Shown here piece by piece: positions 1 to 43,545 of a stretch of DNA of 43,545 nt. The notes below the pieces were generated by a model. That model had not been told where the DNA came from and made no database searches. It saw only the letters and a program-made list of their open reading frames with translations. This stretch comes from an uncultured Melioribacteraceae bacterium (lineage in GTDB: Bacteria; Bacteroidota; Ignavibacteria; Ignavibacteriales; Melioribacteraceae): NCBI GenBank assembly GCA_964639525.1, contig CAZXDS010000002.1, positions 1-43,545 on the forward strand, in the 5' to 3' direction. A program made the position numbers and the translations under genes. Numbering within the stretch: position 1 is the stretch's first letter; each line of letters opens with the position of its first letter.

Positions 1-37
1 GGCAAACTCCTCAATGTAAATTGCACTAATAATGTTG

Positions 38-125
38 TCAACTGCGATAGCAGTTGAATTCTTAATAACTATGGACGCAGTCCATAGTTTGTTTCTAAAA
101 CATATCCGAACTGCGAAAGCAGTTC
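38..125. repeat. Three closely spaced perfect hairpins (H1 38-57, H2 67-89, H3 108-125), function unknown
   Basis: Read directly: TCAACTGC-GATA-GCAGTTGA; AACTATGGAC-GCA-GTCCATAGTT; GAACTGC-GAAA-GCAGTTC. H1 and H3 share the core AACTGCGANAGCAGTT and start 70 nt apart. Confidence 0.5.
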
Positions 126-488
126 AATTAACTGTTTTTATATTCTACGGACAGATTGAAATAATCCTATATTGCTTGTCTCTAATAATTTTTAATAGTT
201 GTTCTTTTTACCGAATAAGCTTTTGTTCCTTTTTATTCACTTGTATTGTTCCAGTAAATTCGTGGTAGTACCATTAATAATTTTGTAATTTACTTACGAC
301 TTAAGTTGTGGGGAAATAAGAAATTACGAGTTTCATTTACCGTTTTAACGGTTCTTTTAAACAAATTTGTCAAGAGTATTTGATTCTGAATCAATGTACT
401 GGTTCTCTCTGAATTCCTGACTGACTCAGCTATTTAGTAAGTATATTTAATCTTTACTATATTTGAATCTTAAATTTTTGAGGAATAA

Positions 489-1556
489 ATGAAGTTTATT
501 GAGAAATTACAAGGATTAAAAGATAAATACGAAAGTATAAACCAGAGACTTTCGGATCCTGAAATTGTATCCGATCAGGCAAAATTGATTAAGTTAAGCA
601 AGGAAAGAAGCGAGCTTAATCCCATTATTGCAGCTTACGATGAGTATTTTGAAGTGATTAAAAATATTAAGGGCAACGAAGAAATAATGAGTTCGGATGA
701 AAAAGAACTTGCCGAGCTCGCCGAGATGGAATTGGAAGAATTAAAAGAACGAAAAAGCAACCTCGAAGAAAAAATTAAAGTTTTGCTTATCCCCAAAGAT
801 CCAAACGATGATAAAAACGTCATTGTTGAAATTCGTGCAGGAACGGGAGGCGATGAAGCCGGAATATTTGCTTACGATCTTTTAAGAATGTACACCCGCT
901 ACATTGAGCTGCGCGGTTGGAAACAGGAAATGATTGATGCTAACGAATCAGGGATGGGCGGAATTAAAGAAGCTGTGTTTAGTCTTTCCGGTCAAGGTGT
1001 TTATGGCGATATGAAATTTGAAAGTGGCGTACATCGTGTTCAGAGAGTGCCTACAACCGAATCAAGCGGTCGAGTACATACTTCGGCGGCATCCGTTGCC
1101 GTTATACCTGAAGTTGAAGATGTTCAGGTTGACATTGCGCAAAAGGATATCAGAATTGATGTTTACCACAGTGGAGGCGCCGGCGGGCAAAATGTTAATA
1201 AAGTCGAAACGGCAATTAGAATAACTCACTTGCCGACAGGAATTGTAGTTCAATGCCAAGATGAGCGGTCACAGTTAAAAAATCGTATTAAAGCAATGAA
1301 AGTTTTAAAGGCAAGAATTTTTGATAAGATGGTACAAGAGCAAACTGATGAAATTTCTGCAACTCGACGTACTATGGTAAAAAGTGGTGATAGAAGCGAC
1401 AAAATTCGCACTTACAATTACCCGCAAAATCGTGTTACTGACCACCGGATTGGCCTTACTCTTTATAATTTATCCAATATTATGGAGGGAGACTTAAATG
1501 AATTAATTGAAAAATTGAAAATCGCTGACCGAACGGAAAAACTGAAGCAATTTTAA
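489..1556 (+). CDS. prfA: Peptide chain release factor 1
   Basis: 355-aa ORF. GGQ motif in HSGGAGGQNVNKVETA. RF1-type P-x-T region RVQRVPTTESSGRVHTS. GAGGA lies 4 nt upstream of the ATG. Confidence 0.95.
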   Translation: MKFIEKLQGLKDKYESINQRLSDPEIVSDQAKLIKLSKERSELNPIIAAYDEYFEVIKNIKGNEEIMSSDEKELAELAEMELEELKERKSNLEEKIKVLLIPKDPNDDKNVIVEIRAGTGGDEAGIFAYDLLRMYTRYIELRGWKQEMIDANESGMGGIKEAVFSLSGQGVYGDMKFESGVHRVQRVPTTESSGRVHTSAASVAVIPEVEDVQVDIAQKDIRIDVYHSGGAGGQNVNKVETAIRITHLPTGIVVQCQDERSQLKNRIKAMKVLKARIFDKMVQEQTDEISATRRTMVKSGDRSDKIRTYNYPQNRVTDHRIGLTLYNLSNIMEGDLNELIEKLKIADRTEKLKQF

Positions 1557-1559
1557 ATC

Positions 1560-2822
1560 ATGAAAAAAATCTTATTTATCACATTTTATTGGCCGCCTTC
1601 CGGAAAAGCTTCAATGCACTGGCCTTTGAAAATGATAAAATACCTCCCGCAATTCGGATGGCAGCCAACTGTACTTACGGTAAATAAAGACACCTTTTCA
1701 GAAGAAGACAGCAGTTTTGAAAATGAATTGCCCAAAACTTTGCAGGTAATTAGAACTCACTTTTGGGACCCGTTTGTTCTTTACAAAAAATTTCTCGGAA
1801 AGTCACCCGACGACAAATTAGTGGCTTCGGAAGCTTTGACAAAAACTGATAAAAGTCTTACACAAAGAATTTCAATTTGGATAAGAATGAATTTGTTTAT
1901 TCCCGATGCGAGGATGGGCTGGTATTTCCCGGGAGTTTCCGAAGCACGCAAGATATTGGGAAATGAAAAATTTGATGCCATTTTAACAAATGGTCCGCCA
2001 CACACAACTCATTTGCTCGGGAAAAAATTAAGCAAGGAATTTAAACTTCCTATGGTTTCAGTGTTCATCGATCCGTGGGTAGATATTTCATATTATAAAA
2101 ATCAAAAAAGAAATTTTTTAACATTAAAATTAGATAATTATCTTGAAAAGTCTGTTGTGAATTCTGCTTCTAAATTAGTATTTGTTACAAAAGGACTTAT
2201 CAAATATTTTATCAAAAAATATCCGTCCCTTAAGGGAAAGGAAAACTTGCTCTATTGGGGGTATAATGAAGAAGATTTTATAAATATAAACGGTTGTTCT
2301 GATTCAGCTAATGATGAAAAAATTATTCTACATGCCGGAAATATTTTTGATTACCAAAACCCTAAAAATTTTTGGCTAACAATTAAAAAAGAAATTGACG
2401 GTGGGGCAAAGTTAAAAATAAAATTTGTTGGAACTGTTGGTCCGAAAATTAAATCTGAAATTATAAACAACGGATTGGAACAGTTCACTGAGTACTTGGG
2501 GTTTTTGCCTTACAAAGAAGTAATAATAGAAATGTGCAAAGCCGACTACTTGTTAGTATGTGCAACGGAACCGCGTCACGTTCCGGGTAAATTATTTGAA
2601 TATATGAGAACAGGAAATACGATTATCGCTTTCGGTGATGGCAACGAGGAAGTAAAAGAAATTTTGCAGAAAACTAATTCGGGAATGTTATTTAATTATC
2701 AAGACTCCGCAATCGAAATTTTTACCAAAAGTGATTCACTAAAAACAAATTTAGAGGAAGTTAAAAAATTTGATAGAAAAGTAATTGCAGAAAAATTGGC
2801 TGCAACATTAAATGAACTATAA
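1560..2822 (+). CDS. Glycosyltransferase (GT-B fold, group-1-like)
   Basis: 420-aa ORF starting 4 nt after the prfA stop. N-terminus MKKILFITFYWPPSGKAS and C-terminal PGKLFEYMRTGNTIIAFG resemble GT4/GT1-type enzymes. Family assigned by eye only. Confidence 0.6.
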   Translation: MKKILFITFYWPPSGKASMHWPLKMIKYLPQFGWQPTVLTVNKDTFSEEDSSFENELPKTLQVIRTHFWDPFVLYKKFLGKSPDDKLVASEALTKTDKSLTQRISIWIRMNLFIPDARMGWYFPGVSEARKILGNEKFDAILTNGPPHTTHLLGKKLSKEFKLPMVSVFIDPWVDISYYKNQKRNFLTLKLDNYLEKSVVNSASKLVFVTKGLIKYFIKKYPSLKGKENLLYWGYNEEDFININGCSDSANDEKIILHAGNIFDYQNPKNFWLTIKKEIDGGAKLKIKFVGTVGPKIKSEIINNGLEQFTEYLGFLPYKEVIIEMCKADYLLVCATEPRHVPGKLFEYMRTGNTIIAFGDGNEEVKEILQKTNSGMLFNYQDSAIEIFTKSDSLKTNLEEVKKFDRKVIAEKLAATLNEL

Positions 2823-2838
2823 AGGGAATATAAATTTA

Positions 2839-3489
2839 TCAGACATTTTTTTCTTTTATAGAGTAAACATCCCATAAAAATTTGAAATCGAACAATACCG
2901 CTATTCTGTAGCAACCATAAGCAAAAAACGGGGCGGCTATAACATCAACGCTGTAATGCGTATGTTGGATTAGTACTGCAACGCCTACAAGAAAAACACC
3001 GGCAAGAAAAATGTATCTCAATTTTTTCGTTGGTGCGGTTAAAAACAGCATAAACATAGTTGCAGTGTGTCCTGAAAAAAACAAATCTCTCATCAAAATT
3101 TTACCACTGCCGAAAAGTTGAACAAGCGGATCTACAAGCGGAATAGTATGCGGTGTTGGGTTTAATGGAAGAGAATACATCGCAATAATTCTGATAAAAA
3201 TTATTAAGGCATAAGTTTGTATTGCAATTAAAAAGTGTTTCGGATATTGAAGCAAATTAACTATTCCCAAAATAAGACCACCGTAGATAAGAGTAAAAGT
3301 AAACCAAGTAACATTTATCGGGTTAAACCAAGACAGGAAAGGATCCTCAAAGGAAACTCCGCTTCTGCTCTCATTAAAATTTAAGAAATTCGAATACGCT
3401 GATAATGCAACAATTAAAAGGATAAGCGAAATAATAAAAACCATATTAAACTTTTTATATTTAAATATTTCTTTCCACGCCGCTATCAT
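2839..3489 (-). CDS. PAP2_C / sphingomyelin-synthase-like phospho-headgroup transferase, polytopic membrane protein
   Basis: 216 aa with about 6 hydrophobic helices. RDLFFSGHTA matches the SMS D3 motif (..S-G-H-T). HTHYSVDVIAAPFFAY matches the D4 motif (H-Y-[ST]-x-D-V). The start overlaps the upstream stop as ATGA. Confidence 0.65.
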   Translation of the reverse strand: MIAAWKEIFKYKKFNMVFIISLILLIVALSAYSNFLNFNESRSGVSFEDPFLSWFNPINVTWFTFTLIYGGLILGIVNLLQYPKHFLIAIQTYALIIFIRIIAMYSLPLNPTPHTIPLVDPLVQLFGSGKILMRDLFFSGHTATMFMLFLTAPTKKLRYIFLAGVFLVGVAVLIQHTHYSVDVIAAPFFAYGCYRIAVLFDFKFLWDVYSIKEKNV

Positions 3490-4217
3490 TTATCACCTTT
3501 GCCGGTATCATTCTTCTTTAATAGCGAAGCGGTAAACCCGAAATATTTTTCTCCACCTTGATTTAAATATACTTTAGCTTCGTGCCCGATTTTGTTTAAT
3601 AATTTTTTGTGGTAACTTTTTTCTTGTGCGGTCATTTCCCTTTTACCAATGTTGAGCATTGATAGAATACCTGAATAGTAGTCCTTTAATGTAAAGGTTA
3701 AGTTCAAACTATCTAAATATTCAAAATTTCTATCGGAATAATATTTTTTTAAGTTAGCCATTTCAGAAGGAAGAATGTTGGAATTATCGAAAATATTTTG
3801 AATAAATTTCGGTATAATTTCTACATTAGTTGTTATTTCACCCACGCACAAAAGTCCGCCTGGTTTTAATATGCGTTTTAGTTCTTTAATGATTTTGTTT
3901 TTATTGCTTGCACTTATTGATGCCTGAGCATAAACCAAATCAAATGAATCACTATCAAAATCAGTAAATTCAAAATCCATTATTACTAATTTGACATTTG
4001 GATTCTCATTTAATCTGAGTTTGGAATTTATCAGGGAATCGTAATCCTCAACAATAACATTAACTGTCATCTCGGATTCTGAGGCAAGCAGTGCCGCAAT
4101 AGCTTCGCTTTCGGAGCCTACAACAAGAATATTTTTATTGTTCAGTTCAATTCTACTTACAAGAAATTTGTATTGCGCGTCAAGACCAGGCAATAATGGT
4201 TTGAAATTTTCAATCAT
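3486..4217 (-). CDS. Class I SAM-dependent methyltransferase
   Basis: 243 aa. Motif I-like ILVVGSESEAIAALLA, an acidic residue after beta-2 (VIVEDYD), and post-I/II motifs DLVYAQASI and LKPGGLLCV. Confidence 0.7.
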   Translation of the reverse strand: MIENFKPLLPGLDAQYKFLVSRIELNNKNILVVGSESEAIAALLASESEMTVNVIVEDYDSLINSKLRLNENPNVKLVIMDFEFTDFDSDSFDLVYAQASISASNKNKIIKELKRILKPGGLLCVGEITTNVEIIPKFIQNIFDNSNILPSEMANLKKYYSDRNFEYLDSLNLTFTLKDYYSGILSMLNIGKREMTAQEKSYHKKLLNKIGHEAKVYLNQGGEKYFGFTASLLKKNDTGKGDK

Positions 4218-4340
4218 CAGTTTAACTTGTTTATTAAAATTGTTAATGTAAAATTAGTGATTTGTTTTATGTAACAACAACAGCCTGAATATTAAAGTCA
4301 TATTTAAATTGAGAGCTCTTAATAAAGTATTGTTTATATC

Positions 4341-4525
4341 CGGAAATTATGGGTGAACTATTAAAACCGTTGTCGCAGACCCGTATCGGGAAACGGTTGC
4401 AAATGTTCTAAGCTATCATTAACCGGTTTACCGGTTTTAAATTGCATAATTTAGCAAAAAATCTCCAAAGTTATTTGCGTAACTTGTTATTATAATTGAA
4501 GTTATTTTTTTACCCATAATTTATA
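4341..4525. mobile_element. Candidate 185-bp MITE-like insertion with a 9-bp flanking direct repeat
   Basis: The 11-bp inverted repeat AAATTATGGGT (4344-4354) / ACCCATAATTT (4512-4522) lies 3 nt inside identical 9-mers GTTTATATC at 4332-4340 and 4526-4534. Internal hairpins are AACCGTT..(CCCG-TAT-CGGG)..AACGGTT and AACCGGT-TT-ACCGGTT. Confidence 0.4.
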
Positions 4526-4540
4526 GTTTATATCAATATT

Positions 4541-5881
4541 TTACTGTCCCATCCTGTTACTTTTATTATTAAATCTATAAGCCAAAGTAACTGCAACCAA
4601 GGCAAGACTAACGGAAAGCCCGATCCAAACGCCGAAAGCTTTTAAATTAAAATGGAAACCGAGCAAATAGCCAAGTGGAATTCCAATAATCCAATATGAA
4701 ACAAATGTAATTAGTGTTGGAACTTTTGTATCTTTTAAGCCGCGTAAAATACCGAGTCCGGTTGCCTGGAGTCCGTCAAAGATTTGAAACAAAGCAGCAA
4801 GAATTAATAGACTCGAAGTAATTTTTATTACTTCAATATCTGAAATATATAATTCCGGCAGTAATTTTCTAAATGTAAGAAATACTAATGCGGAAATTGA
4901 CATAAATCCCATTGAAAGCAGCAGTGTAGAAAATCCCGCATGGCGTAAATCTTTTCTGCTGTTTTTACCAAGGCCAATAGCAACGCGAATTGTTCCGGCA
5001 GATGAGATGCCGAGAATAATCATATAAGTAATTGAAGCGAGATTCATTGCAATTTGGTGTGCTGCTAATTGAACTTTTCCCATCCAGCCAATCATTACAG
5101 CGGAAAATGCAAATGCAGCAACTTCAAAAAAATATTGAAATCCACTTGGCAAACCGATTGAAATTATTTTTCGTATAATTTGTTTATTAATTTTGTTTCT
5201 CCAAAACAAACGCAGATAATCTTTGTTCTTCACAGAAAAATGCACATACAAAATTATTGCAATTGCCATTCCGCTTCGTGTAAATAAAGTTGCGAAACCT
5301 GCACCGTTAAGTCCGAGTTTCGGCATTCCCAAATTTCCATAAATCAAAACCCAATTGATAAAAATATTTCCGATATTTGCTGCGAGAGCAATTATCATCG
5401 GTGGATTTACCATAGAAAGCCCTTCGAGATAATTACGGTAATTTTGAAAAAGCATCATTGGTAAAACCGACATTGCGAGTATTAGTAAGTAAGAACCGGC
5501 AAAGTTAGTAACATCAATCGCTTGGGAAAATACTTCCATATTTTGTGATATAAAATAAAGTGCAAGCGATATTATCGCCGAAAAACCAATTGAAACAATG
5601 AGTCCTTCCCGTAAAATTATTCCGCATTCCTCTTTGTTGTCGGCGCCACTTGAAATGGCAGTTAATGGTGTAACCGCTGAAGAAACTCCGTAACCAATAA
5701 CAAGGACAAGGAAAAAAAGACCGGTAACAAGTGAAGCGGCGGCGAGTGGTGCGGCACCAACACGCCCGACCATCATGCTGTCTTCAACTCCCATCATAAT
5801 ATGACCGAGCTGCCCAAGTGAAACGGGAGCCGCCAATTTAAATGTTCTTTTTATTTCGAATATAATTTTATTCTGCTGCAA
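4541..5881 (-). CDS. MATE family efflux transporter
   Basis: 446 aa with about 12 TM helices. The N-terminal LAAPVSLGQLGHIMMGVEDSMMVGRVGAAPLAAASL is typical of NorM/DinF-type MatE repeats. TTG start (no upstream in-frame ATG). Confidence 0.85.
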   Translation of the reverse strand: MQQNKIIFEIKRTFKLAAPVSLGQLGHIMMGVEDSMMVGRVGAAPLAAASLVTGLFFLVLVIGYGVSSAVTPLTAISSGADNKEECGIILREGLIVSIGFSAIISLALYFISQNMEVFSQAIDVTNFAGSYLLILAMSVLPMMLFQNYRNYLEGLSMVNPPMIIALAANIGNIFINWVLIYGNLGMPKLGLNGAGFATLFTRSGMAIAIILYVHFSVKNKDYLRLFWRNKINKQIIRKIISIGLPSGFQYFFEVAAFAFSAVMIGWMGKVQLAAHQIAMNLASITYMIILGISSAGTIRVAIGLGKNSRKDLRHAGFSTLLLSMGFMSISALVFLTFRKLLPELYISDIEVIKITSSLLILAALFQIFDGLQATGLGILRGLKDTKVPTLITFVSYWIIGIPLGYLLGFHFNLKAFGVWIGLSVSLALVAVTLAYRFNNKSNRMGQ

Positions 5882-6081
5882 GATTTGAAAGCTATTAATA
5901 TTGTCGGTTTTTGTTATCTGTAATTTTTACAAAAAGAATGTACATCAATATACAATATTCATAAATGCCGGCGCATAATAATTTTAATCAATTCGAAGTC
6001 AAAATTAAAACAAATATTAACAATTACTTGCAGCATTAAATGCAAATATTTCGGCAAAGACAGAATCCGGCTTTCGACTGA

Positions 6082-6142
6082 TTTTCCGATTAATTTTTTT
6101 TTACACTAAAAATTGTAGAACCGACTTTCCTCGCAGAGTTCT
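6082..6142 (+). repeat. Repeat unit 1: 48-bp direct repeat ending in a degenerate GTAG-headed palindrome (REP-like)
   Basis: 6082-6129 matches 6215-6262 at about 44/48 positions. GTAG is at 6115-6118, followed by AGAAC..GTTCT (a weak 5-bp stem). Confidence 0.6.
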
Positions 6143-6214
6143 GTGAATAGCAGCAATTCGGGGGCAAAATTAAAATCAAATAGAATAATGATTTATAACG
6201 ATAATAAAAAATAT

Positions 6215-6272
6215 TTTTCCGGTTAATTTTTTTTAATACTGAAAATTGTAGAACCGACTTTCTAGTCGGTTC
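6215..6272 (+). repeat. Repeat unit 2: 48-bp direct repeat ending in a perfect GTAG-headed palindrome (REP-like)
   Basis: GTAG at 6248-6251. Hairpin GAACCGACT-TTCT-AGTCGGTTC at 6251-6272 (9-bp perfect stem). Confidence 0.65.
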
Positions 6273-6338
6273 ATCTTTCAATGTCTTAAAATATTTAATT
6301 TTCTTACGTTTTTCCAAGTTTTCTCTACATTTAGCCAG

Positions 6339-6363
6339 GAACAAACTGGAAAGTTTGTTCTAC
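6339..6363 (-). repeat. Inverted GTAG-headed palindrome (REP-like), paired with the 6248-6272 copy
   Basis: GAACAAACT-GGAA-AGTTTGTTC followed by TAC. On the minus strand this reads GTAG-AACAAACT-TTCC-AGTTTGTTC. It has the same architecture as 6248-6272, with the stem changed CG to AA on both arms. Confidence 0.6.
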
Positions 6364-6613
6364 AACAACAATTTAATATTGAAAATTGTATTATTTGACT
6401 CTGAATCGCTGATAATTTATAATGTTATTTTCTTTGTTTTTTATCTTTAATTTCCCTGATGCAGTTTAGTATATTCTATTTGTCGTAATATCAATGAATT
6501 AAATGTAAAATATTAAAATAGTTCACTATGATAATACTACTCTTTTTTTTATTTTATAAAAAAAATATTTCACTTTTTTCACTTTAGTAAACTTTTTAAA
6601 AAAGGAGTTTGTA

Positions 6614-8509
6614 ATGAGTATCTTTTCATCAAAATCGCAGGAAGAAGTAGAACGATTAATTGAAGAAAATGATGAATTAAAAAATCGTTTGCACGTTCTC
6701 CTTCAAAAACAAAAGACTCAGGAAGAATTTGAAGGCAAACTTGCTGAAGCGAGGCAGGAGCTTTCAGAAATTTCATTTGAAGAACGGGATTTGGAAACCA
6801 AGAAAAGACATTTAATAAGTGATGTTGAAGAGAAAACGGATGAGCTTAAAACCTTAAATGAAAAAATTCATGAATTGGAAGAAATTTGGGAAAATCTAGA
6901 AAAGTCAATGAATTCAAGCGACAAGGAAATTGAAATTGCAAAAGAAGATCATCAAAAAATTATTTCTGAAAATGAAAAACTTGAAAATGATTTGGAGCAA
7001 AACAGAACGCAGTTGGAAGAATTAGAAATAAAAAATAAGGAAAATCAGGAAAAACAAGAATCGTTAATTAAAGAGATAGAGGAATTAGAATCTAAACACA
7101 GCGACCTTATTGATGCCGAAAACCGAAACAATGAGTTGCGAATTGAGAATGAATCTCTTGAAGAGAGTATAAAACAAATAAAGTTAGAAATTGAAAATTT
7201 TTCGAGCAAGGAAGAAAATTTTAGAACTAAATTTGAAGAAACCTCAATATTGCTTGCTGATAAAGAGGCTGAATTAAGTAAACTTGAAGAAAAAATTTCA
7301 ATGAGCGATGAAGTTAAGTCCAACCTCGAAAACAGCCTTTCTTCATTAGTTGCGGAGCTTACTGAAAAGGATAAAACTTTTACAGAATATTCAAACAAAA
7401 AGGAAAAATTAAACGAGGAAATAATTGAAAAACGCAAACAGTTGTCAGAGCTTGAAAATAAGTATAAATTTACTGATGAACAGCTTGCCGATTTGAAAAC
7501 TCAAATAGTTGAGTCTGAAAATGAAAAAAAAGAGATTAATGATGAAATAAGGAAATTTGAACTTCTTAAGAATGAACTTCATAATAGTACTTTGGATATG
7601 AGGAATGACGAGGAAGAGTTAAAAGCAAAATTAAATGATTTGCTTGTAAAAATTAAAGATAGCGAAAGCAGAAAATTTCAGATTGAAGAAAGTCAATTAA
7701 ATGCTGAGAAAAACTTTTCGGAAACGCTTCAAAAGTTTAGTGAGGAAATAAACGAGGCAAAAGAAAACTTAAATGCCATTAAAGAAAATTATCTTCAAAA
7801 GGAAAAAGAATTAACGGAAAAAGAGCACGAACTTACTGAAAAAACAGCCCAAATAGTAGAATATACCGGATTATTAAAGGTTATGAGCAAAGACCAGGAA
7901 GCGACTCAAAAAATAGTGGTTTCTTTGAAAAATGACCAAAATGAGCTAAAAGAAAATATCGTTGAATTAAAAAACAAAGAATCCAAAATAAAATCTGACA
8001 GTCGAAAAATTATTTCTGATATTGAAGTGTTGCAGATAAAGAAAAGTGAAATTGAAAAGGAAATAGTATCTTTGCTGGAAAAGGCAAGCGCGGATTATTC
8101 AGAAACTCAAACTAAAAAGGATGATGTTTTTGGTGAAGTAAAAATGGCAGGAAATAAACTTACTGAATTAAAGGAAGAAATTTCTTCGGTGAAAAACGAG
8201 ATAAGAATCTTGAATGAAGATGTTGCAAAATCTACGGTAACAAAAGAGAAAAATACTGCCCAAATTTCTCAATTGGTTGTTTTAGAAAAATCTTTGAAAT
8301 CCAAAATTGAAGACTACAGAAAAGAGATGGAAGTTTTGGGAATTGATGATAGGGAGAATTTGCAAAAAAATGAAAACGAAATGAAACCCGCCGCCATAAA
8401 TAATGAAAAATATTCTGCCGAAGATGACAAAATTGCAGATGAGGAAGTTAAGACTTTGAACGAAACGGAAGTTAAAAAGGAGGATGATGAAAGTGAAAAC
8501 AATAAATAA
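6614..8509 (+). CDS. Long coiled-coil-rich protein (E/K/L/N-rich, no TM helix and no recognisable catalytic motif)
   Basis: 631-aa ORF with a strong SD (AAAGGAG, 7 nt upstream). Heptad-like charged composition runs throughout. No Walker A motif seen. Confidence 0.7.
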   Translation: MSIFSSKSQEEVERLIEENDELKNRLHVLLQKQKTQEEFEGKLAEARQELSEISFEERDLETKKRHLISDVEEKTDELKTLNEKIHELEEIWENLEKSMNSSDKEIEIAKEDHQKIISENEKLENDLEQNRTQLEELEIKNKENQEKQESLIKEIEELESKHSDLIDAENRNNELRIENESLEESIKQIKLEIENFSSKEENFRTKFEETSILLADKEAELSKLEEKISMSDEVKSNLENSLSSLVAELTEKDKTFTEYSNKKEKLNEEIIEKRKQLSELENKYKFTDEQLADLKTQIVESENEKKEINDEIRKFELLKNELHNSTLDMRNDEEELKAKLNDLLVKIKDSESRKFQIEESQLNAEKNFSETLQKFSEEINEAKENLNAIKENYLQKEKELTEKEHELTEKTAQIVEYTGLLKVMSKDQEATQKIVVSLKNDQNELKENIVELKNKESKIKSDSRKIISDIEVLQIKKSEIEKEIVSLLEKASADYSETQTKKDDVFGEVKMAGNKLTELKEEISSVKNEIRILNEDVAKSTVTKEKNTAQISQLVVLEKSLKSKIEDYRKEMEVLGIDDRENLQKNENEMKPAAINNEKYSAEDDKIADEEVKTLNETEVKKEDDESENNK

Positions 8510-8595
8510 AATAGAAAATTTTTTTGATGCTTTATTATTCAACTAATTTAATGTTCTGATTTATAGAGTATAAATTTTCTTCATAATTCATGTAT

Positions 8596-8714
8596 GAGCC
8601 CACTCTAAAAAGCCACAAACGGACTAAAGTCCGTTTGGGGAAGTTCGTTTTTAGTCTGTTCCCCCACGACTGAAGTCGTGGGTTAGTAAAAATATTACTT
8701 TTTAGAATGGACTC
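8596..8714. mobile_element. MITE copy 1 (119 bp; 17-bp TIRs; 6-bp TSD ATGTAT)
   Basis: The ends are GAGCCCACTCTAAAAAG and CTTTTTAGAATGGACTC. Flanking hexamers ATGTAT lie at 8590-8595 and 8715-8720. Internal hairpins are CAAACGGACT-AA-AGTCCGTTTG and CCCACGACT-GA-AGTCGTGGG. Confidence 0.72.
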
Positions 8715-8863
8715 ATGTATTGTGTATTGTTGCAAAATGGGAAGTTCTTAAAAATAGACAACGATTTTCAAATAATAGACTATTTATCTAATTTTATCGC
8801 TATTTTGTTTTGGCAAGATTTTTGCAGTTTAACTAATTATGAGAAACATCAATTTAAATTATA

Positions 8864-9631
8864 ATGACTAACAAATTATTAACAAAAATAAATTTTCTGC
8901 AAGTAATATTTATTTTGTTTTTGGGCTTGTTTTTTTTAAGCTCGTTTAAAACAAATGTTGCAAAAGTAACATCTCCAATTGAAGCAGATACGGCAATTTA
9001 TTTAAGGAACACAAATTACGGAAGACAAATTGCTCTCTTCAAGCTGAATAAATTGAAACATGCTGACATTGTTATGCTCGGCAATTCCTTAACGCACGGA
9101 GCAAATTGGAACGAACTTTTGGGAAGACAAAGTGTTGTGGAGGAAGGCATTGTAAGTGATGTAGTTGAAGGCTTTTATCATAGAATGAAGTATGTGTATA
9201 AACTAAAACCTAAAATTGTTTTTATACTTGGCGGATTAAACGATATATATAATTGGACTCCGGTTGAGGAAATTTATAAAAACTATATTAAAATAATTAA
9301 CGGACTTAAACTTCGGCGGATTATACCTGTAATACAATTAACTACTTATGCGACCGGTTATTATGCAAAGGATTGGTTAAAAAAAACTCATCCTGAAATT
9401 AATGCTAAAAACTATAATAATGGAAGAAACAACGAAGTTGACAAATTGAATAGATTATTAAGAAATTACGCTAAAGTGAACCATATTGACTTAATTGATT
9501 TAAATTCCAAAACTAGAAGAGGTCATTTTCTAAAACGGGAAATAACTCTTGACGGTGTTCATTTTAATGATAAAGGCTATAAAATTTGGGTAAAAGAAAT
9601 AAATAAAATTTTAAAAAAATATAAATTATAA
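8864..9631 (+). CDS. SGNH/GDSL-family hydrolase or acyltransferase, secreted or membrane-anchored
   Basis: 255 aa with an N-terminal hydrophobic segment. Block I MLGNSLTHG, block III GGLNDIY, block V DGVHFN. Confidence 0.75.
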   Translation: MTNKLLTKINFLQVIFILFLGLFFLSSFKTNVAKVTSPIEADTAIYLRNTNYGRQIALFKLNKLKHADIVMLGNSLTHGANWNELLGRQSVVEEGIVSDVVEGFYHRMKYVYKLKPKIVFILGGLNDIYNWTPVEEIYKNYIKIINGLKLRRIIPVIQLTTYATGYYAKDWLKKTHPEINAKNYNNGRNNEVDKLNRLLRNYAKVNHIDLIDLNSKTRRGHFLKREITLDGVHFNDKGYKIWVKEINKILKKYKL

Positions 9632-9645
9632 AGAAAGGAAATAAA

Positions 9646-11184
9646 ATGCAGAACGAAAAAAATTATTATAAAATCCCCTTGAAAATTGTAGTGTATATTA
9701 TTTTGCTGCTTGTAGGTATTTCTTACATTCCGCAAGATATAAATATTTTCGGCTATACTCCTAAACATTTGGATATTTTTGCTGACTTAAAAACTACCGA
9801 GATTCAGGACACTTCAACAATTGATAGAGAAACTAATAAAGAGGAAATAAAGAACGAGGGGACAGACGATGAATTTATTGATCCCGATTACGTAGCTCCG
9901 GACAGTGATTCTGAAATGCAGAATGATTCTTCCCTGCTTTTTGATTCTCAAAATAATGCACAGGTCAACAAAGCTTCATTCCCATTTTCTAATTTAATTG
10001 ATGAATTTGTCAATTCATATTTTGAGAATAGCGAGGCAAAAATTGACGGCATTAGAGCTTCAAGAGTAAAAACTCACCCTCAGCCAATTACAGGAAATGT
10101 TGGGCAGTTAAGATATTTTTTTGATGCACTAAAAAAAGCAAAAAAACAGAAAGTACGAATTGCCCACTATGGAGATTCGGCAATTGAAGGAGATTTAATT
10201 ACTGCAGATATTAGGCAAAATATGCAGAGTAAATTTGGAGGAAAAGGCGTGGGTTTTCTCTCCATTGTATCAAAGGATATTCAATTCAGAACAACAACTA
10301 AACAATCATTTTCACAAAATTGGGACTTTGCTTCGCTTTTTACAAGGAACCCCAAACATTATGAACTGGGAATAGCCGGAACAGTTTCAATTCCTAAAGG
10401 AAGCGCATGGGTCAAGTATAAAACTACGAGAAGATATAGAACGGTAAAAACTTTTAACGAAGCCCGCTTATTTTACACTGATGCCAAAAGAAATGCCAAA
10501 ATTACTTATTCGATTGACAATAAATCTGCAACATCTGCAAAATTGAAAACAGGCGGCAGAATTAATGAACTGACTATGGTTGCAGGGCATTCGGCTACAC
10601 AGATAAAAATAAATTTTCCCCAAAAGGAAATGGGGCATTTTTTCGGTGTTAGTCTTGAGGGCGGTAACGGTGTTTATGTTGATAACTTACCTTTACGAGG
10701 GAATACAGGGACTGATTTGCAGCAAATTCCCGAATCGGTTTACAAAGATTTTGGAAAAAAAATGAATTATAAACTTATTGTTCTCGAATTCGGGTTAAAC
10801 GCGGCGAGTTCAATAAAAGGTAATTTTAGTTGGTATGAAAGGGAAATGGAAAAAGTAATAAACAAACTGAAAAAAGCATTCCCCCAAACAAGCATAATCC
10901 TATTTAGTGTGCATGATAAAAGCAAAAAGAAAGGCAGCAAATTTGAAACGGATCCGGTAATTTTAAAATTAATCAAAGCGCAAAAAAACATTGTGCGGAA
11001 AACGAGAATTGCGTTCTGGAATATGTGGGAATCGATGGGTGGAAAAAATTCAATGCCGAATTGGGTAAATGCAAATCCGCCGATGGCATTTAAGGATTAC
11101 ACTCATTTTAACAATCAGGGAGCAAAAAAAATTGCTAAAATGTTTAGCGACGCTTTAATTAAAGCATATAATAAACATCGGTAA
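9646..11184 (+). CDS. Membrane-anchored SGNH-domain protein (AlgJ/AlgX/PatB/Ape1-like candidate)
   Basis: 512 aa with an N-terminal TM helix and an acidic linker. Block I AHYGDSAIEGD, block III EFGLNAAS, block V DYTHFNNQG. SD AAAGGAA upstream. Confidence 0.65.
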   Translation: MQNEKNYYKIPLKIVVYIILLLVGISYIPQDINIFGYTPKHLDIFADLKTTEIQDTSTIDRETNKEEIKNEGTDDEFIDPDYVAPDSDSEMQNDSSLLFDSQNNAQVNKASFPFSNLIDEFVNSYFENSEAKIDGIRASRVKTHPQPITGNVGQLRYFFDALKKAKKQKVRIAHYGDSAIEGDLITADIRQNMQSKFGGKGVGFLSIVSKDIQFRTTTKQSFSQNWDFASLFTRNPKHYELGIAGTVSIPKGSAWVKYKTTRRYRTVKTFNEARLFYTDAKRNAKITYSIDNKSATSAKLKTGGRINELTMVAGHSATQIKINFPQKEMGHFFGVSLEGGNGVYVDNLPLRGNTGTDLQQIPESVYKDFGKKMNYKLIVLEFGLNAASSIKGNFSWYEREMEKVINKLKKAFPQTSIILFSVHDKSKKKGSKFETDPVILKLIKAQKNIVRKTRIAFWNMWESMGGKNSMPNWVNANPPMAFKDYTHFNNQGAKKIAKMFSDALIKAYNKHR

Positions 11185-11227
11185 AGATTAAATATTTTAA
11201 ATTGCTTAATAATTTAATAGGGCTTTT

Positions 11228-12694
11228 ATGGAGGTTTTTTTACAAAATTTACTTGGACAGTTAAGTTATAATCCAACTGAACCGTTAATTTTTAATACCG
11301 GATTCTTTTTGTTTTTCTTTTTGTTCGTGCTGATATTCAATCAGTTTTTTGTAAATAATAAAAGGGCACAAATAATATTTCTGTTGTCGGAATCCCTTTT
11401 CTTCTATTACAAATCGAGCGGTATTTTCTTCGTCCTTGTAATAATCAGTTCTCTTATTGATTATATTGCCGGTAAATCTATTGCAGCTTCTGATTCTAAA
11501 GGCAGACGAAAATTTTACCTTATTATTAGTTTAATAACTAATCTCGGGATACTTGGTTATTTTAAATATACCAATTTCTTTCTAGACACATTAAATTCTA
11601 TCGGAGCCGGACATTTTGACATGATGGATATTTTCCTTCCGGTAGGAGTTTCCTTTTTTACTTTCCAATCAATGAGTTATACTATTGATATTTACCGCAA
11701 TAAGTTAAAGCCTGTGCATAATTTTTTCGATTTCGTGTTTTTTGTTTCATTCTTTCCGCAGTTGGTTGCAGGGCCAATTGTACGCGCAGCGGATTTTCTT
11801 CCGCAAATTCACAAACCAACCTTTGTTAGTAAAGCAGATCTTGGCAAAGCATTTTTCTTAATTATTGCGGGACTAATGAAAAAAGCAATTATTGCTGATT
11901 TTATAAGTATTAATTTTGTTGATAGAATTTTTCAGTGGCCCACACGTTTTACCGGAGTTGAAAATCTACTCGGTGTGTACGGTTACGTACTACAAATTTA
12001 TTGCGACTTTTCCGGCTACTCCGATATGGCAATTGGAATTGCATTGCTGCTCGGTTTCAGATTACCTGATAACTTTAATGCACCGTATAAATCCAAGACA
12101 ATAACTGAACTGTGGCAGCGGTGGCACATTTCACTTTCCTCCTGGTTACGAGATTATCTTTATATTCCGCTCGGAGGAAATAGGAAAGGGAACGTTAGAA
12201 CTTATATAAACTTAATGCTGACAATGCTGCTTGGCGGACTTTGGCACGGCGCTGCTTGGCGATTTATGTTCTGGGGAGGAATACATGGACTCGCTCTAGC
12301 TGTTGAACGATTTTTTCATATTCCTGAAAAAATTGAAAAAAAGAGATTTATTAAAATTATTGCTGTGATTATAACATTTCATATTTGGACAATTTCTCTC
12401 ATATTTTTTAGAGCACAATCTATTAGTTCTGCCCTTGATATTATTAATCAAATAGTAAATTATTTTAATGGAGCTGTTTTCTTCCAGTTTGTTAAAGCTT
12501 CACCTGTTGTTTTTGCTTTGATGATAATTGGTTACGTCTCCCATTATCTTCCAATAAAATGGGAATTGAAAATGAAAGACTGGCTTGCCGCAATGCCGAA
12601 TTGGGGAAGAGCTTTTGTGCTGGTTATTGTTATTTATATTGTTGCTCAATTTAAGTCTGCTGATATTCAGCCGTTTATTTATTTTCAGTTTTAA
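11228..12694 (+). CDS. MBOAT family O-acyltransferase (AlgI/PatA/DltB-like)
   Basis: 488 aa, polytopic. Signature WQRWHISLSSWLRDYLYIPLGGNRKG with the conserved His, plus downstream GGLWHGAAW. Confidence 0.9.
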   Translation: MEVFLQNLLGQLSYNPTEPLIFNTGFFLFFFLFVLIFNQFFVNNKRAQIIFLLSESLFFYYKSSGIFFVLVIISSLIDYIAGKSIAASDSKGRRKFYLIISLITNLGILGYFKYTNFFLDTLNSIGAGHFDMMDIFLPVGVSFFTFQSMSYTIDIYRNKLKPVHNFFDFVFFVSFFPQLVAGPIVRAADFLPQIHKPTFVSKADLGKAFFLIIAGLMKKAIIADFISINFVDRIFQWPTRFTGVENLLGVYGYVLQIYCDFSGYSDMAIGIALLLGFRLPDNFNAPYKSKTITELWQRWHISLSSWLRDYLYIPLGGNRKGNVRTYINLMLTMLLGGLWHGAAWRFMFWGGIHGLALAVERFFHIPEKIEKKRFIKIIAVIITFHIWTISLIFFRAQSISSALDIINQIVNYFNGAVFFQFVKASPVVFALMIIGYVSHYLPIKWELKMKDWLAAMPNWGRAFVLVIVIYIVAQFKSADIQPFIYFQF

Positions 12695-12699
12695 GTAAT

Positions 12700-12819
12700 G
12701 AGTCCACTCTAAAAAGCCCCAAACGGACTAAAAGTCCGTTTGGGGAAGTTCGTTTTTAGTCTGTTTCCCCACGACTGAAGTCGTGGGTTAGTCAAAATAT
12801 CACTTTTTAGAATGGACTC
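12700..12819. mobile_element. MITE copy 2 (120 bp; 17-bp TIRs; 6-bp TSD AGTAAT)
   Basis: The ends are GAGTCCACTCTAAAAAG and CTTTTTAGAATGGACTC. Hexamers AGTAAT lie at 12694-12699 and 12820-12825. About 95 percent identical to copy 1 by eye. Confidence 0.75.
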
Positions 12820-12932
12820 AGTAATTTTAAGGAAAAGGATTCCAAAATTGTTCTAAATAATAAGTTTTTTTCATATCTTTTTAAGTTAAAATTAAACTAT
12901 TTTTAATAATTGATTAATTTTATAAAACCGAT

Positions 12933-15908
12933 TTGCTATTATTTAGGAATTTCAAATTTTTGAAGAATTTCTTCCAAATATATTATTACAATTTTATCAG
13001 GCTGACAAAATATGTTTTTAGTCTATTTCTGTTTATAATATTTCTCTCCCCCAGTTATTCTCAGCAAAAAACATCTCAAATAGATGGTATGAAAAAGGCT
13101 GCGAAATCTCATATGAATGCCGGTAGGTACGGTGAAGCAATTGATTTACTGAATAAATATATTGCTCAAAGACCGCAACGTTCGGATGGATACCATATGC
13201 GCGGACTTGCTTTTGAACAGCGAACACAATACCAAAAATCTGTCCTCGATTTACGAAGGGCTTATAAACTTGCAAAAGGAAATACCAAATCAAAAATTAA
13301 AAAGGATTTGGATCGCGTAATAAAAATTTGGCATGCACAACTAAGGAAAAAAATTGAAGGGCATTTGCGAGAAATTGCTATCGATCCAACTAACCCGTAT
13401 AATTATCTTGAAATCGGGAAATCGTACAGGTGGTTAGAGGAATGGGGTAATGCCGAAGATTGGTATGATAAATATTTGGCAATGGATGACAATGCTTCTC
13501 CTGATGAAATTATTAGATATACTGTAATTTTAACTCATACTAAACATATTAAAAAAGGAGAGATAATTCTTAAAAAGTATGTTGAACGTTATCCTAGTGA
13601 TTGGCGCCTATGGAGTCGTTACGGATATTTTACAATGTGGTTGTCAAAATATAAAATTGCCAAAATAGCATTTGAAAATGCACTGGGATTCAAACCTTTT
13701 TTTAAGGAAGCTCAAGATGGTTTGGATATTGTAACAAGAAAACCATATGTAACTCAATACGATCCAAAATCATTTGAGAAAGAATACCCAATTGATAGAG
13801 AATATAGGTTGTTAAGAAAACATCCGAACAATGTTGATTTGAGATTTAAATTAGTGGATGAACTTATTAAAGCAGATAGAATGGAAGAAGCCTTGCAGCA
13901 GTTGGATATTATAGGCGAAGACCATTCAGATGATCCGAGATATGAAGATAAGTTAAAATATGTAAACGATTTTCGTGATAAAGTTTATAATGAAAAAATT
14001 GATTACTATACGAAAAAGTTAGAAAAGGATTCTACAAATAAGGAAGCTATAAGCAAACTTGCCGATTATTACAGCCGTCTTCAAAACTATGATGAAGCGT
14101 ATTCTCTATTGGATAATTATTTTAATAATGTTCCTGATGAAAAAAGTTCGACACTATTGTTTCAGTATGCAAAAGCCGCAGCTTGGGCAAGAGAATTTGA
14201 CAAAGCCATTCAAATAACGGATGGTTTGTTGACCGATAATCCCAATAATTTGGATTATCAACTTTTTCGTGCACAAGTATCCGTGTGGCATAATGTTGAT
14301 ATAGATTTGGCAAAACAATATCTGCAAAATGTTTTGGCAAAAAAGCCCAATAATTTTGAAGCTCAAATTGCGATGGCATCCTTATTGGTTACAGAAAAAA
14401 ATTTTGATGAAGCACAGCAGCACGCAGATATTGCAAAAAAACTATCGCCTAAGAATCATCAGAATGAAGTTTTACAGTCCCGAATTGATTTTGAAAAAAT
14501 GCGTGCTCAAGAAGAGAAACTTTATGCTATTTTAAACGATGGACGCGAAAAAGTTATTGATGGTGATTGCGAAGGAGCACTTCCGTTTTATGAAGAATAT
14601 TTAAGTAAAGCAGAACCAAATGATTTAATATCCAAAGAATACGGAGATGTTTTATTTTGTGCCAATCAATATGATAACGCTCTTGCAACATATGAAGATG
14701 TTCTTTCGAACGGATATAATTATGATGCAGCACTTAATCGTGGAAAAGTTTTATATGCGATGGGAGATTCACTCGCTTCTATCGAGGCTTTTCATCAGTT
14801 AGTAAAAGAAGAACCCGAGGAATTTGACCCTCGTTTGTATCTTGGTGATTCTTACGCAAAAGCATCTTTTTCTGACTCGGCTAGGACGGTTTACGACACT
14901 CTTTTAACTTGGGATCTTGATTCAACGGAAATTGCAATGGTTAACCAGCGAATCGGTTGGCTGCCTGTTACCGGAATTAATGCTATTCTATCAACTTTCC
15001 CCAATTACATCGGATTTGCTCCGTCTTTTTCATATTATGCGGATAATATAAGTTTTAAGTATTCTAATGTAGGAGCACGATTGGAACTCGGGATAACAGA
15101 GTTTTTATCTGCAGGTGTCTCGTTTTACAAGAATACTCTTTCTGCAAACCGGAATGGTTTAAGTGATTCACTTCTTACGCGACAAGCAAACACCGGAGTG
15201 TTTTTTACAGGAAACAGAACTTTCACAACTTTCAAGGGGCACGTATTTATAACGCTGAGTAAACGATTTCGTTTTGGCGGTGGGTTCGGTAGCATAAATA
15301 GTTCTGACGGTGTTAATGAAATTGCCAACGATTTTTTTATTAGCTACAAAAGAAAAGATGCTTTTAGTATAGCTGCTAACTATATGAGTACGGATGCAGC
15401 AGTAATTCTTTACTCTCCATACTTAATTGATACTCGTTTAATGGCAAAATTTTGGGGCATTGACGGTTCCTATCAGCACAAGTCAGGTATGAAAATTGCA
15501 TCACACTTCGACTATATTAGAGTAACCGATAGCAATGAAGGAAATAATTTTTGGGTGCGATTAGGTACATACTACTATGTTTATCTCAGTGCCGGATACG
15601 AGTACGCATATTCAAATTGGGCATACGATTCACCCTCTTATTATTCACCCGGTAATTTTGAATCGCACAGTATATGGATAGATGCTGAATTGGAAGACTC
15701 AAAAGAACTTAAACTTAATCTCGGTGGTAAAATCGGGTATATTCCTTCGAGCAGTTTTTTAATATTAAACGGATTTATTAGCGGCAGTTTCCGACCATCC
15801 TCTTTGCTTTCAATTACCGGAAAAATATCAGGCGGAAGTACAGCTCAAAATAATTCTTCGTATAAAAGCTTTTCAGCTTCGTTATCTGCTTATTGGACAA
15901 TTTATTAA
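12933..15908 (+). CDS. Outer-membrane TPR plus C-terminal beta-barrel protein (PgaA/BcsC/PelB-like architecture)
   Basis: 991 aa with signal-like FSLFLFIIFLSPSYS-QQ. About 650 aa of TPR-like repeats are followed by about 320 aa of alternating-hydrophobic beta-strand pattern ending YWTIY. The start is uncertain (no in-frame ATG before the signal peptide; TTG candidates). Confidence 0.6.
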   Translation: MLLFRNFKFLKNFFQIYYYNFIRLTKYVFSLFLFIIFLSPSYSQQKTSQIDGMKKAAKSHMNAGRYGEAIDLLNKYIAQRPQRSDGYHMRGLAFEQRTQYQKSVLDLRRAYKLAKGNTKSKIKKDLDRVIKIWHAQLRKKIEGHLREIAIDPTNPYNYLEIGKSYRWLEEWGNAEDWYDKYLAMDDNASPDEIIRYTVILTHTKHIKKGEIILKKYVERYPSDWRLWSRYGYFTMWLSKYKIAKIAFENALGFKPFFKEAQDGLDIVTRKPYVTQYDPKSFEKEYPIDREYRLLRKHPNNVDLRFKLVDELIKADRMEEALQQLDIIGEDHSDDPRYEDKLKYVNDFRDKVYNEKIDYYTKKLEKDSTNKEAISKLADYYSRLQNYDEAYSLLDNYFNNVPDEKSSTLLFQYAKAAAWAREFDKAIQITDGLLTDNPNNLDYQLFRAQVSVWHNVDIDLAKQYLQNVLAKKPNNFEAQIAMASLLVTEKNFDEAQQHADIAKKLSPKNHQNEVLQSRIDFEKMRAQEEKLYAILNDGREKVIDGDCEGALPFYEEYLSKAEPNDLISKEYGDVLFCANQYDNALATYEDVLSNGYNYDAALNRGKVLYAMGDSLASIEAFHQLVKEEPEEFDPRLYLGDSYAKASFSDSARTVYDTLLTWDLDSTEIAMVNQRIGWLPVTGINAILSTFPNYIGFAPSFSYYADNISFKYSNVGARLELGITEFLSAGVSFYKNTLSANRNGLSDSLLTRQANTGVFFTGNRTFTTFKGHVFITLSKRFRFGGGFGSINSSDGVNEIANDFFISYKRKDAFSIAANYMSTDAAVILYSPYLIDTRLMAKFWGIDGSYQHKSGMKIASHFDYIRVTDSNEGNNFWVRLGTYYYVYLSAGYEYAYSNWAYDSPSYYSPGNFESHSIWIDAELEDSKELKLNLGGKIGYIPSSSFLILNGFISGSFRPSSLLSITGKISGGSTAQNNSSYKSFSASLSAYWTIY

Positions 15909-16004
15909 AAGAAGTTATTTACATGTTTGATCTTCTTCTTAGGAAAAATTAAATAAATCAATATTTTTTTCGATAATAGCATCAAAATAAAACAGGTTAT
16001 TAAA

Positions 16005-16376
16005 ATGATAGAAATAAAAATTCCAACGGCAGCAGCGGTTGTATTATTAACGCAAAGGATGCACCACGAACTTTCTATGCGTGAAAAAGCAGGTCAAATT
16101 GATGCTGGAACTAGTTTCAAAAATCTATCGTTTGATGAAGTTATGGAGATTGCAGAATCTTCCGCTATTGATATTGTGGCACTATTGCCGGCAGACATTA
16201 TGGCGGAAGAAAACAATATGCATGTTATTATTTCAAAGGCAATGAATGCACTCTCCACTATTTTTGAGTTAAACGAATTTAAAAACTATACTGAAGACAA
16301 AGCAAAAACACTCCTTGCTCCGTTAGTAAAAACTTTTAAAAAAATAGATGATAAAAGCTATTCTTTGTTGAACTAA
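16005..16376 (+). CDS. Hypothetical protein (123 aa, cytoplasmic, acidic)
   Basis: ORF only. The 3-prime end overlaps the convergent peptidase gene by 4 nt. No motif recognised. Confidence 0.4.
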   Translation: MIEIKIPTAAAVVLLTQRMHHELSMREKAGQIDAGTSFKNLSFDEVMEIAESSAIDIVALLPADIMAEENNMHVIISKAMNALSTIFELNEFKNYTEDKAKTLLAPLVKTFKKIDDKSYSLLN

Positions 16377-18757
16377 TTATCTCCGATTGTTGTTTCGAAC
16401 AATTTTAATATTCTGCCATATTCGTCCGTCCAACTGCTTGGGCGTTTGAAGCCATGTCGTTCAACAGGAAAAACTGCAAGCTCCCAATTTTTTTTACCAA
16501 GTTCAATAAGCCTTTGACTTAAACGCACTATATCCTGAAAGTGAACATTGTCATCAGCCATTCCGTGGCACATCAATAAATTCCCGCGCAAGCCTTCGGC
16601 AAAATAAATCGGTGAACTTCTTACGAATGCAAGGCTATCTGTCTGCGGAGTATTTAAAATATTTGCAGTGTAGCCGTGATGATAATGTGCCCAATCGGTA
16701 ACAGAGCGTAAAGCAGCACCGGCTTTAAAAATTCCGGCATCTTTAAACATTGCGAACAATGTAATAAAACCGCCGTAGGAACCTCCGTAAATTCCAATGC
16801 GTGTCGAATCAATTCCATATTTTGAAACTAATAATTTTGCACCGTCAACTTGGTCGGATAAATCTTTGCCTCCCATATTTCTGTAAATTGCGGTACGCCA
16901 ATCTCTTCCGTAACCGGCGCTTCCTCTGTAATCAATGTCAAGAACCGTGTAGCCTTTATCAACCAATAAATTATGAAACATATATTCACGAAAATAACTG
17001 CTCCACCACTTGTGAGCATTTTGTAAATAACCTGCACCGTGAACAAAAATTACTGCAGCATTATTTTTTACTTCCGGTTTAGGTTGATAAAGGCGGGCAT
17101 AAACTTCGGCGCCGTCATTTGCTTTAAATATTATTATTTCAGGGTCCCGCCAAGAATAAGACTTAAATTCATTACTTAATGAATTTGTAATACGAACCAT
17201 TTTTGCTCCGACTTGGTTCTTCATTAAATAAAGCTCCCACGGTTTGTTCGTGTAGGAATAAAGGATAGCAAGATTTTTTTCATCGGGAGATAAAAATACT
17301 TTGTTGTTTCCGATCAATTCGGTTAAACGCTGAACGTGCGAGCCATCCAAATCCATTCTGTAAAATTGTCTATTGCCGGGATGAATAGCATTTGAAGTAA
17401 AGTACCAATGCTTTTTATCTTTTGATAATTTTGGATTATATATTTCAAATTTACCTTTTGTAAGTTGATGCTTCTTGCGAGTTGTAACATCAAAAGTATA
17501 AAGATGTGAATAACCGGATTTTTCGGATTGAAAATAAATAGTTTCATTATCACCAAGCCAGCCAAGAACTCCGGTGCTGCCGTTCCAAGAAAATATTCCC
17601 GGTCCGCCGATCCATGCTTCGTCGTGCTGCCAATCGAGATTTTTAAGTTTTCCTGTTTCCGGATTCAACAGCATTATCCATCTGTCTTTGTTGTCAATTG
17701 AACGTACAACTACAACCGCTTTGCTGCCGTCAGTATTCCATACAGGTCCATTAATAATTACTTTACGTGTTTTGCTTGTGTCGATTGCAGCAGCAAAATT
17801 TTTATATTCAAAAATGTATTTGGGATATTTTTTAATTCCCGGAATATTTTTTGACAAAACATATTTTACGGTATTTTGCTTTATGCTAAAAATTCCGAAT
17901 TTGTATTTTGCCTGCGAACTCCCTACAAGTGGATATGCTTTGCCGGTTTCGGTATATCCGCTTTCCGTAACATATTTCGGGATTGTTGTTCTCTTGGCAT
18001 TTTTCGGATATTTTACAAGTAGAAATGTTATGAAATCTCCCTTGGGTGAAACTACAATATTTCTAAATGAATAGTTTTCGCTGCAAATTTTAAGAGGCTG
18101 TTTGCTCCCAAACTTATTTTTATCAGCTTTTTGTTTGTCTCGTTTTTCTTTCTGCTCCCTTACTGATTTGAATAAATTTAATTGTTCATCTTTTAAAAAC
18201 TTCTGCTGTAATGTTAATTTTTTCTTTCGCGAAGCATTTTCTTTTACAAAATTTGTGAGCTGTTCTGTAACTCCGTTTGCTAAATTTAATTTGAATACAT
18301 TGTTATTCAGAATATAACAAATTTCATTTTCATCTAATAAAAAAGTCGGGTTGTATTCTCGGGCGAGTGTTTTTGTAAGCCGTAAATTCTTTCCCGATAA
18401 AATATCCAACAGAAAAATATCACCGTTTTTTGTGTAAACTTTTTTTGTCCGTGCTTGGTTGTAACTGCCGTATTGCGAAGGAATATTTTCACGGTTCTTA
18501 ATAAAAACTTTGTGCGGAATTGTTTCACCGATGTTTACCGAGTACAGAGAATCGTCATTTTTATTTCCCGGGTTCCAATCAAAATAAACTGTTTTGCTGT
18601 CTTCTGACCAAAATACATTTGAAGGTAAATTCCCAATCCAGCTTGCATCCCGCATTATTCTGGATACGGTTAATACTTTTAATGAATCGGTTTTTTGGCA
18701 AAACAATGTGCTTGCTGCAATTAGAAATATTAAAACAATTTGAAATCTAAACTTCAT
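16373..18757 (-). CDS. S9 family serine peptidase (DPP IV / prolyl oligopeptidase-like)
   Basis: The C-terminal alpha/beta hydrolase has the nucleophile elbow IYGGSYGGF and later MCHGMADDNV and ERHGF. The long N-terminal region is beta-propeller-like. I take the ATG at 18757 (MKFRFQIVLIFLIAAS signal, GGGGGA SD) rather than the TTG at 18799. Confidence 0.85.
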   Translation of the reverse strand: MKFRFQIVLIFLIAASTLFCQKTDSLKVLTVSRIMRDASWIGNLPSNVFWSEDSKTVYFDWNPGNKNDDSLYSVNIGETIPHKVFIKNRENIPSQYGSYNQARTKKVYTKNGDIFLLDILSGKNLRLTKTLAREYNPTFLLDENEICYILNNNVFKLNLANGVTEQLTNFVKENASRKKKLTLQQKFLKDEQLNLFKSVREQKEKRDKQKADKNKFGSKQPLKICSENYSFRNIVVSPKGDFITFLLVKYPKNAKRTTIPKYVTESGYTETGKAYPLVGSSQAKYKFGIFSIKQNTVKYVLSKNIPGIKKYPKYIFEYKNFAAAIDTSKTRKVIINGPVWNTDGSKAVVVVRSIDNKDRWIMLLNPETGKLKNLDWQHDEAWIGGPGIFSWNGSTGVLGWLGDNETIYFQSEKSGYSHLYTFDVTTRKKHQLTKGKFEIYNPKLSKDKKHWYFTSNAIHPGNRQFYRMDLDGSHVQRLTELIGNNKVFLSPDEKNLAILYSYTNKPWELYLMKNQVGAKMVRITNSLSNEFKSYSWRDPEIIIFKANDGAEVYARLYQPKPEVKNNAAVIFVHGAGYLQNAHKWWSSYFREYMFHNLLVDKGYTVLDIDYRGSAGYGRDWRTAIYRNMGGKDLSDQVDGAKLLVSKYGIDSTRIGIYGGSYGGFITLFAMFKDAGIFKAGAALRSVTDWAHYHHGYTANILNTPQTDSLAFVRSSPIYFAEGLRGNLLMCHGMADDNVHFQDIVRLSQRLIELGKKNWELAVFPVERHGFKRPSSWTDEYGRILKLFETTIGDN

Positions 18758-18826
18758 TTTTCCCCCGATATGTGTTAACCAAAGAACAATTATATTCAAA
18801 TATAAAACATTTAAAAATCAAAAATA

Positions 18827-19597
18827 TTATTTTTTATTAGCAGAAGGGATCTCTAAAAACCGCTTTAAAAACGCCTTAACCGGTCTCCAGTTTTTTGCAT
18901 CATCCAAAAGAATGGAAGAACCGTGTCTTCCTATTGTAGGAACATAAAATAATTTTTCTTTAGAAGGGATATTTTCAAAAATTGGTTTTGAGCGAGGTGA
19001 TTCCGTAGCCCCGCAAGCAATAAAAATCGGAAGGTTTTTTATTTTGCCCGCCCACTCGGCAACAATTCCTTTTTGTCCGTCAATATATTCTCCCGGTGAA
19101 AATGAAAGTACTCCGGCAATTTTATCAGCGTGTTCGGAAGCAAACTTTAAGACTAAAACGGAAGAAAAAGAAGAACCCCAAATTATAATTTTTCCTGTAT
19201 AGCCTTGTTCTTTAACGTAATCATAAGCAGAAAGTAAATCAGGATAAGCGGCAAGAAAGTTTCTACCGACATCAGGAGAATTTTTTGAAGTCTCATTTTC
19301 AACACTGTTCCAATAATCAGTTCCTCCTGCTCTTGTGTCAAAAGCAAAACAGTTAAAGCCCATTGCTGTAAGTACCGGAGCAATATCTCTGTATTCCCCT
19401 CGGCTCGCTTTAAATTGGTGAAACAGTAAAATTGCCGGTGCCGATTTATTATCAGCGGAATAAAAATCTGCCGTTATTCTTACGCTGTCTCTTCCCGTAA
19501 AATTTATCGTTGTATATTCCTGCGGTTGTGCAGTTACAATTATTGATGATAGAAAAAATATAAGAATCAATGAATTTATTGCGAACAGTTTTTTCAT
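18827..19597 (-). CDS. Secreted alpha/beta hydrolase (dienelactone-hydrolase-like)
   Basis: 256 aa with a signal peptide. Nucleophile elbow IIWGSSFSS. PAILLFHQ oxyanion-like region. C-terminal GRHGS. Confidence 0.7.
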   Translation of the reverse strand: MKKLFAINSLILIFFLSSIIVTAQPQEYTTINFTGRDSVRITADFYSADNKSAPAILLFHQFKASRGEYRDIAPVLTAMGFNCFAFDTRAGGTDYWNSVENETSKNSPDVGRNFLAAYPDLLSAYDYVKEQGYTGKIIIWGSSFSSVLVLKFASEHADKIAGVLSFSPGEYIDGQKGIVAEWAGKIKNLPIFIACGATESPRSKPIFENIPSKEKLFYVPTIGRHGSSILLDDAKNWRPVKAFLKRFLEIPSANKK

Positions 19598-19689
19598 AAT
19601 AGCCTCTTTTTATAATGCAGTAATTCCGGCAAAAATAACAATAAACTGCTAATACAACAAATGATAAATTATCGAAAACCGAAGAATAA

Positions 19690-19712
19690 ACCGATTCGAA
19701 AGTCGGTTCTAC
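19690..19712 (-). repeat. Solitary GTAG-headed palindrome (REP-like)
   Basis: The plus strand reads ACCGATT-CGAA-AGTCGGTTCTAC. The minus strand reads GTAGAACCGACTTTCGAATCGGT and shares the 17-mer TTGTAGAACCGACTTTC with the copies at 6113 and 6246. Confidence 0.6.
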
Positions 19713-19765
19713 AAATATTTATCGGTATTTTTCAATAATTAATTTCCTAACTTATTGTAGGTACA

Positions 19766-20377
19766 ATGAAATTTTCAGCTATTGTTTTTGACCTTGGGAA
19801 TGTTTTAATTCCTTTTGATTACGATATTATTCTTAATAAACTCAACAAATTAAAATTCGGTTTGGGCGACAGATTTGCCAAGCGTTACAAAACGGATTAT
19901 TCCGTTCATCGAAAATTTGAAACTTGGGAATTGAGTGATGATGAATTTTTAAATATCATGATGGAATGGACAGAAAACGCTTTATCCAAAAATGAATTTT
20001 GCAAACTCTACTCAAATATTTTTAAAGTGAATAATGATGTTGCGGCACTGCTTCCAAAATTAAAAAAGAATTACAAGCTTGTACTTTTATCGAACACAAA
20101 CAGTATTCACCAAAAATACGGTTGGGAAAAATATGATTTTTTACAATATTTTGATAAACTGATTCTTTCACACGAAATTGGTGCAGTTAAGCCGGATGCG
20201 AAAATATACAAAGCTGTGGAAGAGTTTACAAAACTTCCTTCTGCCGAACATTTGTTTATTGACGATGTTGATGAATACGTTCAAGGTGCAAAAAATATGG
20301 GTTGGGATGCTGTGCAGTTTACGGGCTTTAATAATTTGTTGAAAGATTTTAAAATCAGAAATATTATTTATGAGTAA
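19766..20377 (+). CDS. HAD superfamily hydrolase (YihX-like, subfamily IA)
   Basis: 203 aa. Motif I IVFDLGNVL, motif II LLSNTN, motif IV FIDDVDEYVQGA. Confidence 0.8.
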   Translation: MKFSAIVFDLGNVLIPFDYDIILNKLNKLKFGLGDRFAKRYKTDYSVHRKFETWELSDDEFLNIMMEWTENALSKNEFCKLYSNIFKVNNDVAALLPKLKKNYKLVLLSNTNSIHQKYGWEKYDFLQYFDKLILSHEIGAVKPDAKIYKAVEEFTKLPSAEHLFIDDVDEYVQGAKNMGWDAVQFTGFNNLLKDFKIRNIIYE

Positions 20378-20410
20378 AAATTCAGTTCTAATTTTAAGCA
20401 GGTAAGTGTA

Positions 20411-20890
20411 TTAATTGCTGAAATAAAGTATTGTTCTATCATAAGTAATATTTGTATCTTCGTAGTAAAACTCACCGATTTCAAAAGTAACCCACTCGTT
20501 TTTTGGAGCGTGAATTTCCATATCATAATCATAAATATCATTAAAAATAAAATCGGAAATGTCATCTTCAATAGGCATTATTAGTATCTGTTTGTTGGAA
20601 AAAGTCAGCCGAATATCTAAAGGAATAGCCGCATCAATCTTCGATTTACGCAGAGCTATTTTGAATTTTAATTCATAAATTAAGTAATGATAATGAATTT
20701 CCACGTATTCAATTTTCTTAGTAACAGGGTTGAAATTTTCATTTGAAGTGCCGCTAACTGAATTAACAAAATAAGCATTTGCCGATATTATAGAAACTTT
20801 TGGAATTACAGTATCAGCAAAATCCTGAGCATGCAATTGATGCAAGTTCACAAATAAAAAAATGATTAATATTTGTTTAATAAATTTCAA
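20411..20890 (-). CDS. Hypothetical secreted protein
   Basis: 159 aa with the signal peptide MKFIKQILIIFLFVNLHQLHA-QD. No motif recognised. Last gene of a tight three-gene minus-strand block. Confidence 0.5.
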   Translation of the reverse strand: MKFIKQILIIFLFVNLHQLHAQDFADTVIPKVSIISANAYFVNSVSGTSNENFNPVTKKIEYVEIHYHYLIYELKFKIALRKSKIDAAIPLDIRLTFSNKQILIMPIEDDISDFIFNDIYDYDMEIHAPKNEWVTFEIGEFYYEDTNITYDRTILYFSN

Positions 20891-20914
20891 AATATATCAA
20901 TATTTAATTAAGTA

Positions 20915-21256
20915 TCATTCGTTGTTAATCCATTCTTTCCAAATTTCCGGTTCGTAGCCGATTGTAACTTTGCCGCCATTTCTTACTATCGGTGTTTTAA
21001 AAAGAAGCGGGTCTTCCAACAATTCTTCCTCCGCTTCAAAAACCATATAAGCTAAATTTCTTTTCTTAAATTGTTTGCCGGTTTTATCAATTAATTCATC
21101 AATATCAAAAACTCTTTTAATATTGTCAAGCTCTCCTTTGCTGATTCCCTTTTCAGCCAAATCACGAAAATGAAACTTGATATTTCTTTCTTTAAAAAAT
21201 CGTTCTGCTTTTTTTGTATCGCTTGACTTTTTAGTTCCGGAAATTTGAATATTCAT
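20915..21256 (-). CDS. ArsC/Spx/YffB-family protein lacking the redox cysteines
   Basis: 113 aa. The N-terminal ISGTKKSSDTKKAERFFKERNIKF aligns with the C-x-x-C region of Spx-type proteins, but Ser and Thr replace the Cys residues. The C-terminal KTPIVRNGGKVTIGYEPEIW matches the family. Confidence 0.6.
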   Translation of the reverse strand: MNIQISGTKKSSDTKKAERFFKERNIKFHFRDLAEKGISKGELDNIKRVFDIDELIDKTGKQFKKRNLAYMVFEAEEELLEDPLLFKTPIVRNGGKVTIGYEPEIWKEWINNE

Positions 21257-21270
21257 AGTTTCCTATAATT

Positions 21271-21792
21271 CTATTGTGGAATTTTTATTATCCATTTTGC
21301 GATTGCATTCACTGATTTATCAAAAAAATCACTTCTGTCAAGCAGTTCACTTTTTTCCTTAGTTGCACTTTCAAAACCAACGGCTACAAAGTAAGTCGCC
21401 TTGTCAAAATAGTTATTCATTTTTTGATAAAATTCCAATGCGAGATGTAACTCAAGACTGCTGTTTATCAAACCCTGTTCAATTAAGTAACTCCAAATAA
21501 CAGCTCGTGAAAGAACAAAGGCATAAATTACTTCACTTATATGCAGACCTTCGTTGGCTCTCTCTCTGCCGAGTGCAATAAAATGTTCGGCAGATTTTTT
21601 ATACTTCGGATCTTCGTCAGATAACCATTTGTCAAGTCTTCTATAAACATCGTAAACTCTTGAAGTAAGAATTTTATCTTCAATTTTCGCATAGCCTGCT
21701 GTAGCAGGATTGCTTTTCACTTCTAAAAGCCAACGCTGAGTAAGATATTCAGCGTGCTCTTCTACTAATTTTGTAAATTTGTGGTATAACAT
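21271..21792 (-). CDS. Hypothetical all-alpha protein (possible RsbR-N / globin-like sensor fold)
   Basis: 173-aa ORF. The N-terminal EEHAEYLTQRWLLEVKSNP resembles RsbRD_N-type domains. This is a weak, by-eye assignment. Confidence 0.4.
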   Translation of the reverse strand: MLYHKFTKLVEEHAEYLTQRWLLEVKSNPATAGYAKIEDKILTSRVYDVYRRLDKWLSDEDPKYKKSAEHFIALGRERANEGLHISEVIYAFVLSRAVIWSYLIEQGLINSSLELHLALEFYQKMNNYFDKATYFVAVGFESATKEKSELLDRSDFFDKSVNAIAKWIIKIPQ

Positions 21793-22033
21793 TTAAACCT
21801 CCCAAGTTTATTAAATAAGTCATTATTTAATTTTCGATTATATATACTTTTATATTTTAAAATATAATATTCGATATTTTTAGCGGGAGTAATTATCAGC
21901 AATAATTTTTTGATTTAGCATTGCTGAATTCTTTTTACGCTCTATTTCTCTTACTTTATTAGAAACTTTAAGTTCCTAAAATTATGATAATAATAATGTT
22001 TGAGAAATGTTTTTTCTAATCAAGTAAATAGTA

Positions 22034-22061
22034 TAAAAAAGCCTCCGAATTATGAAGGCTC
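22034..22061 (-). terminator. Rho-independent terminator of serC
   Basis: The minus strand reads AGCCTTC-ATAATTC-GGAGGCT (one G-U pair) followed by TTTTTT. It lies 13 nt downstream of the serC stop. Confidence 0.6.
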
Positions 22062-22073
22062 TTTAGAATTTAA

Positions 22074-23153
22074 CTAATTATTTTTCTTAAAATCATCAAG
22101 AAATTGAACTAATGTTGCAACTCCTTCTTTGGGGAAAGCATTGTAAATAGATGCTCTCAAGCCGCCGACAGAACGATGCCCTTTTAATCCTGCAAATCCT
22201 TTTTCCAATGAGGCTGCAATTAGTTTCTTTTCTAATTCTTCACTTGCCAAATTAAATGTAACATTCATCAGCGAACGATCTTCTTTTGCAGCAGCACCCT
22301 TGTAATAGCCGTTGCTGTTATCAATGTAGTTGTACAATAAATCTGCCTTATCAACATTCATTTTATACATTGCATCCAAACCACCGTTACGCAAAAGCCA
22401 TTTGTAAACCAAGCCGATAATATAAACCGAATATGCCGGAGGTGTATTGTACATTGATTTTTTATCGGAATGAATTTTATAATTTAGGTAAGTATGATTT
22501 TCATCCGTGCAGCGTTCAAGCATATCGTTTCGGATAATTACAAGCGTAGCACCGGCGGGACCCATGTTTTTTTGAGCGCCTGCATAAATTAAAGCAAACT
22601 TGCTTACGTCAAATTTATTGTGCAGCATATCAGAAGAAGTATCGCACACTAAAGGCACATTTCCAACTTCGGGTATGTAGTGGAATTCCGTACCGAAAAT
22701 TGTGTTGTTTGAAGTGTAATGAACATAAGATGCTTCCGGGTCAAGCTGTAATTCGTTCTGTTTTGGAATACGTGAAAAATTGTCATTTTCACTTGTGGCT
22801 GCTACATTCACAGTTCCAACGCGTTTTGCTTCTTTAATTGCTTTTTTTGACCACGCTCCGGTGTTGATGTAGTCAGCTTTCCCACGCATAATATTTAATG
22901 GAATCATTGAAAATTGCAGAGTAGCTCCGCCCTGAAGAAAAAGTATTTGGTAATTATCGGGAATGCTTAATAGGGTTCTTAAATCATTTTTTGCTCCTTC
23001 AAAAATATCATCATAAACTTTTGATCTGTGGCTCATTTCCATTACCGATAATCCATGACCTTTGTAGTTGAGCATATCTTCCTGAGCTTCTTTCAAAACT
23101 TCTACGGGAAGAACAGCCGGGCCTGCGCTGAAATTATAAATTCTGTTTTCCAT
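22074..23153 (-). CDS. serC: Phosphoserine aminotransferase
   Basis: 359 aa. N-terminal NFSAGPAVLP and the PLP-lysine region YAGAQKNMGPAG. Confidence 0.93.
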   Translation of the reverse strand: MENRIYNFSAGPAVLPVEVLKEAQEDMLNYKGHGLSVMEMSHRSKVYDDIFEGAKNDLRTLLSIPDNYQILFLQGGATLQFSMIPLNIMRGKADYINTGAWSKKAIKEAKRVGTVNVAATSENDNFSRIPKQNELQLDPEASYVHYTSNNTIFGTEFHYIPEVGNVPLVCDTSSDMLHNKFDVSKFALIYAGAQKNMGPAGATLVIIRNDMLERCTDENHTYLNYKIHSDKKSMYNTPPAYSVYIIGLVYKWLLRNGGLDAMYKMNVDKADLLYNYIDNSNGYYKGAAAKEDRSLMNVTFNLASEELEKKLIAASLEKGFAGLKGHRSVGGLRASIYNAFPKEGVATLVQFLDDFKKNN

Positions 23154-23215
23154 TATTTTACCTCATTAATTATTTTAATTTAAAACTTTTTATTCTATAC
23201 AATATAAACATTTAA

Positions 23216-24451
23216 TTAAATTACATGCGTAAGTAAGCCGTCTCTTAACTTAGGTTCAAACCAAGTCGATTTCGGTGGCATAACTTCTCCCGCATCGGCA
23301 ATATTGATTAAATCCTGCACTCCAACCGGATACATAGAAAATGCAACTTTTGCTTTGCCATTGTTTACCAATTTTTCCAATTCTTCCGTTCCTCGTATTC
23401 CGCCTATAAAATCAATGTTGTTGTCGGTTCGTGGATCTTTAATTCCCAAAAAGGGATGAAGCAAATAGTTTTGCAGAATTGATGCATCAAGATTATCACC
23501 CACGTTATCGGCATGTTTTACATTTTTATTTGGAGTAAGCAAATACCATTTCCCTTCAAGATACATTTTAATCTCTTTTGGTGCTTGCGGTTCAGGAGAA
23601 TCCGTATTCTCCACATTGAAATTCTTTTTCACTTTTTCAACAAATTCTTCCGAAGTATTTCCATTTAAGTTGAAAACAACTCGATTATATGGGAGAATTT
23701 TTAATTGTTCCGCCGGAAATAAAACAGCGAAGAAATAGTTGTATTCTTCTTCTCCGTTGTGGTTGGGGTTTTTATCCATCATTACTTTTTGTGATCTTCC
23801 CGCACTTGCGGCACGATGATGTCCATCGGCGATATATAAATTTTTAACCTTGCCCATTTCAAATAATAGTATATCATTATAATCTTCGGGCACCATCCAA
23901 ACAGTATGCCGAACTCCATCTTCCGATGTAAAATCGTATAAGGGTTTATTATTATCAATAGTTGTTTGGACAGCATCGTTAATTTCAGGAACATCCTTGT
24001 ATGTTAAAAATACTGCGCCTGTCTGAGCTTCTGTTGTTACAATGTGATTTGTTCTATCGTCTTCTTTTACTTTTCGTGTTTTTTCATGCTTAAGAATTAC
24101 TTCATTATTGTAATCTTGAACCGAAAATGTTGCAGCAATTCCAATTTGTTTTTGTTCTCCCATTATCAATTGATATAGATAAAAATGCGGTATTTCATCT
24201 TGGACTAACGGTGCCGCCTCTCTTATTCTATTAAAATTTTCTTTCGCTTTTTGATATACTGCTGCATCATAAGGGCTAATATTTTCCGGTAATTCAACTT
24301 CGGAACGTGTAATTCGTAAAAAGCTTAGTTCATTGCCAGCAACTAATTCCGCCGCTTCATCACGATTACAAACATCATAAGGCACACTTGCTACGAGTTG
24401 CACTACATTTTGTGCAGGACGCACAGCTTTGAAAGGTCTTATAACCGCCAT
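23216..24451 (-). CDS. DUF1015 family protein
   Basis: Starts MAVIRPFKAVRP and contains YIADGHHRAASA, both typical of DUF1015. The track ORF extends to a TTG at 24523, but I take the ATG at 24451. Adjacent to serC, as is common. Confidence 0.8.
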   Translation of the reverse strand: MAVIRPFKAVRPAQNVVQLVASVPYDVCNRDEAAELVAGNELSFLRITRSEVELPENISPYDAAVYQKAKENFNRIREAAPLVQDEIPHFYLYQLIMGEQKQIGIAATFSVQDYNNEVILKHEKTRKVKEDDRTNHIVTTEAQTGAVFLTYKDVPEINDAVQTTIDNNKPLYDFTSEDGVRHTVWMVPEDYNDILLFEMGKVKNLYIADGHHRAASAGRSQKVMMDKNPNHNGEEEYNYFFAVLFPAEQLKILPYNRVVFNLNGNTSEEFVEKVKKNFNVENTDSPEPQAPKEIKMYLEGKWYLLTPNKNVKHADNVGDNLDASILQNYLLHPFLGIKDPRTDNNIDFIGGIRGTEELEKLVNNGKAKVAFSMYPVGVQDLINIADAGEVMPPKSTWFEPKLRDGLLTHVI

Positions 24452-24575
24452 AATAACTCCTATTTCTTGATTATTTATTCTAATTTCTAAACGAAATATA
24501 AACGAAAAAAGTGATACGCCCAACGTAATTTGGCAGGAACTTTTAGAATAGGAAAGTATTATTTAGAATGGTTTG

Positions 24576-24612
24576 ATAAAATAAAAACTACCCCTGCAAT
24601 TGCCGGGGTAGT
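24576..24612 (-). terminator. Rho-independent terminator of the TlpA-like gene
   Basis: The minus strand reads ACTACCCC-(10-nt loop)-GGGGTAGT followed by TTTTTATTTT. It lies 15 nt downstream of the stop at 24627. Confidence 0.65.
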
Positions 24613-24626
24613 TTAAGTTTTCAAAT

Positions 24627-26531
24627 CTATTTAATCATATTTATCATTGCTTTAACTTCATCCACCATTTGGTCTGCGCTGCCTGAAAAGCCTACGGATT
24701 CGAATCGGATATTTCCATTTTTATCAATAATATATTTTGTCGGAATACCGCTTACGCCAAAATCAGCAACAACTTTATTGTTATCATCCATTAAAACATT
24801 AAAAGAATATTTATTTTCTGTGATAAACAAACGTGCATTTGTCTCTTTATCTTTCGCGTTTTCCCAAGTATTCACAAACAAGAATTTTACCACATCGTTA
24901 TTTTTGTAAAAGTCAACAAGCTTTTGCATCCCGGGAAATGAACTTTTACAAGGTCCGCACCAAGTTGCCCAAAAATCAACAACAACTGTCTTCCCTTTAT
25001 AGTCGGCAAGCGACACTTTTTTTCCTTTCAAATTATAGAGTGTAAATTGCGGAGCAGGCATATTTTTCATTTCATTTTTTAAGTCGGATTCCATTTTCTC
25101 TTTAGCCATTCCCGTAAACTTGGCAAGATATTCATCAAAATCGTTGTCCGAACCATTCTTTTTTACATATGCCTTTTTCAAAATTTCCGTCATTCCTTTA
25201 GTGCTTTCGCTCTTGTCAATAAAATTTTCAATTGTTTTCATTGTTTCATCAATCTTACCGGACTTGAAAAGAGCCGTAACATAAATTTCATTTGTTTCAG
25301 GGTCGCTGGAAATTTCTTCCATAGTTTCAATTCCCTCTTTTAAGTAAGGAATAGCCTTAGCGACTTTTTTATTATCATAAAGCAATTTCCCAAGTCCCGA
25401 CAAGTTGCGTCCAAGATAGTAATTCAATGATTCCTTGTAGTCATCAATAGTTGAGGTTTTAGGTTTGTTTTTGGAAATATCTCCGGATAGGTCAGCCTTA
25501 CTTTTTTTAATTCCAATTCTATAAATTTTTTCAACTTTCTTTGCATTAAATTTATTTCCCATCATTTTACCGGCAACATAGGGGAAATAGGCGGAACTGA
25601 TTTTGCCGGAATTTTTTGTTATTAAATTATAAGCATCATCATATAGAGTGCTGCGTGTATATTGGTAAAGCAGAGAATTATAAAAATTATCTACAAAATC
25701 ATCTTTGGGAAAGTCCTTTTGAAACTTATTGATGATATCTATTTTTTTTGAATAATCACTTTCACGGTTAAAGGAATTCATTCTCATTTGTTTAGCAAAT
25801 TTTCCTTTCGGATATTGCTTCAAACCTGCTTTAACAATTGATTCAGCCTTGTTATTTTCTTGCAATCTATTAAACCAATTATAAATAAGAGAATAGTCTG
25901 CCTCAGATTTATTCTCTTTTTTAATTAGACTGTCCAATTCGGTTTCAATTTCTGTCTTAGCAGCAGTTTTGTCCTTTCTAAATATCAACCCAAAATAGGA
26001 ATCAAGATACTCATATTTAATTTCAGGATTATCAAGGAAATCTTCTTTAAAATATTTAAATGATTTATCTGAATTGCGTTTAATTTCCGCTGATCTTCCC
26101 CAACCGTTAATTGCCGAAGCAAATCCGGCTTTTGCACCGGGAACAAGTTTCCCTTTCCCGTTTGTTAAAAACATGACGTAACCTTGGCCACTATTATTAT
26201 CAAATAATTTGCCGCTAACAAATTTAAAAACCACCCCGCGCTCATTATCAGGAACGCTGAGTTTAACAGTCCAATAATCGCCTTCTTTCATCATTTCCAT
26301 TTCTATTAGTGTATCCACCGAGACTTTGTATGGATAGGCAATCATAGTAACTTCCTTAGCATCAGCTAATTTGGAGCTATCTGCAAGATAGTAAATTCTA
26401 ATATTATCGCCTGCCTGCGGGTTTACAGGCTCAAAACCGAATTTGCCCTTAAATACTTCTTTATCAGAACATCCCAAAAGCAAAGAAATTAACAAAAGAA
26501 CAACCATTGACCGAATTATTTTAGTACTCAT
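24627..26531 (-). CDS. Lipoprotein with a long N-terminal/TPR-like region and a C-terminal TlpA/ResA-like thioredoxin domain
   Basis: 634 aa. Lipobox LLLGC-S. The C-terminal 150 aa contain VVDFWATWCGPCK (the C-x-x-C active site). Confidence 0.8.
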   Translation of the reverse strand: MSTKIIRSMVVLLLISLLLGCSDKEVFKGKFGFEPVNPQAGDNIRIYYLADSSKLADAKEVTMIAYPYKVSVDTLIEMEMMKEGDYWTVKLSVPDNERGVVFKFVSGKLFDNNSGQGYVMFLTNGKGKLVPGAKAGFASAINGWGRSAEIKRNSDKSFKYFKEDFLDNPEIKYEYLDSYFGLIFRKDKTAAKTEIETELDSLIKKENKSEADYSLIYNWFNRLQENNKAESIVKAGLKQYPKGKFAKQMRMNSFNRESDYSKKIDIINKFQKDFPKDDFVDNFYNSLLYQYTRSTLYDDAYNLITKNSGKISSAYFPYVAGKMMGNKFNAKKVEKIYRIGIKKSKADLSGDISKNKPKTSTIDDYKESLNYYLGRNLSGLGKLLYDNKKVAKAIPYLKEGIETMEEISSDPETNEIYVTALFKSGKIDETMKTIENFIDKSESTKGMTEILKKAYVKKNGSDNDFDEYLAKFTGMAKEKMESDLKNEMKNMPAPQFTLYNLKGKKVSLADYKGKTVVVDFWATWCGPCKSSFPGMQKLVDFYKNNDVVKFLFVNTWENAKDKETNARLFITENKYSFNVLMDDNNKVVADFGVSGIPTKYIIDKNGNIRFESVGFSGSADQMVDEVKAMINMIK

Positions 26532-26648
26532 TTTTACCTCATTTCATAAATATTGGTTTCTAAAAATAGGAAGTAATAACATAAAATGTGTTTTAATATA
26601 TTAGAAATTTTTTTATTTAAAAAATTAGTTTGAAGACAATGCAAATAT

Positions 26649-26770
26649 GAGTCCACTCCGAAAAACTCCAAACGGGTTTTAACCCGTTTGGGATTGTATG
26701 TTTTTTATATCTTGTTTTCCCCACGTTGAAACGTGGGGTTAATGAAAATATTACTTTTCAGAGTGGACTC
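26649..26770. mobile_element. MITE copy 3 (122 bp; divergent subfamily; 6-bp TSD AAATAT)
   Basis: The ends are GAGTCCACTCCGAAAA and TTTTCAGAGTGGACTC. Hexamers AAATAT lie at 26643-26648 and 26771-26776. Internal hairpins are CCAAACGGGTT-TT-AACCCGTTTGG and CCCCACGT-TGAA-ACGTGGGG. Confidence 0.72.
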
Positions 26771-26867
26771 AAATATCAAATATTTGAAGAAAGCTAATAT
26801 TGTATTTTTTGAATAATATCAGTAAATTTGTACTCTTTATGAAAATGAATAAACAGGTAATGGAAAA

Positions 26868-27014
26868 ATGAAAAGAACGTATCAGCCGAGTAATAGAAAA
26901 AGAAAGAATAAGCATGGTTTTAGATTAAGAATGTCCACTAAAAATGGTAGAGCCGTGTTATCTCGCAGAAGAGCAAAGGGAAGAAAAAGATTAACTGTAA
27001 GTAACGAATTTTAA
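26868..27014 (+). CDS. rpmH: 50S ribosomal protein L34
   Basis: My own translation is [48 protein letters not shown] (48 aa). It is too short for the ORF track. Confidence 0.93.
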
Positions 27015-27018
27015 AATT

Positions 27019-27438
27019 TTGTCCACCGGCTACCCAAAGGCAAAACCGGCGGGTCTTTCAAAGCAAGAGAGAATTAAACGCCGAAAGGAATTTCAGTTAG
27101 TTTATTCATCCGGGAAGACAATTTTTTCTCCTCTAAATAAATTTAAAGCAACAATATGTTTTATTGAAAATGAAAGCCACCCGTTTGTTAAAGTGGCTTT
27201 TGCTGTTCATAAAAAAGCCGGTAATGCCGTGTGGAGAAATAGAGTGAAAAGATTGTTACGCGAATCTTACCGATTAAATAAAACCGATTTGATTCAGCTA
27301 TCAGTATTGAAAAATAAATCGGTGTACATTGTCTTTTCCCCGAATACGGTTAATAAAAAAAAATATAAATCTCTCTATCTAAAGGATGTGATGCCGGAAA
27401 TAATTGAACTAATGAAAAAAATCAAAAACTCATTGTAG
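27019..27438 (+). CDS. rnpA: Ribonuclease P protein component
   Basis: 139 aa, basic, with the RNR motif region AVWRNRVKRLLRESYR. TTG start 4 nt after the rpmH stop. Conserved rpmH-rnpA synteny. Confidence 0.85.
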   Translation: MSTGYPKAKPAGLSKQERIKRRKEFQLVYSSGKTIFSPLNKFKATICFIENESHPFVKVAFAVHKKAGNAVWRNRVKRLLRESYRLNKTDLIQLSVLKNKSVYIVFSPNTVNKKKYKSLYLKDVMPEIIELMKKIKNSL

Positions 27439-27546
27439 TTATGTTTATTACTATCACATCTGAAATAATTTTTTTTTCACTCATCAAGTTCTCGTCATTT
27501 TTAAATAAATTAGTCCAATCAAATTTTAAATTAACAGGCTCTATAA

Positions 27547-29457
27547 ATGGATAAAAATACAACAATTGCATTTGTTTTAATCGGAATAATTTTAGTAGTT
27601 TGGCTTTATGTTAATGCTCCCGAACCAAAACCGGTAACTGCCGGAAATGGGAACGACACAACGCTTGTTGTAAAAGATACTAACCAAAACAATATCAAAA
27701 AAGCTCGGCAAATTACTAAGAAAGAGCAAACACCGATAAAAAAAGTAGAATCAACCAAAAACGATATCTCTGCACAACAATCCGGTGAGTTTGTAGCTTC
27801 GGATAAACCGGAAAAAGTTATTACTATTGAAAATGATAAAGTCCTTTTGGAAATGACTTCAAAAGGTGCACGGATTAAAAAGTTTTATTTAAAAAAATAT
27901 AAAACTTGGTATCACAATAGTATTAAAGACACTAATAATTTTTATGCCGAACATGTTCAGTTAATTAATTATTCAAAAAACGGCGGAGATTTTAATATTG
28001 TATTTCTTTCTAAAGGCGGACAGCTTATTAATACTGCTAATTTGGATTTTAGTCCAAATTTGGAAGGATACAAATATAAAATCAGTAATGGTGATTCTTT
28101 AACATTGGCGTATGAATTTAAAACGAAAGACGGTAAAGCAATTCGTAAAATTTTTACTTTTTACGGCGACCGATACGATTCCAAAATTGATGTGGAATTT
28201 GAAAATATGGACGATGTAATCAGCAGTTATCGCTACGATATTGTTTGGTCAAACGGAATTAACTTTGTTGAAAAAAATTCTGTGGATGAAGCAAATTATG
28301 CAGTGGCAACTATTTATTCCGGTGAAGAAACTACGACCATTAACGCAAAGGACGAAAAAGAAAAAACCGTTAAAGACATGAATGGAAAAATTGATTGGCT
28401 TGCGTTAACCAATAAATATTTTGCCGTTATCCTTTCGGAGGAAAAAGTATCTGCTGATGGCGGTGCTTTGGTTGAGGGGACATTTGTAAAAAATGTTCCG
28501 GGAAAGGGCGAAAGAAAATATTATAGTGTAAGTCTTAAAGTTCCGTTTAATAACACTAAACTTCAGCGAAATACGTTTCACTTGTTTATAGGACCTTTGG
28601 AGTATGATTTGTTAAAATCATATGGAAAAGAATTCCAGGAAATAATTGATTTTGGCAGTATGTTCGGACTTAAAGTAATTCTTCGTCCGATAACAGAATA
28701 TTTATTACTTCCGCTGTTTACATTTTTACATAGTTTAATTCCCAATTATGGTTTCGTAATTATTGTATTTTCAATAATTATTAAATTTGCTTTATATCCG
28801 TTTACAAAGCAGAGCTACAAATCAATGAAAAAAATGCAGCTTCTGCAACCGAAGATTACCGAGCTAAAAGAAAAACACAAAGGTGATCAGCAGAAGATTC
28901 AAAAAGAAACTATGAAGCTGTACAAAACTTACGGTGTTAATCCCGCAGGAGGCTGTTTGCCGATGGTTTTTCAGATGCCGATTCTTTTTGCACTTTTTGA
29001 ATTTTTTAAGGTTGCAATTCAAATAAGGCAGGAACCGTTTATTTGGTGGATAACAAATCTTTCGGCACCGGATGTTATTGCTACTCTACCGTTTAAGCTG
29101 CCAATTTTTAATATTACCGAAGTTAGCGGACTTGCTGTTTTACTTGGCGTTACAATGTTTTTCCAGCAGAAAATGAGTGTGAAAGATCCGAGCCAAAAAG
29201 CAATGGTTTATGCAATGCCGGTTGTTTTTACTTTTATGTTTATGGGATTTTCGTCAGGATTAAATTTGTATTATTTTCTTTTTAACTTGTTCTCAATTGT
29301 ACAGCAATACTCAATTAACAAAAGTAAAAAAGATGGCGAACTTGTTCCTGTTAAAGATGCGGATCAGAAAAAGCCGGGATTTATGTCTCGCATGATGGAA
29401 GCTGCGGAGAAGCAATCGCATGCACAGAAAAAAGCTCAAAATAAAAAAAGAAGATAA
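27547..29457 (+). CDS. yidC: Membrane protein insertase YidC
   Basis: 636 aa with an N-terminal TM helix and a large periplasmic domain. The C-terminal 60-kDa-IMP core includes QPKITELKEKHKGDQQKIQKETMKLYKTYGVNPAGGCLPM and a basic tail. Confidence 0.93.
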   Translation: MDKNTTIAFVLIGIILVVWLYVNAPEPKPVTAGNGNDTTLVVKDTNQNNIKKARQITKKEQTPIKKVESTKNDISAQQSGEFVASDKPEKVITIENDKVLLEMTSKGARIKKFYLKKYKTWYHNSIKDTNNFYAEHVQLINYSKNGGDFNIVFLSKGGQLINTANLDFSPNLEGYKYKISNGDSLTLAYEFKTKDGKAIRKIFTFYGDRYDSKIDVEFENMDDVISSYRYDIVWSNGINFVEKNSVDEANYAVATIYSGEETTTINAKDEKEKTVKDMNGKIDWLALTNKYFAVILSEEKVSADGGALVEGTFVKNVPGKGERKYYSVSLKVPFNNTKLQRNTFHLFIGPLEYDLLKSYGKEFQEIIDFGSMFGLKVILRPITEYLLLPLFTFLHSLIPNYGFVIIVFSIIIKFALYPFTKQSYKSMKKMQLLQPKITELKEKHKGDQQKIQKETMKLYKTYGVNPAGGCLPMVFQMPILFALFEFFKVAIQIRQEPFIWWITNLSAPDVIATLPFKLPIFNITEVSGLAVLLGVTMFFQQKMSVKDPSQKAMVYAMPVVFTFMFMGFSSGLNLYYFLFNLFSIVQQYSINKSKKDGELVPVKDADQKKPGFMSRMMEAAEKQSHAQKKAQNKKRR

Positions 29458-29480
29458 TTCTCTAATTTTACAGTATTTTT

Positions 29481-29514
29481 AAACCCAATTCTTTTTTTGA
29501 ATTGGGTTTTTTTA
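29481..29514 (+). terminator. Rho-independent terminator of yidC
   Basis: AAACCCAATTC-TTTTTTT-GAATTGGGTTT followed by a T run. Confidence 0.75.
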
Positions 29515-29528
29515 TATTATTCCGCTAA

Positions 29529-32222
29529 ATGAAACGCTATATAACCATATTATTTCTATTTTGTTTTTTGTCGATGCTTTCGGCACAGAATAAAATTATT
29601 ATAAAACCCGAGATAACAACACATAATTTACCTTTGGGCTTAAAAGAAATAGTGCCGAATAATTTTCCCCAAACCGCATTAGTGCTTAGCGGCGGCGGAG
29701 CTAGAGGTTTTTCACAAGTTGGAGTTCTTGCTGCTTTGGAAGAAGCAAATATTCCTATTTCTCAAATTGTCGGTACAAGTATGGGCAGTATTATCGGCGG
29801 ACTTTATGCTGCCGGATATACAATTAAACAAATTGATTCGATTGTTGTAAATACAAATTGGAAAAGTTTTTTTTCTTTAACTGATGCAAATAGAAAAAAT
29901 CTTTATGTTGAACAGAAAATTACTGAGGATAGGTCTTTAATATCTTTTAGAATGAACGGGTTCCAACCGGTTATTCCAACTTCGATTAACAATGGTGAAA
30001 AAGTAGCAAATTTTCTTAATTTGCTTGCTGTAAATTCTCCTTTAAATACTGAAAACAATTTTGATAATTTGCTTTTCCCTTTCAGAGCCGTTAGTACAAA
30101 TTTAGTAACCGGTGAGAAAGTGATTCTTAAAAGCGGCTCTTTAAGCAGAGCAATGCGGGCAAGTTCAAGTGTCTCGTTTCTACTTCCGCCTGTTGAATAT
30201 GATTCTCTTCTTCTCGTTGATGGAGGAGTTGTTGCAAATGTTCCTATCGATTGTGCAATTAATGAAGGGAATAATTTTACAATTGCGGTTAATGTTTCAA
30301 GTCCATTACGAAATAGAAATGAGCTGAACTATCCGTGGGAAATTGCCGATCAACTGGTTTCTATTCCTTCAAAAGTAATAACACAACAGGACTTGAACAA
30401 TGCGGATGTTGTAATTAATCCGAATTTGAATCACAAAAAGAACAACGATTTTACCGGTATTAAATCATTGATTAAAGAAGGCTACAATGCAGCAAAAAAT
30501 AAAATCCCTTTGTTGGAGAAAAAGTTAAAAGAGAAATTTTTTAAGTTAGATCAAAATCAAGTACAATTTTTCCATCACCTAATGCTGCCAATAAAGTCCA
30601 ATAAATTGGAAAGAAAAATTTTCAGCGGATTTTCTGACAGGGGTTCGGTAAGTAATAAGGAAATATTATATCAACTTTCCCTTTTGATGAGAACCGGAAA
30701 TTACGAAAGCATCTATTCTGAAATTGAAAAAGGACATGGCAAGAAGAATATTTTTCATATTATTTATGAGAAAAATCCTTCCATAAAAGATATTTCAATA
30801 AGTGGTTTAAAATCTATAGCAGAGCCAAAATTTATTTGTCAATTGATAGGCAAGCCTTTTAACAGCAAAAAAACGCTCGATGCGGTAATTCAGTTGCTGC
30901 GAATTTATAGGGCTGCAGGATACACGTTAGCATCTGTAAAAAATATTGCATTCAATGATAATTCGGGCAAACTTAGAATAGAAATTGACGAAGGAAAGCT
31001 TGGAAACATTATAGTTGAAGGCAATAAGAAAACATTATCCCGAATTATCATACGGGAGTTTCCGCTTCATAAGAATCAGTCCAAAATTTTTCCTGCGTTA
31101 AAAAAAGGTTCTCGCAATTTACGAAGCATCAATCTTTTTAAATATTCCGAATTGGAAATAAAAAAAGATTCTGTGTCATCGTTGATAGTTAAGGTTAAAG
31201 AAAAGCCTACGGCAATCATTCGTTTTGGATTAAGAATTGATAATGAAAATTTTACACAAGGTTTTATTGATGTACGTGAGGAAAACTTGTTTGGAACCGG
31301 TACGGAACTCGGTTTTATTTTTGGTGGCGGACAAAGGGACAGAAGTTTTATTTTCGAGCACTCGGCACATAGAATTTTTAATACTTATCTCACTTATTCA
31401 TTACGCGGATTTTATAAATTTAATGATGTAAAAACTTATGAAACTAAACCTTCAAAAAGCGAGCACAAATACGACAGGACAATTACCGGCGAATACAGAC
31501 AACAGTTTTACGGTGTTTCGCTTGGAATTGGTTCCCAAGTTAGAAAATTTGGAAAACTCATGTTTGAAGGAAAATACAATGTTCATAATATATTTGTTTT
31601 GCAGGATCAACCCAGTATTAAACCTTACAAATTAAATATTTTCTCTATTCTTGCACGGCTTTCTATTGATACACAGGATAAATATCCTTATCCTAATAAA
31701 GGAATGTATTTTAACACATATTTTGAAACTGCTCAAAGAATTTTCGGCGGTGAATTATCTTTTATTAAATTTTTGTTAGAATACCGGAATTATATGGATT
31801 TGAGTTCCGTAAGCAATTTAAGTTTTAAAACTAAATTCGGTTTTGGAGACAACACACTTCCGCTTGGTGAACAATTTTCACTTGGCGGACAAAATAATTT
31901 TTTTGGTATGAGAGATTATGAATATCGCGGGCGACAAGTTTTCTCTGTTTCATTAGCATACAGATATAAACTTCCGTTCCAAGTTTTTTATAATACTTAT
32001 CTTAGTTTTCGTTATGATCTTGGTTCAATTTGGCAAAATCGTGAGGATATCAGATTAAAAGATTTACGACACGGCATCGGTGCAACTTTTTCTTTAGAGA
32101 CACCAATTGGACCGGCAGATTTTTCGGTTGGCAGAAGTTTCTTTTTTAGTAACACGATAGATAATAATCAAATTATTCGCGGACCGGTTTATTTCTACTT
32201 TAAAATCGGGTTTTTCTATTGA
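29529..32222 (+). CDS. Patatin-like phospholipase fused to POTRA and an Omp85/BamA-type beta-barrel (PlpD-like, type Vd architecture)
   Basis: 897 aa with a signal peptide. Patatin motifs SGGGARG, GTSMGS (G-x-S-x-G) and VDGGV (catalytic Asp). The mid-region is POTRA-like. The C-terminal barrel ends in FKIGFFY. Confidence 0.85.
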   Translation: MKRYITILFLFCFLSMLSAQNKIIIKPEITTHNLPLGLKEIVPNNFPQTALVLSGGGARGFSQVGVLAALEEANIPISQIVGTSMGSIIGGLYAAGYTIKQIDSIVVNTNWKSFFSLTDANRKNLYVEQKITEDRSLISFRMNGFQPVIPTSINNGEKVANFLNLLAVNSPLNTENNFDNLLFPFRAVSTNLVTGEKVILKSGSLSRAMRASSSVSFLLPPVEYDSLLLVDGGVVANVPIDCAINEGNNFTIAVNVSSPLRNRNELNYPWEIADQLVSIPSKVITQQDLNNADVVINPNLNHKKNNDFTGIKSLIKEGYNAAKNKIPLLEKKLKEKFFKLDQNQVQFFHHLMLPIKSNKLERKIFSGFSDRGSVSNKEILYQLSLLMRTGNYESIYSEIEKGHGKKNIFHIIYEKNPSIKDISISGLKSIAEPKFICQLIGKPFNSKKTLDAVIQLLRIYRAAGYTLASVKNIAFNDNSGKLRIEIDEGKLGNIIVEGNKKTLSRIIIREFPLHKNQSKIFPALKKGSRNLRSINLFKYSELEIKKDSVSSLIVKVKEKPTAIIRFGLRIDNENFTQGFIDVREENLFGTGTELGFIFGGGQRDRSFIFEHSAHRIFNTYLTYSLRGFYKFNDVKTYETKPSKSEHKYDRTITGEYRQQFYGVSLGIGSQVRKFGKLMFEGKYNVHNIFVLQDQPSIKPYKLNIFSILARLSIDTQDKYPYPNKGMYFNTYFETAQRIFGGELSFIKFLLEYRNYMDLSSVSNLSFKTKFGFGDNTLPLGEQFSLGGQNNFFGMRDYEYRGRQVFSVSLAYRYKLPFQVFYNTYLSFRYDLGSIWQNREDIRLKDLRHGIGATFSLETPIGPADFSVGRSFFFSNTIDNNQIIRGPVYFYFKIGFFY

Positions 32223-32315
32223 GGTTTTACAACTAATTCAGCAGTAGTGTCGCCTATTTTGAATGTTTGAAATTGCACGCAATGACGGTTGTTGTAAATT
32301 TTAATGCAAATTATT

Positions 32316-32816
32316 TTATTGATTTTCTACCAAGTGTTTAATAATATTTGCTTTTGTAAAATCAGGCAGGAATTCTTTAAATTCAACTGTTTTGTTTTTA
32401 TCCCATTGCCTTCCTTCTAATTCCACATATTTATGTGTTTTTAAAAAAGCAAATTTTCTCTGTAAAAGATTGTTATGTAAATCAAAAACAAAAAATGCAA
32501 TAATAATCGGCAGACTGTATATTTCACTCCACTTTTCATAGGCGGTTATTGCTCTTTCATTAAGCATCCACTTTGCCTTGTGTTTCCCTTTCCAATCAAG
32601 CATTGCAGACTTTCCTTTGTACTCAATAATTACATCAGGTTTATCTTCTCCTTTTTCCCAAACCTTTTTGTAGCGATTATCCTGTCCGAATTCCTTAAAG
32701 GATATTCCCCATTGAGTCAATAAATTTTTCCCGACAATCTCAGCAGAATCGTGCAGCTTGTAATTCTTTCGAAAAGATTCTGTTGATTTTGCCGGCTTAA
32801 AATCTAATTTTTTCAT
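32316..32816 (-). CDS. Hypothetical protein with a PD-(D/E)XK-like motif
   Basis: 166 aa from the ATG at 32816 (the track ORF begins at a TTG at 32831). EDKPDVIIEYKGKSAMLDWKGK gives P-D ... D-x-K with 13-residue spacing, preceded by the acidic HDSAEIVG. Assigned by eye only. Confidence 0.4.
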   Translation of the reverse strand: MKKLDFKPAKSTESFRKNYKLHDSAEIVGKNLLTQWGISFKEFGQDNRYKKVWEKGEDKPDVIIEYKGKSAMLDWKGKHKAKWMLNERAITAYEKWSEIYSLPIIIAFFVFDLHNNLLQRKFAFLKTHKYVELEGRQWDKNKTVEFKEFLPDFTKANIIKHLVENQ

Positions 32817-32865
32817 AGTCTGTCCGCCCAATAAATATAATTAGTGATATTTTCCCTTGTTCCAT

Positions 32866-35700
32866 TTACCTCAGCAGCACCATTTTTTTTGCTTCCGCAA
32901 AATTAACGGTTTTCCCAACAGCTGTTAAGCGGTAAATATATACTCCGCTTGCAAGTTTAGAGGCATTAAAAATAATTTTATGACTGCCGGAGACAGACTG
33001 CTTTTCATTCACAAGTGTCGCAATTTCACGCCCTAAAATATCATATATCTTCAAATGAATTACCGGAATATCGCCACTCTTAAAAACCGGCACAAAATAT
33101 TTTATTGTAGTACTCGGGTTAAACGGGTTCGGGTAATTTTGATTTAATACAAATTTTGTCGGGTTAATTTCCCCTCGTTCTTTTACTGATTTAATAATGA
33201 TACCGTTATAAAAATTCTGAATAAACGCTGCTTTTTCTCTTAACTTGGTTATGCTGTTTAATCTGTCACTTCCTCGTGCCATTAAAATTGCATAAGCTAC
33301 TTCCTGTGTATCCCCGGCTGCAAGCGTAAAAGGGCCGGAAGATTCCATATATCTTTTATCCCCGCGAGTTGGTCCATCGGGCCAACCTGGTCCTTCGTAC
33401 CAACCATTTCCGCTTACAGGATCACCGGCAACCATAAAATGCGTAGTATCATTATTATTTGGAGCCAAAATTGGAGTGCCATAAATAGTAAAGCCTCGCA
33501 TATAGTTATACATCTGTTCTGTCCCCGCATATTCACTTTGATAGGGTGCCCCAAAATTTGGATAGCCAGGGTCCTTAACAAAAGAAATAAAAGAATTTAG
33601 CCCCTTGTTTAAATATCCTTTATGCCAGCCACTATTAAACCATGCAGAATCTTCCATTGTTGCCTGAACTTTTGGACCTTGTACCATCATGTGTCCAACT
33701 GCCGGAGGTTGTGAACCATAAAACCAGTCATCATATTCATCTCCGTTGTAAGTATAACCCAAATTTAACGAAGTATCTACTCCCACGTAATCATCTCCCG
33801 CAAATCCAAGATCGTCATCAGTCCAATATGATAAATACATATCCGTTATCGGGACATCTCCCTTATTTATTATTTTATATTTTTTAAAAACTACATCCTC
33901 TAATCTTTCTTGGTTATATCCCCAAATTGTAGTCTGAAATTCTAATGGAACCGGTGGTGAACCATACACATTAGCAGATAATTCAACATCCGCACTATTG
34001 TTTACATAAAAAAATGCTTCGTCTCCGAGAACATTGTCATCAACTCCGGGTGTATAAATTCCATCATTATCTCTATCAATAACCGGAGCACCTAAGTCAG
34101 CCGGCCAATTATTATAATCATATTTTAGCCTACTTTTTTCTTTCCCTTCGGGAAGGAGTTCCCAATTTTTTTTACTCTTATATATTTTATACTCTGATCT
34201 TTGGGGAATATCCGGCATTCCATTTTCCAATATAATACCGGGGCTAAATCCATGACGATAATTTGAGCCGTTGACTCTAATTTCATCATTATATTTTCCA
34301 CCGAAAAAGAGCCCATCCTCAAAAACAGCAGATATTGTTGCATCTATTCCACCGGGCCAGAAAAAGCCACCGTTGTCGGTTTGCGGGTTATGTGAACCGT
34401 CTCCGTTATTTCCAAACCACATCCTAACATTGTTTACTGCGATTTTATCGTAGGCTTGATATACTATTACAGACAGAGATGAGTCATTTCTATCATAAAC
34501 ATTCGGATTATTTGAATCGGTTATTTTTATATAAACTGAATTTGAGTTTATTTCAGGTACTAACCAAGAATATTGTAATGAATCTGCAGGAAAGTTAGAA
34601 TCTATTTCTGTCCAAGAACCTTCTAAAGCAGTTGAATATGAAATATTAATAGTTGTGCCGGATATATTATATTTATCCCATTTAAGAACTGTAATTTTGT
34701 CGGGCTTAAAAATGTTATAATACGAAGGATTATAATGTAGTGTTAATGTTGAATAATTCCCAATAGAATCTGTTCGTAATAAACTTGAATTTTTTACGTA
34801 CATAAAAAATCCGCCATCATTTGCTTTGTAAATACCTCCGGATATTTTCGGAATTTTCTTCTGCCAAATAATGTTACCTAAGCGATTAATTTCACTTAAT
34901 GTTGTATCTCCTGCCGAGATAATATTATGATTAGGTAAAACATTTGCAAATTGATTAACAAGAGCCGTATTTTCCCAAATAATTTCTGCATTTAAGTTAT
35001 ATCGTGAAATAGGTCCCGATTTACCGGTTAAACAAAATCCATCAAAAAAAGGAAAAATTGAATTTATTTCGGGAGTTTCCTTTTCCCATAAATAAGCTCC
35101 ATGAATATCAAATTTGATTATGCTATTTCCTGTACTAACTAAATACGATAAATCAGATAATCTAATTATTTGCATGTTTACATTGGGACTTATATTAATG
35201 TACCAGTATGTTTTATTCCAAATTACCGTACCATCAAATTCAGTTTTTTGCATGTAGAGTTGATCACCCTCAGCTCCCAATATTAACAGTTTAGAATCTG
35301 CGGTAATAATGATGTCATGAAAATAAAAAATATTTTCATCATCGCCATATGTATAATCGCTAATCGAATTGCCGAGTGAATCATAAACCATTAAACAAAT
35401 ATCGTCATCGTTGTTTGTATAGCCTGTTAAATAATTACCATTTGATAATTTAATTGTTTTATTAATATAATTTTTTGTATTTATTGTTTTTCTCCATTCG
35501 CTAAATCCTTCCGCATTTAATTTTATTAGATTTATATTATGCCATTGGATGCTAGTAATAATACTGCCATTATCATCTGTGGGCAACAATGTTTTGTCAG
35601 AGTAAGAACTCAAAAATTTTAAGAATGTCGTACGTTGAGCTTTTATATTTAGAAATGCTGTAATTATAAACAAAGATAGTAAAACTTTTCCTGCGTTCAT
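32866..35700 (-). CDS. T9SS-secreted multidomain protein (beta-propeller-like repeats, Ig-like domain, conserved unknown module, type-A CTD)
   Basis: 944 aa with a signal peptide. The repeated G..(I/L)W.K motif (SEWRK, VIWNK, YLWEK, IIWEN, IIWQK) suggests a propeller. The C-terminus LNQNYPNPFNPSTTIKY...GVYIYRL...KKMVLLR is a T9SS CTD. SD GGAGAAAGG. Confidence 0.8.
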   Translation of the reverse strand: MNAGKVLLSLFIITAFLNIKAQRTTFLKFLSSYSDKTLLPTDDNGSIITSIQWHNINLIKLNAEGFSEWRKTINTKNYINKTIKLSNGNYLTGYTNNDDDICLMVYDSLGNSISDYTYGDDENIFYFHDIIITADSKLLILGAEGDQLYMQKTEFDGTVIWNKTYWYINISPNVNMQIIRLSDLSYLVSTGNSIIKFDIHGAYLWEKETPEINSIFPFFDGFCLTGKSGPISRYNLNAEIIWENTALVNQFANVLPNHNIISAGDTTLSEINRLGNIIWQKKIPKISGGIYKANDGGFFMYVKNSSLLRTDSIGNYSTLTLHYNPSYYNIFKPDKITVLKWDKYNISGTTINISYSTALEGSWTEIDSNFPADSLQYSWLVPEINSNSVYIKITDSNNPNVYDRNDSSLSVIVYQAYDKIAVNNVRMWFGNNGDGSHNPQTDNGGFFWPGGIDATISAVFEDGLFFGGKYNDEIRVNGSNYRHGFSPGIILENGMPDIPQRSEYKIYKSKKNWELLPEGKEKSRLKYDYNNWPADLGAPVIDRDNDGIYTPGVDDNVLGDEAFFYVNNSADVELSANVYGSPPVPLEFQTTIWGYNQERLEDVVFKKYKIINKGDVPITDMYLSYWTDDDLGFAGDDYVGVDTSLNLGYTYNGDEYDDWFYGSQPPAVGHMMVQGPKVQATMEDSAWFNSGWHKGYLNKGLNSFISFVKDPGYPNFGAPYQSEYAGTEQMYNYMRGFTIYGTPILAPNNNDTTHFMVAGDPVSGNGWYEGPGWPDGPTRGDKRYMESSGPFTLAAGDTQEVAYAILMARGSDRLNSITKLREKAAFIQNFYNGIIIKSVKERGEINPTKFVLNQNYPNPFNPSTTIKYFVPVFKSGDIPVIHLKIYDILGREIATLVNEKQSVSGSHKIIFNASKLASGVYIYRLTAVGKTVNFAEAKKMVLLR

Positions 35701-35774
35701 CCTTTCTCCTTCAAAATTAAGTTACTATAAATTTAATCTATTCAAATACTAAAGCATTTTCAAACCAACAAATT

Positions 35775-37436
35775 TTAACGCAGTAAAATCATTTTTTTCG
35801 AAACTTCAAAACGTCCGGCTTCAATTCTGTATATGTAAATTCCGCTTGCGAGATTGCTTGCATTAAAATTAACCGAATACTTTCCAATAGGTTTCTCTTC
35901 ATTTACTAAAACAGCTACGGTTTCACCAATTATATTATAAACTTTGATAGTAACAAATTCATTTTCCGGCAGTGTATAATTAATTGTTGTAGTAGGATTA
36001 AACGGATTGGGATAATTTTGAGATATTGAATAATCTGTAGGAGTTTCATCAATCGGGATGCCCTTATCCGGTTTATAAGCATTATAAAATATTTTTAGCT
36101 TTGGTATTTCTTTTTTGAGTTCGGCAACACTTTGAAGTGCACTTAAGCCTTGTGCAACAATAATTGCAAATTCAACTTCTTGTGTATCGCCGGGAGCAAA
36201 ATTAAAAGGACCTGAGGATAACATCATTCTAACATTTCCAGGCGGTTGTCTTAAAAGTGAATCATTAATTCCTTCAAACCAGCCGGTACTATCAACAGGA
36301 TCTCCGGAAAACATATATTTTGTGGTATCGCCTGAAACAGGGTTTACAATTTTATCTCCATTTTTCTCCAAACCCTGAAAATAATTGTAAAAATGCTGCG
36401 GAGTTACAGAATCAGGAGACTGATTAAAAAAATCACTGCTGGGCAAGAGAAAACTAAAGGAGGTCATTCTTAACATTTCTGATTGTGCGGATTCCGGATT
36501 TGATTTAGGACCTTTTAGCATAACGTATCCCACAGCAGGCGGAGCGCCGACAAAAGCATCATCATCAGATGCATTAAAACAATATCCCAAATTTAATACT
36601 GAATCGCATCCTGCATAATCATTACCTGAATAGCCCAAATCCGGGTCCGACCAATAACCCAAATACATATTTTTTACTGTGTGCTGTCCCTTATTAATAA
36701 GTTTATATTTTTTAAAAATTACATTTTTCAAAAAGTCAGGTCTATCAAAACCGTATGTTGTTACTTGCATTTCAATCCCAATAGGTTCAACAAAAATAGC
36801 CCTTGAAAACTCACCATCAGATTTCCAGAAAATAGAAAGAGAGGAATCCAAATCATTTGCAACAAACCACAAAGTTTCATCACCGATGTAGCGGGGAGTA
36901 TCAACTCCGCGTGTAAAAATTCCATCACCGTTTAAGTCATTCCAAGGTGCTCCGTCTTCAACCGGCCATTCATTGTAATCTTTTTCATATAAATCCCGTT
37001 TGGGACCAGGAGGTAAAGTTTTCCAATACTTAAAAATTTTAAATACTCTGTATTTGTCCAAATCAGGATTATCGGCATTTCCACTGTTTAATATTTTACC
37101 GGACTGCATACCTGTTCGATATCTGCTGCCATTTGCACGAACCTCCGAATCAACAATTCCACCCCAGTTTAGTCCGTCTGTAAAAATTATGCTGCTTTTT
37201 TCAGATAATGAAGTTTCGCTATTTGACCATAAAAATCCGGAATTACCTGTACGAGGATCAATACTGCCCAAACCATTATTTTCCAACCACATATAACATT
37301 GGTTTATATCAATGAAATTGTAATTATTAATTGTGGAAATTTTATTTTGAGTGTTTTTTTGCGGGAATTTTCCGCCGATAAAAAGGAGAAATAAAATAGA
37401 GGTTAAACTAATAACACTATTCGTATTGTTTTTCAT
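35775..37436 (-). CDS. T9SS-secreted protein, paralog of the C-terminal 530 aa of the downstream 944-aa protein
   Basis: 553 aa with a signal peptide. It shares blocks with 32866..35700: (M)W..NNG.GS..P.T.N.GF.W, R.NGS.YR.G, Y..W.(T/L)LP.G, NDGI(Y/F)T.GVD, IFKKYK(I/L)INKG, PPAVG, SSGPF..A.GDTQEV. The CTD is SQNYPNPFNPTTTINY...GIYIYRI...KKMILLR. Confidence 0.8.
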   Translation of the reverse strand: MKNNTNSVISLTSILFLLFIGGKFPQKNTQNKISTINNYNFIDINQCYMWLENNGLGSIDPRTGNSGFLWSNSETSLSEKSSIIFTDGLNWGGIVDSEVRANGSRYRTGMQSGKILNSGNADNPDLDKYRVFKIFKYWKTLPPGPKRDLYEKDYNEWPVEDGAPWNDLNGDGIFTRGVDTPRYIGDETLWFVANDLDSSLSIFWKSDGEFSRAIFVEPIGIEMQVTTYGFDRPDFLKNVIFKKYKLINKGQHTVKNMYLGYWSDPDLGYSGNDYAGCDSVLNLGYCFNASDDDAFVGAPPAVGYVMLKGPKSNPESAQSEMLRMTSFSFLLPSSDFFNQSPDSVTPQHFYNYFQGLEKNGDKIVNPVSGDTTKYMFSGDPVDSTGWFEGINDSLLRQPPGNVRMMLSSGPFNFAPGDTQEVEFAIIVAQGLSALQSVAELKKEIPKLKIFYNAYKPDKGIPIDETPTDYSISQNYPNPFNPTTTINYTLPENEFVTIKVYNIIGETVAVLVNEEKPIGKYSVNFNASNLASGIYIYRIEAGRFEVSKKMILLR

Positions 37437-37534
37437 TTCAAATACTCCCTATCTATTAACAATAATTTACAAATATTTAATAAATAAAGCTTGCAGAAAA
37501 CATAGTTTATTTAAGAAAATTAAACTTTCTGCTT

Positions 37535-38410
37535 CTATTTCGTCAGCTTTTCCTGAAGCATTTTGTAAATATCTTTTTCGGGCATTTGCTCACCTGTCCA
37601 AAGTTCAAAAGATTTTGCACCCTGGCGCACAAACATTTGCAATCCGTTTATAGTAACAGCACCTTTGGATTTTGCAAGATTCAAAAATTTAGTTTCTATC
37701 GGATTATATATTAAATCAAAAATTAATTGATCTTTATGAAACGAATCTGCTATGGTGGTAGGAGCATCATCTTCGTCCGGCAGCATTCCGATTGAAGTAG
37801 CATTCACAATTAAATCTGAAGTATTAAGAAGTTCAACAATATCGGGAGGAATAAGTTCAAAAGCTTCAATCTGTTCAAAAAGCATTTTAGCTGCAAAATA
37901 TTCATGCAGTGATTCAGCTTTCTCTTCGGTGCGATTTATAATGTTTATTTTTTTTGGTTTGAAGTTCCTAATTAATGAATAAATAGTGGCTCGTGCAGCC
38001 CCGCCGGCACCAATAACCGATACAATGCTGTTTTCAAGCATTTTTTTGTGAGGCTCTAACACTGAATAAATTCCGTCAACGTCTGTATTAAATCCTTTAA
38101 GAGTGCCGTTCTCGTTTACAATTGTATTTACAGCTCCAATTACATTTGCTTCTTCGGAATTTTCGTTGAGGAAGTCCATTATTTTTTCTTTGTACGGAAG
38201 TGTAACATTAAAGCCTTTAATCCCTAATGCTACCATACCTTTCAAAGCATCTTCCAAATTTGAAGCAAGAATATCAAATGGAAGATAAATGTAATCAAGT
38301 TTTCCCAGCCCAAAAGAGTTGTTGTGCATAAACGGGGAATGTGAGTGTTTAATCGGATGACCAATTACGCCAACTAAAGTTTTATTATTATCAAAATTAT
38401 CTGTAATCAT
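37535..38410 (-). CDS. aroE: Shikimate 5-dehydrogenase
   Basis: 291 aa. Substrate motif VIGHPIKHSHSP, NADP loop VIGAGGAARA, and NATSIGM. Confidence 0.88.
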   Translation of the reverse strand: MITDNFDNNKTLVGVIGHPIKHSHSPFMHNNSFGLGKLDYIYLPFDILASNLEDALKGMVALGIKGFNVTLPYKEKIMDFLNENSEEANVIGAVNTIVNENGTLKGFNTDVDGIYSVLEPHKKMLENSIVSVIGAGGAARATIYSLIRNFKPKKINIINRTEEKAESLHEYFAAKMLFEQIEAFELIPPDIVELLNTSDLIVNATSIGMLPDEDDAPTTIADSFHKDQLIFDLIYNPIETKFLNLAKSKGAVTINGLQMFVRQGAKSFELWTGEQMPEKDIYKMLQEKLTK

Positions 38411-39828
38411 TATTTAGGTTTTGAGGTTTCGTCTATCAGTTTATTAAATAATTTAGATACTTTAACCGCAGGATAATCATTTTCAAATTTCTGTTTTGTA
38501 TTGGGATCAATGTTAAAAGCTAATTTTAATATATTAATTGCTTCTTCAACATTATGAAGTAAAAAATTAACTTTTGCTTTGCCATAATAAGCATTGGCAT
38601 TCCCCGGTTGAATTCTTAAGCAATTATTATATGCAGAAAGTGAATTTTCATATTCGCCAGATTTCCAATATAGTTCTCCGAGGATATTCCAAGCATTAAA
38701 ATCATCCGGTTTTAAGTTGGTAAGAATTTTATATTTATCCGTTGCTGTCTCAAATTCAGTCTCAGAAAATCCAAATTCAAATTCCTTTTCAAAGTGACCG
38801 AGAATAGACATTGCCCTATCAAAATCGCGTAGTGCTTTTTCTGATTGATTCAATTTTTTGTAGCAAAATCCACGCGACAAGAAAGCTTCATAATACTCAT
38901 TATCAACTTCAATTGACATAGTAAAGGCGTCGATTGCTTCGGTAAATTTATTCATTTCTTCAAAAGCAGAGCCAAGGTTGAACCAAGCCGTATCATCTTT
39001 AGGATTATCTTTTACAATTTTTTTAAATGCAGCAATTGCAAGCGGATAGTTCTTCAAACTTAAATGCGAAACACCCAAGTTAAACCAAGCACTCGGAAAA
39101 TCTTCTTGGATTGCCAGTGCAAGTTCGTAACTGTCAATAGCCTTTTCGAACTCACTCATTTCAATTAAACAAACACCGCGGTTGAACCACCCGATATGAT
39201 TATATGGTTCAATTTCAAGATACTTATCATATGCATAAAGAGATTTATCAAACTGTTCAATTGTGTCGTAACATACGCCAAGTTCATACCAGGCTTCGGC
39301 AAATTCTTCGTCTAACTCAATTGCTCTTTCAAAATATTTAACCGCTTTTTCAAATTCACCTTTTTTTTCGCATAATCCACCAAGGCTGTAGTGCGTATCT
39401 TCGTTATTCGGTTCTATCTGTAAAGCTTGTTTAAGTGATTCGTATGCATCATCGAACAAGCCCAAATTTTCTTCAGCAACGGCTTTATTCAGCAAGGTTT
39501 CACTATCGATAGGATTTAATGCCATTGCTTTTTCAAATGAAAAGTAGGCTTCTTCAAATTCAAAATTATTATTAAGAAATATTCCCCTGAATTGCCACAT
39601 TTCGCTATTATAAGAAGTAACGTCAAGAATTGCGTTAACAATCAAAAGCCCGTCTTCAAAAAATCCGTATTCCAGGCAAAGATGAACAGTATCCTCTAAT
39701 ACTTCAAGGTTGCTTATAATCGTTCCGTCTTCTATTATTTCTTTACAAAAATCGACTTTGGTTTTCATTTCCGTGTCGTCTAAAAAAGAATCGGCATCGC
39801 CAAAAAACAAGTCATCTGAATCGTACAT
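38410..39828 (-). CDS. Tetratricopeptide repeat protein
   Basis: 472 aa with about 10 consecutive 34-residue repeats showing the W/Y-N-L-G..Y...G.Y..A...Y..AL..(D/N)P pattern. The stop overlaps the aroE start by 1 nt (TAATG). Confidence 0.8.
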   Translation of the reverse strand: MYDSDDLFFGDADSFLDDTEMKTKVDFCKEIIEDGTIISNLEVLEDTVHLCLEYGFFEDGLLIVNAILDVTSYNSEMWQFRGIFLNNNFEFEEAYFSFEKAMALNPIDSETLLNKAVAEENLGLFDDAYESLKQALQIEPNNEDTHYSLGGLCEKKGEFEKAVKYFERAIELDEEFAEAWYELGVCYDTIEQFDKSLYAYDKYLEIEPYNHIGWFNRGVCLIEMSEFEKAIDSYELALAIQEDFPSAWFNLGVSHLSLKNYPLAIAAFKKIVKDNPKDDTAWFNLGSAFEEMNKFTEAIDAFTMSIEVDNEYYEAFLSRGFCYKKLNQSEKALRDFDRAMSILGHFEKEFEFGFSETEFETATDKYKILTNLKPDDFNAWNILGELYWKSGEYENSLSAYNNCLRIQPGNANAYYGKAKVNFLLHNVEEAINILKLAFNIDPNTKQKFENDYPAVKVSKLFNKLIDETSKPK

Positions 39829-39958
39829 TTAAAATCAATTACTCCAATTGTTGAATGGTTCAAAGGTATTACTATGGCTAAATAAAATCAAGTTGATTTT
39901 GTTATCAATTCTTTTATGTAGCCTAATGTATTTTACAAAATTTAATCTTTTTACAAAT

Positions 39959-42367
39959 CTATAGCAGTTTAAAAAACCGGTAACCAATTCCTAAGACTCT
40001 AATTTTTACTTTATGATTATAAACGGTTATTTTATCGTTTGAAATTAAGTCTTTAATTCTGTTCCCTTTGTAATAGCCGGGCAAACTAATAATTATGTTT
40101 TTTGTTCTCTTGTTCTTATTCAAAACAACAAGAATTCTTTCGTTCAAATCCGAGCGGAGATAAACGAAGAAATTTTTATCTGCAATTAGATTATAATAAT
40201 CTCCGTATCGCAGTGCAGTATGCTTTTTACGAAGGTGAATTATTTTACTCACATCAGCAAGCATACTCTTTTCATATTTGTTTAATTGATTTCCAAAACG
40301 CATCATTCTTCTGTTATCCGGATCGGAATCGCCAGTCATTCCAAATTCACTGCCGTAATAAATAACAGGTACTCCGGGAATACTGTTCATATAAGCAAGG
40401 TAAAGTTTTGCTTTTTTGTAGCTTGACGGATGATCAACTTTCGGCGGATTGTTCCAGCCTTCTTCAATTGCACTCCACTGACTCAAATCCAAATCACCAT
40501 CAGCGTATGCCATAAATCGATTTTTATCGTGGCTGTCCATTATATTTCCCATCAAATTTAATGAGCCGTAAATATTAAGTGATTTCTCAATTTCATTGTT
40601 CAAATTTTCAAAAGAGTAATTTTTTTCAATAAAAGCTGCTTGTGCAATATTATAAAGATTAAAATTAAATTGTGAGTTCAATTGACCATTATTTACGTAG
40701 GAACTAACGAGATTGTAGTCGCCAAAAGTCTCGCCAATTTGATAAACTTTTACGTTTTGCGGTATTTCAATTCTACGACGAAGTTTAAGCGTAAGTTCTC
40801 GCCAAAAAATATTAGGTACGTGTTTTACAGCATCGTGTCTGAACCCGTCTGCTCCCGTAGTTTTAAGCCACCATATTGCATTTTCCGAAATTGAATCGCG
40901 CGCTGTTTTCGATTTTATAAAATTGAACGATGGTAAATACGGCTCAAACCAAGTTGTTAATCGATGATCGTCCCATCGTCTTAAATTTAAAGTTCCGTCC
41001 GGCAAACGCAATTCACCAAACCAATCAGGATGCTCTGAAACATAAGGATGAGTTTTAAATACGTGATGAGAAACAAAATCCAATAATATTTTGATATTAT
41101 GTTTATGGGCTATGCTCACAAGCTTTTTGAGTTTTTTCATTGTTCCAAAATGCTCTTCAACGCGGGTTGGGCTAATTGGCCAGTATCCGTGGTAACCAGT
41201 GAACCAGCGATGCGGTTCAGGTGATTCACGATATGCGGAATCAGGATTATCATAAACAGGTGAAATCCAAATTATATTTACGCCAAGCGAATCGAAGTAG
41301 CCGTCATTCAGTTTATTAAGTACACCCTGAAAATCACCGCCCATATAATTGGCTTTTTTAAAAAGCGAATCTTGTACAATCGGTTTGTCATTTGTTTTAT
41401 CACCGTTATTGAATCTGTCAATCATCAAAGAATAAATAATTCCATCGTTCCAACTGAACTTATCTTTATTACTTACCGACTTACCATCAACAAAAACAAT
41501 ATTCTGAATATTTGAATATTTCCCATCCGCACTTACAGCAGCTCTCAAAAGGTTTCTGCCAATTAAATTTTCTGACTTTAATTCAACTGTAATTTTGCTA
41601 TTATTTATATGGATGTGATTATTTTCAACCTTAAAATTGTTCAACAAAATTATTATATTATTTAAGTTTAATGTTTTAGAGCTATTAGTAGTTTCATAAT
41701 AAAAGGAAACGGAAACTTTCCCTTTTTTATAATTTTCTTTGCCAATGTGAAGGAACTCTTTTGTTGTATCAAGATTTGCTATTTTAATAACCGAATTTAT
41801 TCCGCCCATTCCATTGGGAACCTGTTTGGGATTGGTTGGATCAACAATTTCGTTGCTATCGGCAAATATTTTATATTGATATATTCCGGGTTGAATCGGA
41901 ACTTTCACTTCGTAAACACCGTTACTGTCTTCATCGGTAAATTTCAAGTTTTGGCGATTCCAATTATTAAACTCTCCAAATAAATAAATATTTTTGTATT
42001 CCTTATCCGGCTTATACGTAAATGTATGTGTTGCTATTTTTTTTACACGAACAGGAAAAGCGTATTTATGTTTCCCTGTAGAAAAATCAATTGTTGTAAT
42101 TCCCGAATAATTTTTATCGGCATCTAAAATAAGAAGCTTTTTCTGTTCAAGGTATTTTATTCTAATTACGGAATTTTTTGAAAACGTTAAATTGTAATTA
42201 TCCGAATAAAACATATCACTGATTAGAAGCGTGTCGGAAACACCGGCAGTTAAGTTGACGGTTTTGATAATATCCTTAACTTCGTCTGTTGCTTGTTTCT
42301 CTTGCATGCAGAAATTAAAAAGAATTACGGAAACAATAAGAAATGCAGCGACTAATATTTTTTTCAT
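39959..42367 (-). CDS. GH13 alpha-amylase family enzyme with an N-terminal CBM48/E-set-like domain (neopullulanase/cyclomaltodextrinase-like)
   Basis: 802 aa with a signal/lipoprotein-like N-terminus. CBM48-like GEFNNWNRQNLKF...GIYQYKIF...VDPTNP. GH13 regions: I DFVSHH, II GFRHDAVKH, III YQIGETFG, IV IMDSHD. Confidence 0.88.
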   Translation of the reverse strand: MKKILVAAFLIVSVILFNFCMQEKQATDEVKDIIKTVNLTAGVSDTLLISDMFYSDNYNLTFSKNSVIRIKYLEQKKLLILDADKNYSGITTIDFSTGKHKYAFPVRVKKIATHTFTYKPDKEYKNIYLFGEFNNWNRQNLKFTDEDSNGVYEVKVPIQPGIYQYKIFADSNEIVDPTNPKQVPNGMGGINSVIKIANLDTTKEFLHIGKENYKKGKVSVSFYYETTNSSKTLNLNNIIILLNNFKVENNHIHINNSKITVELKSENLIGRNLLRAAVSADGKYSNIQNIVFVDGKSVSNKDKFSWNDGIIYSLMIDRFNNGDKTNDKPIVQDSLFKKANYMGGDFQGVLNKLNDGYFDSLGVNIIWISPVYDNPDSAYRESPEPHRWFTGYHGYWPISPTRVEEHFGTMKKLKKLVSIAHKHNIKILLDFVSHHVFKTHPYVSEHPDWFGELRLPDGTLNLRRWDDHRLTTWFEPYLPSFNFIKSKTARDSISENAIWWLKTTGADGFRHDAVKHVPNIFWRELTLKLRRRIEIPQNVKVYQIGETFGDYNLVSSYVNNGQLNSQFNFNLYNIAQAAFIEKNYSFENLNNEIEKSLNIYGSLNLMGNIMDSHDKNRFMAYADGDLDLSQWSAIEEGWNNPPKVDHPSSYKKAKLYLAYMNSIPGVPVIYYGSEFGMTGDSDPDNRRMMRFGNQLNKYEKSMLADVSKIIHLRKKHTALRYGDYYNLIADKNFFVYLRSDLNERILVVLNKNKRTKNIIISLPGYYKGNRIKDLISNDKITVYNHKVKIRVLGIGYRFFKLL

Positions 42368-42392
42368 ATTAAAATCGTTTATTTGTGAATAT

Positions 42393-42986
42393 TTAATTTG
42401 TCTTTTTTAATGAATAAAGAATAGAGTTTTGAACATCGTAAACATTGCCGGGAATCAACTTCCCATTCAAACCCGCTTCCGTAATATAAGCGTTTAACTC
42501 GTAAAAATGTTTATTAAATTCAAACAGAACGGTACGCACAGGCAGACTTGAATTATTATAATATTGATAAGCGGCGCATTCCATGTTGTTAATTTTAAAA
42601 AATTCCGGTTTACCTATTGAAATTAACTTACTGTGCAATTCAGTTTTCTTCATTATTTTGCTGAAATTAATAAGTCCGTTGCTCCGAGAATCGGAATTTA
42701 ATTTTGAATCGGTGTTAATTGGCACGATACTGAATAAAGCGTTAAAATCATTTTGGATTAATATGATATCGGAACTACTGTGTGTATTATCAAATGAATA
42801 AAACCAACCTTTGGGAATTAAAACAGTATATGACGAATCTCGCGAAAATGCTTTTTGCGAAGTAAGTGGGAAATCACTTTTGTATATTGATTCATTTACA
42901 GAAGAGCATGAAAATAAAAGGAAAGACAGACATAAAATTTCAATTATTCTAAACACTTTTTCAAAATATACTTTTTCTTGTAACAC
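42393..42986 (-). CDS. Hypothetical lipoprotein
   Basis: 197 aa with lipobox LLFSC-SS. GTG start; an internal GTG giving MFRIIEILCLSFLLFSC is equally plausible. It lies 25 nt upstream of the GH13 gene. Confidence 0.5.
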   Translation of the reverse strand: MLQEKVYFEKVFRIIEILCLSFLLFSCSSVNESIYKSDFPLTSQKAFSRDSSYTVLIPKGWFYSFDNTHSSSDIILIQNDFNALFSIVPINTDSKLNSDSRSNGLINFSKIMKKTELHSKLISIGKPEFFKINNMECAAYQYYNNSSLPVRTVLFEFNKHFYELNAYITEAGLNGKLIPGNVYDVQNSILYSLKKTN

Positions 42987-43035
42987 TATTAATCTGCTTT
43001 GAATAAATAATCCCGTTTATTTTAAATAATTATTG

Positions 43036-43545
43036 TTATCTAACCAAAATCATTTTTTTTGTTTTTGAAAAACTACCCGTTTCGTTGGTTGCGGATATTC
43101 GGTAAATGTAAATACCGCTTGATAATTTTTTAGAATTAAATGTTACTTGGTAATTTCCTTTGGACTCAAATGCATTAACTAAAGTTTCTATTTCTTTTCC
43201 AAGAACATTATAAACATTAACTTTAACAAAACTATTCTCAGGAATTGCGTACCTGATTATTGTTGACGGGTTAAAAGGATTCGGATAATTTTGATATAGC
43301 TTAAAACTATTTACACTTGCATTGTTGTCGTTTTGTACGTCAGTAATAACCGAATAATATACAGTTAGTCCTTCCGTAAAGAATCCGAAATGGAAATTGT
43401 CATAACTAATCTCAATTACTCCTATTCCCTGAACCCAATTGTTATTATACCAAACTCTGCACACAGCCGTTTTTAACAAACTATATTCATTGTAGGAATA
43501 CAAATATTTTATTGAATTTTGCCAGTTGTTGTTCCATAGCTTGTC
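43036..43545 (-). CDS. T9SS-secreted protein, C-terminal part (the ORF runs off the window end)
   Basis: The reading frame stays open to position 43545 (..DKLWNNNWQNSIKYLYSYNEY..). The CTD is YQNYPNPFNPSTIIRY...GIYIYRI...KKMILVR. Confidence 0.7.
   Translation of the reverse strand, partial: DKLWNNNWQNSIKYLYSYNEYSLLKTAVCRVWYNNNWVQGIGVIEISYDNFHFGFFTEGLTVYYSVITDVQNDNNASVNSFKLYQNYPNPFNPSTIIRYAIPENSFVKVNVYNVLGKEIETLVNAFESKGNYQVTFNSKKLSSGIYIYRISATNETGSFSKTKKMILVR

Follow-up and report, generated by a model that had tools for sequence, protein, structure and literature searches.

A 17-bp inverted end shared by short MITE-like repeats in an uncultured Melioribacteraceae bacterium and by insertion sequences distantly related to IS1182

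The window analyzed here, meaning the whole 43,545-nucleotide stretch of contig CAZXDS010000002.1 from an uncultured Melioribacteraceae bacterium, is an ordinary chromosome segment carrying prfA, rpmH-rnpA-yidC, aroE, MatE, MBOAT/GDSL genes, and genes for T9SS-sorted proteins. The best named relatives of its MBOAT protein belong to Melioribacteraceae and Ignavibacteria, at about 70% identity. Three copies of a short repeat lie in this segment, at 8596-8714 (119 bp), 12700-12819 (120 bp), and 26649-26770 (122 bp). All three are bounded by the 17-bp terminal inverted repeat (TIR) GAGTCCACTCTAAAAAG, and perfect 6-bp direct repeats flank each of them, namely, ATGTAT for copy 1, AGTAAT for copy 2, and AAATAT for copy 3. 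An earlier note, made from the sequence alone, had described these TIR-ended copies with their perfect hexamer duplications, and both its coordinates and its sequences were confirmed. When up to three mismatches were allowed, GAGTCCACTCTAAAAAG matched the window six times, and the six matches were exactly the six element ends, arranged as inverted pairs; shuffled sequences gave a chance expectation of 0.04 matches.

Together with its duplications, copy 1 spans 8590-8720 and reads ATGTAT - GAGCCCACTCTAAAAAG ... CTTTTTAGAATGGACTC - ATGTAT. The left duplication (8590-8595), whose hexamer is repeated at 8715-8720 and fits an A-W-W-N-W-T consensus, is followed on the plus strand by the left TIR GAGCCCACTCTAAAAAG (8596-8612). 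The interior contains hairpin 1 (CAAACGGACT/AGTCCGTTTG, 8616-8637), which has a terminator-like score on the minus strand and is then followed by TGGCTTTTTA, and hairpin 2 (CCCACGAC-TGAA-GTCGTGGG, 8663-8682). The right TIR lies on the minus strand (8698-8714, reverse complement GAGTCCATTCTAAAAAG) and adjoins the right duplication ATGTAT (8715-8720); this duplication and hairpin 2 were read from the sequence. Each TIR has one mismatch to the family TIR, and the two ends are complementary at 15 of 17 positions. The copy starts 87 nt past the last base (8509) of the upstream open reading frame (ORF), the distance given in the earlier note, and the only ORF that spans it is a 66-amino-acid frame on the minus strand (8535-8735) that overlies the repeat and had correctly been set aside as an artifact of the element.

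Copy 2 and both AGTAAT duplications occupy 12694-12825 on the plus strand, with TIRs at 12700-12716 and 12803-12819, hairpin 1 at 12717-12745, and hairpin 2 at 12768-12787; its left duplication overlaps the TAA stop codon of the MBOAT gene (12692-12694) by one base. Copy 3, which represents a separate subtype (C), occupies 26643-26776 on the plus strand with both AAATAT duplications, its TIRs lying at 26649-26665 and 26754-26770, hairpin 1 at 26667-26692, and hairpin 2 at 26719-26738; 91 nt separate its end from rpmH (26868), which lies downstream. Over 90 nt, copies 1 and 2 share 97% identity. Copy 3 has diverged further from them (85 to 88% over two end segments) and is 87 to 88% identical to copies in the metagenome-assembled genome (MAG) JAHJTX01. 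The window copies, all of them 119 to 122 bp long, differ by 3% (copy 1 from copy 2) to over 15% (copy 3) and may be old and immobile.

Further copies, which the earlier note had proposed to look for, are abundant. A metagenome scan with a pattern specific to the interior of this subfamily returned at least 117 loci from the data sets Ga0180009 and VAPK01, and the two metagenomes hold at least 74 complete copies of 118 to 120 bp. These fall into subtype A, with window copies 1 and 2 and VAPK01; subtype B, with MAG JAHJTX01 and Ga0180009 and at least 18 identical copies; and subtype C, with window copy 3 and one other among the matches listed. Very many of the metagenome copies among the matches listed stand at contig ends, and one public Logan contig (L114) corresponds to window positions 8687-12723, starting inside copy 1 and ending inside copy 2; the locus is also present in the reads of SRR6439371. 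Both the identical subtype B copies and the assembly breaks at the element count toward activity of the family.

The interior of the subfamily consists of two GC-rich hairpins that are kept in all three subtypes. In an alignment of 54 distinct copies among the matches listed, 96 to 99% of the hairpin cells are paired. Two pairs of hairpin 1 have changed on both sides between subtypes, as have five of the eight pairs of hairpin 2, where 99% of the cells are still paired; since these seven double-sided changes amount to about one contrast, subtype A against B and C, they are suggestive rather than strong. On both strands of copies 2 and 3, hairpin 1 together with its T-rich tail scores as terminator-like. 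The DNA fold of the element has a z-score of -8, and structured interiors are also frequent in other TIR-bounded elements, as 58% of 38 such interiors from genome loci among the matches listed, 37 of them unrelated to the window subfamily, have z-scores below -3 relative to shuffles. In the terminal "stem," mismatches at columns 11/115 and 17/109, as well as at TIR position 8 in subtype A, are fixed and have no compensating change, which fits ends bound by a protein and not an RNA helix.

The end motif CTTTTYAGARTGGACTCA was searched for in 185,579 species-representative genomes, which gave at least 113 loci and at least 81 candidate inverted TIR pairs 60 to 2500 bp apart, a few of which are mis-pairings. 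Among the matches listed, 123 TIR pairs with flanks, including the three window copies, could be compared, and the duplication is exact over 6 bp in 67 of them and over 7 bp in 10, in agreement with the earlier description of TIRs with a duplication of fixed length and variable sequence. By origin, again among the matches listed, the 77 pairs from genome loci and the window comprise 39 with exact 6-bp duplications, 7 with exact 7-bp duplications, and 8 with one mismatch, and the 46 pairs from metagenome loci of this subfamily comprise 28, 3, and 5, respectively. A chance 6-bp match at this base composition is expected, by our own estimate, at about 0.001 per pair. A clean duplication is missing in about one-third of the TIR pairs among the matches listed, for causes that include decay, mis-pairing by the script, and arrays. 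A logo of 71 distinct sites among the matches listed gave the palindromic target consensus TTN[AWWNWT]NAA, with A in 94% of sites at hexamer position 1 and T in 92% at position 6, a W-rich hexamer inside, T favored at -2 and -3 (65% at -2), and A favored at +8 and +9 (66% at +8). Furthermore, insertions are mostly noncoding: among the matches listed, 74% of the sites, compared with 18% of random positions in the same loci, fall outside every open frame of at least 150 codons after the element is removed in silico.

The element is absent from homologous sites. The MBOAT-TPR gene pair that brackets copy 2 is kept in the JGI contigs L115 and L116 (MBOAT 92% identical) and L118 (77%), all with a spacer that lacks the element, and the window spacer minus the element and one hexamer is about as long as the spacers of these relatives. 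The repeat is thus not fixed at an orthologous position in relatives; a fixed position of that kind is what the earlier note had named as evidence against mobility. The spacer sequence has diverged in these relatives, so a single hexamer cannot be read there, and the sequence predicted for the unoccupied site of copy 2 (TTTCAGTTTTAAGTAATTTTAAGGAAAAGG) had no exact match in the metagenome contig collection. A second repeat family, found in the window at about 5989-6430, provides a clearer comparison. At locus L223 a MITE lies inside this second repeat as ATTATT-MITE-ATTATT, and at locus L181 another does so as ATCGTT-MITE-ATCGTT, 12 bp from the L223 site, so that the two loci are mutual empty sites. 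The uninterrupted copy of the second repeat in the window (6148-6216) is identical to the L223 flanks at 66 of 69 positions and has each hexamer singly. The empty-site comparison proposed in the earlier note therefore held for paralogous repeat copies, in which the hexamers are single; no empty allele at an exactly orthologous position was detected.

The earlier note had also suggested looking for a larger relative that has these termini and carries a transposase gene, and such elements of 1.78 to 1.88 kb, encoding a DDE transposase, were found. At least 15 loci (L011, L068, L084, L236-L243, and L246-L249) have the same 17-bp TIR around elements of 1778 to 1880 bp with one ORF each. Three of these are genome loci, the ones among the matches listed with TIR pairs 1.78 to 1.88 kb apart (L011, L068, and L084, the last being an entire 1882-bp contig), and each has an ORF of 540 to 589 amino acids. 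Six more transposase clusters on longer contigs (L236; L237-L240; L241-L243; L246; L247/L248; and L249) carry the TIR at both gene ends in every case, in elements of 1786 to 1849 bp. The inverted repeats (IRs) of these parent elements are 16 to 17 bp long, and the duplications at full-length copies are 6 to 7 bp (TTCGATT, CTTGAT, ATCAAG, TGCGGA, and TTCAAG). Insertion sequence (IS) and MITE have only the terminal 16 to 17 bases in common, and a derivation of the MITE interior from subterminal IS sequence was rejected on that ground.

The single DDE transposase of the parent IS (517 to 589 amino acids) matches the Pfam families DDE_Tnp_1_6 and DUF772 above cutoff, and DDE_Tnp_1 in one case. The best NCBIfam model is IS1182 (NF033551), aligned over positions 38 to 487 of 488, and the assignment is loose since the scores of 86 to 121 bits do not reach the family cutoff of 270. 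As judged by this best match below the curated cutoff, the parent transposase appears to be a distant relative of the IS1182 family. Residues D157, D352, and E478 are invariant in 13 transposase sequences, and we assign them as the DDE triad, other invariant acidic residues being present as well; a cysteine cluster is also found in the aligned proteins. Across clusters the transposases are 41 to 58% identical, with the 17-bp end unchanged. A protein search returned 522 relatives at E<1e-10, mostly on contigs of about 1.8 to 2 kb and labeled by NCBI just as "transposase" or "hypothetical protein," and searching 1.84 billion cluster representatives exhaustively yielded 217 clusters at E<=1e-30 and 891 at <=1e-10. 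Among plasmids no close relative of the transposase was detected, the best tblastn matches reaching 23 to 31% (haloarchaeal "transposase" entries and Streptomyces IS1182-family entries) and annotated plasmid IS1182 transposases being about 23% identical to it. The window itself gave no tblastn match to the family transposase, and Pfam scans of 30 window ORFs found housekeeping genes only and no transposase, both in agreement with the earlier note. The transposase is likewise absent from the 665 kb of metagenome loci carrying this subfamily among the matches listed.

As a side observation, most of the full-length copies looked at closely (L011, L236-L243, and L246-L249) sit between the inverted flanks CTTTTTG-N6 and N6-CAAAAAG. 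The 6-nt "loop" is duplicated in five of these copies, and there are also copies with inverted flanking hexamers. The CTTTTTG-N6-CAAAAAG motif recalls the inner half of the 17-bp end itself. At MITE copies, this flank preference was not visible in the target logo of 71 sites among the matches listed.

Contigs measuring 37 kb to 8 Mb carry elements with the TIR and the duplication in at least seven phyla, namely, Bacteroidota, Ignavibacteriota, Acidobacteriota (Pyrinomonadaceae), Cloacimonadota, Lentisphaerota, KSB1, and Spirochaetota, the duplication in this set being exact or, in one locus (L028), having one mismatch. Matches in further phyla, on short contigs or with single ends, could be binning errors. 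Among the matches listed, the MITEs from the genome scan come in many sizes, and their interiors are unrelated to one another and to the window element. Regarding viral carriage, IMG/VR contained two unpaired TIR-like matches, both in unrelated sequence, which we take as chance.

Taken together, the repeat at 8596-8714 and its two sisters are very probably nonautonomous DNA transposons (MITEs) that keep only the 17-bp ends of an IS of about 1.8 kb. The earlier note had already called the element a nonautonomous MITE, a reading now supported by the lack of coding capacity, a size below the limit of about 500 bp for bacterial MITEs, the TIRs, the duplications, the number of copies, the absence of the element in relatives, and the transposase-bearing parent. 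Transposase encoded by a full-length copy at another site in the same cell would bind both MITE ends and mobilize the element in trans. Insertion would then occur at the loosely palindromic, AT-rich target through DDE chemistry, with cuts presumably staggered by 6 bp and occasionally by 7, and repair of the gaps would generate the flanking hexamer duplication. The interior seems dispensable for recognition, since MITEs of other lineages have the same ends around unrelated interiors. Additionally, the terminator-like hairpin 1 may render intergenic insertions tolerable or even mildly useful.

It is important to consider other readings of the same features, starting with the position of the ends. 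All three window hexamers have the form A-NNNN-T, so that the window alone cannot tell a 6-bp duplication from a 4-bp one, and the true ends might accordingly be T-GAG...CTC-A, giving 18-bp TIRs, a 4-bp duplication, and a transposase of another class, the IS5/IS1380 type, which generates 4-bp duplications. An extra T...A in the TIR would also produce the A...T pattern, as seen in the three window copies and in about 93% of the 71 listed sites. We consider this placement very unlikely because hexamers that break the A...T rule are intact on both sides of the element (TTTATT twice, AAAGAA, AATTAG, AAACGA, and ATTATA), and at full-length copies CTTGAT, TGCGGA, and TTCAAG are wholly duplicated; with deviant hexamers co-varying on the two sides, the 4-bp model was rejected and the duplication taken as 6 bp. 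Even less probable is that each repeat encodes a small structured RNA, built of a long terminal stem plus two hairpins, and that its gene is duplicated or conserved at certain loci instead of transposing. The strong RNA and DNA folds and the covariation of the hairpins between subtypes could suggest it, yet hexamers are duplicated at 67 listed sites within a palindromic target consensus, homologous sites lack the element, the same ends enclose a transposase gene, the would-be terminal stem has its fixed and uncompensated mismatches, and interiors are unrelated between subfamilies. Rfam likewise assigned no family at the gathering score, neither in the window nor in 16 related loci, Acidobacteria and Lentisphaeria included, which settles the Rfam search proposed in the earlier note. 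The best subthreshold matches were AgrB (25.4 bits against 40) and Acido-Lenti-1 (19.4 bits against 37); the latter falls on hairpin 2 and looked suggestive, Acidobacteria and Lentisphaeria being among the carriers of the TIR, but it was dropped, as no locus from those phyla matched. REP elements are not known to have long TIRs or target duplications. A REP/BIME-like palindrome, spread on single strands by an IS200/IS605-type RAYT transposase, would likewise be short, intergenic, hairpin-rich, and abundant; with TIRs and duplications present here and a DDE enzyme as the partner, this origin is exceedingly improbable.

A further reading would add to the MITE explanation instead of replacing it, in that the hairpins may have been selected as bidirectional terminators or stabilizers of 3' ends, which would make the element both a parasite and a mobile terminator cassette. 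In its favor, hairpin 1 with the T-rich tail scored as terminator-like in all three copies, copies 1 and 2 lie just downstream of plus-strand genes (copy 2 beginning at the stop codon), the seven double-sided changes preserve both hairpins, the DNA fold is strong, and structured interiors recur in 58% of the 38 other listed MITEs; terminator-like MITEs such as SPRITE are also discussed in a review (PMC10969869). However, the compensatory changes reduce to roughly a single contrast of subtype A against B and C, palindromes can be homogenized without selection, hairpin 2 has no adjacent T-run, and copy 3 lies upstream of rpmH, where the benefit of a terminator is not obvious. Nor do the contexts of insertion point to co-option, as the insertions among the matches listed showed neither a preferred orientation with respect to the neighboring genes nor a surplus of convergent contexts (20 tandem, 3 convergent, and 3 divergent). 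Co-option of this kind is therefore possible but doubtful. A broader proposal is that the parent elements form a distinct IS family with a frozen 17-bp end and hairpin-loop targeting, whose MITE hairpins are selected as portable two-way terminators; taken jointly, these three parts are unlikely to hold. In the first part, the end may have stayed nearly unchanged while the transposase fell to about 40% identity and the family spread over at least seven bacterial phyla, and it may repeatedly have given rise to MITEs specific to a lineage, their interiors unrelated yet strongly structured. In the second, autonomous copies may aim at the loops of REP-like CTTTTTG-N6-CAAAAAG hairpins.

The MITE reading, with its IS parent, can be compared with known systems. 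IS1182-family elements, in the ISfinder summary, have a single ORF, IRs, a length of about 1.3 to 1.95 kb, and a variable duplication. The parent IS corresponds to that outline, with 1778 to 1880 bp, one ORF, IRs of 16 to 17 bp, and duplications of 6 to 7 bp. It shares with the family (ISfinder; NF033551) the single-ORF DDE transposase with an N-terminal DUF772 and a C-terminal DDE_Tnp_1_6 domain, the presence of terminal IRs, and a total length near 1.8 kb, and the IS1182 model is the best curated one, with nearly its whole length aligned; it differs in scoring 86 to 121 bits against 270 and in its roughly 23% identity to annotated plasmid IS1182 transposases. The parent element may deserve its own subgroup or family.

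Regarding target choice, most of the full-length parent copies that we examined closely sit between short inverted flanks, which recalls IS1397 and ISKpn1. These elements insert into the loops of REP-like hairpins, and IS1397 belongs to the IS3 family. Unlike IS1397, the parent IS has a transposase of a different family, and its MITE copies show no such flank preference. Among short repeats, the Correia elements of Neisseria duplicate TA. Correia and the RUP, BOX, and SPRITE elements of Streptococcus pneumoniae are, like the present family, abundant intergenic MITEs with TIRs, strong structure, and terminator-like or regulatory effects (PMC10969869). They differ in their ends, duplication, and hosts, and they are confined to a genus, whereas the TIR described here is common to several phyla. 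The MITEs of ISMac2, an IS1182-family element of Methanosarcina acetivorans, are 160 to 169 bp long, with IRs of 25 to 26 bp and a 4-bp duplication or none (Kamoun et al. 2013, PMC3852290). They resemble our elements in being short and noncoding, in having the IRs of an IS1182-family partner, in reaching tens of copies, and in their short duplications. They differ in being archaeal, whereas the present family lives in bacteria from many phyla, with a 17-bp TIR of another sequence and a 6-bp duplication. The transposase of the present family is, moreover, a distant IS1182 relative below the NCBIfam cutoff.

A MITE family associated with IS1182, Bacteroidota, or Ignavibacteria is not mentioned in the 2024 review of prokaryotic MITEs (PMC10969869). 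Additionally, in a literature search for the TIR, the 17-mer occurred in no paper of the collection searched, and the matches to a 10-mer were unrelated primers. The MITE and IS family is thus apparently undescribed so far, but of a known kind.

These results have practical consequences for annotation and assembly. The family and its 17-bp end provide annotators with a simple marker, and several hundred protein clusters labeled only "transposase" or "hypothetical" can be assigned a function. The element also accounts for repeated hairpin and terminator-like sequences in genomes of Ignavibacteria and the Bacteroidota group, creates spurious small ORFs such as the one at 8535-8735, and disrupts short-read assemblies, with many contigs from metagenomes and Logan ending inside it. 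The shared end occurs in mostly uncultured bacteria and opens no new kind of mechanism. MITE clusters were found to be largely genus-specific in a survey (bioRxiv 10.1101/2024.01.18.576219). Against this norm, the presence of one exact end in at least seven phyla makes the family useful for tracing horizontal transfer and the way in which a single transposase system gives rise to MITEs repeatedly.

Around copies of the full-length IS, the ~1.8-kb parent of the MITE, inverted flanks of short to long extent, arranged as ...(T)nG-N6, the IS and N6-C(A)n..., were observed at several loci (L237-L240, L241-L243, L236, L246, L249, and L011). The flanking 6-nt piece is a direct duplication in L237, L238, L240, L246, and L249, and judged from sequence these sites look like the product of an IS insertion into the loop of a REP-like hairpin. 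In L236 and L241-L243, the hexamers on the two sides are instead inverted relative to each other, and the inverted flanks of L241 are 65 bp or longer. The flanks of L239 match those of L238, with the IS in inverted orientation relative to L238, and uninterrupted hairpins of the same type occur at L091:52, L238:3517, and L241:3622. The flank pattern of the full-length IS was not seen for the MITE copies.

The TIR of the MITE/IS family is also carried by ~417-bp elements in the Pyrinomonadaceae MAG JAWKHN01, where they form head-to-tail arrays (L055:5726-7046, L107:4296-5181, and L080:152-931) surrounded by GTTCCAAG-type simple repeats; in L055, neighboring elements are separated by just 7 bp. 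Among relatives with a similar MBOAT protein, L117 (91% MBOAT identity) carries a different insert of ~130 bp within 3308-3576, in the same MBOAT-TPR spacer that holds the second MITE copy of the window. The L117 insert has its own hairpin, TGCATTACACTA...TAGTGTAATGCA, and lacks GAGTCC ends. Its presence there points to a hot spot of small insertions in this spacer.

A second dispersed repeat, unrelated to the MITE, occupies 5989-6430 in the divergent spacer between the MatE and coiled-coil genes, with tandem partial copies at 6082-6129 and 6215-6262 and a hairpin, GAACCGACTTTCTAGTCGGTTC, near 6250-6272. An Rfam search with this region returned no match. Copies with 75 to 97% identity were found at 12 loci of the VAPK01 metagenome among the matches listed, and two of these copies (in L181 and L223) are interrupted by the MITE. 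Repeated DNA of two other families (D4 and D5) is shared, at both of their ends, by three neighboring minus-strand genes (32866-35700, 35775-37436, and 43036-43503); a T9SS C-terminal sorting domain was present in both of those scanned, and the third is a truncated ORF.

A 34-nt piece of the second repeat (6104-6137) is 82% identical to 26936-26969, which is part of the coding sequence of rpmH (ribosomal protein L34; 26868-27014), a gene absent from the list of ORFs of at least 80 aa. Since rpmH is the first gene of the rpmH-rnpA-yidC cluster and starts 91 nt downstream of the third MITE copy, this copy lies in the likely promoter region of the cluster.

Follow-up and report, generated by a model that had tools for sequence, protein, structure and literature searches.

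A structured 120-bp MITE directly behind the stop codon of an MBOAT gene in a Melioribacteraceae genome, and its probable origin from an IS1182-like element

Anatomy of the element behind the MBOAT gene

The window, by which we mean the whole 43,545-nucleotide stretch of DNA that was analysed (contig CAZXDS010000002.1 of GenBank assembly GCA_964639525.1, from an uncultured Melioribacteraceae bacterium), carries an open reading frame for an MBOAT-family O-acyltransferase, recognised by Pfam PF03062 with 100.6 bits. Directly behind its stop codon lies a 120-bp MITE, referred to here as copy 2. The features at this 3' end are:

11228-12694, plus strand: MBOAT-family O-acyltransferase gene, with its TAA stop codon at 12692-12694
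12694-12699: left target-site duplication AGTAAT, its first A being the final base of the MBOAT stop codon
12700-12819: copy 2, the 120-bp MITE
12700-12716, plus strand: left terminal inverted repeat, GAGTCCACTCTAAAAAG, from the sequence and the family alignment
12717-12745: hairpin 1, a 13-bp GC-rich stem with a 3-nt loop, from the fold and a terminator scan
12768-12787: hairpin 2, CCCACGAC-TGAA-GTCGTGGG, from the fold
12803-12819, plus strand: right terminal inverted repeat, CTTTTTAGAATGGACTC, from the sequence and the family alignment
12820-12825: right target-site duplication AGTAAT, a perfect match to the left hexamer

With its flanks, copy 2 reads ...TTT TAA GTAAT, then GAGTCCACTCTAAAAAG ... 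CTTTTTAGAATGGACTC, then AGTAAT TTTAAGG. A TPR gene lies farther on, at 13089. These are the boundaries drawn in the initial annotation, which had also placed AGTAAT on both sides and noted that the left hexamer overlaps the last A of the TAA, and the sequence agrees with it on every point. Because the duplication takes in no more of the stop codon than its final base, the MBOAT stop codon and the protein are unchanged. The terminal inverted repeats are 17 bp long, complementary at 16 of 17 positions, and are kept in about 50 full copies; no open reading frame of 60 aa or more in the ORF list overlaps 12700-12819. The size below about 300 bp, the terminal inverted repeats, a duplication that is fixed in length and varies between sites, the dispersed copies and an autonomous partner together identify copy 2 as a MITE.

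Orthologues of the MBOAT protein from sister genera are 59-65% identical and have the same C-terminal residues. When the flanks of copy 2 are joined without the element they read ...TTTTAAGTAATTTTAAGG..., and a more distant MBOAT homologue from a metagenome (L013) has ...TTTTAAGTAAT once, with a single AGTAAT, and continues without the element. This lends support to a pre-insertion site of that form, but the DNA downstream differs, and L013 is not a true empty allele. The filled MBOAT junction is present in a Logan contig from SRR6439371, which breaks 29 nt into the element. A search of plasmid sequences with the element gave no match.

The MITE family and its parent insertion sequence

The window's own genome (G000) is a draft of 3.35 Mb in 296 contigs with 33% GC. 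An iterated nhmmer search gave 106 matches to the family in this genome, of which about 50-60 are full length and 50 span the whole model. About 35 partial matches coincide exactly with contig ends, the contig stopping within the element, which makes the repeat a major cause of assembly breaks in this genome. The 6-bp duplication is perfect in 33 of the 49 full copies that have flanks, and seven more have one mismatch. It takes 18 different forms, most commonly ATTTAT, ATTAAT and ATAAAT, and the target consensus is A-T-W-W-A-T, with A at position 1 in 39 of 40 sites and T at position 6 in 40 of 40. AGTAAT is a slightly off-consensus target.

Full copies fall into subfamily A, with 39 members that include copies 1 and 2, and subfamily B, with ten that include copy 3. 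The other members and candidates in the window are:

4332-4534: further candidate element; the minus-strand gene at 4541-5797 has its stop about 7 nt away
8596-8714, plus strand: copy 1, subfamily A, with the duplication ATGTAT at 8590-8595 and 8715-8720
26649-26770, plus strand: copy 3, of the divergent subfamily B, with the duplication AAATAT and with both hairpins kept through paired changes

Copies 1 and 2 point the same way. Copy 1 precedes the SGNH-SGNH-MBOAT genes, 86 nt away from the stop codon upstream of it, and copy 3 sits in a divergent, promoter-side spacer. The initial annotation had described copies 1 and 2 and the further candidate as all lying just 3' of stop codons; this is true of copy 2, at 0 nt, and of the candidate, but not of copy 1. 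Its estimate that copies 1 and 2 are about 95% alike with about six differences was accurate, the alignment giving 95.1% identity over 122 columns with six differences including one gap. As a special sign of recent activity, however, the figure carries no weight, as the mean pairwise identity within subfamily A is 94.9%; with the pair at the family average nothing marks either copy as the source of the other. That copy 2 itself is recent is better judged from its 99.2% identity to the subfamily consensus (96.6% for copy 1, with a subfamily A mean of 97.3%), its perfect duplication and its intact ends. By these sequence measures it appears to be among the youngest insertions of the family.

An exact scan for GAGTCCACTCYRAAAA in one genome per species found at least 119 loci. 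Among the matches listed, almost all are in MAGs of Bacteroidota and neighbouring phyla, with Bacteroidales, Saprospiraceae, Chitinophagales, Cyclobacteriaceae, Balneolaceae, Ignavibacteria, Chlorobiota and Cloacimonadota as host groups, and most are MITEs of 66-286 bp that have the same ends and 6-bp A....T duplications and wholly unrelated interiors. The matches listed also include three full-length insertion sequences that share their ends with the MITE: L029 (1857 bp, duplication ATTAAT), L060 (1778 bp) and L084 (1872 bp, duplication ATTAAT). Together with L191 these elements span 1.78-1.87 kb and have the same 16-17-mer ends, 6-bp duplications and a transposase ORF. An intact 1859-bp insertion sequence with the duplication ATTCAT occurs in a genome of the window's bacterial family (G057); full-length parent homologues are found in G046, and G021 has a broken one only.

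The parent ORFs are 520-600 aa long and match Pfam DUF772 and DDE_Tnp_1_6, both above cut-offs. The best NCBIfam match of the parent transposase is IS1182 (NF033551), at 115.6 bits over residues 45-514, where the curated cut-off is 270. Two parent transposases are only 37% identical despite nearly identical element ends. In the assembly of the window's own genome, neither tblastn with these two parent transposases nor a homologue search found a parent insertion sequence. IS5/IS1182-type Pfam matches on two of its contigs (C228 and C46) were set aside: they lack the MITE ends and are degraded or unrelated pieces. Either the parent of the family is unassembled or the family no longer moves in this genome. 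G021 carries about 75 copies of a 119-bp element like those of subfamily B; its solo ends were considered as insertion sequence copies and rejected, those fetched adjoining housekeeping genes.

MITEs of 160 and 169 bp related to ISMac2, of the IS1182 family, have been described in Methanosarcina acetivorans (Kamoun et al. 2013, PMC3852290). Like copy 2 they are short, non-coding and multi-copy, with ends that match an insertion sequence and short target duplications. The transposase of the parent of copy 2 has DUF772 and DDE_Tnp_1_6, with IS1182 as the best family match. The parent of copy 2 is nevertheless a distant lineage, as its score well below the IS1182 cut-off indicates; the duplication is a fixed 6 bp of the form A-T-W-W-A-T in the family of copy 2 and 4 or 0 bp in the ISMac2 MITEs, and the hosts are Bacteroidota and neighbouring phyla in the one case and Methanosarcina acetivorans in the other.

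Hairpins, insertion positions and decay

The initial annotation had suggested that the element may act as a terminator or 3'-UTR stabiliser for its host gene. In its general form, this reading would make the element a transcription terminator or 3'-end stabiliser for MBOAT and the other genes that it follows, retained because it is useful; we regard it as unlikely. It draws on the predicted fold of copy 2, whose stability is very high whichever strand is folded (plus, -59.1 kcal/mol with z = -8.9 against shuffles; minus, -63.4 kcal/mol with z = -11.1), far beyond that of shuffled sequences. On both strands the end repeats pair together and both internal hairpins form. It draws as well on hairpin 1, which, with loose rules, a scan of the consensus flagged as a terminator-like site on either strand, and on precedent, terminator-like elements such as SPRITE being discussed in a review of prokaryotic MITEs (PMC10969869).

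The detail of the MBOAT strand argues against a classical mechanism. Hairpin 1 has the 13-bp stem that the initial annotation gave it; the stem is followed on the plus strand by AAGTTCG and then by TTTTT at 12753-12757, so that the T-run begins 7 nt past the stem (6 in the initial annotation, a trivial difference), which is too far. An intrinsic terminator calls for a GC stem-loop with a U-tract within 0-2 nt, and on the MBOAT strand AAGUUCG precedes UUUUU and hairpin 2 leads into UUAGUCAAAA; no T-tract stands behind hairpin 2 on either strand. The textbook shape is found on the minus strand, where CTTTTTAG directly abuts hairpin 1, this T-run being part of the left end repeat. The canonical form, a stem followed by CUUUUUAG, is confined to that strand, opposite to MBOAT, so that the predicted canonical terminator of copy 2 would point away from the gene. 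Hairpin 2 recurs as a module of other repeat families and in other genera, and in other copies it is the landing site of a second MITE.

Both hairpins are kept between subfamilies A and B and the copies of G021, which belongs to another genus, by paired substitutions. In hairpin 1 these change A-T to G-C and C-G to T-A, and hairpin 2 has its stem re-formed about CCCACG...CGTGGG. The paired changes count in favour of a terminator role, and they indicate some selection for structure in the lineage that proliferates. Such selection could serve transposition, could block transcription into or out of the element, or could make the element tolerable to its host. In the parent insertion sequence L029 a hairpin abuts the T-run of the right end just behind the transposase gene, which suggests that hairpin 1 descends from the parent's own terminator.

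Once inserted, the copies look neutral when compared with their consensus. Substitutions per site amount to 2.7% in the end repeats, 2.7% in the hairpin stems and 2.5% in the unpaired interior, so that the stems decay as fast as the unpaired parts, which counts against a retained terminator. G:T mismatches, which still pair in plus-strand RNA, outnumber the A:C mismatches that correspond to pairing in minus-strand RNA by 21 to 15 in the hairpins, an excess that is not significant, and no strand-specific selection on RNA was detected. No compensated pairs were found within the subfamily compared.

Insertion positions were surveyed against gene calls from an ORF heuristic of our own (90 aa or more, starting at the first ATG), which is imprecise for small genes and for true starts; in the window's own genome it gave 2,632 ORFs covering 85% of the genome. 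None of the 59 near-full copies there lies inside a gene, against 77% of ATWWAT hexamers in coding DNA. Of the 29 copies in tandem spacers, 21 have the upstream stop nearer than the downstream start (ATWWAT null 0.455, p = 0.003). Nine copies sit no more than 10 nt from a stop, at the 3' end of a gene, and no copy is that close to a start. The pattern recurs in G021: none of 39 copies falls in an ORF, the stop is the nearer end for 14 of 18, and within 30 nt the counts are 11 for stops and 4 for starts. The bias toward gene ends on which the functional proposal of the initial annotation depended is thus real, and holds in two genomes. It favours a terminator role, but the purging of copies from genes and promoters by selection would predict it just as well. 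Ten copies over both genomes, copy 3 included, lie in divergent, promoter-side spacers, which counts against that role. Reconstructed empty sites are no more structured than random ATWWAT sites (means of -7.8 and -9.1 kcal/mol, p = 0.13), and targeting of hairpins by the MITE lineage was rejected on this ground.

Orientation counts against the terminator reading. Taking as reference the gene with its 3' end toward the element, 20 copies have the same and 28 the opposite orientation in the window's genome, and 13 and 18 in G021. The sum of 33 same and 46 opposite leans toward a canonical terminator facing the upstream gene, although not significantly; across the two genomes there is no orientation preference, and the asymmetric terminator does not face the upstream gene significantly more often than not.

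Native terminators were compared in the same way. Terminator-like sites within 120 nt of the stop were found at 14.8% of MITE-bearing genes, with the element removed, and at 13.4% of others. The frequency is no different, so native terminators are neither replaced by the MITE nor avoided by it, which counts against a terminator role. The low figure itself can be turned the other way, since with a canonical terminator-like site at only about 13% of genes here extra hairpins could matter. The MBOAT locus offers a similar point: two orthologues from sister genera (L142 and L144) have their own hairpin and T-run behind the stop, whereas the terminator scan found no other terminator-like site in the spacer behind MBOAT here, and the element may therefore in practice be the sole strong structure behind this gene.

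Taken together, the points favouring function do not outweigh the results on orientation, decay and native terminators. Recruitment by the host as a terminator or 3'-UTR stabiliser showed no sign in the tests run, and on these comparisons of sequence would stand as a reasonable but unsupported by-product hypothesis.

Origin and significance of the insertion

A bolder variant would have the two hairpins form an "insulator" cassette, ending or blocking transcription from either side and for that reason settling behind stop codons, in which case some 100 copies would have re-drawn many 3' ends, that of the MBOAT acetylation operon included. We find this quite improbable.

There is very little to recommend the view that copies 1 and 2 form a composite transposon-like unit, 8596-12819, with the SGNH-SGNH-MBOAT acetylation genes as its cargo. 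The outermost repeats, left for copy 1 and right for copy 2, do make a correctly inverted pair, 4,224 bp apart, and bracket exactly three functionally linked genes. Each copy, however, has its own perfect duplication (ATGTAT and AGTAAT) and the outer flanks share none, which marks the two as separate insertions; MBOAT orthologues in 22 of the 26 relatives' genomes searched are what is expected of a resident gene. A structured non-coding RNA gene or cis-regulatory RNA in place of a transposon, to which the strong fold and the compensatory stem changes between subfamilies might point, appears already refuted by the inverted repeats, which with site-specific 6-bp duplications occur at about 50 unrelated loci and in either orientation, and by ends identical to those of a transposase-bearing insertion sequence, and Rfam gave no match in the whole window at gathering thresholds (best sub-threshold scores, at chance level, 19.4 and 20.7 bits; gathering scores 37-55).

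Copy 2 is an ordinary selfish MITE, one of about 100 copies. The account that we prefer, with a probability of roughly 0.7, is that it is a recent insertion of such an element, derived from an IS1182-like element and tolerated at a harmless 3' position. Copy 2 would have been mobilised in trans by an IS1182-like insertion sequence of about 1.8 kb that shares its 17-bp ends. The transposase would cut a staggered 6-bp target, preferably A-T-W-W-A-T and here AGTAAT starting from the last base of the stop codon, and repair would then duplicate the hexamer, leaving the stop codon and the protein in the intact state in which they are found. Copies that landed in genes or near starts would be removed by selection, and the survivors would gather behind stop codons, as the census suggests. 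The GC hairpins would be the element's own design, kept between subfamilies by paired changes and left to neutral decay once inserted. An MBOAT transcript that ran into the element would fold stably, and this could incidentally slow decay from the 3' end or partly terminate transcription.

Other bacterial repeats provide useful comparisons. The REP/BIME elements of enterobacteria are GC-rich hairpins just 3' of genes that can protect the upstream mRNA from 3' exonucleases; REPs have neither terminal inverted repeats nor target duplications and are moved by a RAYT (Y1) transposase. Copy 2 resembles them in the concentration of GC-rich hairpins 3' of genes, and differs in having terminal inverted repeats, target duplications and a DDE-type parent. 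The small intergenic repeats of the Correia type share with copy 2 a stable internal structure; they may lie beside genes and may have hairpins that are terminator-like or processed by RNase (PMC10969869, PMC3184786). They are unrelated to it in sequence, and their ends and duplications differ, Correia elements duplicating TA. Their effects on transcripts have been shown experimentally, whereas the family of copy 2 is known from sequence and its orientation is random.

The main value of these findings lies in annotation: the structured 120-bp block behind MBOAT is explained, and about 35 contig breaks are accounted for. Were the element to act as a portable terminator, it would add one more case of repeats that shape transcript ends, a role established for other bacterial repeats. 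More broadly, one IS1182-like transposase lineage is tied to many MITEs in MAGs of Bacteroidota, Ignavibacteria, Chlorobiota and Cloacimonadota, which across these groups have almost the same 16-17-bp ends around unrelated interiors.

Nested repeats and recurring modules

The studied MITE shares parts with several other repeats, both in the window's own draft genome (G000) and in other genomes.

Repeat features related to the MITE (C, contigs of G000; L, loci in other genomes)
C246:56-128; C34:274-346: 73-bp deletion derivatives of the MITE
C1:28015; C5:12245; C52:13676; C65:8999; C159:4302; C196:3087; C230:1726; relatives L003-L008: hairpin-2-like palindrome outside the MITE
C40:1145-1243; C84:1-80; C166:7350-7481; C292:1-60; C38:18922-19019: second MITE, within the hairpin 2 loop
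Window 4332-4534; C4:13440-13690; C74; C43; C99; C152; C163: third mosaic repeat family

A palindrome resembling hairpin 2, CCCACGATTTTAATCGTGGG (CCCACGACTGAAGTCGTGGG in relatives), also occurs outside the MITE, both within other composite repeats and across six or more other genera, and in genome G020 it sometimes lies within 138-bp tandem units. It behaves as a module common to, and swapped between, repeat families. Hairpin loops appear to be the target of a second MITE of ~99 bp with ends GAGGCTGTGTGAAAAGTC, which in G000 is found inside the hairpin 2 loop of several copies, with the junction order CCCACGACTGAAG, insert, TGAAGTCGTGGG. The stretch that the initial annotation had singled out as a candidate element truly belongs to a third repeat family, which is mosaic (32 blastn hits) and whose members have a CAGAYCCGTATCGGRAAA motif in common; one copy is nested within a subfamily-B copy of the studied MITE.

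Conservation of the ends

The two 73-bp derivatives retain both ends intact; in them, hairpin 1 has contributed its left arm and hairpin 2 its right arm, the two being fused. Among the matches listed (L022-L140), MITEs with unrelated interiors from several phyla have a nearly invariant 16-17-bp end, GAGTCCACTC[CT][AG]AAAA. Conservation of the ends is unusually strong, given that two parent transposases bearing such ends are only 37% identical to each other.

MITE copies and neighbouring genes

Copies 1 and 2, in like orientation, exactly flank the SGNH-SGNH-MBOAT trio and span 4,224 bp between their outer ends (window 8596-12819). Because each has a separate duplication, the two copies arrived separately; as a pair, they could still allow a recombinational deletion, or joint mobilisation as one unit. 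Elsewhere in G000, the copy at C20:25735-25849 overlaps the final 14 nt of a neighbouring ORF, as called heuristically, and its insertion may have altered the C-terminus of that gene.

Across the whole genome, a canonical hairpin-plus-T-tract was found within 120 nt of the stop codon in only 180 of the 1339 genes that are followed by a spacer of 40 nt or more (~13%), which suggests that intrinsic terminators of the classical type are uncommon in this organism.

What the first reader, a model, noticed from the sequence alone, without database searches (positions are those of the whole stretch)
26643..26776. Divergent MITE copy 3 upstream of rpmH: compensatory substitutions preserve both internal hairpins and the TIR
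Copy 3 is only about 70 percent identical to copies 1 and 2 but keeps the same architecture, with TSD AAATAT on both sides. Hairpin 1 changes from CCAAACGGACT/AGTCCGTTTGG to CCAAACGGGTT/AACCCGTTTGG, which swaps two base pairs (A:T to G:C and C:G to T:A). Hairpin 2 changes from CCCACGACT/AGTCGTGGG to CCCCACGT/ACGTGGGG. TIR position 12 changes from A:T to G:C on both arms. Covariation in the internal stems implies selection on secondary structure (ssDNA or RNA), not just on transposase-binding ends. This copy sits in the divergent promoter region, 98 nt upstream of the rpmH ATG and 118 nt upstream of the TlpA-like gene start. It could therefore contribute promoter, operator or leader structure to an essential operon.
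Basis: seen in the sequence. Interest (0 to 1): 0.72.

Follow-up and report, generated by a model that had tools for sequence, protein, structure and literature searches.

The report
Small mobile repeat upstream of rpmH
This is a 122-bp non-coding transposable element (a MITE) that recently landed between two divergent genes. Its two internal hairpins are kept intact between element subfamilies, but nothing indicates that it is part of the rpmH promoter or leader.

Summary
Window 26649-26770 is a 122-bp element with 17-bp terminal inverted repeats (GAGTCCACTCYRAAAA), a 6-bp duplication (AAATAT) and two G+C-rich hairpins. Its stem differences from copies 1 and 2 (8596-8714, 12700-12819) are complementary.

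It belongs to a large MITE superfamily in Ignavibacteria, Bacteroidales and Calditrichota MAGs. Of 148 unique insertions, 89 have a perfect 6-bp duplication with consensus AWNNWT. About 25 unrelated interiors share the same ends.

The two-hairpin family has subfamilies A (copies 1 and 2), B, C (copy 3) and D, all 119 nt in consensus. Every stem difference between subfamilies keeps the pairing. Within subfamilies only 1 of about 21 hairpin substitutions restores a pair, so settled copies seem to decay freely. The constraint therefore acts on the propagating lineage or its unknown parent IS.

Half of the same-end MITE clusters have no structured interior, so hairpins are not generally needed for mobility.

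A conserved promoter-like block (TTG-N20-TAAATTTG, 26800-26830) lies downstream of the element. It is also present in relatives that lack the element, and copy 2 is absent from the orthologous site in relatives. This is an ordinary, apparently undescribed MITE family. The parent transposase was not found.

The parts
26643..26648 (.). Left copy of the 6-bp target-site duplication, AAATAT
   Evidence: Identical hexamer at 26771-26776. It fits the AWNNWT target consensus from 89 perfect TSDs.
26649..26665 (+). Left terminal inverted repeat, GAGTCCACTCCGAAAAA
   Evidence: Positions 11-17 are conserved across unrelated-interior clusters although the search pattern did not require them.
26667..26692 (.). 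Hairpin 1: 10-11-bp G+C-rich stem with a 4-nt loop. It is terminator-like on both strands. On the - strand it is followed by AGTTTTTCGG, a T-run supplied by the left TIR.
26719..26738. Hairpin 2: CCCCACGT-TGAA-ACGTGGGG, an 8-bp stem
   Evidence: It exists in three stem versions across subfamilies and a cousin family.
26754..26770 (-). Right terminal inverted repeat (reverse complement GAGTCCACTCTGAAAAG)
26771..26776 (.). Right copy of the target-site duplication, AAATAT
8596..8714 (+). Copy 1 (subfamily A), flanked by TSD ATGTAT at 8590-8595 and 8715-8720
12700..12819 (+). Copy 2 (subfamily A), flanked by TSD AGTAAT at 12694-12699 and 12820-12825. It starts 5 nt after the MBOAT stop codon. It is absent from the orthologous spacer in relatives L210 and L211.
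26799..26830 (+). Context, not part of the element: conserved promoter-like block ATTG-N20-TAAATTTG upstream of rpmH, 22 nt beyond the right TSD
   Evidence: Conserved in L207, L208 and L209, which have no MITE there. Reading it as a -33/-7 promoter rests on the Bacteroides consensus TTTG/TAnnTTTG, which is my own knowledge.

Best explanation
Copy 3 is a non-autonomous cut-and-paste DNA transposon (a MITE) of an Ignavibacteria (Melioribacteraceae-like) genome. It is moved in trans by a not-yet-identified DDE-type transposase. That enzyme recognises the roughly 17-bp ends GAGTCCACTCYRAAAAR and makes a 6-bp staggered cut at AWNNWT targets (inferred from the TSDs).

Copy 3 belongs to subfamily C of a 119-nt two-hairpin family. 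Copies 1 and 2 belong to subfamily A. The two subfamilies differ at about 27% of positions, yet every stem difference is complementary. Hairpin integrity has therefore been kept along the lineages that gave rise to new copies, either the master MITEs or the ends of the parent IS variants they derive from (inferred).

Once inserted, copies accumulate uncompensated stem mutations, so the resident copy itself does not appear to be under strong structural selection.

The most likely role of the hairpins is element-level. Hairpin 1 together with the T-run of the TIR forms an outward-facing (and weaker inward-facing) intrinsic-terminator-like module. Such a module would insulate the element and its neighbours from read-through transcription. 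This role is inferred and was not tested.

The insertion upstream of rpmH lies in the neutral middle of a divergent intergenic region. It is distal to the conserved promoter-proximal sequences of both genes, and it is a lineage-specific insertion rather than part of the rpmH control region.
For: TIR, TSD and copy number:
- Three window copies each carry a different 6-bp TSD.
- 89 of 148 unique insertions have a perfect 6-bp TSD, against 0.8% by chance, with consensus A-W-N-N-W-T.
- The same ends bound about 25 unrelated interiors in many MAGs.
- TIR positions 11-17 are conserved although the search did not require them.

Presence/absence:
- Relatives with 92% identical MBOAT lack copy 2. Their spacer is 140 nt, against 238 nt in the window.
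- Relatives with 82-83% identical YidC lack any element upstream of rpmH.

Subfamilies and compensation:
- 106 full copies fall into types A, B, C and D plus chimeras.
- A and B differ at 30 of 119 positions. The hairpin 1 differences (28, 29, 34, 35) are all compensated, hairpin 2 is symmetrically re-registered, and TIR position 12 pairs with 108.
- 95% of stem cells pair, against 50% in slid controls.
- A cousin MITE with different outer ends keeps hairpin 2 in a third version, CCCACGAT/ATCGTGGG.

Decay in place:
- Only 1 of about 21 hairpin substitutions within subfamilies gives a Watson-Crick pair, and none is a compensating double change.

Terminator-like form:
-.

Promoter downstream:
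Against: - No autonomous element with these ends was found in 1.4 Mb of held loci, in viral contigs, in plasmids or in the literature. The transposase and its family are therefore inferred only.
- 12 of 25 same-end clusters have structured interiors (z < -2), but 13 do not. One unstructured cluster has 24 copies, so hairpins are not a general requirement for mobility.
- Orientation relative to flanking genes shows no significant bias: 14 versus 6 between tandem genes, with duplicate sampling. That gives no support for a terminator role.
- Stem substitution density within subfamilies is somewhat lower than in unpaired parts. For hairpin 2 it is 7/720 against 45/1991. Weak purifying selection on resident copies is therefore not excluded.
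- Only a handful of independent compensatory events exist.
Confidence: 0.78

Rival explanations
1. The compensatory pattern has a mutational cause, not a selective one. Perfect palindromes are restored by intrastrand template switching (quasipalindrome correction) or by conversion between arms. A change on one arm is copied to the other, so symmetry is kept without any function.
For: - The hairpin 1 changes are two adjacent positions mirrored on both arms.
- Hairpin 2 of A versus B/C is shifted symmetrically about an unchanged centre, and all consensuses stay exactly 119 nt. Such symmetry is what templated events produce.
- Half of the same-end MITE clusters lack internal structure, so there is no obvious need for hairpins.
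Against: Among 48 resident copies with about 21 hairpin substitutions, none shows a mirrored second change. Correction is therefore rare compared with point mutation. Yet all four subfamily founders and the cousin family have perfect stems despite about 25% divergence elsewhere.
Confidence: 0.2
2. Copy 3 has been recruited by the host. Its hairpins would act as a bidirectional terminator or insulator between the divergent TlpA-like and rpmH promoters, or as part of rpmH regulation.
For: - Hairpin 1 scores as terminator-like on both strands in copies 2 and 3 and on the - strand in copy 1.
- Copies 1 and 2 sit just downstream of + strand genes, and copy 2 starts 5 nt after a stop codon.
- Stems vary slightly less than unpaired parts within subfamilies.
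Against: - The element is absent upstream of rpmH in relatives, whose promoter-like block is conserved and lies downstream of the insertion point.
- The TlpA-like gene has a different upstream neighbour in relatives, so the junction is young.
- There is no orientation bias.
- Resident copies carry uncompensated stem mutations.
Confidence: 0.15
3. The element encodes a stable structured small RNA (about 120 nt) with a function of its own.
For: Very stable predicted fold on both strands, with z -8 to -10. All three TIR mismatches (position 8 in subfamily A, position 11 in B and C) become G-U pairs on the - strand.
Against: - No Rfam family matches at the gathering threshold, and only chance-level matches appear at E < 1.
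- No promoter is evident inside the element.
- The copies lie in all orientations relative to genes.
- The same ends carry about 25 unrelated interiors, half of them unstructured.
- Most of the fold energy comes from the TIRs, which are explained by transposition.
Confidence: 0.05

Closest known systems
Bacterial MITEs with structured interiors, such as Neisseria Correia elements (NEMIS/CREE), pneumococcal RUP and enterobacterial ERIC (from my own knowledge)
   Same: Similarities:
- About 100-150 bp, non-coding and multi-copy.
- Terminal inverted repeats, target duplications and intergenic location.
- Folds into a long hairpin as RNA.
- Can carry terminator- or promoter-like sequences.
- Present or absent between related strains.
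   Different: Differences:
- Different ends (GAGTCCACTCYRAAAA).
- A 6-bp AWNNWT duplication, whereas Correia elements duplicate TA.
- Different hosts (Ignavibacteria, Bacteroidales, Calditrichota).
- Two discrete internal G+C-rich hairpins.
- No sequence similarity was tested or expected, and no experimental data exist.
IS1634 family of insertion sequences (an IS4-related 'emerging family')
   Same: It makes 5-6-bp AT-rich target duplications (PMC2266710), like the 6-bp AWNNWT duplications seen here. The related ISH3 family makes 5-bp repeats flanked by A and T.
   Different: The published end consensus starts with C (C-----YT), whereas these elements start with GAG. No transposase was found linked to these ends, so the parentage is a lead only. 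ISDol1 (ISNCY, 6-7-bp duplications, from memory) is an equally open candidate.
Rho-independent (intrinsic) transcription terminators
   Same: Hairpin 1 has a 10-13-bp G+C-rich stem and a 3-4-nt loop. On the - strand a T5 run follows within 1-2 nt, and an A-run precedes it, as in bidirectional terminators.
   Different: The T-run is part of the transposon end. On the + strand the T-run begins only several nt after the stem, interrupted by other bases. Hairpin 2 is about 20 nt from any T-run. No termination has been measured.

Membership tests
MITE (miniature inverted-repeat transposable element) | Short (under about 300 bp) with no coding capacity | tested here: met
   119-122 bp. The only ORFs are overlapping 45-66-aa mechanical ORFs.
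MITE (miniature inverted-repeat transposable element) | Terminal inverted repeats | tested here: met
   Ends of 16-17 bp with one mismatch per copy. They are conserved beyond the 10 nt used in the search.
MITE (miniature inverted-repeat transposable element) | Target-site duplication of fixed length that differs between copies | tested here: met
   6 bp in all three window copies. 89 of 148 unique insertions are perfect, against 0.8% by chance, with consensus AWNNWT.
MITE (miniature inverted-repeat transposable element) | Multiple dispersed copies | tested here: met
   106 full copies of the two-hairpin family in held loci, and more than 20 in one MAG.
MITE (miniature inverted-repeat transposable element) | Insertion polymorphism (site without the element in relatives) | tested here: met
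   Copy 2 is absent from the MBOAT-TPR spacer in L210 and L211. No element lies upstream of rpmH in L207 or L209, and none lies in the 76 nt that L208 holds there. The flanks have diverged, so the exact empty hexamer cannot be read.
MITE (miniature inverted-repeat transposable element) | An autonomous IS with the same ends that supplies the transposase | tested here: inconclusive
   None was found in 1.4 Mb of loci, in viral contigs or in plasmids. Repeats are poorly assembled in MAGs, and whole genomes could not be scanned for long elements.
IS1634-family derivative | 5-6-bp AT-rich target duplication | tested here: met
   One search compared with PMC2266710
IS1634-family derivative | End consensus C-----YT | tested here: not met
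   The ends begin GAGTCCAC. The paper notes that IS1634 ends are poorly conserved.
IS1634-family derivative | Linked IS1634-type transposase | not testable with these tools
   No full-length element is available.
Intrinsic terminator | G+C-rich stem-loop immediately followed by a T-run | tested here: met
   Hairpin 1 on the - strand in all three copies, and on the + strand in copies 2 and 3.
Intrinsic terminator | Transcripts end there | not testable with these tools
   No expression data are available.
Any Rfam RNA family | Score at or above the family's gathering threshold | tested here: not met
   0 matches in the whole window. The best local matches score 16-23 bits against thresholds of 44-100.

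The most novel reading that the evidence does not exclude
The internal hairpins would be a selected functional module. Under this reading, a family of MITEs seeds portable, bidirectional intrinsic terminators (or an ssDNA/RNA structure needed for its own mobilisation) through Ignavibacteria genomes. Compensatory evolution would keep the module intact across subfamilies and even across elements with different transposase-binding ends (the cousin MITE keeps hairpin 2).
Probability: 0.25. Interest if true: 0.5.

Novelty: new member of a known kind. Interest (0 to 1): 0.3.

Why it matters
This finding adds an apparently undescribed MITE superfamily, widespread in anaerobic FCB-group bacteria. Its defining features are the ends GAGTCCACTCYRAAAA and a 6-bp AWNNWT duplication. 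It also documents internal stems that stay paired across diverged subfamilies.

There are three practical consequences:
- These repeats break metagenome assemblies, since many copies sit at contig ends.
- They mark recent insertions.
- They could be misread as regulatory RNAs or operators.

If the hairpins prove to be working terminators, the family would be a natural source of portable insulators for a clade with few genetic parts. For rpmH itself the evidence points to no role.

Tried and rejected
Search for the parent IS. None of the following found an autonomous element:
- Paired ends 300-8000 bp apart with matching flanks in all loci. This returned only MITE pairs (L107) and a solo end (L027).
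- Unpaired ends.
- Multi-copy ORFs among 1062 ORFs. The only matches came from the same population sampled twice.
- Viral contigs searched with the family pattern (0 hits) and with the 17-nt end. The single hits were by chance. L200 looked like an IS left end but is followed by phage-like genes.
- Plasmids by blastn, which gave only chance hits.
- Literature by sequence and by keywords.

Empty site for copy 3. Relatives of the TlpA-like gene have DUF2203, not rpmH, as the upstream neighbour. An exact empty site therefore could not be obtained, and rpmH-side relatives were used instead.

Orientation test for a terminator role. There is no significant bias, and some insertions were sampled twice.

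The covariance model R1 found no members of intermediate divergence. True members score at least 122 bits and all other same-end MITEs at most 42 bits.

Rejected readings:
- Known RNA family.
- REP/BIME-like or integron attC-like repeat. The fixed 6-bp duplications that differ between copies argue for transposition.
- Chance palindromes (shuffle controls).

Full report
**Observation.** The region 26643-26776 reads AAATAT | GAGTCCACTCCGAAAAA ... CTTTTCAGAGTGGACTC | AAATAT. Inside lie two perfect G+C-rich hairpins: hairpin 1 within 26667-26692 and hairpin 2 at 26719-26738. Two related copies lie at 8596-8714 (flanked by ATGTAT) and 12700-12819 (flanked by AGTAAT).

The 10-nt end motif occurs six times in the window, against 0.46 expected by chance. 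The paired-end pattern matches only these three places, against none in shuffles. Copy 3 folds with z-scores of -8.5 (+ strand RNA), -10.2 (- strand RNA) and -8.1 (DNA).

The flanking genes are ribosomal protein L34, followed by RNase P protein and YidC, on the + strand. On the - strand there is a 634-aa AhpC/TSA-redoxin protein. The distances of 98 and 118 nt are correct.

**What it is.** A scan of one genome per species with only the two 10-nt ends gave more than 112 loci. They come from Bacteroidales, Ignavibacteria, Calditrichota, Kiritimatiellae and other MAGs. Only 25 of the 118 elements share the two-hairpin interior. The rest carry the same ends around roughly 25 unrelated interiors.

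Among 148 unique insertions, 89 are flanked by a perfect 6-bp direct repeat, against 0.8% for unrelated flanks. The repeat consensus is A-W-N-N-W-T. TIR positions 11-17 (Y-R-A-A-A-A-R) are conserved across clusters although the search did not require them. This is the signature of a MITE superfamily mobilised by one kind of DDE transposase that makes a 6-bp staggered target cut.

YidC and MBOAT homologues place the window in Ignavibacteria, close to Melioribacteraceae. L094, the only family member outside MAG JAHJTX and the window, is from a Melioribacteraceae MAG.

**Insertion polymorphism.** Relatives whose MBOAT protein is 92% identical have the same MBOAT-TPR gene pair. Their spacer is 140 nt, against 238 nt in the window, and it lacks the element. 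The shared downstream block TTTTTTCATATCTTTTTAAGTTAAAA aligns on both sides of the gap.

Relatives with 82-83% identical YidC have rpmH-rnpA-yidC but no element upstream of rpmH. The TlpA-like gene has a different upstream neighbour (DUF2203) in its relatives. The TlpA/rpmH junction is therefore young, and no exact empty site for copy 3 could be obtained.

**Subfamilies and the compensatory changes.** A metagenome scan was anchored on the left end, the 5' arm of hairpin 1 and the right end. That left the 3' arm of hairpin 1 and all of hairpin 2 free to vary. It gave 74 more loci from two metagenomes.

Together with the genome loci there are 106 full copies. They fall into these types:
- Type A: copies 1 and 2, and contigs of metagenome VAPK01.
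- Type B: MAG JAHJTX and metagenome Ga0180009.
- Type C: copy 3 and four VAPK01 contigs.
- Type D: L094, with hairpin 1 of A and hairpin 2 of B.
- A chimera, L177, with the left half of C and the right half of A.

All four consensuses are exactly 119 nt. A and B differ at 30 positions. The four differences in hairpin 1 (positions 28, 29, 34 and 35) form two swapped pairs. Hairpin 2 is re-registered symmetrically about an unchanged centre, from CCCACGAC/GTCGTGGG to CCCCACGT/ACGTGGGG. TIR position 12 co-varies with position 108.

At the base of hairpin 1, type C shows a T-G pair that becomes T-A in L185. A cousin MITE with different outer ends (GAGGCTGTGTGAAAA) shares the right subterminal sequence. 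It carries hairpin 2 in a third version, CCCACGAT/ATCGTGGG.

On 48 distinct sequences, 95.2% of stem cells pair, against 50% with partners slid by one column. Ten pairs change on both sides, and the covariation score is 0.227, against 0.103 in shuffles and 0.04-0.06 in slid controls. The five hairpin 2 pairs are inflated by the register shift. The honest count is about five or six independent compensated events, all between founders.

**Resident copies decay.** I examined 48 full-length 119-nt copies, after removing duplicate insertions, each compared with its own subfamily consensus. Stem substitutions in hairpins 1 and 2 give 10 mismatches, 10 G-T pairs and one Watson-Crick pair (the L185 case). 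None is matched by a second, compensating change.

Substitution density is somewhat lower in stems than in unpaired parts. For hairpin 2 it is 7/720 against 45/1991. However, shared sub-subfamily variants inflate the unpaired class, and hairpin 1 was partly fixed by the search pattern. This is therefore weak evidence at best. The structural constraint is visible in the lineages that found subfamilies, not in the copies that sit in the genome.

**What the hairpins are for.** Interiors of 12 of 25 same-end clusters fold much better than shuffles (z < -2). The other 13, including a 24-copy cluster, do not. Internal structure is therefore common but not required by the transposase.

Hairpin 1 abuts the A/T-run of the left TIR. 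On the - strand it is followed at once by CTTTTT or GTTTTT. On the + strand it is preceded by AAAAA and followed by a more distant T-run. The consensus scan calls it terminator-like on both strands in copies 2 and 3, and on the - strand in copy 1.

The same arrangement is seen in at least one unrelated cluster (L015/L048/L088/L090). An outward- or bidirectionally acting terminator module is therefore my preferred reading, but it is an inference. Orientation relative to neighbouring genes shows no significant bias.

A purely mutational origin of the symmetry, by template switching within palindromes, is a real rival. It is weakened by the absence of mirrored double changes among resident copies.

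**Relation to rpmH.** The 97 nt between the element and the rpmH ATG contain ATTG-N20-TAAATTTG at 26799-26830. This block, together with the sequence just downstream of it, is conserved in three relatives that lack the element. It matches the -33 TTTG / -7 TAnnTTTG promoter form known from Bacteroides (my own knowledge, untested in Ignavibacteria).

The element ends 22 nt (counting the TSD) upstream of this block. The predicted transcription start is therefore downstream of the element. The TlpA-like gene likewise keeps a conserved proximal block, ATTACTTCCTATTTTT, about 45 nt upstream of its ATG. The element sits between the two proximal regions. No Rfam family matches.

**Comparison with known systems.** In kind this is a bacterial MITE like Correia, RUP or ERIC elements. 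It differs in its ends, in its 6-bp AWNNWT duplication, in its hosts and in having two discrete internal hairpins.

The IS1634 family makes 5-6-bp AT-rich duplications, but its published ends begin with C (PMC2266710). ISDol1 (6-7 bp, from memory) is another candidate. No parent element was found. I found no description of this family in the searchable literature.

**Verdict.** It is a new member of a known kind, of modest interest.

Noticed in passing
L107 62-192, 2542-2672 and 5540-5670; also L030 4432-4562 and L050 1242-1372: In a Calditrichota MAG, same-end MITE copies punctuate an array of small toxin-antitoxin-like ORFs. They sit inside short tandem hexamer arrays, (AATCTT/CATCTT)n and (AAAGAT)n, that match the AWNNWT target. 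These arrays could be excision footprints, or tandem arrays could be preferred targets.
   Followed up: partly
L127 7335-7471, L137 2816-2952, L185 194-330: A 137-bp cousin MITE with different outer ends (GAGGCTGTGTGAAAA, possibly extending further out to CCGTTGCAT) shares hairpin 2 and the right subterminal sequence with the window family.
   Followed up: partly
window 6082-6129 and 6215-6262; window 19698-19714 (inverted): A second small repeat. Two 48-nt direct copies, 92% identical and 133 nt apart, lie in the MatE/631-aa-gene spacer. Their core TTGTAGAACCGACTTTC (a hairpin with AGTCGGTTC in one copy) recurs inverted near 19700. Its nature is unknown.
   Followed up: no
window 26531/26868 junction, compared with L187-L189: In relatives, the TlpA-like redoxin gene is preceded by a divergent DUF2203 gene, not by rpmH. 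The MITE therefore lies at a synteny breakpoint specific to the window's lineage.
   Followed up: partly
window 32866-32912, 35775-35821, 43036-43082; and 33104-33146, 35983-36025, 43256-43298: Three - strand genes (944 aa, 553 aa, 155 aa) share similar 3'-terminal DNA segments (repeat families D4 and D5). This probably reflects a shared C-terminal domain of paralogues.
   Followed up: no
L113-L186: Many family copies lie exactly at contig ends in the two metagenomes. The repeat therefore breaks short-read assemblies.
   Followed up: no
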